Shown: positions 1-32,229 of the stretch, in pieces
Layout: every line of letters starts with the position of its first letter
Position numbering within the stretch: position 1 is the first letter of the stretch
IMG/VR virus record: IMGVR_UViG_2529292920_000016
Source of the DNA: a virus
Taxonomy: Duplodnaviria; Heunggongvirae; Uroviricota; Caudoviricetes
Reading direction: 5' to 3' (one strand)
Length of the DNA: 32,229 nt
The notes under the pieces: model-generated
What the model was told of the DNA's origin: nothing
The model's database searches: none
The model's input: only the letters and a program-made list of their open reading frames with translations
Program-made: the position numbers and the translations under genes

Positions 1-1119
1 TCAAATAACCAACTTAACCCATTCCTGACCTCGAGTATCGTTATAGCGATCGGTGGTTGCCTGGACTTTATGTCCTAGTAATGTTTTTGTATCAATACCC
101 TGTGCACGGTACAGCCGTTCTGATAGAGAGCGTTGTTCATGAAATGTTGGCGGAGTTTTTCCTGCTGGTGGAATTATCCCAGCCAGATCCCGTGCTTTGG
201 CAAAGTAGTCGCTCAGGTTGTCTTTACTCATCGGCTTCGGTTGTTTCTGGTGCCGACTATGGATTAGATATGGACTTAATATTCTGTCTCGGCACCCATC
301 AATAACTTCTTTTAACGTTATCCCAATGGCATCACAGCGTAGTGTAAGCGGTAACGCCAGACGCATTCCGGTTTTTCCCTGGGTGATATGCAAGTGTTCG
401 TTCCACACATCTGAAAAACGCATGTGGCAAATGTCATCACGGCGCTGACCAGTAACAATCGCAAGAAGCATTGCGTTACGGATAAAGTGTTTTTCAGGCG
501 TTGCATTGTAAATTTTTTGCCAGTCTTCCATGGTGAGCCTGGCTCTGGTTACTTTAGGGATCGGTTTACGGGTAGCCTCCGGAGGATTCCATCCAGGAGG
601 AACTTCCCCTGCATGCTGTGCTTCTTTATAAATATCAACCCATAATCCACGATTTACTCTCGCTGTGCTGACCATGTCTTTATCCAGCCACTCATCCAGT
701 ATTAATGCAAAGTCTCTTACTTCCAGTTCTTTCAATGGGTGGTTTCCCAGACGGGAAACCAGGTATGCAGCCATTCGGGTTTTTTCTTTGTGAGTTGTAG
801 CTGCAATATCTCCATTTTTCAGTCGCGTGTCCTGTATTTTCAGATATCGATCAACCCATGCCTTTAATCTGATACCCCGACGTTTTGTTGCTGACGGACT
901 TTCATCAATTTTGCGCATGAAATATTCAGCTTCTGCTGCAGCTATTCGCTGATTGGCTGTGGAAGCGATTTTTTCTGCCTTACCTTTGTCTGTTCCGAGT
1001 CCGTGAAATTTTCCAGTCACAGGATTTTTATACTGGTAGTAAACTCTGCCAGTTCTGCGATCAAACTTTTCGTAAAGACCGGCTACGTCAGTGCTGTTTT
1101 TTCGTGGCCTCGGTGACAT
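1..1119 (-). CDS. int: Phage integrase, tyrosine recombinase (lambda Int-like)
   Basis: 372-aa ORF, complete within window (stop at 1-3, ATG at 1117-1119). C-terminus ...LLGHKVQATTDRYNDTRGQEWVKLVI resembles lambda Int C-terminus with catalytic Tyr region; overlaps upstream xis-like ORF as in lambda. Confidence 0.88.
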   Translation of the reverse strand: MSPRPRKNSTDVAGLYEKFDRRTGRVYYQYKNPVTGKFHGLGTDKGKAEKIASTANQRIAAAEAEYFMRKIDESPSATKRRGIRLKAWVDRYLKIQDTRLKNGDIAATTHKEKTRMAAYLVSRLGNHPLKELEVRDFALILDEWLDKDMVSTARVNRGLWVDIYKEAQHAGEVPPGWNPPEATRKPIPKVTRARLTMEDWQKIYNATPEKHFIRNAMLLAIVTGQRRDDICHMRFSDVWNEHLHITQGKTGMRLALPLTLRCDAIGITLKEVIDGCRDRILSPYLIHSRHQKQPKPMSKDNLSDYFAKARDLAGIIPPAGKTPPTFHEQRSLSERLYRAQGIDTKTLLGHKVQATTDRYNDTRGQEWVKLVI

Positions 1120-1357
1120 GAGTTAAAATCTCCTTCAGTGCATCATCATCGCCAGTATGAATTTCCGGCGCAATTCCCGTTTCACCAGGCCCAACAAATA
1201 CTGCTCGGCGATCTATCAGCCAACGCCCACGAATTTTTTGTGGTCTTGGAACGATGTATCCTAGTTTTCCGTATTTCACCAGGGTAGTGTTTGTTATTGG
1301 GAGACTGAACCGTTTTGGTTTCCACTCGTCGAGCGTTATCAGGTACTGTTCGCTCAT
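1088..1357 (-). CDS. Excisionase-like small protein (Xis)
   Basis: 89-aa ORF from ATG at 1357 with GGAG about 9 nt upstream; overlaps int start by ~30 nt (xis-int arrangement). Small basic protein at the expected position; family assignment by position and size. Confidence 0.55.
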   Translation of the reverse strand: MSEQYLITLDEWKPKRFSLPITNTTLVKYGKLGYIVPRPQKIRGRWLIDRRAVFVGPGETGIAPEIHTGDDDALKEILTHVTEATKKQH

Positions 1358-1418
1358 GGCTATCACTCCGGAACGCGCCAGTTGCAGAATATCAACGACA
1401 ACTGGCGACGGTTGAACA

Positions 1419-3890
1419 TTAAAAATCAGCCTGATTCGGGATCAGTTTTTGCCAGATAGCTGAAACGTATTTTGCCTGGTGACGAGCGTCATCAAGTGCA
1501 TTATGGCGCTCACCTTCGAATGGAATAGCCGTTCTGGCATCGAAGTCTATGGCTTTCCCCAGCTCAACGATTGTGCGTACATCGCGATCGTTGTAGTAAC
1601 GCCACGGGCAGGGGATCCCCTGCCGTTCGTATGAACGGCGCAAAATCGTGTTGTCGAAGTTGGCTCCATTTCCCCAAACCTGAACAAAAAATTCACCGGA
1701 GTTTTCGTCGATAAATTCCCGCAATTGTAACAGTGCATCATCTAACGGGATTTCATCGGTCATAATGGCAGATTGCGCTTCGCGTGATTGCTTAAGCCAC
1801 CATTTAATGGTGTCCCGATCAATGACTCCGCCAGCAGTTTCCAGATCGATAGTCTTACTAAATTCCGGTCCCATATCTCCGGTTTGCGGATCGAAAAATA
1901 TTGCACCTATTGAGATGATCGGGGCATCAGGATTTTTTCCCATGGTTTCAAGGTCGATCATTAGATGGTCACACGTCCTGCTGGTGGATGTGATTTCGTG
2001 ATGACCGTTCACCTTAATTGAGTGATCTGCCGTCTCGCCAGTCTCATTATCGCTATTGTGATGCTGATTGCCGCCAGTGTTCTCCTTGTGTGGATGCTCA
2101 GCGCCTTCCATTTCCTCCGGATCATCTTCCTGAACTTCAACCTGATACTCTTCATCGAATGTTTCCTGGTATGTTGCGTCGCCCATCACCGCACCACAAT
2201 CAGGGCAGTTGCCGCCGCCGGTCTGACCGCAGGCGGTGCAGACTTTTTCCACTTCCTGTTGCACTACTGGTTCAGGTAGTTTCGTTTCTGGCTCGTTTTG
2301 TTGCGTATTTGGGCTGTTTTGTTCCGCTTTCTGGTCGTTCTGTTCCGTTTCTTGCTGGTTCTGGTTCACAGAATCGCGGGTTTCAATCCCCTTCACCCAT
2401 TTCGGATCATTCGGATCGCTAACCCCTGCAACAAATTCACCACGTGATACTGCAAGCAGTTCATCGGCGTCAGGCTGGCTGATATTGGCTGCCTGCATAA
2501 TTTTGTTTACTTCGTCAGCGGTAACTTTTACCGGCCCTGGTTGTGCGGTCGTGTCAGATGCACCAGTATTTTGTTGTGAACCTGAGTATGTACCGTTTTT
2601 GCGGGCGAAATATTCTTCTTTCGTGATTTCAGTAGCCCCTGTAGCCAGTGCCTTATCCAGACCAGAAAGTTTGTTTGCGCGACCGTATTTTTCGCTATCC
2701 TTGTCGGTGAAGAGGAAGTAGAACGGCCCTTCACGCTCTACAGATGGTTCGACTTCCACTTTGCATTCGGTTTTTTCGTTGTCTGGAATTGCCGTTTCCA
2801 CTGCATCAGTTTCTGGTACTGGCGACGAGAGAGTATCAGTTGCGCTCTGATTTCTTCCTTCATCTTCAAACACGCCCTTTGTAGTCAGGTATTCAGTAAT
2901 GTATTTGTTCAGTGCCACAGGGTCTTTGTGAATGTCGATCGGACGTTCACGGACAAGGCCAAAAATAGTCTGGCGGTCGTAGCGAAGGGCATCAGGCTGT
3001 TTGCGCATTGATGCCGAGATACGCTTCCAGTCTTCGCGGTCGTTGTCGATAACTTCTTTTTTTGCCCAGCGATGGATGCTGCCGTCAATGTTTCCGGCAT
3101 CCACATCACCAGGCCAGAGAGCGTAGGCCAGTTCGTCATCCAGTGTTTTCCATGTCTGCTTGTATTCGCGATGAGTGGCAGCAATGACCGGGCTGATTTT
3201 TCCTGTTGAATTTTCAGTGTTCTGTTGATTGGCTCTGGCGCGGGCGAGATCAACAACAGACGTGTATTTTCCGGTTTCCTTGCGTTCACCTTCGCGACGT
3301 TTTTTCCAGATGCGCATCTCTGCCTGAATTTCGGGCCATTTGGCACCAGGCTTACATTTATGCTTAACCCACCCGATGGCATGCAGCTTAAGCTCCGGAT
3401 ACATGGCGTTAACTTCTGGCATTTTCATCAACGCTTCAACGATATGTCCGTCGAATGTTGCCATGTCTTCCTGCAACAATTCCTGTGCGCTAATCACCAT
3501 ATCAACGGTGATGTTTTCACATGTGTCGAACTTAACCATGACAGCGTTCTGTACTTCAGGGGCCAGCTTGTCAAAAGTGACGTTCATCGGATCGGATTCA
3601 GTCTCAACCGGGACAAAAGAAGCAGAATCCTCATCCCAGCGGTTTTCCTGCATATATTCAGCATCCCATGAATCGAGGGCAGGGCGGGGTATGCCAGGTT
3701 TATCCTCGCAGACAATAAATTTATAAGCGCAGTCCTGAGCAGCCGGATAATGTTCCAGGAATTGCCAGTGAAATTTTGCTCGAGCACGGCGTTCGTCGCC
3801 AGCTTCAATGGCTGTGGCTACAGCCACAGCGCCTTCTTCCCTTGTTGCCAGTTCGTCAGGAATAGCGGCGCAAATAAAGACTTTACTCAT
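1419..3890 (-). CDS. Large exonuclease-like protein with C-terminal DnaQ/DEDDh-type 3'-5' exonuclease domain (family often annotated exodeoxyribonuclease VIII-like in E. coli prophages)
   Basis: ORF track 1419..3926; likely start at internal ATG (MSKVF...) with GAGG upstream. C-terminal ~200 aa has DEDDh-like motifs (MIDLETMG..., ...HNALDDARHQAKY). Central Cys4 zinc-ribbon-like CTACGQTGGGNCPDCG and Q/N/E-rich low-complexity linker. Confidence 0.6.
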   Translation of the reverse strand: MSKVFICAAIPDELATREEGAVAVATAIEAGDERRARAKFHWQFLEHYPAAQDCAYKFIVCEDKPGIPRPALDSWDAEYMQENRWDEDSASFVPVETESDPMNVTFDKLAPEVQNAVMVKFDTCENITVDMVISAQELLQEDMATFDGHIVEALMKMPEVNAMYPELKLHAIGWVKHKCKPGAKWPEIQAEMRIWKKRREGERKETGKYTSVVDLARARANQQNTENSTGKISPVIAATHREYKQTWKTLDDELAYALWPGDVDAGNIDGSIHRWAKKEVIDNDREDWKRISASMRKQPDALRYDRQTIFGLVRERPIDIHKDPVALNKYITEYLTTKGVFEDEGRNQSATDTLSSPVPETDAVETAIPDNEKTECKVEVEPSVEREGPFYFLFTDKDSEKYGRANKLSGLDKALATGATEITKEEYFARKNGTYSGSQQNTGASDTTAQPGPVKVTADEVNKIMQAANISQPDADELLAVSRGEFVAGVSDPNDPKWVKGIETRDSVNQNQQETEQNDQKAEQNSPNTQQNEPETKLPEPVVQQEVEKVCTACGQTGGGNCPDCGAVMGDATYQETFDEEYQVEVQEDDPEEMEGAEHPHKENTGGNQHHNSDNETGETADHSIKVNGHHEITSTSRTCDHLMIDLETMGKNPDAPIISIGAIFFDPQTGDMGPEFSKTIDLETAGGVIDRDTIKWWLKQSREAQSAIMTDEIPLDDALLQLREFIDENSGEFFVQVWGNGANFDNTILRRSYERQGIPCPWRYYNDRDVRTIVELGKAIDFDARTAIPFEGERHNALDDARHQAKYVSAIWQKLIPNQADF

Positions 3891-4170
3891 TTGTTTTAAC
3901 CTCATGACAGATTTAAGGATGAACAAATCCCTGCCATTGCTGGCATATAAGAATGAAACCGGATATTTATTACGGAACTGTTTTAAAGACCTGCCGGGAT
4001 TTCGATATTATCCTGGTGAATAACTTTATCGACCGGGTAACAGTTACCGGGAATTTTCTGTTCGGTTGCTGCAGTCATACACTACTGCATTGTCCTGTGA
4101 ACACTGACTGCAATATCAACTGGCTCTCCGGAAACAAGAAAAACTGTCAGAACAAGCACAAATGCTGAAT

Positions 4171-4359
4171 TCATTGTGCACATCCTTTTGGCATCAGACG
4201 TAAACGAGCCAGCATTGAAACAATGCATATTTTATTTAATAGCTCCCGTTCTTGTTTTCTCTTGTTAATGGCATCTTCAGTAAATACTGGGTTACTGATA
4301 GTGACACCAATTTCAAAACAACCTTCAGACGTATTAACGTTTGGTAATAACGTTTTCAT
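4171..4359 (-). CDS. Hypothetical small early protein (62 aa)
   Basis: Internal ATG of ORF 4171..4464 preceded by GAGGA with ~7 nt spacing; leftward orientation matches early-left operon. No family recognised. Confidence 0.3.
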   Translation of the reverse strand: MKTLLPNVNTSEGCFEIGVTISNPVFTEDAINKRKQERELLNKICIVSMLARLRLMPKGCAQ

Positions 4360-4927
4360 TATCGCGTCCTCAACAATGAATTTTGTGATGCAGTGCCTGG
4401 TGCCTCCAGGTGACGTTAACCAGTTAACAATTAACGCCGGATACAGAGAATCCACCCATAACACTGTTTTTGGTTTTAACTGTTCCGCGTGCGCTCAGCC
4501 GCATTCACCACATCACAAAATTCACTTTAAAAAGGGCGGCAGAGCAGTCACGGAGTAAAACTGATACCGCCAAACGTCACCAGAAAATTGATAACAGAGG
4601 GCGTTGCAGCGGGGTTGTCACTTAAGCGTATGGTCAACCTGACAACCCGGTGTCCTCAACGGGGGAAGGAATAACCCCGCCATACTTACCGCCGCGCCAT
4701 TTCGCGGATTGCCACAACCGGAAGCGCACGGTCGACGAAAATTTAACGACAGGCTATCTATGAACCAGCTACCTCGCCGTGCGCTTTCGCGTTATGGTCT
4801 GACTTTTCAGGGACATATCCTTTCAGTAAACTGTCAGTGCCGGATGCTCACCCGTGTCCGGCGCACGCACTCCACCTCATCCGTGGAGAACTCCTTAATT
4901 ACCAACCTTAGCTTCGTTGGTTAGCTA

Positions 4928-5146
4928 TTAACGCGGGTATGTAATCATTCTGGCAATGCTTAATGTCGCTGCTTTTTCCAGATTAGTGATATCCTGCTCC
5001 AGAGCGGACAGATTTTCAGCCTGCTTAGCCCTGGCTTCATTGGCCCATTTCAGATCCTGCGCTGCATTAATTTTCTGGCGCATCCACTCATAAAGTTCAT
5101 CATCGGTATAGTCTGGCGCGATGATGACGGGTTCTCGTTTCTGCAT
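4928..5146 (-). CDS. Hypothetical small early protein (72 aa)
   Basis: ORF on leftward strand in early-left region; charged, helical-looking sequence; no family recognised. Confidence 0.35.
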   Translation of the reverse strand: MQKREPVIIAPDYTDDELYEWMRQKINAAQDLKWANEARAKQAENLSALEQDITNLEKAATLSIARMITYPR

Positions 5147-5305
5147 ACTGATTCCTCGCGGTGCTGTTTCGCTTATCAGCCGTTAGATTTTGCCGAACTG
5201 GAAAGTGCCTGTTTAAATTCGCTGAAGCTGAGAGCTTCTTCGCCTTCGGCAAGACCTTCGAAGTATTCTTCGTAAGCCTTTTCCATGATTGTGTCGAAAT
5301 CCATA

Positions 5306-5554
5306 TCACCCACCTGAATTTCTTTCCAGCCAGCGACGCGCTCCAGATTCGGTTTTAAACGTTTTGCTTTTGGTATACGTCATCGCGGTGAACGTACCGT
5401 CCTGGTTGGGGAACACGCCACATACCAGAGATTCGCTGTTGCCAAGATCGATAGTATCCATGTTGACCTCATTTCCCCTTAACGCCGGGGTAGCGGAACT
5501 GTTTGCTGAGAACACCGTGCGGTGTCTTGATGGATCGTAATTTAGTTTTCTCAT
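5306..5554 (-). CDS. Hypothetical small early protein (82 aa, or 51 aa from internal start)
   Basis: ORF on leftward strand. Internal ATG (MDTIDLG...) has a strong RBS-like AGGGGAAATGAGG upstream, so the shorter product starting near 5461 is the more plausible. Confidence 0.3.
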   Translation of the reverse strand: MRKLNYDPSRHRTVFSANSSATPALRGNEVNMDTIDLGNSESLVCGVFPNQDGTFTAMTYTKSKTFKTESGARRWLERNSGG

Positions 5555-5652
5555 GAATATTGATCAAGTGCTTTTGATGATAAAACTCAATATTTAATGC
5601 AAAATAAAGCCAATACATTGAAATGTAAGGCTTTAAAATTTGTGAAGGGGGG

Positions 5653-6060
5653 TTATTGATGTTTGTTACGTTTGCGAGCTTCTAGTAGCTCGGTGAATAG
5701 GCGATTAAAATTCTCAACGCGGGCACGGAGTTCGCTGATTTGTGCTTGCTGCTCTGATTTTGGAAGTGCGCGATACAATCGCAACATCTCCAACTCATCT
5801 TCCGATAAGTCTAAGGCGCTGTTGAGTGCAACTGGTGGATCTGGTGTTTTATCCTCGTCACCAAACAGTATCCAAGTTGGTGAACATTGCAATACCTCAG
5901 CCAGGCGATGCAAATTTTGCCCGCGCGGGGCTGTATGGTCGCTTTCCCATAGTGAAATTGATGAGCCAGATACGCCAGCAGCTTTGCTTAAATCGTTTTG
6001 ACTTAAACCAACCTGTTTGCGTCTTTCTCTAATTCGTTGACCTAAAGTTTTCTCGTTCAT
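5653..6060 (-). CDS. dicA: XRE-family HTH repressor, DicA-like (immunity repressor without peptidase S24 domain)
   Basis: 135 aa; N-terminal HTH (QRIRERRKQVGLSQNDLSKAAGVSGSSISLWE) and the stretch LQCSPTWILFGDEDK..., ELRARVENFNRLFTELLEARKR closely recall E. coli DicA. Divergent from a Cro/DicC-like gene. Confidence 0.75.
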   Translation of the reverse strand: MNEKTLGQRIRERRKQVGLSQNDLSKAAGVSGSSISLWESDHTAPRGQNLHRLAEVLQCSPTWILFGDEDKTPDPPVALNSALDLSEDELEMLRLYRALPKSEQQAQISELRARVENFNRLFTELLEARKRNKHQ

Positions 6061-6081
6061 ATTTAGATATCTTAATAACCC

Positions 6082-6124
6082 TTGACTTGAGATTCCTTGA
6101 GTGATTACTATTGAGAAAACTCAA
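6082..6124. promoter_or_regulatory. Putative rightward early promoter/operator region between repressor and cro-like gene
   Basis: TTGACT (-35-like, 6082-6087), ~18-nt spacer, TACTAT (-10-like). Perfect palindrome TTGAGaaaaCTCAA at 6111-6124 overlaps the start region of the rightward gene. Related TTGA...TCAA palindromes occur at 5561-5568 and 5574-5590. Confidence 0.35.
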
Positions 6125-6137
6125 CTTTGGAGGGGTG

Positions 6138-6365
6138 ATGTTTAAATCAGACGTAATTAATTTTTATGGGACGAAAGCCAAAGTAGCGAAAGCTGCTGGT
6201 GTTGATCCATCTGCTGTTTCTCAATGGGGGGAACTGGTTCCTGAAGGTCGCGCGATGCGCCTGCAAGAGGCATCCGGCGGGGAACTTCAGTACGACCCCA
6301 AAGTTTATGACGAATATCGTAAGGCAAAGCGGGCGGGGCGGTTGAACAATGAAAATCACCCCTGA
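6138..6365 (+). CDS. Cro/DicC-like small DNA-binding protein
   Basis: 76-aa product from ATG at 6138 (GGAGG RBS 6130-6134). Divergent from repressor. Contains YGTKAKVAKAAGV...SAVSQW HTH-like segment. Confidence 0.6.
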   Translation: MFKSDVINFYGTKAKVAKAAGVDPSAVSQWGELVPEGRAMRLQEASGGELQYDPKVYDEYRKAKRAGRLNNENHP

Positions 6366-6900
6366 ACAGGTTTGTGAGGCTCTGGATGCCTGGGTATGCC
6401 GACCAGGAATGACACAGGAGCAGGCGACGATATTAATCACGGAAGCATTCTGGGCTCTGAAAGAACGCCCGAACATCGATGTTCAACGCGTCACGTTTAA
6501 TGATGGCGAGGTTGATCAACGGGCGCTGTGCGTTAACCGGGTGAAGATATTCGAACGCTGGAAAGCTATCGACACCAGGGATAAGCGGAAAAAATTCACG
6601 GCGCTGATTCCGGCAATTATGGAGGCTATCCGAATTAGTGATTTCAGGCTGTATCGTGAGATCAGTGATGGAAAAAGCATTACGTACATGATCGCCGGAT
6701 TAAACAAAGAATATGGCGATGTGGTGGAGTCCGGGCTGCTTTTTGCGGATCCATCTGTTGTGGAACGTGAGACTGACGAGCTTATAGAAAAAGCTATTGC
6801 TTTCAAGCATGCGTATCGTCAGCAATATCAATATTACTTTGCAGATAAACAAATGTCTGCCAGGGGTTCGTATGAGTATCGATGCACTACGATGGGCTAA
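6349..6900 (+). CDS. Hypothetical early protein (183 aa)
   Basis: ORF immediately downstream of cro-like gene, overlapping its end; typical position of a cII/YdaT-like early gene but family not recognised from sequence. Confidence 0.45.
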   Translation: MKITPEQVCEALDAWVCRPGMTQEQATILITEAFWALKERPNIDVQRVTFNDGEVDQRALCVNRVKIFERWKAIDTRDKRKKFTALIPAIMEAIRISDFRLYREISDGKSITYMIAGLNKEYGDVVESGLLFADPSVVERETDELIEKAIAFKHAYRQQYQYYFADKQMSARGSYEYRCTTMG

Positions 6901-7912
6901 AAAGGTGAAAACCGGCAGTTCATCCAGTAAGTCTGTATTGACCTGGCTTGCTGATATGTGCGGTGCCGATTTGTGTGCATACCCGTCTGTATCTGCACTG
7001 GCAGAAGTAACGGAACTGAACAAAAAGACTGTGCAGGACAGCTTACGACACCTGATGGAGATTGGGTTAATTGTTGATACCGGTGAGAGAAAAGGCAGAA
7101 CAAAGCAAATTGTGGTGTACCGACTTATCGGTGTAGAAGAAAGTGTTGCCGAGCCTGAATACACCCAAAAACGGGAGTCTTTAAAGGTGGGTAAAATCGG
7201 TGCTGTTAATAAAAACAGTACCGAAAATGGTTATGTTTCAGCACAAAACAGACCCAAAAACGGAACTCTTAGCTGCATGGAAAATAACCAAAGACACCCA
7301 AATTTTCCATCAAAGACACCCAAAAACGGATCACGGAACCCAAAGGAACCCAAAGAGCTAAACCCCACACATAACGCACGCGAGAGTGCTCCGACCAGTG
7401 AGCAGAAAGTTTTGTCGTTACAGGCTGCACCTCCTGTATTCCTGGATGGCCTGAGCGAACCCATCGAAAAATTTCCGATGACCGATAGCTGGTATTCGTC
7501 ACGGGATTTTCGACGACGGGCTGCGTTGTGGGGGATGGCTTTGCCGGAGACAGAATTCACACCTGCTGAACTTGCCGCCTTCCGGGACTACTGGGCTGCT
7601 GAGGGGAAAGTGTTTACGCAGATTCAGTGGGAGCAGAAATTCGCCCGTCACGTAAATCACGTCAGGGCGCAGGTTAAACCAGTCAGCAAGGGGGTAAACC
7701 ATGCAGCAGCACCAGGTGACACCGCATCACGGGCAGTTCAGGAAATTCGGGCAGCACGTGAGCAGTGGGAACGTGAAAACGGATTTATCAGCGACGGAAA
7801 CGGCCTGGAAGCTGTGGGAACTCATGGGGGAGGTTTATTCGAACCGCTGGACCCAGAAGAACGGGGCCGCACCTTCGAAGCTCTGGATTGCACAGATTGG
7901 TGCGATGACTGA
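6871..7912 (+). CDS. Replication initiation protein, O-like, with N-terminal winged-helix (HTH_36-like) domain
   Basis: Start at ATG 6871 (MSIDALRWAKK...) with AGGGG upstream. N-terminus has the characteristic pattern of phage replication-initiator HTH domains (VLTWLADMCGADLCAYPSVSALAEVTELNKKTVQDSLRHLMEIGLI). Confidence 0.6.
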
Positions 7913-8366
7913 GCAGAAAATCCGACAGGTCTGCCGCCAGTGCATGGACCGCTGCCGGGCGGGTGAAACATGGCCTCCGGACCTGGCTGAGTTTGTGGCG
8001 CTGATTTCTGAAAGCGGAGCCAATCCATTCGGTCTGACGGTGGATGCCGTGATGGAGGAGTACCGTCGCTGGCGCAACGAGTCCTGGCGATACGACGGGA
8101 GCGATAAATACCCGTGGTCTCAGCCTGTGCTGTATCACATTTGCCTCGAGATGCGTTCAAAGGGGATTGAGCGGCAGATGACCGAAGGGGAGTTAAAACG
8201 GCTTGCAGAACGGCAGCTGACGAAATGGGCAAAGCATGTTAGTAACGGCCTGAGTGTTCCGCCAGTCCGGCGACAACTGGCGGCACCCAAACGCCCGTCG
8301 GGGCCAACGCCAATTGAGTTGCTGAAACAGGAATATGAACGCCGGAAAGCGGCTGGGCTTGTCTGA
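7701..8366 (+). CDS. Replication protein P-like (helicase loader)
   Basis: Recognisable similarity to lambda P: WPPDLAEFVAL / PSPGQFVAW, YPWSQPVLYHICL / YPWKSNAHYWLV, ELKRLAERQLTKWAKHVSNG / ELRRKAADELVHMTARINRG. ATG 7701 has AGGGGG RBS; an ATGA-coupled internal start at 7908 is an alternative. Confidence 0.6.
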   Translation: MQQHQVTPHHGQFRKFGQHVSSGNVKTDLSATETAWKLWELMGEVYSNRWTQKNGAAPSKLWIAQIGAMTEQKIRQVCRQCMDRCRAGETWPPDLAEFVALISESGANPFGLTVDAVMEEYRRWRNESWRYDGSDKYPWSQPVLYHICLEMRSKGIERQMTEGELKRLAERQLTKWAKHVSNGLSVPPVRRQLAAPKRPSGPTPIELLKQEYERRKAAGLV

Positions 8367-8398
8367 GTTGAGAAGTAATTTTTACCGGGAGGAAATTT

Positions 8399-8673
8399 AT
8401 GGAGACTGTTTTTGACGCACTGAAAGCAATGGGAAAAGCCACATCCATAGAACTTGCTGCGCGCGTGAAGAAGTGCTGAACGAACTATGGGAACTGAAAA
8501 AGGCTGGTTTTGTTGATAAAAGCGCGTACACCTGGCGTGTGGCTGATAACAACGTTCAGCAGGAACAGCCAGCGCAGGCAGAACTGCCGGAAGAAACCAC
8601 CACAATGAGTGAAGTTATGCAGCGCATACTGGCATTTTATCAGGGAAATGTTCGATATTTTAGACGTTACTAG
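8399..8673 (+). pseudogene. Small early gene split by an apparent 1-nt frameshift (two ORF pieces 8399-8478 and 8473-8673)
   Basis: ATG 8399 with strong GGGAGG RBS gives [30 protein letters not shown]; the other frame continues ...[19 protein letters not shown]... A single base missing in the A-run near 8468-8472 would join them into one ~90-aa protein. Confidence 0.35.
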
Positions 8674-9068
8674 ATTAAAGAGCATTAGTTCAGATGTGAA
8701 TTGACATTGTGTGGCACAGGGTTGGGCTAGCGTGGGGGTTTGCTTTGTGTAAGAAACGGATGCTCTGCAAATTACTACTAATGCTTAATGTTAGTCTGAT
8801 CTGCTCCCCGATGATTAATACACCGCTATGTTAGTAATGTCTGTAGATCGCTGTGTGTTGCATCCATCGGTTGACCCCACAGTCCAAACCAGACTGTCAG
8901 CTTTGATTCGATTCTATCTACTCAACCTGTCAGGTAATGTCTGAGCTAATACACAGAGTACGGCTATCGCGAACTTTAAGCTAGGTATCTGATACGCACC
9001 GTTCACTTGGTCGTACTTCTTGCACTGACTAGCTATCGTGCGCAGTTATTTATAGGTAATCTCCAGTG

Positions 9069-9074
9069 TATAAT
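9069..9074 (+). promoter_or_regulatory. Candidate -10 element (TATAAT) upstream of orphan cargo ORF
   Basis: TATAAT at 9069-9074, ~40 nt upstream of ATG 9113 whose RBS is AGGAGG (9102-9107). No convincing -35 found. Confidence 0.25.
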
Positions 9075-9112
9075 TTTCCAACTTATGGGAGATTGTAAAA
9101 CAGGAGGAATAT

Positions 9113-18006: not shown

Positions 18007-19056
18007 ATGATTAATACTGTAAAAATATCCAGTTGTGAGTTAATCAACGCTGATTGCCTGGAATTTATCTAGACCTTACCGGAAAACTCTGTCGATCTGA
18101 TAGTCACAGACCCGCCATACTTTAAAGTGAAGCCCGAGGGCTGGGATAACCAGTGGGAGGGCGACGATGATTACCTGAAATGGCTGGACCAGTGTCTGGC
18201 GCAGTTCTGGCGGGTACTGAAGCCTGCCGGAAGTCTTTACCTGTTCTGTGGTCATCGCCTGGCATCTGACACCGAAATCATGATGCGTGAGCGCTTTAAT
18301 GTGCTGAACCACATTATCTGGGCGAAGCCGTCCGGACGCTGGAACGGGTGCAATAAGGAAAGTCTGCGGGCGTATTTTCCGGCAACAGAGCGCATTCTGT
18401 TTGCAGAACATTATCAGGGACCGTATCGCCCGAAAGATGATGGCTATGTGGCACAGGGGCGCGAGCTAAAACAGCACGTCATGGCCCCGCTGATTTCTTA
18501 CTTTCGTGATGCGCGTAAATCACTGGGAATAACGTCAAAACAGATAGCGGAAGCCACCGGAAAGAAAAACATGGCTTCGCACTGGTTTGGTACCAGTCAG
18601 TGGCAGTTACCGAACGAGGGTAATTACAACAAATTGCAGGCGTTGTTTGCGCGTGTTGCGGCAGAAAAACATCAGCGCGGGGAACTGGAAAAGCCACACC
18701 ACCAGCTGGTCAGCACATACAGTGAGCTGAACCGGCAGTATACGGAACTGCTGAGTGAATATAAAAATTTGCGGCGGTATTTCGGTGTGACGGCGCAGGT
18801 TCCGTACACCGATGTCTGGACGCATAAACCGGTGCAGTACTATCCAGGGAAACATCCGTGCGAAAAACCGGCAGAAATGCTGCAGCAGATAATCAACGCG
18901 AGCAGTCGTCCGGGAGACCTGGTTGCAGATTTTTTTATGGGTTCAGGTTCAACGGTAAAAGCGGCGATGGCACTGGGGCGTTGTGCGATTGGTGTTGAGC
19001 TGGAGACAGGACGTTTTGAACAGACAGTCAGGGAAGTTCAGGATTTAATCGTTTGA
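18007..19056 (+). pseudogene. Dam-like N6-adenine DNA methyltransferase interrupted by an in-frame amber (TAG) codon
   Basis: From ATG 18007: MINTVKISSCELINADCLEFI-TAG(18070-18072)-TLPENSVDLIVTDPPYFKVKPEGWDN..., continuing in frame to 19056. DPPY catalytic motif and C-terminal FFMGSGST AdoMet-binding motif are present. ORF track only reports 18127..19056, which starts after DPPY. Confidence 0.7.
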
Positions 19057-19105
19057 AACGGATGGGATTGCAGAATTAATTACGCACCATTATTATTCTG
19101 CTACC

Positions 19106-19181
19106 GGCCCTTTAGCTCAGTGGTGAGAGCGAGCGACTCATAATCGCCAGGTCGCTGGTTCAAATCCAGCAAGGGCCACCA
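19106..19181 (+). tRNA. tRNA-Ile (anticodon CAT; ileX/ileZ-like lysidine tRNA) or tRNA-Met
   Basis: Cloverleaf: acceptor GGCCCTT/AAGGGCC, D arm GCTC...GAGC, anticodon loop CTCATAA, T arm GCTGG-TTCAAAT-CCAGC, 3' CCA encoded. Closely resembles E. coli ileX. Confidence 0.85.
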
Positions 19182-19278
19182 TCACATACCGCCATTAGCT
19201 CATCGGCAGAGAGCGTCAGCTTTCGAAACTGGCTGTGTGGGGCCCGGGTCCCCGATGGCAATCCATTATCTGCATTAT

Positions 19279-19355
19279 GCGTTGTTAGCTCAGCCGGACA
19301 GAGCAATTGCCTTCTAAGCAATCGGTCACTGGTTCGAATCCAGTACAACGCGCCA
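19279..19355 (+). tRNA. tRNA-Arg (anticodon TCT)
   Basis: Acceptor GCGTTGT/ACAACGC, D arm GCTC...GAGC, anticodon stem ATTGC/GCAAT with loop CTTCTAA, T arm CTGG-TTCGAAT-CCAG, 3' CCA encoded. Confidence 0.85.
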
Positions 19356-19540
19356 TATTCATTCTTCCAGATTTCTTCCGGCAGAGCCTTATACTGGAAT
19401 ATACTTGGCTCAGGATATTGTTGAAAATATTATATGTTTGTCAAAAATAAAAGTTCTGTTAAGTATTGATTGAGTGTTTGTTATACGGTCTAATGGTTTT
19501 TTCAGTATTAAATATTTATCATTCATATGGTGTGGGTAGA

Positions 19541-19819
19541 GTGAATATTGATGAGGCGTCGGGGTGTTTCATCCTTAGGCAGCGTATTGATATAGTCAAT
19601 GCAGCACGAGCAAAGGCCTTCAGCCGTTTGACAGTTTTGTTCTGTACTCCTGATCGTCTTTCGGGAAGAGACGTTATTCTTCTGAATAGTGATGCTATAC
19701 AGAGGGTTTGCGATGAGTTCATGGTTGCTAATTCAGAATTATTTGCTCTTGTTCAGGAGTACAACAGAATAGCCAGGACCTGTGGTATGGATGAACTTCG
19801 GATTACTCATCTGGGGTAG
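19541..19819 (+). CDS. Hypothetical protein in the cargo slot downstream of the tRNAs
   Basis: ORF track 19466..19819; the most plausible start is GTG at 19541 after purine-rich GTGGGTAGA. No family recognised; not Shiga-toxin-like. Confidence 0.3.
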   Translation: MNIDEASGCFILRQRIDIVNAARAKAFSRLTVLFCTPDRLSGRDVILLNSDAIQRVCDEFMVANSELFALVQEYNRIARTCGMDELRITHLG

Positions 19820-20196
19820 ATACATATCTGGATTATCACCTGTTACGGTAAAAAGTGATTGCTTACTGTTTTTGTGAATGGCATTGCAGCAGCCGGATAA
19901 TGTCAGTGCTGGCTGACTGTGTACTGGTGGCGGGTGTGGTGGTTGTTGCTTTCCCGTTGCTGAAAAAGAAAACGCCAGACTGTTAGTCGGAGAAATTTTT
20001 AAATACTTCACAATTCAGGCGGTTGACTGTTGTCTGGTTTGCGGGGAGTTTGTTAAAAGAAACTGGCATGGTGAATCCACCTGTGCGGAGGGGCAATCAG
20101 CGAGTAGGTATATGGGATAATCGCGGATTCAGGTGCTGGTACTGAATTCACCGGGAGGCACCCGGCACCATGCAATGGCACATAGCGCCACTCTCC

Positions 20197-20230
20197 AGCC
20201 CCTCTCCGGAGGGGCTGTTTATATTGATTT
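20197..20230 (+). terminator. Rho-independent terminator
   Basis: AGCCCCTC-TCCG-GAGGGGCT hairpin followed by GTTTATATTGATTTT. Confidence 0.5.
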
Positions 20231-20251
20231 TGTCAGATGTGAGTAAACTCC

Positions 20252-20587
20252 TTATGGACTTTGTTGTTTTAGTCCATAAGGACATATTTGCAGAGTGCAA
20301 CGGTTATTAAAGCATTCATTCAATACGTTATCTGTATTTGTAGGGCATTCCTGGCTGTTTTTGATTAAATTCCAGAATGTTTTATTGAATGGTACTACGT
20401 TGTAAATGGTTACAGGTAGCACTTTGTTATTGAGCATGATACCTGTGTGAGTCAGTGTAAATATACTTTCAGGAGGTAAGAAAGCATCCGATTGATACCA
20501 GATTATTAATTTTATTTTACTCCATATGACTGAAAAAGATATTCCGCATGATGGCTGGATAACTGTATCAATCACAATCCACTTCAT
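20252..20587 (-). CDS. Hypothetical AT-rich ORF (111 aa), opposite strand in cargo slot
   Basis: ORF in AT-rich DNA between the terminator and the nanS-p-like gene; Cys-containing C-terminus; could be spurious. Confidence 0.25.
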
Positions 20588-20801
20588 TTAGTTTCCTTGT
20601 TTATGCCTTGCTGGTGATGTTCTGAAAAGTATAAATGATATTTTTGATTGTAAACCATAGAGCAGAATTATTTTTCTGATGTAGTTTATCCATGCATATC
20701 TGCTTGATGATGAGGTTTTTATTTAAGGTATGGTTTTGTGTTTTTTCTGTATTACATGTCAGGTATTTTAAAGAATTATTCTTCAGATGGTGGAAAGAAC
20801 C

Positions 20802-22652
20802 ATGGCATTTAAACACTATGATGTTGTCAGGGCGGCGTCGCCGTCAGATCTTGCGGAAAAGCTGACACATAAACTGAAAGAGGGCTGGCAGCCGTTTGGT
20901 AGTCCGGTGGCCATAACCCCTTATACCCTGATGCAGGCGATTGCAGCAGAAGGTGATATGGTCGTCAGTGGTGCAACTGAGCCAGAGTGGTACTACGTCA
21001 TCGTACTGGCCGGGCAATCCAATGCCATGGCTTACGGTGAAGGGCTTCCGCTTCCGGATTCATACGATGCGCCTCATCCGCGCATTAAGCAACTGGCCCG
21101 TCGTAACACAGTGACTCCCGGTGGTGAAGTATGCGTATTTAACGACATCATTCCTGCTGACCATTGTCTGCATGATGTTCAGGATATGAGTACGATTAAC
21201 CATCCCCGGGCTGACCTGAGCAAAGGGCAGTACGGCTGTGTCGGACAGGGCTTACATATTGCCAAAAAACTGCTTCCGTATATCCCTAATAATGCGGGGA
21301 TCCTGCTGGTACCATGCTGTCGTGGTGGTTCGGCATTCACCCAGGGCACGGAGGGGACATTCAGCGAGTCCACGGGGGCCAGTCAGGATTCGGCTCGCTG
21401 GGGAGTGGGTAAGCCGTTATATCAGGATCTGCTTTTCCGCACGAAGGCAGCATTGCAGAAAAACCCGAAAAACGTTTTGCTGGCGATATGCTGGATGCAG
21501 GGGGAATTCGATATGACGAATGCCAGTTACGCCCAGCAGCCAGCAGCATTTCTTGCAATGGTACAGCAGTTCCGTGCTGACTTTGCCGGGCTGGCGGCGC
21601 AGTGTCACGGTGGAAGTCCGGCATCAGTCCCCTGGATTTGTGGCGACACGACATACGCGTGGAAACAAGAACACGGTACGCAATATGAAGTGGTATATGG
21701 TGCATATAAAGGTAAAGAATCCCAGCAGATTTATTTTGTTCCCTTTATGACCGATGGTAGCGGAGTTAATACACCGACAAACAACCCGTCAGAAGATCCT
21801 GATATTGCCGGGTCTGGTTATTACGGTTCGGCATCCCGAACGAACAAAAACTGGGTATCATCAAATCGCCCGACGCATTTCAGCTCATGGACGCGTCGTG
21901 GCATTATTCCCGATCGTATGGCAACTGCTATTCTGAACGTAGCCGGTCGCACCTTAGCCTTCATTAGTGGTAAGGCACCGGAAATCAAACCCTCGCCCGG
22001 CGGCGACACGCCATCGGGGCCGTCTGAAGATGCATCCGTACGCACAATCTCCCTGTTGCCGACAGCCGGAGATGCTGCTGCGCAGGGCTGGAGCATTAAG
22101 AATGGCGGAATTCAGTTGTCAGATGGTGTATTTAAGATCACCAAGCAGAGCAATAAAACCTGGTCCCTGATGCATCCGGTGGATGACGCAATTACCCTGC
22201 TGACACAGGGCGGCAGACTGACCTGTAAGTTCCGCCTCTCAGGCGCACTGACCAACAATCAGTTCGGGCTGGGGATTTATCTGTATACGGACGCTCCCGT
22301 TCCTGATGATGTGGCGATGACGGGTACTGGTAATCCGTTCCTGATGTCTTACTTCACTCAGACCACTGACGGCAGAGTGAATCTGATGCATCACAGGAAA
22401 GCCGGAAACACGAAGCTGGGGGAGTTCGGCGATTACGGTAACGACTGGCAGACGCTGGAGCTGGTGTTCACCGCCGGCAGTGCCACGGTTACTCCGAAAC
22501 TGAATGGAGTGGCTGGCCCGGCATTCCAGGTTATAAAAGACAGTCTGACACTGGGACTGAATGCGCTGACGCTGACGGATGTTACAAAAAATGCAGCGTA
22601 TGGCGTTGAGATAGAAAGTCTGGTGCTGGAGATAAATGCACCGGCAGCATAA
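20802..22652 (+). CDS. Prophage sialate O-acetylesterase (NanS-p-like): N-terminal DUF1737-like region plus SGNH/SASA esterase domain and C-terminal lectin-like domain
   Basis: ATG 20802 with GGTGGAAAG upstream. SGNH motif VLAGQSNAMAYGEG; size and position (just upstream of the lysis cassette) match the NanS-p gene that follows stx in Stx phages. Confidence 0.75.
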   Translation: MAFKHYDVVRAASPSDLAEKLTHKLKEGWQPFGSPVAITPYTLMQAIAAEGDMVVSGATEPEWYYVIVLAGQSNAMAYGEGLPLPDSYDAPHPRIKQLARRNTVTPGGEVCVFNDIIPADHCLHDVQDMSTINHPRADLSKGQYGCVGQGLHIAKKLLPYIPNNAGILLVPCCRGGSAFTQGTEGTFSESTGASQDSARWGVGKPLYQDLLFRTKAALQKNPKNVLLAICWMQGEFDMTNASYAQQPAAFLAMVQQFRADFAGLAAQCHGGSPASVPWICGDTTYAWKQEHGTQYEVVYGAYKGKESQQIYFVPFMTDGSGVNTPTNNPSEDPDIAGSGYYGSASRTNKNWVSSNRPTHFSSWTRRGIIPDRMATAILNVAGRTLAFISGKAPEIKPSPGGDTPSGPSEDASVRTISLLPTAGDAAAQGWSIKNGGIQLSDGVFKITKQSNKTWSLMHPVDDAITLLTQGGRLTCKFRLSGALTNNQFGLGIYLYTDAPVPDDVAMTGTGNPFLMSYFTQTTDGRVNLMHHRKAGNTKLGEFGDYGNDWQTLELVFTAGSATVTPKLNGVAGPAFQVIKDSLTLGLNALTLTDVTKNAAYGVEIESLVLEINAPAA

Positions 22653-22944
22653 TAAAAAAGCCAGCGCCCACTCTGAAGGACGCTGGCTAAAACGGGTAGA
22701 TGTACTTCACATGATACTTATACTTGGCAGTACATTTTCTGACAGACAGTGACGGATGTTGTCAAGATATTGTGTCATTTATAACCTGAATCAGGGGTTG
22801 GCCGGAATGTTATCTGGCATTTTTAGCAGAGCCTGAATGCCATAATCACGGCTCCCGGCGTTGGCCGTCAGTGGGTGACACTGGCGGCTTTTTTGTTTTT
22901 CTTTACTTTCATTTTCTGTCGGCGGTGACGGAGACATACATCAG

Positions 22945-23151
22945 ATGGAAAAAATCACAACAGGTGTGTCATACACCACGTCAGCGGTGGGGACGGGATA
23001 CTGGTTACTGCAGCTGCTGGACAAAGTCTCTCCGTCCCAGTGGGTGGCAATAGGTGTGCTGGGGAGTCTGCTGTTTGGCCTGCTGACGTATCTGACAAAC
23101 CTTTATTTCAAGATTAAAGAAGATAAGCGCAAGGCTGCGAGAGGTGAATAA
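22945..23151 (+). CDS. S: Holin, class II pinholin (S21-like)
   Basis: 68 aa, [68 protein letters not shown]; two TM segments and charged C-terminus, closely like phage 21 S pinholin. Stop overlaps endolysin start (TAATG). Confidence 0.85.
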
Positions 23152-23648
23152 TGCCTCCATCATTACGAAAAGCCGTTGCTGCTGCTATTGGTGGTGGGGC
23201 TGTTGCCATAGCGTCTGTGCTCATCACTGGTCCGAGTGGTGACGATGGCCTGGAAGGTGTCAGCTACATACCATACGAAGATATCGTTGGCGTATGGACT
23301 GTATGTCACGGACACACCGGAAAAGACATCATGCCCGGTAAAACGTATACCGAAGCAGAATGCAAAGCCCTCCTGAATAAAGACCTTGCCACGGTCGCCA
23401 GACAAATAAACCCGTACATCAACGTCGATATACCGGAAACAACGCGCGGCGCTCTTTACTCGTTCGTTTACAACGTGGGCGCTGGCAATTTCAGAACATC
23501 GACGCTTCTTCGCAAAATAAACCAGGGCGATATCAAAGGCGCATGTGATCAGCTACGGCGCTGGACATACGCTGGCGGTAAGCAATGGAAAGGGCTGATG
23601 ACTCGCCGTGAGATTGAGCGTGAAGTCTGTTTGTGGGGGCAACAATGA
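23151..23648 (+). CDS. R: SAR endolysin (signal-anchor-release lysozyme, GH24)
   Basis: 165 aa; N-terminal weakly hydrophobic Gly/Ala-rich SAR segment ([18 protein letters not shown]) followed by a lysozyme domain; partnered with a pinholin as in phage 21. Confidence 0.85.
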
Positions 23649-24082
23649 GCAGAGTAACCGCGATTATCTACGTTCTGGTCATCTGCCTCATCGTCTGCCT
23701 TTCATGGGCTGTTAATCATTACCGTGATAACGCCATCGCCTACAAAGAGCAGCGCGATAAAGCCACATCCATCATCGCTGATATGCAGAAGCGGCAACGT
23801 GATGTAGCAGAACTTGACGCCAGATACACAAAGGAGCTTGCTGATGCTAATGCGACTATCGAAAGTCTCCGTGCTGATGTTTCTGCTGGGCGTAAGCGCC
23901 TGCAAGTCGCCGCCACCTGTGCAAAGTCAACGACCGGAGCCAGCGGCATGGGCAATGGAGAAACCCCAGGACTTACAGCAGATGCTGAACTCAATTATTA
24001 CCGTCTCCGAAGTGGAATCGACAGGATAACCGCGCAGGTTAACTACTTGCAGGAGTACATTAGGACGCAATGCCTTCGATGA
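23645..24082 (+). CDS. Rz: Spanin inner-membrane subunit Rz
   Basis: ATGA overlap with endolysin stop; N-terminal TM helix then coiled-coil periplasmic domain. Confidence 0.8.
23844..24029 (+). CDS. Rz1: Spanin outer-membrane lipoprotein subunit Rz1 (embedded in Rz, +1 frame)
   Basis: [20 protein letters not shown] lipoprotein signal peptide, then proline-rich [21 protein letters not shown]...; entirely within the Rz gene. Confidence 0.7.
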
Positions 24083-24198
24083 TAGCGATAATTTTCCCAT
24101 TATCTTTTATATGCGTGATTTTAGTTAGTTTTAGTCGCAACACGAATAAAACAGAGAACCACCCGCTATACGAGTGGTTCTGATTTACACTTTTGAAA

Positions 24199-24429
24199 CT
24201 AAAAGCTAAATACTTGAGCAAGAACAGCTAACGCTGCGCAAAAAGCAGCCCGTTTATTCCATTTACTTTGTATTTCAATGGCTTTAAAACAACCCAGTGA
24301 TGAGAAACTGCCTTGTTCCGTTTTTGGTGGGTGTTCTTTGGAAGATGCAAAACATGAAATAATCCAAAAAATGGCGGAAAAAATTCCAAAAATTATTGAA
24401 GGCAAATGATGCTCTTTCAAAAACTCCAT
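24199..24429 (-). CDS. Hypothetical small membrane protein (76 aa)
   Basis: Two hydrophobic stretches; sits between lysis genes and cos on the opposite strand, where lambdoid phages often carry morons. Weak RBS; low confidence. Confidence 0.25.
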   Translation of the reverse strand: MEFLKEHHLPSIIFGIFSAIFWIISCFASSKEHPPKTEQGSFSSLGCFKAIEIQSKWNKRAAFCAALAVLAQVFSF

Positions 24430-25104
24430 GACTTAACTCTCTTAAAAGTTGCTAAACATCGCTCGCAAACAAGAAAGAAAAGTTCTGTTGCGAGCACTCC
24501 ACAATTTAAACGCCACACAAGCAGCTATTAGGTGGACGGTTCCAAGATTGCTATCAACTGCCACCCGAATACCGTCAAAACTTGACGTCCAACCAAGAAT
24601 TATTGAGTTGTAAACTCAACGCAATGATCTGGTTGGTATAAATGTGACATATGTCATGAATCGACTAGTTGAGATAGTCAAGATGGGCTTGCTTGACATC
24701 ATCACCACAACCGGAGCCAACAATGGCAGATTGCGTTACCCAGATTTGATAAAGGCATTTTAGCCTGACATAACTATGCACTGTATCGTCGCCGTATTCC
24801 CGCATCAACAGAGACCACAGCCCGAGAGGGAGACTCCTCTGCGCGAGTGTGCGGGGATAATCAAAAACGATACACACCGGGGTTTACCGTGTTAACGGAG
24901 CGCGGCGTTGTCCCCTCATGGTCGCTGGTCCGGTGCGATGGTGGAAGAAACCGGACGATGTGTTACCTCGCAAACTCTGTTATGTCATGTGTCTGATTTG
25001 TGATTTAAGTCGGATAATTGTCATTGCCATTAAGCAGAGGATTGATGACCGACAGGGCTGCATTGTTAGAATAAGACTTATTCTTATCTATGCCGGGAAT
25101 AAAA

Positions 25105-25431
25105 ATGAAAAGAAATCTTCCGTTAATTATTTTGTTGTCTTCTTTGGTTATGGGCTGTACGCAACATAAAACAGATATGCCTCGACAGTTGGTTAAGGCA
25201 TTACCACAATATCCGGCCTATGCCGCGGCAAATTATATAAAGGGACGGGTTGATGTGAAGTTTGATATTGGTGCTGATGGTACTGTCACCCGAATTGAGT
25301 TTATCCGTTCAGAGCCGCACCATCTGTTTGATGAGCAGGTTGTAAAGGCGATGGCAAAATGGCGATTTGAGAAGGACAAGCCGCGTAAAGGCGTGAAGAA
25401 AACATTTATCTTTAGTCCTTCAGCACCCTGA
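25105..25431 (+). CDS. Lipoprotein with TonB C-terminal-like domain
   Basis: Signal peptide MKRNLPLIILLSSLVMGC with lipobox LVMGC; mature part has the TonB_C-like pattern (YP..A....I.G.V.VKFDIGADGTV..IE.I.S.....FD..V.KA...W.F). Confidence 0.6.
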   Translation: MKRNLPLIILLSSLVMGCTQHKTDMPRQLVKALPQYPAYAAANYIKGRVDVKFDIGADGTVTRIEFIRSEPHHLFDEQVVKAMAKWRFEKDKPRKGVKKTFIFSPSAP

Positions 25432-25941
25432 TTATTTTATCAGAAGTTAATTATCACTCTGTTGCTATTCAGTACATCCCTGCAGGGTAAAGTCTTGTTT
25501 CGCCGGATATGAAGATGAAATATTGTTAGAAGACAGTAGCTACCGGTTCCTGTAACCGAACGTTCATTTCTCGTTATTTTTCATGCTGGCCGGGCGCAGG
25601 TGCTTTGCATCTGTTGCCAGCCTTCTCCTGCAGGCTTCAATAACCCATGCCGAAAAATTACCCGATCCCTTACGTTCAAGGGCAATATGGATTTGATTAA
25701 TCATCTGGTTTGGGAAGCTTTATTTTTTGATGACATTGTGTTTTTCCGTGTTCAGTGCTGCTGATTTGTATTGTCTTAAGATGTCTTTACGTTAAGTTGA
25801 CACAGATCAATTAATGCATGACTTGGACAAAATTGATTATTTGTCGTGGTTTTATGGTGTACGTGGGATGTGTGATGGTATTTATATAAATGATAATTAT
25901 TATCATTTATTGGGTCCTTTCCGGCGATCCGGCAGGCTACG

Positions 25942-25953
25942 GGGCGGCGACCT
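25942..25953. other. cos site: cosN cohesive-end sequence GGGCGGCGACCT, with cosB-like sequence to the right
   Basis: Junction ...GGGTCCTTTCCGGCGATCCGGCAGGCTACG | GGGCGGCGACCTCGCGGGTTTTCGCTATTTATGAAAATTTT matches the joined right and left ends of the phage lambda genome; lies just upstream of Nu1. Confidence 0.8.
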
Positions 25954-26122
25954 CGCGGGTTTTCGCTATTTATGAAAATTTTTAGGGAAAAATCAGATCC
26001 GTTCTTCTTCTTTTTAACTGTTTGATTATCAATAGAATTTTAAAAATATAAAAGGATCTGACAAAGGCTGTCTTTGTTAGAAAACGCCATTTTCAGATCC
26101 TTTCTGGTTCCCGGGGGAGTGT

Positions 26123-26671
26123 ATGAACGTCAATAAGAAAAAACTGGCCGATATTTTTGGCGTTGATGTCAGGACCATCACCGCCTGGCAGAGTCAGGGG
26201 TTACCACTAGTTTCTGGTGGAGGGAAAGGGACTGAATCAGTTTTTGATACAACTGCTGCCATTCAGTGGTATGCGCAGAGGGAAGCTGATATTGAAAACG
26301 AAAAACTCCGTAAAGAGATCGAGGATTTGAGGGCTGCCAGCGAATCAGACCTTCAGCCCGGCACCATTGATTACGAACGTTACCGACTGACGAAGGCACA
26401 GGCCGATGCACAGGAGCTGAAAAATGCTCGTGAGGAAGGCCTTGTCCTCGAGACGGAGTTATTTACCTACATCTTTCAGCGAGTGGCACAGAATATATCA
26501 GGGATCCTTGTCCGTGTCCCTCAGACACTGCAGCGTAAATACCCTGATATATCACCCGCACATCTTGATGCTGTGAAAACTGAAAGCGCGAAAGCATCCG
26601 ATGTGGCTTCTGAAGCCGGTGAGAATGTGCGCAGGTGGATTGATGATTTCAGACGAACTGAGGGCGGCTAA
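26123..26671 (+). CDS. nu1: Terminase small subunit (Nu1)
   Basis: [28 protein letters not shown]...GGGKG...EIENEKLR...[26 protein letters not shown] closely resembles lambda Nu1; GGGGGAG RBS. Confidence 0.9.
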
Positions 26672-28571
26672 TTCTGCAGGAGCGATAGCAACCGGCCTCC
26701 TTGCGCTAAAAATTCCTGTCCCTCTGACGACAGTTCAGTGGGCAGATCGACATTATTACCTTCCGAAAGAGTCATCTTACACCCCGGGGCGGTGGGAAAC
26801 ACTGCCGTTTCAGGTTGCCATCATGAACAGCATGGGGAATGACCGGATCCGCACTGTTAATCTGATTAAATCTGCCCGTGTTGGTTATACAAAGATGTTG
26901 CTGGGAGTGGAGGCTTATTTTATTGAGCATAAATCACGCAACAGCCTTCTTTTCCAGCCCACGGATTCTGCTGCTGAAGATTTTATGAAATCTCATGTGG
27001 AACCCACGATCAGGGATGTGCCGGTTTTACTCGATCTTGCACCGTGGTTTGGGCGTAAACATCGTGATAATACCCTCACGCTGAAACGCTTTTCATCGGG
27101 CGTCGGTTTCTGGTGCCTGGGCGGCGCTGCCGCCAAAAACTACCGTGAAAAATCCGTGGACGTGGTCTGCTATGACGAACTTTCCTCGTTCGAGCCGGAT
27201 GTCGAAAAAGAGGGCTCGCCAACCCTGCTGGGGGATAAGCGTATTGAGGGGTCGGTGTGGCCAAAATCCATTCGCGGCTCGACGCCTAAAATCAAAGGCA
27301 CCTGCCAGATCGAAAAAGCGGCCAACGAGTCGGCGCATTTCATGCGTTTTTATGTGCCCTGCCCGCACTGTGGGGAGGCGCAGTATCTGAAATTTGGCGA
27401 TGAGTCCACGCCTTTTGGGCTTAAATGGGAGAAGGACAGTCCCGAAAGCGTTTTCTACCTCTGTGAACATCATGGCTGCGTGATCCATCAGTCTGAGCTT
27501 GACCAGAACAACGGGCGGTGGATCTGTGAAAACACGGGCATGTGGACCCGTGACGGTCTGACGTTTTTCAGCGCCCGGGGTGATGAAATTCCGCCGCCGC
27601 GCTCCATCACGTTCCATATCTGGACGGCGTACAGTCCGTTCACCACCTGGGTACAGATTGTCTATGACTGGCTGGATGCACTGAAAGATCCCAACGGCCT
27701 GAAAACCTTTGTGAACACCACGCTGGGCGAGACCTGGGAAGAGGCCGTGGGCGAAAAACTCGATCACCAGGTACTGATGGATAAGGTGGTGCGTTACACG
27801 GCGGCGGTGCCTGCCCGGGTGGTTTATCTGACGGCGGGCATTGACTCGCAGCGAAACCGTTTTGAGATGTATGTCTGGGGATGGGCTCCGGGAGAGGAAG
27901 CTTTTCTGGTGGATAAAATCATCATTATGGGGCGTCCTGATGAGGAAGAGACGCTGTTACGTGTGGATGCGGCGATCAACAAAAAATACCGCCATGCGGA
28001 TGGCACCGAAATGACTATTTCCCGTGTCTGCTGGGACACCGGGGGGATCGATGGTGAAATTGTTTATCAGAGATCAAAAAAACACGGTGTTTTCCGGGTG
28101 CTGCCGGTAAAAGGCGCATCTGTCTATGGCAAGCCGGTGATCACCATGCCAAAAACCCGCAATCAGCGGGGCGTGTATCTGTGTGAAGTGGGAACGGACA
28201 CCGCAAAAGAAATTCTCTATGCCCGTATGAAAGCCGATCCCTCGCCTGCGGATGAAGCCACGTCGTATGCCATCCGTTTTCCTGATGATCCGGAGATTTT
28301 TTCGCAGACAGAGGCGCAGCAACTGGTGGCGGAAGAGCTGGTGGAGAAGTGGGAAAAAGGAAAGATGCGTCTGCTGTGGGATAACAAAAAGCGGCGTAAC
28401 GAAGCGCTGGACTGCCTGGTGTATGCCTACGCGGCATTACGTGTGTCCGTGCAACGCTGGCAGCTTGATCTGGCTGTACTGGCAAAATCCCGGGAAGAAG
28501 AGACGACCCGGCCAACCCTGAAAGAACTGGCAGCGAAGCTGTCCGGAGGAGTGAATGGTTACAGTCGCTGA
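26643..28571 (+). CDS. A: Terminase large subunit (gpA)
   Basis: ATG at 26643 (AGGTGG RBS) overlapping Nu1 end; high similarity to lambda A throughout ([75 protein letters not shown]). Confidence 0.9.
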
Positions 28572-28782
28572 ACTGCAGGCGCTGCGTCAGGCGCGCCTTG
28601 ATTTATTAACCGGTAAACGGGTGGTGTCTGTCCAGAAAGATGGTCGCAGAATTGAATATACGGCGGCTTCTCTGGATGAGCTTAACCGGGCGATCAATGA
28701 TGCGGAGTCGGTACTGGGGACAACCCGGCGTCGCCGTCGTCCGCTGGGAGTGAGGTTTGAAACGAACGCCTGTCCTGATTGA
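28555..28782 (+). CDS. W: Head-tail joining / DNA stabilisation protein (gpW)
   Basis: LLTGKRVVSVQKDGRRIEYTAASLDELNRAIND matches lambda W; GGAGG RBS; overlaps end of A. Confidence 0.8.
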   Translation: MVTVAELQALRQARLDLLTGKRVVSVQKDGRRIEYTAASLDELNRAINDAESVLGTTRRRRRPLGVRFETNACPD

Positions 28783-28802
28783 TGTGAACGGCGTTCCGCT
28801 TC

Positions 28803-30350
28803 GTGAGAGTCTCAGCTACGAACGGGGGCGGTGCAGGATTTGGCGGGCAAATGGCGGAGTGGTTGCCACCGGCGCAGAGTGCCGATGCGGCCCTGCTGCC
28901 CGCGTTGCGTCTGGGGAATGCCCGGGCAGATGATCTGGTGCGCAATAACGGAATAGCGGCCAATGCGGTGGCCCTGCATAAGGATCACATTGTCGGGCAT
29001 ATGTTTCTTATCAGCTACCGTCCGAACTGGCGCTGGCTGGGGATGCGGGAGACCGCAGCAAAAAGCTTTGTCGATGAGGTGGAGGCGGCCTGGTCGGAAT
29101 ACGCCGAAGGGATGTCTGGCGAGATCGACGTGGAAGGAAAACGCACGTTCACGGAATTTATCCGTGAAGGTGTGGGCGTTCATGCGTTTAACGGCGAAAT
29201 CTTTGTGCAGCCGGTCTGGGATACGGAGAGCACGCAACTGTTTCGTACGCGTTTTAAAGCCGTGAGTCCGAAACGGGTGGACACGCCAGGACACGGTATG
29301 GGGAACCGTTTTCTGCGGGCCGGTGTGGAGGTCGATCGATATGGTCGTGCCGTTGCGTACCATATCTGTGAGGATGATTTTCCGTTCTCCGGGAGTGGAC
29401 GATGGGAACGGATCCCGCGTGAACTTCCCACCGGGCGTCCGGCCATGCTGCATATTTTCGAGCCGGTGGAGGACGGGCAGACCCGTGGGGCCAATCAGTT
29501 TTACAGCGTAATGGAACGGCTGAAGATGCTCGATTCCCTGCAGGCAACACAGCTTCAGTCGGCCATAGTGAAGGCGATGTATGCAGCGACGATTGAAAGT
29601 GACCTTGATACCGAAAAGGCCTTTGAATATATCGCCGGTGCGCCGCAGGGGCAGAAGGATAATCCGCTTATTAATATTCTGGAGAAGTTCTCCAGCTGGT
29701 ATGACACGAATAGCGTGACGCTGGGTGGTGTCAAAATTCCGCACCTTTTCCCCGGTGATGATCTGAAACTTCAGACCGCGCAGGATTCAGACAATGGATT
29801 TTCGGCGCTTGAACAGGCGCTGCTGCGGTATATCGCCGCCGGTCTTGGCGTTTCCTACGAACAGTTGTCCCGTGATTACTCGAAGGTCAGTTATTCAAGT
29901 GCCAGGGCCTCTGCCAATGAGTCGTGGCGCTATTTTATGGGGCGGCGAAAATTTATTGCGGCCCGGCTGGCCACGCAGATGTTTTCCTGCTGGCTGGAAG
30001 AGGCACTTCTTCGGGGGATTATCCGTCCGCCACGGGCGCGTTTTGATTTTTATCAGGCGCGATCAGCCTGGTCACGGGCAGAGTGGATTGGTGCCGGAAG
30101 AATGGCCATTGACGGGCTCAAGGAGGTTCAGGAATCGGTGATGCGCATTGAGGCCGGACTGAGCACGTATGAGAAAGAGCTGGCGCTGATGGGCGAGGAT
30201 TATCAGGACATTTTCCGCCAGCAGGTCAGGGAATCTGCTGAGCGACAAAAAGCCGGACTCTCACGTCCGGTGTGGATAGCGCAGGCGTATGAGCAGCAGA
30301 TAGCGGAGAGTCGCAGGCCGGAAGAGGAGACAACACCCCGTGAGACGTAA
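28803..30350 (+). CDS. B: Portal protein (gpB); N-terminus apparently displaced into another frame by a frameshift
   Basis: High similarity to lambda B from GGGAGFGGQ onward. The first ~24 codons homologous to the lambda B N-terminus (..KRTPVLIDVNGVPLRESLSYERG) lie in a different frame from 28757; the frames meet at a G5 run (28824-28828). Confidence 0.85.
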   Translation: MRVSATNGGGAGFGGQMAEWLPPAQSADAALLPALRLGNARADDLVRNNGIAANAVALHKDHIVGHMFLISYRPNWRWLGMRETAAKSFVDEVEAAWSEYAEGMSGEIDVEGKRTFTEFIREGVGVHAFNGEIFVQPVWDTESTQLFRTRFKAVSPKRVDTPGHGMGNRFLRAGVEVDRYGRAVAYHICEDDFPFSGSGRWERIPRELPTGRPAMLHIFEPVEDGQTRGANQFYSVMERLKMLDSLQATQLQSAIVKAMYAATIESDLDTEKAFEYIAGAPQGQKDNPLINILEKFSSWYDTNSVTLGGVKIPHLFPGDDLKLQTAQDSDNGFSALEQALLRYIAAGLGVSYEQLSRDYSKVSYSSARASANESWRYFMGRRKFIAARLATQMFSCWLEEALLRGIIRPPRARFDFYQARSAWSRAEWIGAGRMAIDGLKEVQESVMRIEAGLSTYEKELALMGEDYQDIFRQQVRESAERQKAGLSRPVWIAQAYEQQIAESRRPEEETTPRET

Positions 30351-31845
30351 TCTTTCACACATTATTGCCGCAGCATTCAATGAACCGCTGCTTCTGGAGC
30401 CCGCCTATGCGCGGGTTTTCTTTTGCGCGCTCGGGCGCGAGATGGGGGCATCAAGTCTTTCGGTACCACAACAGCAGGTACAGTTTGATGCTCCCGGAAT
30501 GCTGGCTGAAACGGACGAGTACATGGCCGGAGGTAAACGACCGGCCCGTGTTTACCGGGTGGTGAACGGTATTGCGGTACTGCCGGTGACCGGCACGCTG
30601 GTGCACCGGCTGGGGGGGATGCGGCCATTTTCCGGAATGACTGGCTATGACGGCATTGTCGCCTGTCTTCAGCAGGCAATGGCAGATAGCCAGGTGCGGG
30701 GCATACTGCTGGACATTGACAGTCCGGGCGGGCAGGCCGCCGGCGCGTTTGACTGCGCTGACATGATTTACCGCCTCCGTCAGCAGAAGCCGGTCTGGGC
30801 ACTGTGCAATGACACGGCCTGTTCTGCAGCCATGCTGCTGGCGTCGGCCTGCTCCCGACGGCTGGTTACCCAGACATCCCGTATCGGCTCCATTGACGTG
30901 ATGATGAGCCATGTCAGCTATGCCGGTCATCTGGCGCAGGCCGGTGTGGATATCACGCTGATTTACTCAGGGGCGCACAAGGTGGATGGCAATCAGTTTG
31001 AAGCCTTACCGGCAGAGGTTCGCCAGGACATGCAGCAGCGCATTGATGCGGCGCGCCGGATGTTTGCCGAAAAAGTGGCCATGTTTACCGGTCTGTCTGT
31101 TGATGCCGTCACGGGAACAGAGGCCGCCGTTTTTGAAGGTCAGTCCGGCATTGATGCCGGGCTGGCGGATGAATTAGTCAATGCGTCGGATGCCATCAGT
31201 GTGATGGCCACGGCGCTGAACAGTAATGTCAGAGGAGGCACTATGCCGCAATTAACTGCAACGGAAGCCGCCGCGCAGGAGAACCAGCGAGTGATGGGGA
31301 TCCTGACATGCCAGGAAGCGAAAGGACGTGAACAGCTTGCCACGATGCTGGCAGGACAACAGGGCATGAGCGTTGAACAGGCCCGGGCGATTCTGGCCGC
31401 GGCGGCACCGCAGCAGCCGGTGGCATCCACGCAGAGTGAAGCCGATCGCATTATGGCGTGTGAAGAAGCGAACGGTCGTGAACAACTGGCGGCAACGCTG
31501 GCGGCGATGCCGGAGATGACGGTGGAAAAAGCCCGCCCGATCCTGGCTGCTTCACCGCAGGCGGATGCCGGACCCTCACTCCGTGATCAGATCATGGCAC
31601 TGGATGAGGCAAAAGGGGCTGAGGCGCAGGCTGAACAGCTGGCTGCCTGCCCGGGAATGACTGTGGAGAGCGCCCGGGCTGTGCTGGCTGCGGGATCAGG
31701 TAAGGCAGAACCGGTCTCTGCATCCACAACCGCCCTGTTTGAACGCATCATGGCGAACCATTCACCGGCAGCGGTACAGGGTGGCGTGCCACAGACGTCA
31801 GCAGACGGTGATGCGGACGTGAAAATGCTCATGGCCATGCCATGA
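30340..31845 (+). CDS. C: Head maturation protease / scaffold (gpC with Nu3-like C-terminal region), S49/ClpP-like
   Basis: Similarity to lambda C (protease core GILLDIDSPGGQAAGAFDCADMIYRL...). C-terminal third carries three ~45-aa tandem repeats. Confidence 0.85.
   Translation: MRRNLSHIIAAAFNEPLLLEPAYARVFFCALGREMGASSLSVPQQQVQFDAPGMLAETDEYMAGGKRPARVYRVVNGIAVLPVTGTLVHRLGGMRPFSGMTGYDGIVACLQQAMADSQVRGILLDIDSPGGQAAGAFDCADMIYRLRQQKPVWALCNDTACSAAMLLASACSRRLVTQTSRIGSIDVMMSHVSYAGHLAQAGVDITLIYSGAHKVDGNQFEALPAEVRQDMQQRIDAARRMFAEKVAMFTGLSVDAVTGTEAAVFEGQSGIDAGLADELVNASDAISVMATALNSNVRGGTMPQLTATEAAAQENQRVMGILTCQEAKGREQLATMLAGQQGMSVEQARAILAAAAPQQPVASTQSEADRIMACEEANGREQLAATLAAMPEMTVEKARPILAASPQADAGPSLRDQIMALDEAKGAEAQAEQLAACPGMTVESARAVLAAGSGKAEPVSASTTALFERIMANHSPAAVQGGVPQTSADGDADVKMLMAMP
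31300..31760 (+). repeat. Three in-frame tandem repeats (~135 nt each) within the C/Nu3-like gene
   Basis: Protein repeats: RVMGILTCQEAKGREQLATMLAGQQGMSVEQARAILAAA / RIMACEEANGREQLAATLAAMPEMTVEKARPILAAS / QIMALDEAKGAEAQAEQLAACPGMTVESARAVLAAG. Confidence 0.55.
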
Positions 31846-31881
31846 AGCCAGTGCTGACCATCAACAGGAGGTTTTTACAAT

Positions 31882-32229
31882 ATGGTGACGAAAACTATCA
31901 CTGAACAGCGTGCGGAAGTACGTATTTTTGCCGGTAATGATCCGGCTCATACCGCCACAGGCAGCAGCGGGATTTCCTCGGCAACACCGGCACTGACGCC
32001 ACTGATGCTGGATGAGGCCACCGGGAAACTGGTGGTCTGGGACGGACAAAAAGCCGGTAGTGCGGTTGGCATACTGGTACTGCCGCTTGAAGGCACAGAG
32101 ACGGCGCTGACCTATTACAAGTCGGGGACCTTTGCGACGGAGGCAATCCGCTGGCCTGAAAGTGTGGATGAACACAAAAAGGCCAACGCCTTTGCCGGCA
32201 GTGCCCTGAGTCACGCGGCGCTGCCGTAA
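31882..32229 (+). CDS. D: Head decoration protein (gpD)
   Basis: NDPAHTATG...PALTPLMLDEATGKLVVWDG...AVGIL...LTYYKSGTF...WPE...AFAG matches lambda D; ORF and stop complete at the window end. Confidence 0.85.
   Translation: MVTKTITEQRAEVRIFAGNDPAHTATGSSGISSATPALTPLMLDEATGKLVVWDGQKAGSAVGILVLPLEGTETALTYYKSGTFATEAIRWPESVDEHKKANAFAGSALSHAALP

Follow-up and report, generated by a model that had tools for sequence, protein, structure and literature searches.

An amber codon private to one lineage in the M.EcoGII-type adenine methyltransferase gene of a multiply defective lambdoid prophage

The viral DNA analysed here, a stretch of 32,229 nucleotides referred to below as the window, contains a DNA methyltransferase reading frame at 18007-19056 on the plus strand that is broken near its start by an in-frame TAG. 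We asked whether this stop is a genuine mutation, which codon it replaced, and whether the gene could still supply an active enzyme. Translation of 18007-19056(+) gave MINTVKISSCELINADCLEFI, then the stop, then TLPENSVDLIVTDPPYF..., with ...ELINADCLEFI standing directly before the stop. The results showed a single methyltransferase frame of 349 codons (plus its terminal stop) with one internal stop, the amber TAG at codon 22 (18070-18072, +). The catalytic motif IV, DPPY, lies 3′ of it at codons 35-38 (18109-18120, +). The initial annotation had placed a TAG at codon 22 upstream of DPPY in a frame homologous on both sides of the stop, and both the translation and the homolog alignments agreed with this description. 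The exact intact 349-aa protein with glutamine at position 22 is recorded on 321 contigs, and together with the continuous 349-codon frame and a match to PF01555 this indicates a real gene rather than a chance ORF.

With Gln placed at position 22, the protein matched PF01555 (N6_N4_Mtase) with an E-value of 2.1e-44 over residues 29-340 and profile positions 1-219 of 221, and this was the only Pfam family found at E<=0.001. The motifs follow the beta-class order, DPPY (codons 35-38), then the TRD, then FxGxG; the last, the AdoMet-binding motif I, reads FFMGSGS and occupies codons 309-315 at the C-terminal end (18931-18951, +). The initial annotation had called the enzyme "Dam-like". E. coli Dam and the product of this gene are both of the AdoMet-dependent N6-adenine DNA methyltransferase type with a DPPY-type catalytic motif, but Dam is an alpha-class, GATC-specific enzyme that carries PF02086 and has FxGxG N-terminal and DPPY C-terminal. 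Membership of the Dam family was ruled out, since PF02086 (MethyltransfD12) was absent and the motif order was reversed. "Dam-like" is therefore imprecise for a protein whose motifs run from DPPY through a central region to FxGxG, whose sole Pfam match is PF01555, and which is about 90% identical to M.EcoGII.

M.EcoGII, from E. coli O104:H4, is a prophage-borne N6-adenine DNA/RNA methyltransferase without sequence specificity. Its motifs are arranged as DPPY, an HTH-containing TRD and FxGxG, and its family is described as very large among E. coli prophages (PMC5778455). Like the window's enzyme, M.EcoGII and M.EcoGI of strain C227-11 (O104:H4; Murray et al. 2018, PMC5778455) are encoded by prophages, with the same length and about 90% identity. 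Full-length alignment to M.EcoGII gave 316 identical positions of 350 (~90%), both proteins being 349 aa, where the reference was machine-read from the PDF of Table S1 of PMC11551740 and a few of the mismatches are transcription noise. Of the roughly 10% of residues that differ, many fall in the TRD (residues 145-245), and position 22 is R in M.EcoGII, Q in the clade of the window and amber in the window copy. At this level of identity, the intact enzyme would probably methylate adenine non-specifically, in any sequence context. The Rossmann catalytic domain of M.EcoGII was modelled as residues 1-134 plus 260-349 (AF2, PMC11551740). Residues 8-114 and 281-340 of the window's protein aligned to the cores of solved beta-class methyltransferases (PDB 8urk/9c3u "Methyltransferase", M.RsrI 1eg2, CcrM 6pbd and M.MboIIA 1g60) with E-values from 2e-24 to 4e-15, although these enzymes are far more distant, are site-specific and do not have the ~150-residue linker and HTH insert that mark the M.EcoGII family. 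According to the AF2 domain boundaries and the alignments to solved structures, residues 1-40 are predicted to form part of the catalytic core. The family has 3,026 database relatives, and 3,131 of the 5,426 complete E. coli genomes contain matches, with ~8,000 homologous places in all. DPPY was invariant in all 121 aligned family members, and position 22 was variable (A/Q/G/R/P/S). In PHROGs, 18007-19056 matched two families, phrog_6025 and phrog_6952, which separately cover an N-terminal half (1-204) and a C-terminal half (170-349); families of half length suggest that split methylase copies are annotated in some phage genomes.

The consequence of the stop depends on where translation could begin again. 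A scan for start codons found no ATG, GTG or TTG in codons 23-34, which rules out an alternative canonical start that keeps DPPY. The first canonical start past the TAG is GTG 18127, two codons after DPPY, and no Shine-Dalgarno-like sequence was present in the 25 nt 5′ of it. The residual ORF that opens there (18127-19056, +) encodes 309 aa without DPPY and without the N-terminal core, and it is this 309-aa ORF that gene callers annotate in assemblies with the TAG allele. The ORF and motif coordinates thus bear out the earlier remark that a restart at GTG 18127 would lose the catalytic motif. With the stop at codon 22, the locus lacks an uninterrupted frame for the catalytic domain, and with the next canonical start past DPPY the gene is a pseudogene member of the M.EcoGII-type family. 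Because no canonical start lies between the TAG and DPPY, a DPPY-containing product would be impossible from such starts; judged from the sequence, the allele is almost certainly null and would yield a peptide of 21 residues.

To identify the ancestral codon, we compared the window with its closest relatives. The lambdoid prophage that makes up the window shares about 99.8% identity with a prophage of EPEC O127:H6 E2348/69 (NC_011601.1, about 1268133-1300361), which carries at the same place an intact ortholog, WP_000611208.1 (E2348C_RS06600), a DNA-methyltransferase of 349 aa. The two prophages agree in position and gene order, and over 17900-19200 the T at 18070, where E2348/69 has C, is their sole difference, with no indel. 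C at 18070 was also found in near-identical prophages of strains CAU16175 and H10407, indicating that the ancestral codon was CAG (Gln) and that it was changed by a single C→T transition. The stop thus differs by one base, without any indel, from the sense codon of all close relatives. These comparisons with E2348/69, CAU16175 and H10407 bear out the initial annotation's view that a nonsense point mutation, and not an indel, is responsible, and supply the ancestral codon that it had proposed to seek among orthologs. A deamination hotspot at a Dcm site was rejected by reading the sequence, since the context ATCCAGACC is not CCWGG. The E2348/69 prophage differs in having CAG and an intact 349-aa ORF, in its intact Q gene (180 aa) and intact small ORF, and in extra ISEc13 and IS200C insertions; the window has neither insertion, indicating that it belongs to a sister lineage and is not E2348/69 itself. 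The insertion site was compared between window positions 22889-22896 and positions 22943-25206 of the E2348/69 locus (L005). An IS481-family insertion at about 13243-14331 is common to both prophages.

We then examined how widely the TAG allele occurs. The exact 309-aa residual ORF is recorded on three contigs, two of them with TAG. The window was 100% identical over 6.9 kb to contig NJJB01000091.1 of NCBI GCA_002464965.1 and over 4.0 kb to the Logan assembly of SRR094159, and both have the same TAG as well as the same Q deletion and ochre codon described below, although these two assemblies may derive from the window's own strain or read set. The reproduction of the T in both argues against a sequencing error, and largely pre-empts the finding of a sense codon at 18070-18072, which the initial annotation had named as what would overturn its claim. 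The third contig (ENA ERZ761549 NODE_159, 1569-2595) has CAG at codon 22 and has lost codons 1-8, which are replaced by unrelated DNA with Glyco_hydro_53 and DEAD-helicase genes upstream; this independent disruption of the methylase gene coincides with a junction due to rearrangement or assembly. With a 55-nt megablast probe that had the T at its centre and could not seed on the C allele, no match was obtained among the 5,426 E. coli genomes, all complete, whereas the C-allele control probe found 564 places in 429 of them. No exact match to the TAG allele was found in IMG/VR, GTDB representative genomes or JGI metagenomes, and none of 79 full-length IMG/VR relatives (>=90% identity) had an internal stop, their codon 22 being CAG in 49 and CGG in 30. 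These three null results rule out a stop that is programmed or conserved. Intact copies of the gene also occur in phiP27, phage 1720a-02 and one Stx2c phage. The TAG allele is real and restricted to one lineage.

The methylase gene is located in the late region of the prophage, 3′ of a Q-like gene and two terminators and 5′ of tRNAs and lysis genes. The order is a Q-like antiterminator gene, a terminator, a 65-codon ORF, a weaker hairpin, the methylase, three tRNA-like genes and the lysis genes. The Q-like gene (DUF1133 / phrog_753; 16806-17294, +) is followed by a strong intrinsic terminator at 17506-17536(+) (-18.2 kcal/mol, z=-5.9), which is symmetrical, with an A-run, a 13-bp stem and a U-run, and which is probably a tR′-like site that Q-modified polymerase must read through. 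Weak, sub-threshold Rfam matches to isrK, AgrB and Trp-leader overlap the same 17506-17536 interval. The 65-codon phrog_331 ORF (17659-17856, +) stands directly 5′ of the methylase in every case seen, namely phiP27, 1720a-02 and E. coli prophages. A second terminator-like hairpin with a T-run at 17843-17870(+) is weak (about -9 kcal/mol, z=-1.1). Promoter prediction on the plus strand gave no sigma-70-like promoter immediately 5′ of the methylase gene, and with two terminators preceding the gene this suggests that the methylase is silent in lysogens anyway. The same module of Q, small ORF, methylase and ileZ/argO tRNAs, followed by toxin or lysis genes, is shared by Stx phages (phiP27 L24; 1720a-02; Stx2a/2c/2d), in which the methylase lies between Q and stx with 82-90% nucleotide identity. 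Phage 1720a-02, named as the carrier of an enzyme very similar to M.EcoGII (PMC5778455), has the same gene order as the window at 88% nucleotide identity. The Stx-phage copies are intact and belong to inducible, toxin-converting phages, whereas the prophage in the window lacks stx and is multiply defective. M.EcoGII itself is silent in the lysogen (PMC5778455). By analogy with the M.EcoGII literature, transcription of an intact methylase would presumably await induction and depend on Q-antiterminated polymerase, and the enzyme would methylate progeny DNA broadly and so evade restriction; such post-induction expression fits the silence of M.EcoGII in lysogens.

Differences between the window and E2348/69 were polarised with the outgroups CAU16175, H10407, AMSHJX01 and Z1322HEC0003. 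The results showed 14 substitutions derived in the window lineage (6 nonsynonymous, 3 synonymous, 2 nonsense and 3 intergenic) and five derived indels. In the Q-like gene, a 2-bp "AC" deletion after 17255 keeps the native sequence up to residue 150 and then adds 12 aberrant residues before a stop, so that the last 30 conserved residues are lost; E2348/69 and the outgroups keep both bases, and the gene is called as 162 aa in the GCA_002464965.1 and SRR094159 assemblies. In the phrog_331 ORF, a derived GAA→TAA change makes codon 9 an ochre stop (17683-17685); a possible restart at GTG 17695 could give a 53-aa product. An HNH endonuclease gene has a -1 frameshift at 12932, in an A-run near its 3′ end. 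At 28757, a -1 change removes the stop of the head-tail-joining gene and turns the portal ATG into TTG, and at 28820 an inserted G (+1) puts the portal gene out of frame beyond about codon 21. The methylase stop is therefore accompanied by disabling lesions specific to this lineage in Q, the small ORF, HNH and portal, and the Q and portal lesions indicate a cryptic prophage. Within 16450-19400, only three changes are derived in the window, and all are knockouts in the consecutive genes Q, small ORF and methylase. Two of the 11 substitutions derived in coding sequence were nonsense, compared with an expectation of 4.8%; this excess was not significant (binomial P~0.09) and was rejected as a sign of selection.

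We also searched the window for tRNAs that might read the amber codon. Three tRNA-like genes follow the methylase on the plus strand: an ileZ-type tRNA with anticodon CAT (19106-19181; tRNA-Ile in relatives), a decayed argN-type pseudogene with anticodon TCG (19189-19262) and an argO-type tRNA-Arg with anticodon TCT (19279-19355), the first and the last detected by both ARAGORN and Rfam. None of them is a suppressor. The argN-type sequence scores 22.2 bits against the Rfam tRNA model, below the gathering score of 29, receives no call from ARAGORN, and differs from the intact argN of strain AMSHJX01 by GG→AA on the 3′ side of the acceptor. No CUA-anticodon suppressor tRNA was found in the window by ARAGORN or Rfam, which rules out one encoded in cis. 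The locus accordingly shows neither the conserved in-frame stop nor the nearby CUA tRNA of a readthrough or suppressor-dependent gene. The initial annotation's expectation that the methylase is probably inactive unless an amber suppressor is present is supported by the tRNA complement of the window. Amber suppressors of the glnV/supE type insert glutamine, and wild E. coli isolates normally lack them. Since the ancestral residue was Gln and position 22 is tolerant, a supE-type suppressor would restore the wild-type methylase; more generally, the variability of position 22 suggests that suppression or basal readthrough of UAG would yield an active enzyme. With Q frameshifted, the methylase would probably not be usefully transcribed even with a suppressor.

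The reading that best accounts for these results, to which we give a probability of about 0.85, is that the methylase is a real CAG→TAG nonsense pseudogene that arose by neutral decay of a defective prophage. A single C→T change converted the CAG (Gln) of codon 22 to TAG; translation would then stop after 21 residues, and any canonical restart would lack DPPY, which would make the allele null. The same lineage also picked up the Q frameshift, the ochre codon of the small ORF and the HNH and portal frameshifts, and the TAG would be one neutral lesion among these in a prophage that no longer completes its lytic cycle. A very different account, that the true base at 18070 is C, the gene is intact and the T arose in sequencing or assembly, is very unlikely. 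It could draw on the small number of contigs with the truncated ORF (only three, of which the two with TAG may represent one strain or read set) and on the several single-base indels of the window, one of them in a homopolymer (12932). However, the change at 18070 is a substitution and not a homopolymer indel, and the NCBI and Logan SRR094159 assemblies reproduce the window exactly over 6.9 kb and 4.0 kb, including its TAG, its ochre codon and its Q deletion. We regard it as extremely improbable that the methylase still functions in attenuated form, whether through an amber suppressor, basal UAG readthrough or non-canonical re-initiation. That position 22 accepts many residues, and that a glnV/supE-type suppressor would give back exactly the ancestral Gln, would make readthrough effective where it occurred; yet the window offers only CAT, TCT and decayed TCG anticodons and no CUA-anticodon tRNA, the stop is kept in no relative, and with Q frameshifted, late transcription is probably lost as well. 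Re-initiation could make use of an in-frame CTG and ATA at positions 31-32, ahead of DPPY, but a start at codon 31 would delete conserved N-terminal core including N-A-D-C-L.

Selection for the knockout would arise if a leaky non-specific adenine methylase, or the whole Q-dependent late module, harmed the host. Constitutive M.EcoGII is deleterious, giving slow-growing and unstable clones (PMC5778455), and the three derived changes in 16450-19400 all disable consecutive genes of the late module. The independent N-terminal truncation in ENA ERZ761549 and the N-half and C-half PHROGs families, suggestive of split copies, can also be cited here. Against this, HNH and portal, which are unrelated to methylase toxicity, have also been disabled, and the excess of nonsense changes does not reach significance (P~0.09). 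Inactivation is also not detectably recurrent, with none of the 79 close relatives disrupted and none of the 5,426 genomes carrying the allele, and behind two terminators and without a predicted promoter the methylase is likely silent in lysogens anyway. We therefore consider a selected knockout unlikely. Its more specific form, in which host selection silenced a leaky module by knocking out Q, the phrog_331 ORF and the methylase together, or, in a weaker variant, left trace enzyme through UAG readthrough, is if anything slightly less likely still. Given the lesions that co-occur in Q, the small ORF, HNH and portal, the stop is best read as one neutral lesion of a decaying prophage.

The feature is an ordinary pseudogene, private to one lineage, of a well-characterised methylase family; it matters little beyond annotation. 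The locus should be annotated as a pseudogene belonging to the M.EcoGII family of non-specific adenine methyltransferases; neither "Dam-like" nor a 309-aa "DNA methylase" is appropriate. In methylome studies, the TAG lineage should lack the induction-dependent non-specific m6A that this prophage would otherwise contribute, whereas E2348/69 keeps the intact gene. Selected inactivation, if true, would be relevant to the tolerance of hosts for prophage enzymes that act genome-wide, and under the host-selection reading a bacterium would have disarmed a toxic anti-restriction enzyme of a phage, one capable of genome-wide, non-specific adenine methylation; the data do not require selection.

A minor observation concerns the sRNA STnc100 (RF02076), which matched 20037-20226 on the plus strand with 123.6 bits (E=6e-28). 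This match adjoins the anti-adapter gene iraM, located at 20252-20587 on the minus strand.

Follow-up and report, generated by a model that had tools for sequence, protein, structure and literature searches.

The element between the two intact tRNA genes of this lambdoid prophage is most probably a tRNA pseudogene, a decayed argN lying between an intact ileZ and an intact argO; we put the probability of this reading at about 0.88. The window, i.e. the whole stretch of DNA that was analysed, has a length of 32,229 nt, and ARAGORN at default settings identified exactly two tRNAs on it, both on the plus strand. The pseudogene reading is based on homology to argN, on the lesions of the element, on its sub-threshold scores and on the unequal variation of the middle and the outer elements of the cluster. 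The cluster is composed as follows:

19106-19181, plus strand: ileZ-type tRNA, anticodon CAU at 19139-19141 (ARAGORN; Rfam RF00005, 72.5 bits)
19182-19188, plus strand: spacer 1, TCACATA (pi of 0.06 across loci)
19189-19265, plus strand: argN relic of 77 nt, probable pseudogene of tRNA-Arg(UCG), TCG at 19223-19225
19243-19249, plus strand: aberrant T loop CCCGGGT of the relic (canonical TTCGAGT; T54C, T55C, A58G)
19266-19278, plus strand: spacer 2, TTATCTGCATTAT, the same as the spacer of Stx2a_F765
19279-19355, plus strand: argO-type tRNA-Arg, anticodon UCU at 19313-19315 (Rfam RF00005, 70.1 bits)

An earlier note on this DNA had described two well-formed tRNAs, Ile-CAU and Arg-UCU. This was borne out by ARAGORN, which read the anticodons as CAT and TCT, by the Rfam scores (the gathering score of the tRNA model RF00005 is 29 bits) and by homology to ileX. 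The upstream tRNA is identical to K-12 ileX, which is annotated as tRNA-Ile(CAU), at 68 of 76 positions (89%) and has the same anticodon stem-loop. In its acceptor stem, the pair C6:G67 of ileX is replaced by T6:A67, a compensatory change, and the pairs C4:G69 and C5:G68 were found as well. In genomes that share 99.6-99.8% identity with the window, PGAP labels the counterpart of this tRNA as tRNA-Ile. The assignment to Met by ARAGORN was rejected as a literal reading of the anticodon, given the ileX-like body and the PGAP label. Thus, judged by its body, the gene is best regarded as a homolog of tRNA-Ile2(CAU) that is ileX-like rather than tRNA-Met-like. In tRNA-Ile2 the host enzyme TilS turns C34 into lysidine, whereupon the tRNA reads AUA; the prophage tRNA would read this codon once its C34 has been converted in the same way.

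The downstream tRNA showed no non-standard pair in the cloverleaf of the Rfam tRNA model, was called Arg(tct) by ARAGORN and possesses the same anticodon loop (CUUCUAA) as K-12 argU. It is a tRNA-Arg(UCU) for the codon AGA and, by wobble, AGG. Both flanking tRNAs have their anticodons and anticodon loops in common with ileX and argU, the chromosomal rare-codon tRNAs of K-12, but are prophage-borne paralogs whose acceptor and T stems have diverged. To our knowledge, K-12 lacks a UCG isoacceptor equivalent to argN. ORFs that run against the tRNAs or overlap them (minus strand, 19160-19348; plus strand, 19307-19450) were discarded as by-products of the tRNA sequence.

The suggestion that the cluster occupies the position of ileZ-argN-argO in Stx phages was corroborated by a block of 481 nt, which is approximately 90% identical to many Stx2 phages and which, in the records with annotated tRNAs, covers three tRNA genes. 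In Stx2a_F765 (AP012534) these genes are named ileZ, argN and argO, and ARAGORN called the argN of this phage Arg(tcg). A three-way alignment with Stx2a_F765 was colinear and placed the argN counterpart in the middle: ileZ is identical at 76 of 76 and argO at 76 of 77 positions, spacer 2 is unchanged, and the middle element matches argN at 64 of 77 positions (83%), with TCG kept. The gap between ileZ and argO measures 97 nt in the window and 99 nt in Stx2a_F765. Gene order, strand and spacing are those of the Stx-phage cluster (Stx2a_F765, 933W-type phages), as is the position downstream of Q in the late-promoter region, with a methylase. The window differs from the Stx phages in the middle gene, which carries 13 substitutions and falls below the tRNA detection thresholds, and in the DNA following the cluster, where DUF3927, the STnc100 sRNA and iraM are found instead of stx. 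The substitutions relative to argN of Stx2a_F765 are:

19207: G19C, which abolishes the tertiary pair with C56 (in the other D-loop register A20 is lost instead)
19209: 20a C to G, D loop
19216: C27T, giving a T:G wobble
19221: C32T, anticodon loop
19228: G39A, pair 31:39 broken
19236: C to T, variable loop
19238: C49T, giving a T:G wobble
19243: T54C, an invariant base of the T loop replaced
19244: T55C, an invariant base of the T loop replaced
19247: A58G, an invariant base of the T loop replaced
19252: T63C, G:T changed to G:C
19260: G71A, pair 2:71 broken
19261: G72A, pair 1:72 broken

Transitions account for 11 of the 13 differences, and at least seven affect base pairs or single bases with virtually no variation among tRNAs. 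The divergence from Stx2a_F765 is clearly uneven, with 13 of 77 positions changed in the middle and 1 of 153 in the flanking tRNAs (Fisher p=3e-6). Hypermutation or accelerated change was considered as a cause of the 13 differences and rejected, since recombination joints inside the cluster explain the local excess better. By position and by sequence, the middle element is the ortholog of argN.

The earlier note had located a tRNA-like body at 19191-19260, with a D-arm-like GCTC...AGAGC, a TTTCGAA loop and an aberrant T arm. All three elements are present in the sequence (D stem GCTC/GAGC at 19198-19201 and 19211-19214; anticodon loop TTTCGAA with TCG at 19223-19225; T arm TGGGG-CCCGGGT-CCCCG at 19238-19254). 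The location was approximately right, while the exact ends had to be corrected to 19189-19265. Out of 21 cloverleaf pairs 18 are standard (acceptor 5/7, D 4/4, anticodon 4/5, T 5/5). The broken ones are C1.A72, C2.A71 and C31.A39, which the ARAGORN drawing shows as two successive c.a mismatches atop the acceptor stem and one c.a at the lower end of the anticodon stem. The invariant elbow set (G18, G19, T54, T55, C56, A58) is incomplete, with C54, C55 and G58 in the T loop, and the D loop, ATCGGCAGA, has lost G19 or A20, depending on the register. Retained are U8, A14, U33, the anticodon TCG, C56, C61 and the encoded CCA. Thus, the lesions go beyond the T arm noticed before and include the acceptor pairs 1:72 and 2:71, the pair 31:39 and G19/A20.

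A permissive covariance-model search of 151 nt (19150-19300) disclosed a tRNA-like fold in the spacer, as the earlier note had expected: 19189-19262 aligned end to end with the tRNA model and scored 22.2 bits (E=0.01). This value lies below the gathering score and below the 52-58 bits that canonical argN alleles gave in the same kind of search. ARAGORN missed 19189-19265 at default settings and reported it as tRNA-Arg(tcg) with the option -ps (95% threshold). MFE folding was discarded as evidence, because the cloverleaf was not reproduced even for genuine tRNAs, and the z-scores against shuffled sequences (0.10 for the relic, -1.06 for canonical argN) were uninformative. Together with the similarity to argN, the low score, the T-loop defect and the additional lesions supported the proposal of a decayed argN-like tRNA. 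The relic is almost certainly dead and would not be expected to fold, to be matured or to decode as a tRNA. It resembles bacterial tRNA pseudogenes in its cloverleaf remnant, its sub-threshold score, the loss of invariant T- and D-loop bases and its uncompensated mismatches. Unlike the usual ones, it is situated between two strongly conserved functional tRNAs and represents one among at least four parallel decay states of a single slot in thousands of E. coli prophages.

Variation of the cluster was studied in IMG/VR by searching for the 3' end of ileZ and the 5' start of argO. At a distance of 85-115 nt at least 120 loci were obtained, and a second scan with a spacing of 61-84 nt yielded 23 loci. 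Diversity was computed over the 119 loci with full flanks:

ileZ (54 nt outside the search pattern): pi of 0.003
middle element: pi of 0.18
argO (51 nt outside the search pattern): pi of 0.05
150 nt upstream flank: pi of 0.29
150 nt downstream flank: pi of 0.40

The 54 nt of ileZ were identical in 111 of the 119 loci. In eight loci the T stem of argO is altered from CACTGG/CCAGT to CAGTGG/CCACT, and since this change is compensatory, it points to selection on the argO structure. Purifying selection maintains both ileZ and argO.

The alleles of the middle slot fall into four classes. Class A comprises canonical or near-canonical TCG alleles, and class B is the type present in the window. In class C (L002, 2616-2715, and about 35 other IMG/VR loci) the anticodon arm and the variable region are scrambled and the former T arm contains a poly-G tract of G5 to G14, depending on the locus; the acceptor, D and T stems persist. 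Class D has a slot of 80 nt (L131-L153), from which the anticodon arm is deleted, and shows a compensatory acceptor change from T7:A66 to C7:G66. The Rfam tRNA model gave 52-58 bits for canonical alleles, 45.3 bits for an otherwise canonical allele with the T loop GGCGGGT (L058) and 43.4 bits for an allele with A6.A67, A52.C62 and G58 (L008). Class B alleles scored 26.4, 23.5 and 22.2 bits, two further class B loci being unreported, and class C alleles gave no match to this model. Alleles of the L016/L008 type, which occur in more than 20 IMG/VR loci, are still called by tRNA finders with 43 bits compared to about 55; some annotated argN genes may therefore already be impaired. Another locus (L021) possesses an argN-type body with the anticodon TCT instead of TCG (G36 to T), which would be an anticodon switch duplicating the specificity of argO.

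For class B, the comparison covered 14 loci taken from IMG/VR and complete genomes. The 77-nt body contains 7-8 segregating sites (G18A, C25T, T27C, A29T, G43A, G52A, C/T55, C75T), the spacers contain one, and ileZ and argO none (body 7/77 vs ileZ and argO 0/105; Fisher p=0.002). Among these sites no compensatory changes were found; all are damaging or neutral, several break further pairs, and C75T converts the CCA end of one member to CTA. C55 of the window (19244) is derived within the class, the other members having T, and the T55 sister alleles were called by ARAGORN at default settings.

Some loci (L111, L030, L017) agree with the window in at least 99% of 400 nt upstream, but contain a canonical argN (the middle being 80% identical to that of the window) and unrelated downstream DNA. 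Because near-identical upstream flanks co-occur with canonical argN and different downstream DNA, the cluster is regarded as a mosaic joint, at which recombination anchored in the invariant tRNAs unites middle alleles that differ greatly in age. In three IMG/VR loci argO itself is broken right after the anticodon loop (...CTTCTAAGCA/GCTGTGGTT...), which indicates a probable recombination or insertion joint inside this gene.

The classes were also counted in 5,426 complete E. coli genomes, the PGAP annotation referring to the matches listed:

class A, canonical-like argN: 1,216 genomes, 2,429 places, annotated as tRNA-Arg
class C, scrambled: 1,863 genomes, 2,336 places, no annotation
class D, arm-deleted: 393 genomes, 412 places, no annotation
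class B, window type: 87 genomes, 94 places, no annotation

The window type is the rarest class and class C by genomes the commonest state of the slot; five of the six class D strains listed belong to O157. In these 5,426 genomes approximately 2,840 decayed copies face approximately 2,430 canonical-like ones, so that about half of the classified slots have decayed, by at least three routes. Beneath the window-type allele no annotated feature was present among the 40 matches listed (87 genomes match). Unannotated argN relics thus seem to be common in E. coli prophages. In the RefSeq annotation of strains 97-3250 and E2348/69 (L003 and L130) the numbering of the locus tags leaves out one number from tRNA-Ile to tRNA-Arg (RS15535 to RS15545; RS06605 to RS06615), which hints that an earlier annotation had a feature at the relic that was later dropped.

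We weighed other explanations for the middle element. The one that survives best, though we consider it improbable, is that selection keeps the relic as a tRNA-like structural spacer for processing or as a tRNA-like decoy. In the former case RNase P or other processing enzymes would recognise the acceptor/T-arm helix, so that ileZ at its 3' end and argO at its 5' end are correctly matured from a shared transcript. The dead argN would then be an exapted 'punctuation' element that directs cleavage by RNase P/E, or one that titrates a tRNA-binding factor of the host or the phage. Such a role would explain why four independent decay routes spare the ends of the element and why there is no clean deletion. 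The relic was never seen fully deleted, as might occasionally be expected of a useless sequence: in IMG/VR ileZ and argO were in no case separated by 60 nt or less, compared to at least 143 loci with 80-110 nt, and JGI metagenomes revealed no gap of 60 nt or less either, in scans that had no positive-control count. Moreover, the centre of the slot is variable in all four classes, while the 5' acceptor strand and D arm as well as the T-stem 3' strand, the acceptor 3' strand and CCA are best conserved, and the arm-deleted class shows the compensatory exchange of T7:A66 for C7:G66. On the other hand, recombination or gene conversion with its anchors in the invariant tRNAs would likewise leave the ends conserved, and mosaic joints inside the cluster are evident. 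The lineage of the window has lost both terminal acceptor pairs, and CCA has become CTA in one member. In the scrambled class, variants fall on U8, on the acceptor 3' strand (GATGACGG, GATAGCGG) and on the T stem at about the same frequency as on the centre. The fold is furthermore no more stable than that of shuffled sequence (z=0.10).

We give even less credence to a middle element that is still functional as an unorthodox tRNA-Arg(UCG). It does have the loop UUUCGAA with U33 and a purine at position 37, fully paired D and T stems, an encoded CCA, and C35 and probably A20, which we take to be identity elements for ArgRS; the relaxed threshold at which ARAGORN detects it is only 5% lower. However, T54, T55 and A58 are replaced, G19 (or A20) is lost and the terminal acceptor pairs are broken, the score is 22.2 bits against 52-58 bits of canonical alleles, and no PGAP feature stands among the 40 matches listed of the 87 genomes. 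In addition, damaging, uncompensated variants segregate in the lineage while the neighbours are invariant.

That the tRNA-likeness of the spacer is due to chance or to a sequencing or assembly artefact is next to impossible: the covariance match alone is weak (E=0.01 in 151 nt) and the MFE z-score is 0.10, but the element is 83% identical to argN in the orthologous slot, and the identical 97-nt sequence was found in dozens of independently assembled complete genomes and IMG/VR contigs.

The genome environment is that of a lambdoid prophage. The closest complete genome, EPEC O127:H6 E2348/69 (99.7% identity over 4.6 kb), has the order DUF968, RusA, DUF1133, small ORF, DNA methyltransferase, tRNA-Ile, tRNA-Arg, DUF3927, iraM and SASA esterase. 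The DUF1133 protein corresponds to PHROG 753 (phrog_753), 'anti-termination protein Q-like' (E=3e-78), and weakly matches Pfam Phage_antitermQ; a terminator-like hairpin resides at 17843-17860 upstream of the cluster. Because of the Q-like match and this hairpin, the cluster is assigned to the Q/late-promoter region of a stx-less lambdoid prophage, in agreement with the earlier description of a cluster downstream of a Q-like gene and a tR'-like terminator. Lambdoid phages carry tRNA genes downstream of Q (PMC3636060), and three tRNAs are located next to stx2a (PMC7946995). The two features immediately preceding ileZ are:

18007-19056, plus strand: N6/N4 DNA-methylase gene with an amber codon (TAG) at 18070-18072
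19068-19096, plus strand: candidate sigma-70 promoter TTGCAG-N17-TATTAT, ending 9 nt before the 5' end of ileZ

The amber codon, already mentioned in the earlier note, is real: codon 22 of the methylase gene is TAG in the window and CAG in E2348/69 and strain 97-3250. The Q-like gene (16806-17294) exhibits a 2-nt deletion at about 17255 relative to E2348/69, causing a frameshift that replaces the last ~29 residues. This frameshift and the amber codon suggest that the prophage copy is degenerating more generally. It had also been stated that the tRNAs cannot act as suppressors. Indeed, none of the anticodons (CAU, UCG of the relic, UCU) reads UAG, and the amber-interrupted methylase therefore stays interrupted.

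The TTG core and TTATTAT of the candidate promoter were invariant in the 119 loci, while nearby columns had pi values of 0.3-0.5. A generic consensus promoter scan of the plus strand upstream of the cluster found nothing, the candidate -35 region matching only at 3 of 6 positions. The tRNA cluster may have this promoter of its own beside Q-dependent read-through.

Small RNAs scoring above the Rfam gathering scores were DicF (4534-4585, minus strand, 76.7 bits), the sok antitoxin RNA of a hok/sok module (13133-13299, plus strand, 112 bits) and STnc100 (20037-20226, plus strand, 123.6 bits). In many related loci STnc100 likewise follows the tRNA cluster; in an Stx2a phage it is located after stx2B and adjoins AsxR/AgvB.

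Our explanation for the pseudogene is as follows. ileZ and argO would most likely be kept up as additions to scarce host tRNAs whose codons the prophage over-uses. The middle gene once encoded a tRNA-Arg(UCG) largely redundant with the arginine tRNAs of the host: the abundant host tRNA-Arg(ICG) reads CGA and tRNA-Arg(CCG) reads CGG, so that a UCG isoacceptor would add little. Selection on argN would have lapsed, and drift would have led to the three broken stem pairs and to the loss of the elbow bases (G19 or A20, T54, T55, A58). The relic is probably still transcribed together with its neighbours, after which it would be excised and degraded. We infer the reason for the lapsed selection, the co-transcription and the fate of the RNA. 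Redundancy would plausibly explain why argN, and only argN, decays repeatedly.

Codon usage was determined for the ORFs of the window with at least 120 aa, which contain per 1000 codons 11.7 ATA, 7.6 AGA, 5.6 AGG, 7.2 CGA and 10.8 CGG. In K-12 the usage per 1000 is about 4-5 for ATA, 2 for AGA and 1.5 for AGG. Set against this approximate host baseline, ATA, AGA and AGG would be about 2.5-4 times and CGA and CGG about twice as frequent as in the host, which is a weak indication of differing demand. The fact that CGA and CGG are also somewhat enriched counts against the codon-usage argument for the redundancy of argN.

A full-text search of the accessible literature for ileZ, argN and argO in phages retrieved no relevant paper and none on the parallel erosion of argN. 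The annotation of the window can be settled as two functional rare-codon tRNAs and one unannotated pseudogene, with no suppressor. The relic represents ordinary gene decay, a tRNA pseudogene within a phage tRNA cluster of a familiar type, and current understanding stands; the parallel erosion of argN beside strictly conserved neighbours is a tidy evolutionary observation and no surprise. Standard pipelines leave thousands of such relics unannotated (no PGAP feature in the rows listed). In lambdoid prophages the argN slot is eroding at large scale while ileZ and argO are nearly invariant, which makes the cluster a natural example of differential selection on phage-borne tRNAs. This suggests that decoding of AUA and AGA/AGG, not of CGA/CGG, is what the prophages are selected to supply.

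What the first reader, a model, noticed from the sequence alone, without database searches (positions are those of the whole stretch)
19356..20801. Unknown cargo in the slot between the tRNAs and the nanS-p-like gene, where Stx phages carry stx
Q-like gene, tRNAs, NanS-p esterase and pinholin/SAR-endolysin lysis cassette together resemble the late-region layout of Shiga-toxin phages, but the ~1.45 kb slot here does not contain stxA/stxB-like ORFs. It holds a small plus-strand ORF (19541-19819), a strong intrinsic terminator (20197-20230) and an AT-rich minus-strand ORF (20252-20587), none recognisable. Genes in this slot would be expressed under late (Q-dependent) transcription on induction.
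Basis: partly seen in the sequence, partly recalled or inferred. Interest (0 to 1): 0.6.

Follow-up and report, generated by a model that had tools for sequence, protein, structure and literature searches.

The report
Known moron slot: IraL, STnc100, two small genes
The stretch where related phages carry Shiga toxin is not unknown cargo: it holds the already characterised RpoS-stabilising anti-adaptor IraL, a member of a known prophage small-RNA family (STnc100), a DUF3927 mini-protein and one conserved 92-residue protein of unknown function, and the same block occurs in about a fifth of complete E. coli genomes.

Summary
It follows the same methylase–ileZ–argO module that precedes stx2e in phage phiP27. 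"None recognisable" does not hold.

- **Minus-strand ORF 20252-20587:** 111/111 identical to the CFT073 potB-prophage protein, published as IraL, an RssB anti-adaptor with its own promoter.
- **Terminator 20196-20217:** the 3' end of an STnc100-family sRNA (Rfam 123.6 bits, threshold 47). This family sits directly after stxB in Stx1 and Stx2 phages.
- **19855-19986:** a DUF3927 small protein.
- **ORF 19541-19819:** a real gene (dN/dS 0.26 against a 68%-identical homologue; phrog_2873). It has no known function and is predicted to form a helical hairpin.

Stx2a and Stx2c phages carry stx2AB – STnc100 – iraM-like (minus strand) – nanS-p, collinear with window 20008-20830. Only 19356 to about 20005 (ORF92 plus DUF3927) therefore takes the place of stx.

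The slot is 98-99.7% identical to CFT073 and E2348/69 prophages and is ≥80% covered in 863 of 5426 complete genomes. The finding is ordinary and largely already described. The residual interest is the uncharacterised ORF92.

The parts
19106..19355 (+). tRNA cluster that marks the left edge of the cargo site: ileZ-type tRNA (CAT) 19106-19181, a degenerate middle tRNA 19189-19262, and argO-type tRNA-Arg(TCT) 19279-19355
   Evidence: ARAGORN. Rfam tRNA scores of 72.5 and 70.1 bits, and 22.2 bits (below threshold) for the middle copy. The same module precedes stx2e in phiP27.
19356..19540 (+). AT-rich leader (32-37% G+C) where homology to stx phages ends. It holds promoter-like hexamers, but no more than chance predicts.
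   Evidence: Alignment with phiP27 and phi296, composition profile, and promoter scan giving 8 sites against 8.7 expected.
19541..19819 (+). ORF92: a conserved 92-aa protein of unknown function with a GTG start (phrog_2873; RefSeq WP_001017789.1 where it is called). Predicted fold is helix, short beta-hairpin, helix.
   Evidence: Against the L005 homologue: 68% nucleotide identity, no indels, dN/dS 0.26, and differences by codon position of 23/22/44. PHROG score 194 bits. PGAP calls exactly this ORF in NZ_CP148423.1. AF2 pLDDT 88. No significant fold match.
19855..19986 (+). DUF3927 small protein, 43 aa from GTG 19855 (PGAP sometimes calls the 28-aa form from ATG 19900). It has a Cys-rich N-terminus followed by one hydrophobic helix.
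   Evidence: Pfam PF13064 at 90.2 bits against a cutoff of 25. phrog_1470 'TciB-like', E 6e-12. Annotated in CFT073 and E2348/69.
20037..20226 (+). STnc100-family sRNA gene. The likely mature RNA runs from about 20066 to about 20226.
   Evidence: Rfam RF02076 at 123.6 bits against a threshold of 47, covering model positions 1-206 of 206. Terminator scan. Fold. Conserved helices with compensatory changes across six copies. The same element lies 78 nt after stx1B and directly after stx2B in Stx phages.
20252..20587 (-). iraL: RssB anti-adaptor of the IraM/IraL/RssC family, 111 aa
   Evidence: NCBIfam NF007393 at 162 bits against a cutoff of 121. 111/111 identical to the CFT073 potB-prophage protein WP_000871291.1. 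62% identical to K-12 IraM. Matches the IraM chain of PDB 8TWD, E 9e-32.
20588..20801 (-). iraL promoter and leader, shared intergenic region with nanS-p. My reading places -10 TATACT at 20633-20628, -35 TTTACA at 20654-20649, and the TSS at about 20620. A 46-bp deletion relative to CFT073 and E2348/69 lies at 20680/20681.
   Evidence: Sequence. Construct boundaries of -100 to +33 in PMC4045071. Alignments.

Best explanation
The interval is a composite accessory-gene ('moron') slot of a lambdoid prophage late region, made of two parts. The left part, 19356 to about 20005, sits exactly where related phages carry stxAB. It holds two small plus-strand genes: a conserved 92-aa helical-hairpin protein of unknown function (ORF92) and a DUF3927 mini membrane protein. 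The right part, about 20008-20801, is a module shared with Stx2a and Stx2c phages. It holds an STnc100-family small RNA, whose strong hairpin and T-tract form its 3' end, and iraL on the opposite strand. [quoted passage not shown] Inferred: in the lysogen the sRNA is made from its own promoter and stops at its terminator. After induction, Q-modified RNA polymerase from pR' must read through ORF92, DUF3927 and the sRNA terminator to reach nanS-p and the lysis genes. That would transcribe the plus-strand cargo late and run antisense across iraL. My best guess for ORF92 and DUF3927 is that they are late-operon passengers acting by protein binding and membrane insertion respectively. This is a guess, not a result.
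For: Identity of the parts. The locus is 99.7% identical to E2348/69 PP5 and about 98% identical to the CFT073 potB prophage, where iraL was characterised (PMC4045071). ORF92 is coding: dN/dS 0.26, no indels at 68% identity, third-position excess. Homologues at 31-39% identity lie in the same place downstream of Q and a tRNA in other phages. STnc100 is constant in this slot: after stx1B, after stx2B, directly after the tRNAs in phi296, and after ORF92 in L005 and L006. Collinearity with Stx2a phage Stx2_EH2201 runs from just after stx2B to nanS-p at about 82%. Published data: STnc100 copies are transcribed in EDL933, and one copy (STnc100_4) was confirmed by Northern blot (PMC5331693). The Hfq-binding sRNA EcOnc27 overlaps the STnc100 copy after stx2B (PMC12711010). 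PasD, an Hfq-dependent EPEC sRNA, is structurally related (bioRxiv 10.64898/2026.05.13.724894).
Against: No expression data exist for this particular copy. The window's STnc100 scores lower than the Stx-phage copies (123.6 against 150-177 bits). It has one broken pair in its first hairpin, and only three T residues directly follow its terminator stem. iraL carries a 46-bp deletion from about -61 upstream of the promoter, of unknown effect. In EPEC RNA-seq the identical iraL gene is weakly expressed (BaseMean about 12). Neither the sRNA promoter nor pR' was mapped here, and the promoter scan is no better than chance. ORF92 has no informative sequence or fold relative.
Confidence: 0.85

Rival explanations
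1. The slot carries a new toxin or effector that functionally replaces Shiga toxin and is released on prophage induction. This is the reading the finding hints at.
For: ORF92 and DUF3927 occupy exactly the stx position. They are co-oriented with the late operon, and ORF92 has no known function.
Against: There is no match to toxin, RIP or defence families. ORF92 is a 92-aa predicted helical hairpin, and I saw no N-terminal hydrophobic signal-like segment in its sequence. The unit is >=80% covered in 1183 of 5426 complete E. coli genomes, including isolates from chicken, pig and environmental sources, which is not a pathotype-restricted pattern. Only 21 relatives exist among 1.8 billion representative proteins, and all those whose context was examined lie in phage late regions.
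Confidence: 0.05
2. The left part (ORF92/DUF3927) is decaying non-functional filler, and ORF92 is a chance reading frame. This would explain why annotation pipelines usually skip it.
For: PGAP leaves ORF92 unannotated in E2348/69, CFT073 and most other genomes. Its start codon is GTG with a weak Shine-Dalgarno sequence. The DUF3927 frame appears disrupted in the divergent locus L005.
Against: ORF92 gives dN/dS 0.26 with a twofold third-position excess and no indels over 279 nt at 68% identity. The other two frames carry 4-11 stops. Length is conserved at 91-95 aa in relatives down to 31% identity. The AF2 model is confident (pLDDT 88). PGAP does call the same 279-nt CDS in NZ_CP148423.1.
Confidence: 0.07
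3. The STnc100 element is chiefly a conserved boundary rather than a trans-acting regulator. It would end moron or stx transcripts in the lysogen and provide homology for recombination that swaps cargo on either side.
For: It is the one constant element between variable cargos: stx1, stx2, nothing, or an AraC-type gene plus ORF92. Homology between the window and phage mEp460_ev081 breaks inside it, at about 20174. Blocks such as ACCGGGAGGCACCCGGCACCATGC are nearly invariant, with single substitutions in two of the seven copies aligned.
Against: Helices show compensatory changes, which indicates selection on RNA structure. Related RNAs bind Hfq and have many RIL-seq partners (PMC8550237, PMC12711010). 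The two roles are not exclusive.
Confidence: 0.3

Closest known systems
iraL locus of the potB prophage of uropathogenic E. coli CFT073 (Hryckowian et al. 2014, PMC4045071)
   Same: Same order: tRNAs, ORF92, DUF3927, STnc100, iraL on the minus strand, then nanS-type gene. About 98% nucleotide identity, and the IraL protein is 111/111 identical.
   Different: CFT073 has three intact tRNAs, a truncated esterase gene, and 46 bp more upstream of iraL. The window has a degenerate middle tRNA and a full-length esterase.
Prophage PP5 of EPEC E2348/69 (NC_011601 1287488-1288979)
   Same: 99.7% identical over the whole slot, with the same flanking methylase, tRNAs and esterase, and PasC after the esterase.
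   Different: E2348/69 has the 46 bp that the window lacks, and IS elements inserted after the esterase.
Late region of Stx2a phage Stx2_EH2201 and of Stx2c phages (for example phage 2851)
   Same: Q, HTH gene, methylase, tRNAs, cargo, STnc100, IraM-family gene on the opposite strand, nanS-p, then lysis genes. Collinear with window 20008-20830 at about 82%.
   Different: The cargo is stx2AB instead of ORF92 plus DUF3927. The anti-adaptor is a different lineage: 73.6% identical to IraL and 65% to K-12 IraM.
STnc100 / EcOnc27 / PasD prophage sRNAs (Rfam RF02076; Tree et al. 2014 as cited in PMC12711010; Pearl Mizrahi et al. 2021; Zhu et al. 2026 preprint)
   Same: Full-length match to the covariance model, with the same position between cargo and the sialate esterase gene and a terminator stem-loop at the 3' end.
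   Different: It is not PasD1 or PasD2, because the PasD probe sequence is absent. This copy has not been studied, and the seed regions of family members differ according to the preprint.
IraM of E. coli K-12 (next to prophage e14; PDB 8TWD)
   Same: Homologous over the full length, 62% identical, and an RssB anti-adaptor.
   Different: [quoted passage not shown] IraL also has four extra C-terminal residues.

Membership tests
IraM/IraL/RssC anti-adaptor family | Sequence match to the family model above the curated cutoff | tested here: met
   NCBIfam NF007393 at 162 bits against a cutoff of 121, covering residues 1-110.
IraM/IraL/RssC anti-adaptor family | Identity with an experimentally characterised member (IraL of CFT073, in the potB island) | tested here: met
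   111/111 identical to the only IraM-family gene in the CFT073 potB prophage. The paper places iraL on the potB island.
IraM/IraL/RssC anti-adaptor family | Binds RssB and stabilises sigma-S against ClpXP | not testable with these tools
   Shown for the identical protein in PMC4045071. Not tested for this locus, which has an altered upstream region.
STnc100 sRNA (Rfam RF02076) | Covariance-model score at or above the gathering threshold over the full model | tested here: met
   123.6 bits against 47, model positions 1-206 of 206, E 1e-27.
STnc100 sRNA (Rfam RF02076) | Conserved secondary structure with a 3' intrinsic terminator | tested here: met
   Terminator of 9 pairs. Of 37 consensus pairs, 7 show compensatory changes across six copies, and one pair is broken in the window's first hairpin.
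STnc100 sRNA (Rfam RF02076) | Expressed as a discrete small RNA that binds Hfq | not testable with these tools
   Only literature on homologues is available.
PasD1/PasD2 sRNAs of EPEC | Near-identical sequence, including the region targeted by the published Northern probe | tested here: not met
   Probe CATGCGCAGCCAGAACTCACAAGG is absent even with 3 mismatches allowed.
DUF3927 (Pfam PF13064) | Match above the gathering score | tested here: met
   90.2 bits against 25, covering residues 2-43.
Shiga toxin operon (StxA RIP domain, StxB pentamer subunit) | ORFs matching the RIP and Shiga-like toxin beta families | tested here: not met
   No Pfam or NCBIfam match of that kind for any ORF scanned in 19356-20801.
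phrog_2873 (phage protein family of unknown function) | Full-length profile match | tested here: met
   194 bits, with ORF92 residues 1-92 matching profile positions 17-108 of 108.
Known anti-phage defence systems (PADLOC) | Match to any defence-protein model | tested here: not met
   No hit for ORF92 or IraL, and only a chance-level hit (E 0.025) for DUF3927.

The most novel reading that the evidence does not exclude
ORF92, alone or together with the adjacent DUF3927 mini membrane protein, is a functional late-expressed accessory module that lambdoid phages carry at the exact site used for stx. It would have a host-directed or lysis-related role not yet described, for example binding a host regulator or modulating the envelope at the time of lysis. 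ORF92 is under purifying selection and recurs downstream of Q and tRNA genes in divergent phages, yet it is skipped by annotation in most genomes and has no informative relative.
Probability: 0.2. Interest if true: 0.45.

Novelty: already known. Interest (0 to 1): 0.2.

Why it matters
The result mainly corrects the record. The stx-equivalent slot of this stx-negative prophage is a common, nearly invariant block whose best-known gene, iraL, was characterised from this very locus in CFT073. The comparison adds three small points. First, the slot has two cargo bays separated by the STnc100 sRNA, and only the left bay is exchanged for stx. Second, an IraM-family anti-adaptor also travels with stx2 in Stx2a and Stx2c phages, so RpoS stabilisation and toxin carriage can be linked on one phage. 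Third, a conserved 92-aa gene present in about 22% of complete E. coli genomes is usually left unannotated.

Tried and rejected
- **Family scans of ORF92.** Pfam, NCBIfam and PADLOC gave nothing. PHROGs gave only a family of unknown function.
- **Profile search for ORF92 relatives.** A search of 1.8 billion representative proteins returned 21 relatives, none informative.
- **Structure of ORF92.** The AF2 model was compared by Foldseek against the PDB and BFVD. Only generic antiparallel helical hairpins matched, with E >= 0.15 (prefoldin beta, efflux-adaptor hairpins), so I do not take these as homology.
- **PasD identity.** I asked whether the sRNA is PasD1 or PasD2. It is not, because the probe is absent.
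- **RIL-seq evidence for the PP5 STnc100 copy.** The EPEC supplements as stored (some files were cut when stored) held no entry for it. They held only an iraL mRNA–Spot 42 chimera.
- **The 46-bp deletion.** I looked for it in other genomes and found none among the best hits. The ranking does not allow a strict count.
- **Promoter scan.** It was no better than chance, so it gives no evidence for slot-internal promoters.
- **PhoP box.** The 46 bp missing from the window contain a half-matching motif, TGTTTA-N5-TATTTA, by eye. I did not pursue it, and the IraL paper reports regulation different from that of iraM.

Full report
**1. Observation**

The window is a lambdoid prophage. An integrase lies at 1-1119 on the minus strand. 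The late region runs on the plus strand in this order:
- a Q21-type antiterminator at 16794-17294 (Pfam DUF1133, 298 bits);
- a small HTH gene and an N6/N4 DNA methylase;
- tRNA(CAT) at 19106-19181 and tRNA-Arg(TCT) at 19279-19355;
- the interval in question;
- a SASA/DUF1737 sialate esterase (nanS-p type) ending at 22652;
- a P21-type holin, a phage lysozyme and Rz.

The ORF 19541-19819 exists. A hairpin of 9 pairs (7 G-C) lies at 20196-20217, followed by TTTATATT. The minus-strand ORF 20252-20587 exists and sits in DNA of 30-37% G+C. No ORF scanned in the interval matches a Shiga-toxin family.

**2. The site is the stx site**

The HTH-methylase module is 91-95% identical to that of phage phiP27 and of several Stx2a and Stx2d phages. 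In phiP27 the same ileZ and argO tRNAs, at the same spacing, are followed after 91 nt by stx2eA. A three-way alignment of the window, phiP27 and the stx-less phage phi296 loses homology 10-15 nt after argO.

**3. What the interval contains**

*(a) iraL.* The minus-strand ORF scores 162 bits on NCBIfam NF007393, "anti-adapter protein IraM" (cutoff 121). It is 62% identical to K-12 IraM and matches the IraM chain of PDB 8TWD. The prophage next to potC/potD in CFT073 has the same slot at about 98% identity, and its IraM-family protein (WP_000871291.1) is 111/111 identical to the window's. Hryckowian et al. (PMC4045071) made the following findings:
- they named the CFT073 gene on the potB island iraL;
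- they mapped its transcription start;
- they showed that it raises sigma-S level and stability in log phase;

*(b) The STnc100 sRNA.* The terminator is the 3' end of an Rfam STnc100 match at 20037-20226 (123.6 bits against a threshold of 47, full model). Six copies from different phages share a long-range closing stem, an internal hairpin with compensatory changes, and an invariant terminator. In the window one pair of the first hairpin is broken. Conservation begins at GCATGGTGAATCC. It is preceded by conserved TTGTCTGG and TGTTAAAA motifs, which I read as a -35 and an extended -10 that would place the start near 20066. This is inference.

*(c) DUF3927.* The ORF 19855-19986 is a DUF3927 protein (90 bits). 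PHROGs labels the family "TciB-like", a name I treat as unverified.

*(d) ORF92 (19541-19819).* It has no Pfam or NCBIfam family but matches phrog_2873, a family of unknown function. It is a real gene, on four lines of evidence:
- A homologue at 68% nucleotide identity (locus L005) has the same GTG start and length with no indels. dN/dS is 0.26 and differences by codon position are 23/22/44. The other two frames are full of stops.
- Relatives down to 31% identity keep a length of 91-95 aa.
- In the two divergent loci examined, the gene again lies downstream of a Q gene in a phage late region. One lies after a tRNA; the other lies after a methylase and an AraC-type regulator.
- PGAP calls exactly this CDS in one genome (WP_001017789.1), but not in E2348/69, CFT073 or most others.

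AF2 predicts a confident fold of helix, short beta-hairpin, helix (pLDDT 88). Foldseek finds only generic helical hairpins.

**4. Which part replaces stx**

STnc100 is a fixture of this region:
- it lies 78 nt after stx1B in an Stx1 phage;
- it lies directly after the tRNAs in phi296;
- it lies after ORF92 in L005 and L006;
- it lies between stx2B and an iraM-like gene in Stx2a phage Stx2_EH2201.

A tblastn search with IraL finds a 73.6%-identical paralogue in 41 phage records, mostly Stx2c and Stx2a phages. The window from about 20008 to the start of nanS-p aligns collinearly, at about 82%, with the EH2201 sequence that follows stx2B. The block STnc100 – anti-adaptor (minus strand) – nanS-p is therefore common backbone. 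Only 19356 to about 20005, which holds ORF92 and DUF3927, stands in for stxAB.

**5. Distribution**

The whole interval is 99.7% identical to prophage PP5 of E2348/69, apart from a 46-bp deletion. It is at least 80% covered in 863 of 5426 complete E. coli genomes. The ORF92-DUF3927 unit is covered at that level in 1183 genomes.

**6. How it most likely works**

Shown elsewhere for identical or homologous parts:
- IraL sequesters RssB and stabilises RpoS (PMC4045071).
- STnc100 copies are transcribed in EDL933, and one copy was confirmed by Northern blot (PMC5331693).
- The Hfq-binding sRNA EcOnc27 overlaps the copy after stx2B. Its overexpression was reported to raise fimZ and espA transcripts (PMC12711010).
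- The structurally related PasD sRNAs are abundant Hfq-dependent RNAs with many partners in EPEC (PMC8550237 and the 2026 preprint).

Inferred from lambdoid biology: Q-modified polymerase starting downstream of Q has to cross the slot, sRNA terminator included, to reach nanS-p and the lysis genes. ORF92, DUF3927 and the sRNA sequence would then be transcribed late, while iraL would be met head-on.

The iraL core promoter appears intact. I place -10 TATACT at 20633-20628 and the TSS at about 20620, deduced from the paper's "-100 to +33" construct. The window lacks 46 bp from about -61 upstream, and the effect is unknown.

**7. Verdict**

The positional analogy to stx is correct, and the "unknown cargo" reading is not. 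Three of the four elements belong to named families, and one of them was characterised experimentally at this locus in another strain. What remains open is the function of ORF92, a narrowly distributed and often unannotated late-region gene. I score interest at 0.2 and rate the finding as already known.

Noticed in passing
window 22654-22731 (minus strand): A PasC-type prophage sRNA lies immediately after the esterase stop. The published PasC Northern probe matches 22681-22705 exactly, and a minus-strand terminator (stem 22688-22659 plus a T-run) fits its 3' end. PasC has no Rfam family.
   Followed up: partly
window 19189-19262: The middle tRNA of the ileZ-argN-argO trio is degenerate here. 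It scores 22.2 bits in Rfam, below threshold, and ARAGORN does not call it. It is intact in CFT073 and phi296.
   Followed up: partly
window 20680/20681: A 46-bp deletion relative to CFT073, E2348/69 and all best-matching genomes lies between imperfect direct repeats TGTtGTTTAT and TGTaGTTTAT. It removes roughly -61 to -106 of the iraL upstream region. The lost segment contains a TGTTTA-N5-TATTTA motif.
   Followed up: partly
L012 4501-4824 (Stx2a phage Stx2_EH2201); also Stx2c phages such as 2851: Stx2a and Stx2c phages carry a third IraM/IraL lineage, 73.6% identical to IraL and 65% to K-12 IraM. It lies between the post-stx2B sRNA and nanS-p and is often unannotated in the phage records. 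This links an RpoS-stabiliser homologue physically to stx2.
   Followed up: partly
window 17513-17536: A hairpin ACCCGC-TTTAT-GCGGGT followed by seven T lies about 220 nt after the Q stop codon. It is a candidate tR' ending a short pR' transcript. Weak sub-threshold Rfam matches (isrK, AgrB) end here.
   Followed up: no
window about 20174; L003 (phage mEp460_ev081): Homology between the window and mEp460_ev081 stops inside the STnc100 gene. The mEp460 copy lacks the terminator, which suggests a recombination breakpoint within the conserved sRNA.
   Followed up: no
L005 3186-3911 and L006 164-889: In other E. coli prophages a divergent ORF92 (62% identical) follows a 241-aa AraC-type (HTH_18) regulator placed directly after the methylase, with no tRNAs shown in between. 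It may correspond to the prophage Psr/PatE regulators of EHEC. That link is recalled from memory and was not tested.
   Followed up: no
window 20250-20281: An 11-bp inverted repeat (CCTTATGGACT / AGTCCATAAGG) spans the 3' end of iraL. Its second arm encodes the last two residues and the stop codon of the four-residue QQSP extension that IraL has relative to IraM, and it could form a 3' hairpin on the iraL mRNA.
   Followed up: no
window 13133-13299 and 4534-4585: Rfam finds a sok antitoxin RNA (112 bits) and a DicF RNA (76.7 bits, minus strand) elsewhere in the prophage.
   Followed up: no
E2348/69 NC_011601 1288353-1288689 (equivalent to window iraL): The EPEC RIL-seq tables list 11 Hfq-bound chimeras between the iraL mRNA (E2348C_1245) and Spot 42. 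This hints at sRNA control of iraL.
   Followed up: no

Follow-up and report, generated by a model that had tools for sequence, protein, structure and literature searches.

Two offsetting single-base differences, probably an assembly artefact, split the portal gene of a lambdoid prophage in an Escherichia coli draft genome

In phage lambda and in the viable phage 21, the portal protein is encoded in a single reading frame whose ATG overlaps the stop codon of the preceding W gene (ATGA). The lambda portal protein is gpB (NP_040583), that of phage 21 is encoded in the gene 4 region of M81255 (CPT_21_04 of OL657228), and the corresponding W proteins, lambda gpW and the phage 21 proximal head completion protein, share PF02831. 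A further close system is the potC-side defective lambdoid prophage of the EPEC strain E2348/69 (NC_011601 1268129-1300999). Its W and portal genes are intact; it also has further ISEc13/IS200C insertions, and it has lost genes from the protease to the tail, with a deletion that fuses a tail gene to the protease gene.

The locus described here lies in a window of 32,229 nt (the whole stretch of DNA that was analysed), which was identical to the 3' end of contig AIEZ01000011.1 (138,502 nt; GCA_000249135.2) and ended 80 nt short of the contig end. AIEZ is a draft from the E. coli DECA collection published in 2012 (PMC3558956). The window was 99.5-99.9% identical over about 30.5 kb to the E2348/69 prophage, with which it shared the integrase end next to potC, an IS481-family insertion (transposase at 13243-14331) and pseudogenes, among them frameshifted DUF1627 and recombinase genes. 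Because the IS481-family insertion and several pseudogenes are common to both, the prophage was probably already defective. The window DNA was 98% identical to phage 21 over 1 kb, and the two differed from each other, as did the window and lambda, in the portal start: the window as deposited had no portal ATG and carried portal codons 1-21 in another frame.

Gene calls and their Pfam families showed a lambda/phage-21-type head module at 26123-32229 in the order Nu1, A, W, B, C, D, in which the features from the large terminase to the protease lie on the plus strand. The module comprised a Nu1-like small terminase (26123-26671), an intact large terminase of 642 aa (26643..28571), a gpW-like head-tail joining gene (28555..28782), the main portal frame of the lambda/phage-21 family (28803..30350), an intact S49 protease/scaffold gene equivalent to lambda C/Nu3 (30340..31845) and a decoration-protein gene (31882 onward). 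The portal kept this lambda-type position among terminase, W, S49 protease/scaffold and decoration protein on the source contig and at the sister loci, for which the large terminase directly upstream of W and portal served as an exact-sequence handle. The W product matched PF02831 gpW with 79.4 bits over profile positions 3-66 of 66. The 499-aa portal product called by the depositors matched PF05136 (Phage_portal_2) with 334.9 bits, compared with 337.9 bits for the intact sister protein and a cut-off of 32.9.

Three reading frames converged at the W/portal junction: W in frame 1, an open reading frame starting with TTG in frame 2, and the main portal frame in frame 0. The portal Shine-Dalgarno sequence GGAG (28747..28750) was unaltered, and the equivalent position is the ribosome_binding_site of the portal gene in phage 21 OL657228. 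Alignments showed one base missing just downstream, at 28757..28758, where relatives read GGTTATGAAACG and the window GGTT-TGAAACG. The change from GGTTATGAAA to GGTT-TGAAA turned the portal ATG into TTG, and since the lost base was the A of that ATG, the portal start codon was gone and the ATGA stop/start overlap with W was destroyed. It also put the TGA at 28758-28760 out of frame for W, which is why W reached 75 aa, 7 residues longer than the 68 aa of all relatives; the missing A alone accounted for the extra length. Residues 1-67 of W were those of the sister proteins, and the C-terminus read ...VRFETNACPD in the window versus ...VRL in the 68-aa relatives.

The second difference was one extra G at 28820, between TAC and AAC and 63 nt downstream of the missing A. 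Relatives read CTAC-AACGGGGGCGG at this site and the window CTACGAACGGGGGCGG, and the alignments showed that this base separated portal codons 1-21 from the main frame. Taken together, the deposited states were GGTTTGAAA and TACGAACGGGGG, versus GGTTATGAAA and TACAACGGGGG in the wild type. The frame starting with TTG at 28757 encoded, as the initial annotation had recognised, a lambda-B-like N-terminus: its first 21 residues (MKRTPVLIDVNGVPLRESLSYERG..., longer form MKRTPVLIDVNGVPLRESLSYERGRCRIW...) were those of the phage 21 and sister portals and aligned with lambda gpB, and homology then ended. This stub soon stopped, as had also been noted; it was 58 aa long (28757..28933), with residues 1-21 representing the authentic portal N-terminus and the remainder out of frame. 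It gave no match in a Pfam search and its exact sequence was absent from the protein collection. The main portal frame was closed by stops at 28758, 28776 and 28785, so that GTG 28803 was its first in-frame start, in agreement with the start given for it before, while the depositors' gene calls placed a 499-aa portal at ATG 28851 next to the 75-aa W.

When the A was added and G28820 removed, the window yielded a 530-aa portal free of internal stops, with ...SLSYNGGGAGFGGQ... at the junction, the match of ...GYHGGGSGFGGQ... in lambda gpB, and the alignment of its N-terminus with lambda gpB included the GGGxGFGGQ motif. The repaired portal had 1-3 aa differences from the sister copies and differed from the phage 21 portal at 7 residues, and the repaired W had 68 aa and was identical to the sisters' W. 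The window as deposited had no single portal frame of about 530 aa with an initial ATG overlapping the W stop (ATGA); such a frame was present in every relative examined and was regained by this two-base repair. Among the best 40 of 1,866 complete E. coli records, there was no net length difference from window 28400-29400; W and portal were nevertheless split in the window because the two single-base differences offset each other. In the complete E. coli relatives, W is annotated with 207 nt and the portal with 1593 nt in one frame, and the annotation of phage 21 agrees with this.

The initial annotation had placed the frameshift in the run of five G at 28824..28828. This did not hold, for G5 was the state in all relatives compared (E2348/69, OkiPb01684, O111:H2 12A, AMSHJX01, phage 21 and the three sister copies) and is therefore the wild type and not the lesion; the extra base was G28820. 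Deleting one G from the run did fuse the two frames, as had been proposed, but the true junction was ...SLSYNGGGAGFGGQ... and not the ...SLSYERGGAGFGGQ... that this deletion was claimed to give. The orthologues had a 530-aa portal, contrary to the conserved short N-terminus that had been put forward as a possible refutation. The missing A, with its loss of the portal start and the gpW stop, was a second lesion that the initial annotation did not contain.

Both differences were private to the source assembly. A 131-nt query over both sites returned 2,970 places in 1,861 complete E. coli records with a top identity of 98.5% (129/131), a ceiling that corresponds exactly to the two gaps, so both changes together were found in none of the 1,861 records (0/1,861 at an identity of ≥99%). 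In exact-pattern scans, the deletion variant gave 0 matches in viral contigs and 0 in metagenome contigs, and the insertion variant gave 0 matches in viral contigs and 0 in species-representative genomes; the wild-type pattern was matched at least 120 times in viral contigs. The 75-aa W (EHU29518.1 / WP_000259001.1) occurred on one contig only in the protein collection, and the arrangement of a 75-aa W with a 499-aa portal was confined to the source contig. The UniRef100 entry of "n=8" for the 75-aa W was considered as a count of eight genomes and rejected, since such clusters also absorb fragments, which may be what the number counts, and the exact sequence was on a single contig.

Sister loci were intact at this junction. 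The exonuclease variant of the window was present on 11 contigs, including the 5.1-Mb UFZD01000005.1, three sibling DECA drafts and the independent assembly GCA_002464965.1. The identical 642-aa terminase was found at 9 other places, and in all of them (9/9) W was 68 aa and the portal 530 aa long; one of the sister loci, L021 on UFZD01000005.1, was the same potC-side prophage with the identical terminase and with W and portal intact. Further contigs, some of them from four Logan assemblies made from public runs, encoded the identical protease. Where the junction was covered, W had 68 aa in five of five other assemblies with this protease, and the portal had 530 aa in all except L032, in which the gene was broken elsewhere and not at the lesion sites of the window. 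Thus, among the sisters with identical terminase or protease that covered the junction, none carried the same lesion.

The closest sister was GCA_002464965.1, whose relevant contig begins at the equivalent of window position 29151, which places the junction outside this comparison. AIEZ01000011.1 differed from it by 0 substitutions in 21,951 nt and by 2 indels, both of them homopolymer undercalls with the long T runs as read on that locus. One was a change from A6 to A5 at window 12933-12938, at the 3' end of a PtuB-like gene, and the other a change from T7 to T6 that split the chromosomal gene lolC into 265 and 134 aa. The identity of lolC was supported by NF008076, which gave 838.9 bits for the intact sister protein and placed the two pieces at profile positions 1-264 and 266-399. 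The lolCDE genes are essential in E. coli, and a frameshift in lolC therefore cannot be real in a viable isolate. The sibling DECA draft L015 carried the identical lolC miscall. A further private run-length change in the source assembly was A7 to A6 at window 22654. The Nu1 protein of the window was unique to the source contig, with a private substitution at 26586. A -1/+1 pair at 25906/26010 was considered as consensus slippage and rejected; L021 had the same state at both sites, which makes the pair a real polymorphism relative to E2348/69.

The W/portal locus lay about 3.5 kb from the contig end, inside a three-copy repeat: in the sister genome, the head module occurred three times, as L021, L022 (a place also designated L030) and L031. 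As a rule, a consensus sequence is of lowest quality in multi-copy repeats near a contig end. The window tracked the potC-side copy as far as the head module, was then identical to copies A and B until 29150, matched copy C over 29228-29576 and A/B at 29684 and 29695, and followed B/C from 29713 to the end. The complete mosaic pattern was present in no other assembly examined, and one of its junctions was common to L032. A chimeric collapse of the repeat was given little weight as its source; because L032 shares a junction, real recombination is plausible, and the paralogue mosaic of the window's tail may be just that, so it was not counted as evidence of error.

The evidence argues that the split is probably a sequencing or assembly artefact in an ordinary prophage portal gene. 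The two indels are private, the relatives are intact, lolC is miscalled, the locus lies in a repeat near the contig end and the gene is otherwise flawless; for these reasons we infer that the two indels are errors and not real private mutations. Two features expected of a draft-consensus error were both present, namely a difference private to a single assembly and an impossible indel (lolC) in that same assembly. The actual genome most likely has an intact W and an intact portal gene that overlap by ATGA in the usual way. The initial annotation had left the choice between a real frameshift and a homopolymer sequencing error, and of these, sequencing or assembly error was best supported, though not as a change in the length of the G5 run.

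Under the artefact explanation, the consensus of the 2012 draft would have dropped one base, the A of the portal ATG, and added one base 63 nt downstream, G28820; jointly, the two errors would separate portal codons 1-21 from the frame of the remaining gene and extend W beyond its stop. The extra G may be an out-of-phase ghost of the neighbouring G5 run in putative pyrosequencing reads. Its position in flow space was exactly that of the null G flow preceding the G5 flow by one cycle on the forward strand, and of the null C flow following the C5 flow by one cycle on the reverse strand. A base on such a null flow is where a carry-forward or incomplete-extension ghost signal would be expected in pyrosequencing. 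In 2012, other E. coli drafts from the same sequencing centre were made with 454 Titanium and Celera (PMC3491183). The missing A had no specific error signature.

The main competitor, which we regard as unlikely, is that one or both indels are real private mutations of the DECA isolate and that the portal is a recent pseudogene. The ATG would then be truly lost, codons 1-21 out of frame and W extended by a 7-aa C-terminal tail, and this prophage copy would form no normal proheads unless another resident copy supplied the portal. Decay of this kind would suit an element that is already degraded, with its IS481-family transposase and frameshifted DUF1627 and recombinase genes, and it is documented for the same element in E2348/69 by the loss from protease to tail. 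Two other intact copies of the module in the sister genome would relax selection on one copy, and given the IS481-family insertion and the pseudogenes shared with E2348/69, relaxed selection and real decay are plausible. Neither indel is a homopolymer-length change, the error type demonstrated elsewhere in the assembly, and the comparison with the closest independent sister starts past the junction. Set against this, the changes were absent from every other assembly, even from sisters whose terminase, exonuclease and protease are identical, the same assembly frameshifts an essential gene, and the portal gene has no other lesion. With 0 substitutions from the closest sister over 22 kb, there was almost no time for two independent indels, and it is very unlikely that two real ones would arise within 63 nt of each other.

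If the lesions were real, a portal made without its leader from GTG 28803 or ATG 28851 might also be functional, which we consider very improbable. In the RefSeq entry for lambda, B is annotated with a leader peptide at residues 1-22 that is removed, the out-of-frame codons 1-21 roughly cover this leader in the alignment, the Pfam portal domain begins at residue 29 of the intact protein, and GGCGGG lies 4-9 nt upstream of ATG 28851 as a candidate weak Shine-Dalgarno sequence. This reading depends on the lesions being real, however, and no Shine-Dalgarno sequence precedes GTG 28803, a start at ATG 28851 drops the conserved GGGxGFGGQ that mature lambda gpB keeps, and no relative starts there. 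Were it true, the locus would be a natural test of whether the leader of about 20 residues shed by lambda-type portals is dispensable, and tolerance of a gpW extended by 7 C-terminal residues would be needed as well. The least probable account is recoding: ribosomes would shift by +1 (or -2) in a programmed manner, or transcription would slip at the G-rich tract, and the TTG leader would thereby be joined to the portal frame. The G-rich tract CGG GGG CGG does lie in the overlap of the two frames; a run of five G is short for transcriptional slippage. Homologues would be expected to conserve a programmed shift, but the two-frame arrangement was seen in no relative examined: the gene was one continuous frame, with the same G5, in E. 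coli (1,861 records), in phages (19 records) and in viral contigs (at least 120). Recoding also does not explain the damaged start codon, and on both counts it is effectively excluded.

If the split is an artefact, as we favour, the 75-aa gpW WP_000259001.1 and the 499-aa portal, as given in the deposited record and in the RefSeq entries derived from it, are most likely non-existent proteins, and prophage-intactness calls for this isolate would wrongly rate the head module as defective. True lesions would amount to one more decaying prophage gene in an EPEC genome with other intact copies, which is ordinary biology.

Compared with known errors of early drafts, the source assembly resembled early pyrosequencing drafts in its indel miscalls: private undercalls affected runs of A6, A7 and T7, the last of these in the essential lolC. 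The missing A differs from pyrosequencing homopolymer undercalls in being a singleton and not a run-length change, while the extra G resembles pyrosequencing ghost bases in lying on the null flow next to a run of five bases of its own kind. With nothing novel in the gene itself, the portal is an ordinary member of the lambda family (PF05136); the phage 21 portal likewise belongs to PF05136, stands in the same gene order and has 530 aa, the length of the repaired portal of the window.

The chromosomal flank of the source contig AIEZ01000011.1, beyond the window, carried a T7-to-T6 change that split lolC (positions 21051-22249 of the contig segment examined) into reading frames of 265 and 134 amino acids. 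The gene was unbroken, at 399 amino acids, in four sister assemblies, and it was split identically in the sibling DECA draft AFJB01000008.1. lolC is an essential gene, and its split in AIEZ01000011.1 is almost certainly a homopolymer miscall.

Several small indels were also observed within the window. Directly past the SASA-family esterase gene, at 22654, an A7-to-A6 change was seen in the source assembly alone, while every sister covering the site had A7; this is probably a further homopolymer undercall. The prophage cargo included a Septu-type defence gene pair at 10994-12983 (+), made up of PtuA (457 amino acids; PDLC00283, 549 bits) and the HNH protein PtuB (PDLC00325, 272-278 bits). A private A6-to-A5 change at 12933-12938 altered the 3' end of the window ptuB, and the PtuB profile match stopped at position 191 of 213 in the window compared with 205 of 213 in the sister. 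An IS481-family transposase at 13243-14331 (-) sat between the Septu pair and hokD; the insertion was also present in the prophage of the EPEC strain E2348/69, while the AMSHJX01 prophage, which was elsewhere collinear with the window, was without the IS481-family transposase.

Other differences were found in the comparison with E2348/69. Relative to that strain, the window lacked two nucleotides (AC) at 17256 within the DUF1133 gene, whose ORF at 16794-17294 encoded 166 amino acids compared with the 180 annotated in E2348/69, and at 17529 there was a T7/T8 difference at which O111:H2 12A agreed with the window. Upstream of Nu1, in the presumed cos region, a -T/+C pair was located at 25906 and 26010, with a spacing of 104 nucleotides. 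Since L021, the same potC-side prophage in a sister assembly, had the states of the window at both sites, the pair is a real polymorphism; L020, L023, and L029 differed from the window at this pair solely at 25906.

The body of the portal gene (29228-29777) was mosaic with respect to the three paralogs of the head module (A, B, and C) in a sister genome, with a C-type segment at 29228-29576, A/B-type sites at 29684 and 29695, and a B/C-type segment from 29713. The whole pattern was private to the window, and its C-to-A/B junction was common to L032 (ADUL01000075.1). These observations suggest that resident prophages recombined with one another or that the consensus is chimeric.

The E2348/69 copy of the prophage had a truncated S49 protease gene fused to an NlpC/P60 tail gene (33790-34238 of that locus), as well as ISEc13 and IS200C inserted 5' of the lysis genes, and was therefore clearly defective. 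Despite these defects elsewhere in the copy, its gpW-like (W) and portal genes were intact.

Follow-up and report, generated by a model that had tools for sequence, protein, structure and literature searches.

The C-terminal third of a lambda gpC-type prohead protease gene (ORF 30340-31845), carried by a lambdoid E. coli prophage, contains three in-frame, diverged units of ~40 aa. By sequence match these units correspond to the known Tri boxes of phage 21, which were annotated in the early 1990s, and the repeat is not new. The unit is the one strongly conserved module of the lambda-type scaffold family, usually present as a single copy ~50 residues from the C-terminus. We infer, with a probability of roughly 0.6, that the units act as a contact module by which scaffold and protease bind the inside of the assembling shell of major capsid protein, one another, or both.

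The protease gene and its context

The original prediction assigned the gene to the lambda-C-type head proteases, and the profile and structural searches agree. Pfam Peptidase_S49 (PF01343) matches aa 146-293 of the 501-aa protein above its cut-off (E = 9e-33), and in a PDB sequence search the SppA signal-peptide peptidases were the sole solved relatives, aligning over aa 77-290 (E = 3.5e-15). Ser162 and Lys214 align with Ser166 and Lys218 of lambda C. The gene also lies where a protease of this type belongs: Nu1 and gpA terminase genes (26123-28571) are followed by a lambda-family portal gene (28803-30350) immediately upstream, whose end is overlapped by the GTG start of the protease gene by 11 nt, and a gpD-like decoration gene (HDPD, 31882-32229) lies downstream. 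The module order of terminase, portal, protease/scaffold and decoration is the one expected for the lambda gpC / phage 21 gp5 type. The ORF is therefore a lambda gpC-type S49 prohead protease with a C-terminal scaffold part.

The remainder of the window (the whole stretch of DNA that was analysed, 32,229 nt) is a lambdoid prophage, whose genes include those for an integrase, a methylase and a NanS-p-like esterase, and it has an IS; the major capsid gene falls outside it. The region is 100% identical to that of O145 strain RM9872 and to that of an O103 strain. The features to which we refer below are as follows.

30340..31845, plus strand: gp5-like gene, 501 aa, GTG start (ORF list; Pfam; 98.4% nucleotide identity to phage 21 gene 5)
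30568..31218, plus strand: S49/SppA-like protease core, aa 77-293 (Pfam match; PDB SppA alignment; lambda alignment)
31233..31238, plus strand: putative Shine-Dalgarno sequence AGGAGG of the nested frame (sequence; putative gene 6 RBS in M81255.1 and OL657228.1)
31243..31845, plus strand: predicted nested in-frame gp6 / Nu3-like scaffolding protein, 200 aa (gene 6 in phage 21)
31279..31410, plus strand: unit 1, aa 314-357, ENQRVMGILTCQEAKGREQLATMLAGQQGMSVEQARAILAAAAP (unit HMM; matches the Tri1 box)
31438..31557, plus strand: unit 2, aa 367-406, EADRIMACEEANGREQLAATLAAMPEMTVEKARPILAASP (unit HMM; matches the 'Tri box')
31579..31698, plus strand: unit 3, aa 414-453, LRDQIMALDEAKGAEAQAEQLAACPGMTVESARAVLAAGS (unit HMM; matches the Tri3 box)
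31699..31842, plus strand: non-repeated C-terminal tail, kept in lambda as well

Three units detectable at the protein level

The presence of three tandem, in-frame, diverged copies, which had been proposed for 31300-31760, a range that covers the units and the tail helix, was confirmed by two measures. First, an HMM built from the units of the window, lambda and Gifsy-1 scored 70-77 bits for each of the three window units. Second, pairwise BLOSUM62 local scores between the units were 87-101, compared with an average of ~26 (sd ~5) for shuffled sequences, which corresponds to z = 11.5-15.5, and 0 of 1000 composition-preserving shuffles reached a score as high as that observed. Since the scores far exceed those of composition-preserving shuffles, the Ala-rich composition is not the cause of the similarity. 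The linkers between the units are rich in Pro, Ala, Gln and Ser.

The repeat is detectable at the protein level only. Tandem Repeats Finder found no repeat in the gene, and a seed-based DNA repeat search of the region returned only short, weak matches. In register, the units share 58-68% of their nucleotides, the longest exact run being 8 nt; identity is 67-83% at codon positions 1-2 and only 36-42% at position 3.

A predicted nested scaffold frame holds all three units

The single frame is predicted to yield two proteins, the S49 protease gp5 and a 200-aa scaffold gp6 that would start from an internal AGGAGG and ATG (AGGAGG-N4-ATG, 31233-31245). A purine-rich Shine-Dalgarno sequence and an ATG occur at the homologous place in Gifsy-1 (caggagg) and lambda (caggaggg), and for gene 6, described as a scaffolding protein, an internal RBS and start are marked both in M81255.1 and in the complete phage 21 genome OL657228.1. 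Gene callers give a separate protein of 199-200 aa (P0002, P0003). The whole of the predicted gp6 is common to the C-terminus of gp5, and all three units lie inside it, which bears out their earlier placement in a Nu3/scaffold-like part of the gene. Consistent with this, there are three matches each to PHROG 8399 ('head scaffolding protein') and PHROG 8940 (lambda Nu3).

Correspondence with the Tri boxes of phage 21

The window gene is 98.4% identical at the nucleotide level and 97.5% at the amino acid level to genes 5/6 of phage 21, and many E. coli phages carry a gene 94-98.5% identical to it. The likeness to phage 21 genes 5 ('head-tail preconnector' gp5) and 6 (scaffold gp6) extends to the GTG start overlapping the portal gene, the internal RBS with its ATG and the three boxes in place; the window copy differs by point substitutions only and resides in an E. 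coli prophage. In the phage 21 head operon record M81255.1, repeat_region features named 'Tri1 box', 'Tri box' and 'Tri3 box' are given in gene 6, each labelled 'function unknown; putative', and they map to 31310-31413, 31450-31560 and 31591-31704 of the window, respectively. The units called by the HMM coincide with these boxes with slightly different boundaries. The triplication was thus already on record; that it was 'already described' rests on the GenBank feature table, as we found no paper on the Tri boxes or the phage 21 scaffold in the open literature.

Comparison with lambda and Gifsy-1

Lambda gpC/gpNu3 (NC_001416) resembles the window in the gene order B-C/Nu3-D-E, in an S49 core with the conserved Ser and Lys, in the nested protease/scaffold arrangement and in the tail. 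It differs as follows: First, lambda C contains one unit (aa 357-399, ENSRIMGILNCEEAHGREEQARVLAETPGMTVKTARRILAAAP) instead of three, as had been suspected. Among the three window units, unit 1 is the closest to this single copy (62% identity), and the lambda unit is likewise nearest to unit 1 of the multi-unit proteins. Second, lambda C has 439 aa, against 501 aa in the window. Third, the single unit of lambda is preceded by a Ser/Thr/Ala/Gln-rich stretch that is unrelated to the units.

Gifsy-1 STM2605 (498 aa) and the proteases of Salmonella and Trabulsiella prophages have three units in the same order, each nearest to the window unit of equal position. The scaffold part of the Gifsy-1 type is only 53-60% identical to that of the window, and its unit 3 has the canonical GRE, whereas unit 3 of the window has GAE. 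GRE is found at that place in 93% of family members, so the conserved Arg is absent from this one window unit.

Copy number among relatives

With a profile made from the three window units we searched 1.84 billion representative proteins, obtained 382 proteins and counted the units in the best 150 of these.

One unit per protein: 138 of the best 150 of 382 (lambda belongs here too), among them 64 S49 proteases (median distance of the unit from the C-terminus, 52 residues) and 70 short ORFs of at most 220 aa (scaffold-size ORFs or fragments)
Two units per protein: 8 of the best 150 of 382, several being fragments of three-unit proteins
Three units per protein: 3 of the best 150 of 382

Since 138 of the best 150 have one unit, a single unit is the norm and multi-copy forms are the minority. 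When the 200-aa part served as query, most of the proteins retrieved were fragments of close relatives, so that this search was informative for variants only, and a scan of genome contigs with patterns from a single sequence found just 6 loci.

The three-unit form keeps its register and can be recognised in different genera (E. coli, Salmonella Gifsy-1, Trabulsiella, P0092, P0068 and P0076), and its units are orthologous by position among the window, Gifsy-1, Trabulsiella, P0019 and P0043: unit 1 of the window has its nearest counterparts in the first units of P0019, Trabulsiella and P0043, and its units 2 and 3 most resemble the second and third units, respectively, of relatives such as P0019 and Gifsy-1. 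Copy number has changed independently in other lineages. Four units are present in P0027, a protein of an E. coli prophage; its units 2-4 are 81-89% identical to one another, and its gene lies within a normal C-D-E-FI-FII head module. A four-unit prophage is found in GCA_032727965.1; P0114, P0220 and P0204 have two.

Among close relatives, unit number changes only through rare in-register deletion variants. Two such two-unit forms (L083, from IMGVR_UViG_2531839474_000007, and P0020) carry hybrids of units 1 and 2 with differing junctions, and in L083 the portal, decoration and capsid ORFs around the gene are intact. Unit 2 is absent from P0021, and a 19-aa deletion inside unit 2 occurs in P0009 and P0011 (53 member sequences) and in H90. 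Copy number across lambda C/Nu3 and the other relatives thus ranges from 1 to 4, and three units are not universal among homologues. The series runs from one (lambda and most relatives) through two (rare variants) and three (phage 21/Gifsy-1 type) to four (another E. coli prophage lineage).

Unit signature and predicted fold

From 115 single-unit representatives we obtained the family signature AE..R..gIL.C.EAKGRE.LA..LA..PGMTVE.A..ILAAAP, followed ~12 residues on by ald.aM....P. Its compact form is I-x4-EAKGRE-x2-A-x2-LA-x4-M-x-VE-x-A-x3-LAAAP, in which several positions are 93-100% conserved. The I, E, A, G, R, A, L, A, A and L positions of the unit are 91-100% conserved, and the M and P positions of the tail, at 69% and 87%, stand below the unit core.

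AlphaFold modelled the 200-aa scaffold with a mean pLDDT of 66 and a pTM of 0.26; the units reached 72-77, the linkers stayed below 60 and the tail was lower than the units. The scaffold is accordingly predicted to resemble beads on a string, with the units on flexible linkers. Unit 2 modelled alone is a compact three-helix domain (pLDDT 82, pTM 0.62), in which a one-turn EEA element separates the first helix from the second and a loop of six residues separates the second from the third. On the basis of these models, each unit is predicted to fold alone as a three-helix mini-domain made of a short helix, an EEA turn, a GRE-helix, a PGM loop and a TVExAR-helix.

A fold search with the whole 200-aa model gave meaningless matches only, and was uninformative because the model is beads on a string. 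A PDB sequence search gave no match for the scaffold part, NCBIfam has no model for it, and the unit has neither a Pfam or NCBIfam entry nor a solved structural relative.

The C-terminal tail

The tail contains a helix, TALFERIMAN, at about 31729-31761, whose lambda counterpart is TALDRLMQG, and it ends in ...LMAMP in the window and in ...LLNTPV in lambda. The tail helix (ALFERIMAN) repeats only the first helix of the unit (compare EADRIMA and RDQIMA of units 2 and 3), an apparent likeness over a motif of ~6 residues. From unit to tail in lambda, and likewise from unit 1 to unit 2 in the window, the Pro that closes the unit lies 12 residues from D-R-[IL]-M. The coat-binding determinant could lie in this non-repeated tail instead of in the units.

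Prevalence, selection and origin

The three-unit form was present in 85 of 86 related loci. Of 5426 complete E. coli genomes, 1870 contain the region (2922 places in all), and 1864 of these 1870 have a full-length copy (at least 80% of the query). Across 39 distinct alleles, each unit has a pN/pS of 0.18-0.23, a value close to that of the tail, and the units are under purifying selection. The suggestion that the repeat might be a recombination hotspot found no support: the units share only 58-68% nucleotide identity with exact runs of at most 8 nt, and the three-unit form is essentially fixed in the loci and genomes above.

Because codon positions 1-2 are conserved and position 3 is near-random, the duplication is old and has been held by selection on the protein. 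The 12-residue spacing from Pro to helix and the likeness of the tail helix point to 'core + linker + following helix' as the duplicated segment. The triplication probably arose through a long-ago in-frame duplication of this segment by unequal exchange between two helix-coding stretches, and selection on the protein has maintained it since.

Possible functions of the units

In lambda, Nu3-E, Nu3-Nu3 and C-Nu3 interactions are reported, and Nu3 is required for portal incorporation (PMC3224144). The overlap of C and Nu3 and the protease activity of gpC are described by Shaw & Murialdo (1980) and Medina et al. (2010), as cited in PMC8508860. If the units are the contact module of scaffold and protease, three of them per chain would give a multivalent scaffold, and the common C-terminus would co-encapsidate the protease, which would later digest the scaffold. 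A unit, possibly together with the tail, would contact the interior of the shell and/or self-associate. A nested, in-frame protease-scaffold pair is also found in the herpesvirus UL26/UL26.5 genes, where the common C-terminus targets both proteins to the capsid interior; the protease fold and sequence are unrelated to those of the window gene, and the common part is not known to have an internal repeat.

As a rule, other phage scaffolds, such as that of P22, bind the coat through a small C-terminal helical domain. The helix-turn-helix coat-binding domain of P22 gp8 resembles the unit in being a small, charged helical module at the end of a flexible scaffold, a likeness that we propose as a functional analogy only. 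It has no sequence similarity to the unit, and it is one domain in a system with no protease, whereas the window unit is repeated and common to the protease. Our fold searches gave no match to a P22-type coat-binding domain in libraries where very small NMR domains may be poorly represented.

The extra units could instead be dispensable spacer or ballast, such that only one unit or the tail works and units 2 and 3 are harmless and lengthen a flexible scaffold, in the manner of the Ser/Thr/Ala/Gln-rich stretch of lambda Nu3. Most family members manage with one unit, the lambda unit is preceded by that unrelated low-complexity stretch, and the head modules of variants that have two units, or that lack part of unit 2, are otherwise intact, which indicates that three copies may not be required. 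Unit 3 of the window has also lost its 93%-conserved Arg, which we count against the contact-module reading. Such expendability is nevertheless difficult to square with three units kept in register across genera, with a pN/pS of ~0.2 in each unit that is no higher than in unit 1 or the tail, with full length in nearly all positive E. coli genomes and with a separate lineage that grew to four units, and we regard it as unlikely.

A second alternative is that the units serve self-association rather than shell binding. In this arrangement, the tail helix (ALFERIMAN; lambda ALDRLMQG) would dock in trans on the core of another chain while the first helix of each unit (xDRIMA) packs on its own core; scaffold and protease chains would in this way be joined head to tail into a network whose valency depends on the copy number. 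The pattern helix-core-helix-core-helix-core-helix in the window and helix-core-helix in lambda, the equal 12-residue spacing and the lambda Nu3-Nu3 and C-Nu3 interactions cited above are consistent with this arrangement. Against these stand the shortness of the helix motif, ~6 residues of apparent similarity, and the lower conservation of the tail M and P positions than of the core; we consider self-association in place of shell binding quite improbable.

It is very improbable that the second half of the unit (LAxxPGMTVExARxIL) is a DNA-binding helix-hairpin-helix and that the repeats form a DNA-contact array inside the head. The pattern is superficially like hxxhxGhGxxxAxxhh, and Pfam HHH (PF00633) weakly matches unit 3 alone, with E = 0.094 and a score of 13 bits where the gathering threshold is 24; fold searches give no support to the motif. 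A role of the repetition in DNA or RNA (regulatory sites or structured RNA), with the protein repeat as a by-product, is effectively refuted by conservation at codon positions 1-2 with a near-random position 3, there being no tandem DNA repeat and no excess of promoter- or terminator-like sites in a scan of the region; the two minus-strand 'CII binding sites' (TTGYN6TTGY) that OL657228.1 places in gene 6 (window 31248-31261 and 31482-31495) belong to a pattern of which the window has 5 instances, whereas chance alone would give 7.9.

Implications for scaffold valency

An extension of the contact-module reading, which we put forward tentatively and consider doubtful as it stands, is that the unit is a self-contained domain for the capsid interior or for self-association whose copy number (1, 2, 3 or 4) tunes the valency of the scaffold, and that the tail helix might polymerise scaffold and protease in trans. 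As for the earlier suggestion that repeat expansion could alter capsid assembly, the heads built by phage 21 and by lambda-21 hybrids are normal and of lambda size.

The repeat matters little as a discovery, having long been annotated and being present in about one third of complete E. coli genomes. What value it keeps is as a pointer, since the most conserved piece of lambda-type scaffolds has neither a domain-family entry nor a solved structure. The forms with one, two, three and four copies could be used to study scaffold valency and protease co-encapsidation in the lambda system and, if the valency reading is true, the natural copy-number variants would be a ready-made series on scaffold valency and prohead assembly.

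Natural variation in the number of scaffold units

Among the related proteins and loci, the number of units varies in both directions around the three present in the window. Four units are present in a protease from an E. coli prophage (P0027; positions 1-1043 of locus L091, from GCA_032727965.1, contig ABNWJB010000046.1), and its units 2 to 4 are 81-89% identical to one another. The head module that contains it, C-D-E-FI-FII, is normal, and the contig edge cuts off the 5' end of the protease gene. A natural two-unit form of 451 aa is encoded by another viral record (IMGVR_UViG_2531839474_000007, locus L083, 2501-3856), where units 1 and 2 are joined in register into a hybrid (...CQEAKGREQLA/ATLAAMPEMTVEK..., the slash separating the two parts) and the surrounding portal, decoration and capsid ORFs are all intact.

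The 258-aa P0232, from the representative library, corresponds to the Gifsy-1 gpC with Ala to Val, Thr to Ile or Met, Pro to Leu, and Ser to Phe or Leu replacements throughout; this entry is a database artefact, the translation of C-to-T converted (bisulfite-like) reads. The 270-aa P0048 is a chimera of a DNA-methyltransferase-like N-terminus (containing DPPYGS) and a complete three-unit scaffold part, and probably originated from a rearranged prophage.

Unit 3 and the nested scaffold gene

In the phage 21 type, the third unit carries Gly-Ala-Glu (window 31609-31617, aa 424-426) in place of the Gly-Arg-Glu seen in 93% of the family and in the third unit of Gifsy-1. This phage 21-type unit may be either weakened or specialised.

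RefSeq places the start of lambda nu3 at residue 239 of C (NC_001416, locus position 833), and this start lacks an upstream Shine-Dalgarno sequence, the sequence there being gcagtcccggATG. Met309 of lambda C, which is preceded by caggagggcgaATG, corresponds by homology to the start of gene 6 in phage 21, and two relatives (P0130 and P0089) are called as stand-alone ORFs of 131-132 aa starting at the equivalent Met. The annotated start of lambda Nu3 may have been placed too far upstream.

Two features of the phage 21 record OL657228.1 map to the window as follows:
31248-31261, minus strand, 'CII binding site'
31482-31495, minus strand, 'CII binding site'

Since the window contains TTGYN6TTGY 5 times versus 7.9 expected by chance, these annotations reflect pattern matching only.

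Other prophage genes

Additional genes of the prophage are the following:
9113-12367 and 13243-14331, prophage cargo: DUF5677 protein and, after a gap of ~1 kb, AAA_21/AAA_15 ATPase with an AbiEii-like domain; also, on the minus strand, rve-family IS transposase inside the prophage
20787-22652, 621-aa protein with DUF1737, SASA sialate O-acetylesterase and DUF6645 domains

The DUF5677 protein and the ATPase possibly form a defence pair. The 621-aa protein is NanS-p-like, a type typical of EHEC lambdoid prophages, and its presence is in line with O145 and O103 strains matching the scaffold region at 100%.
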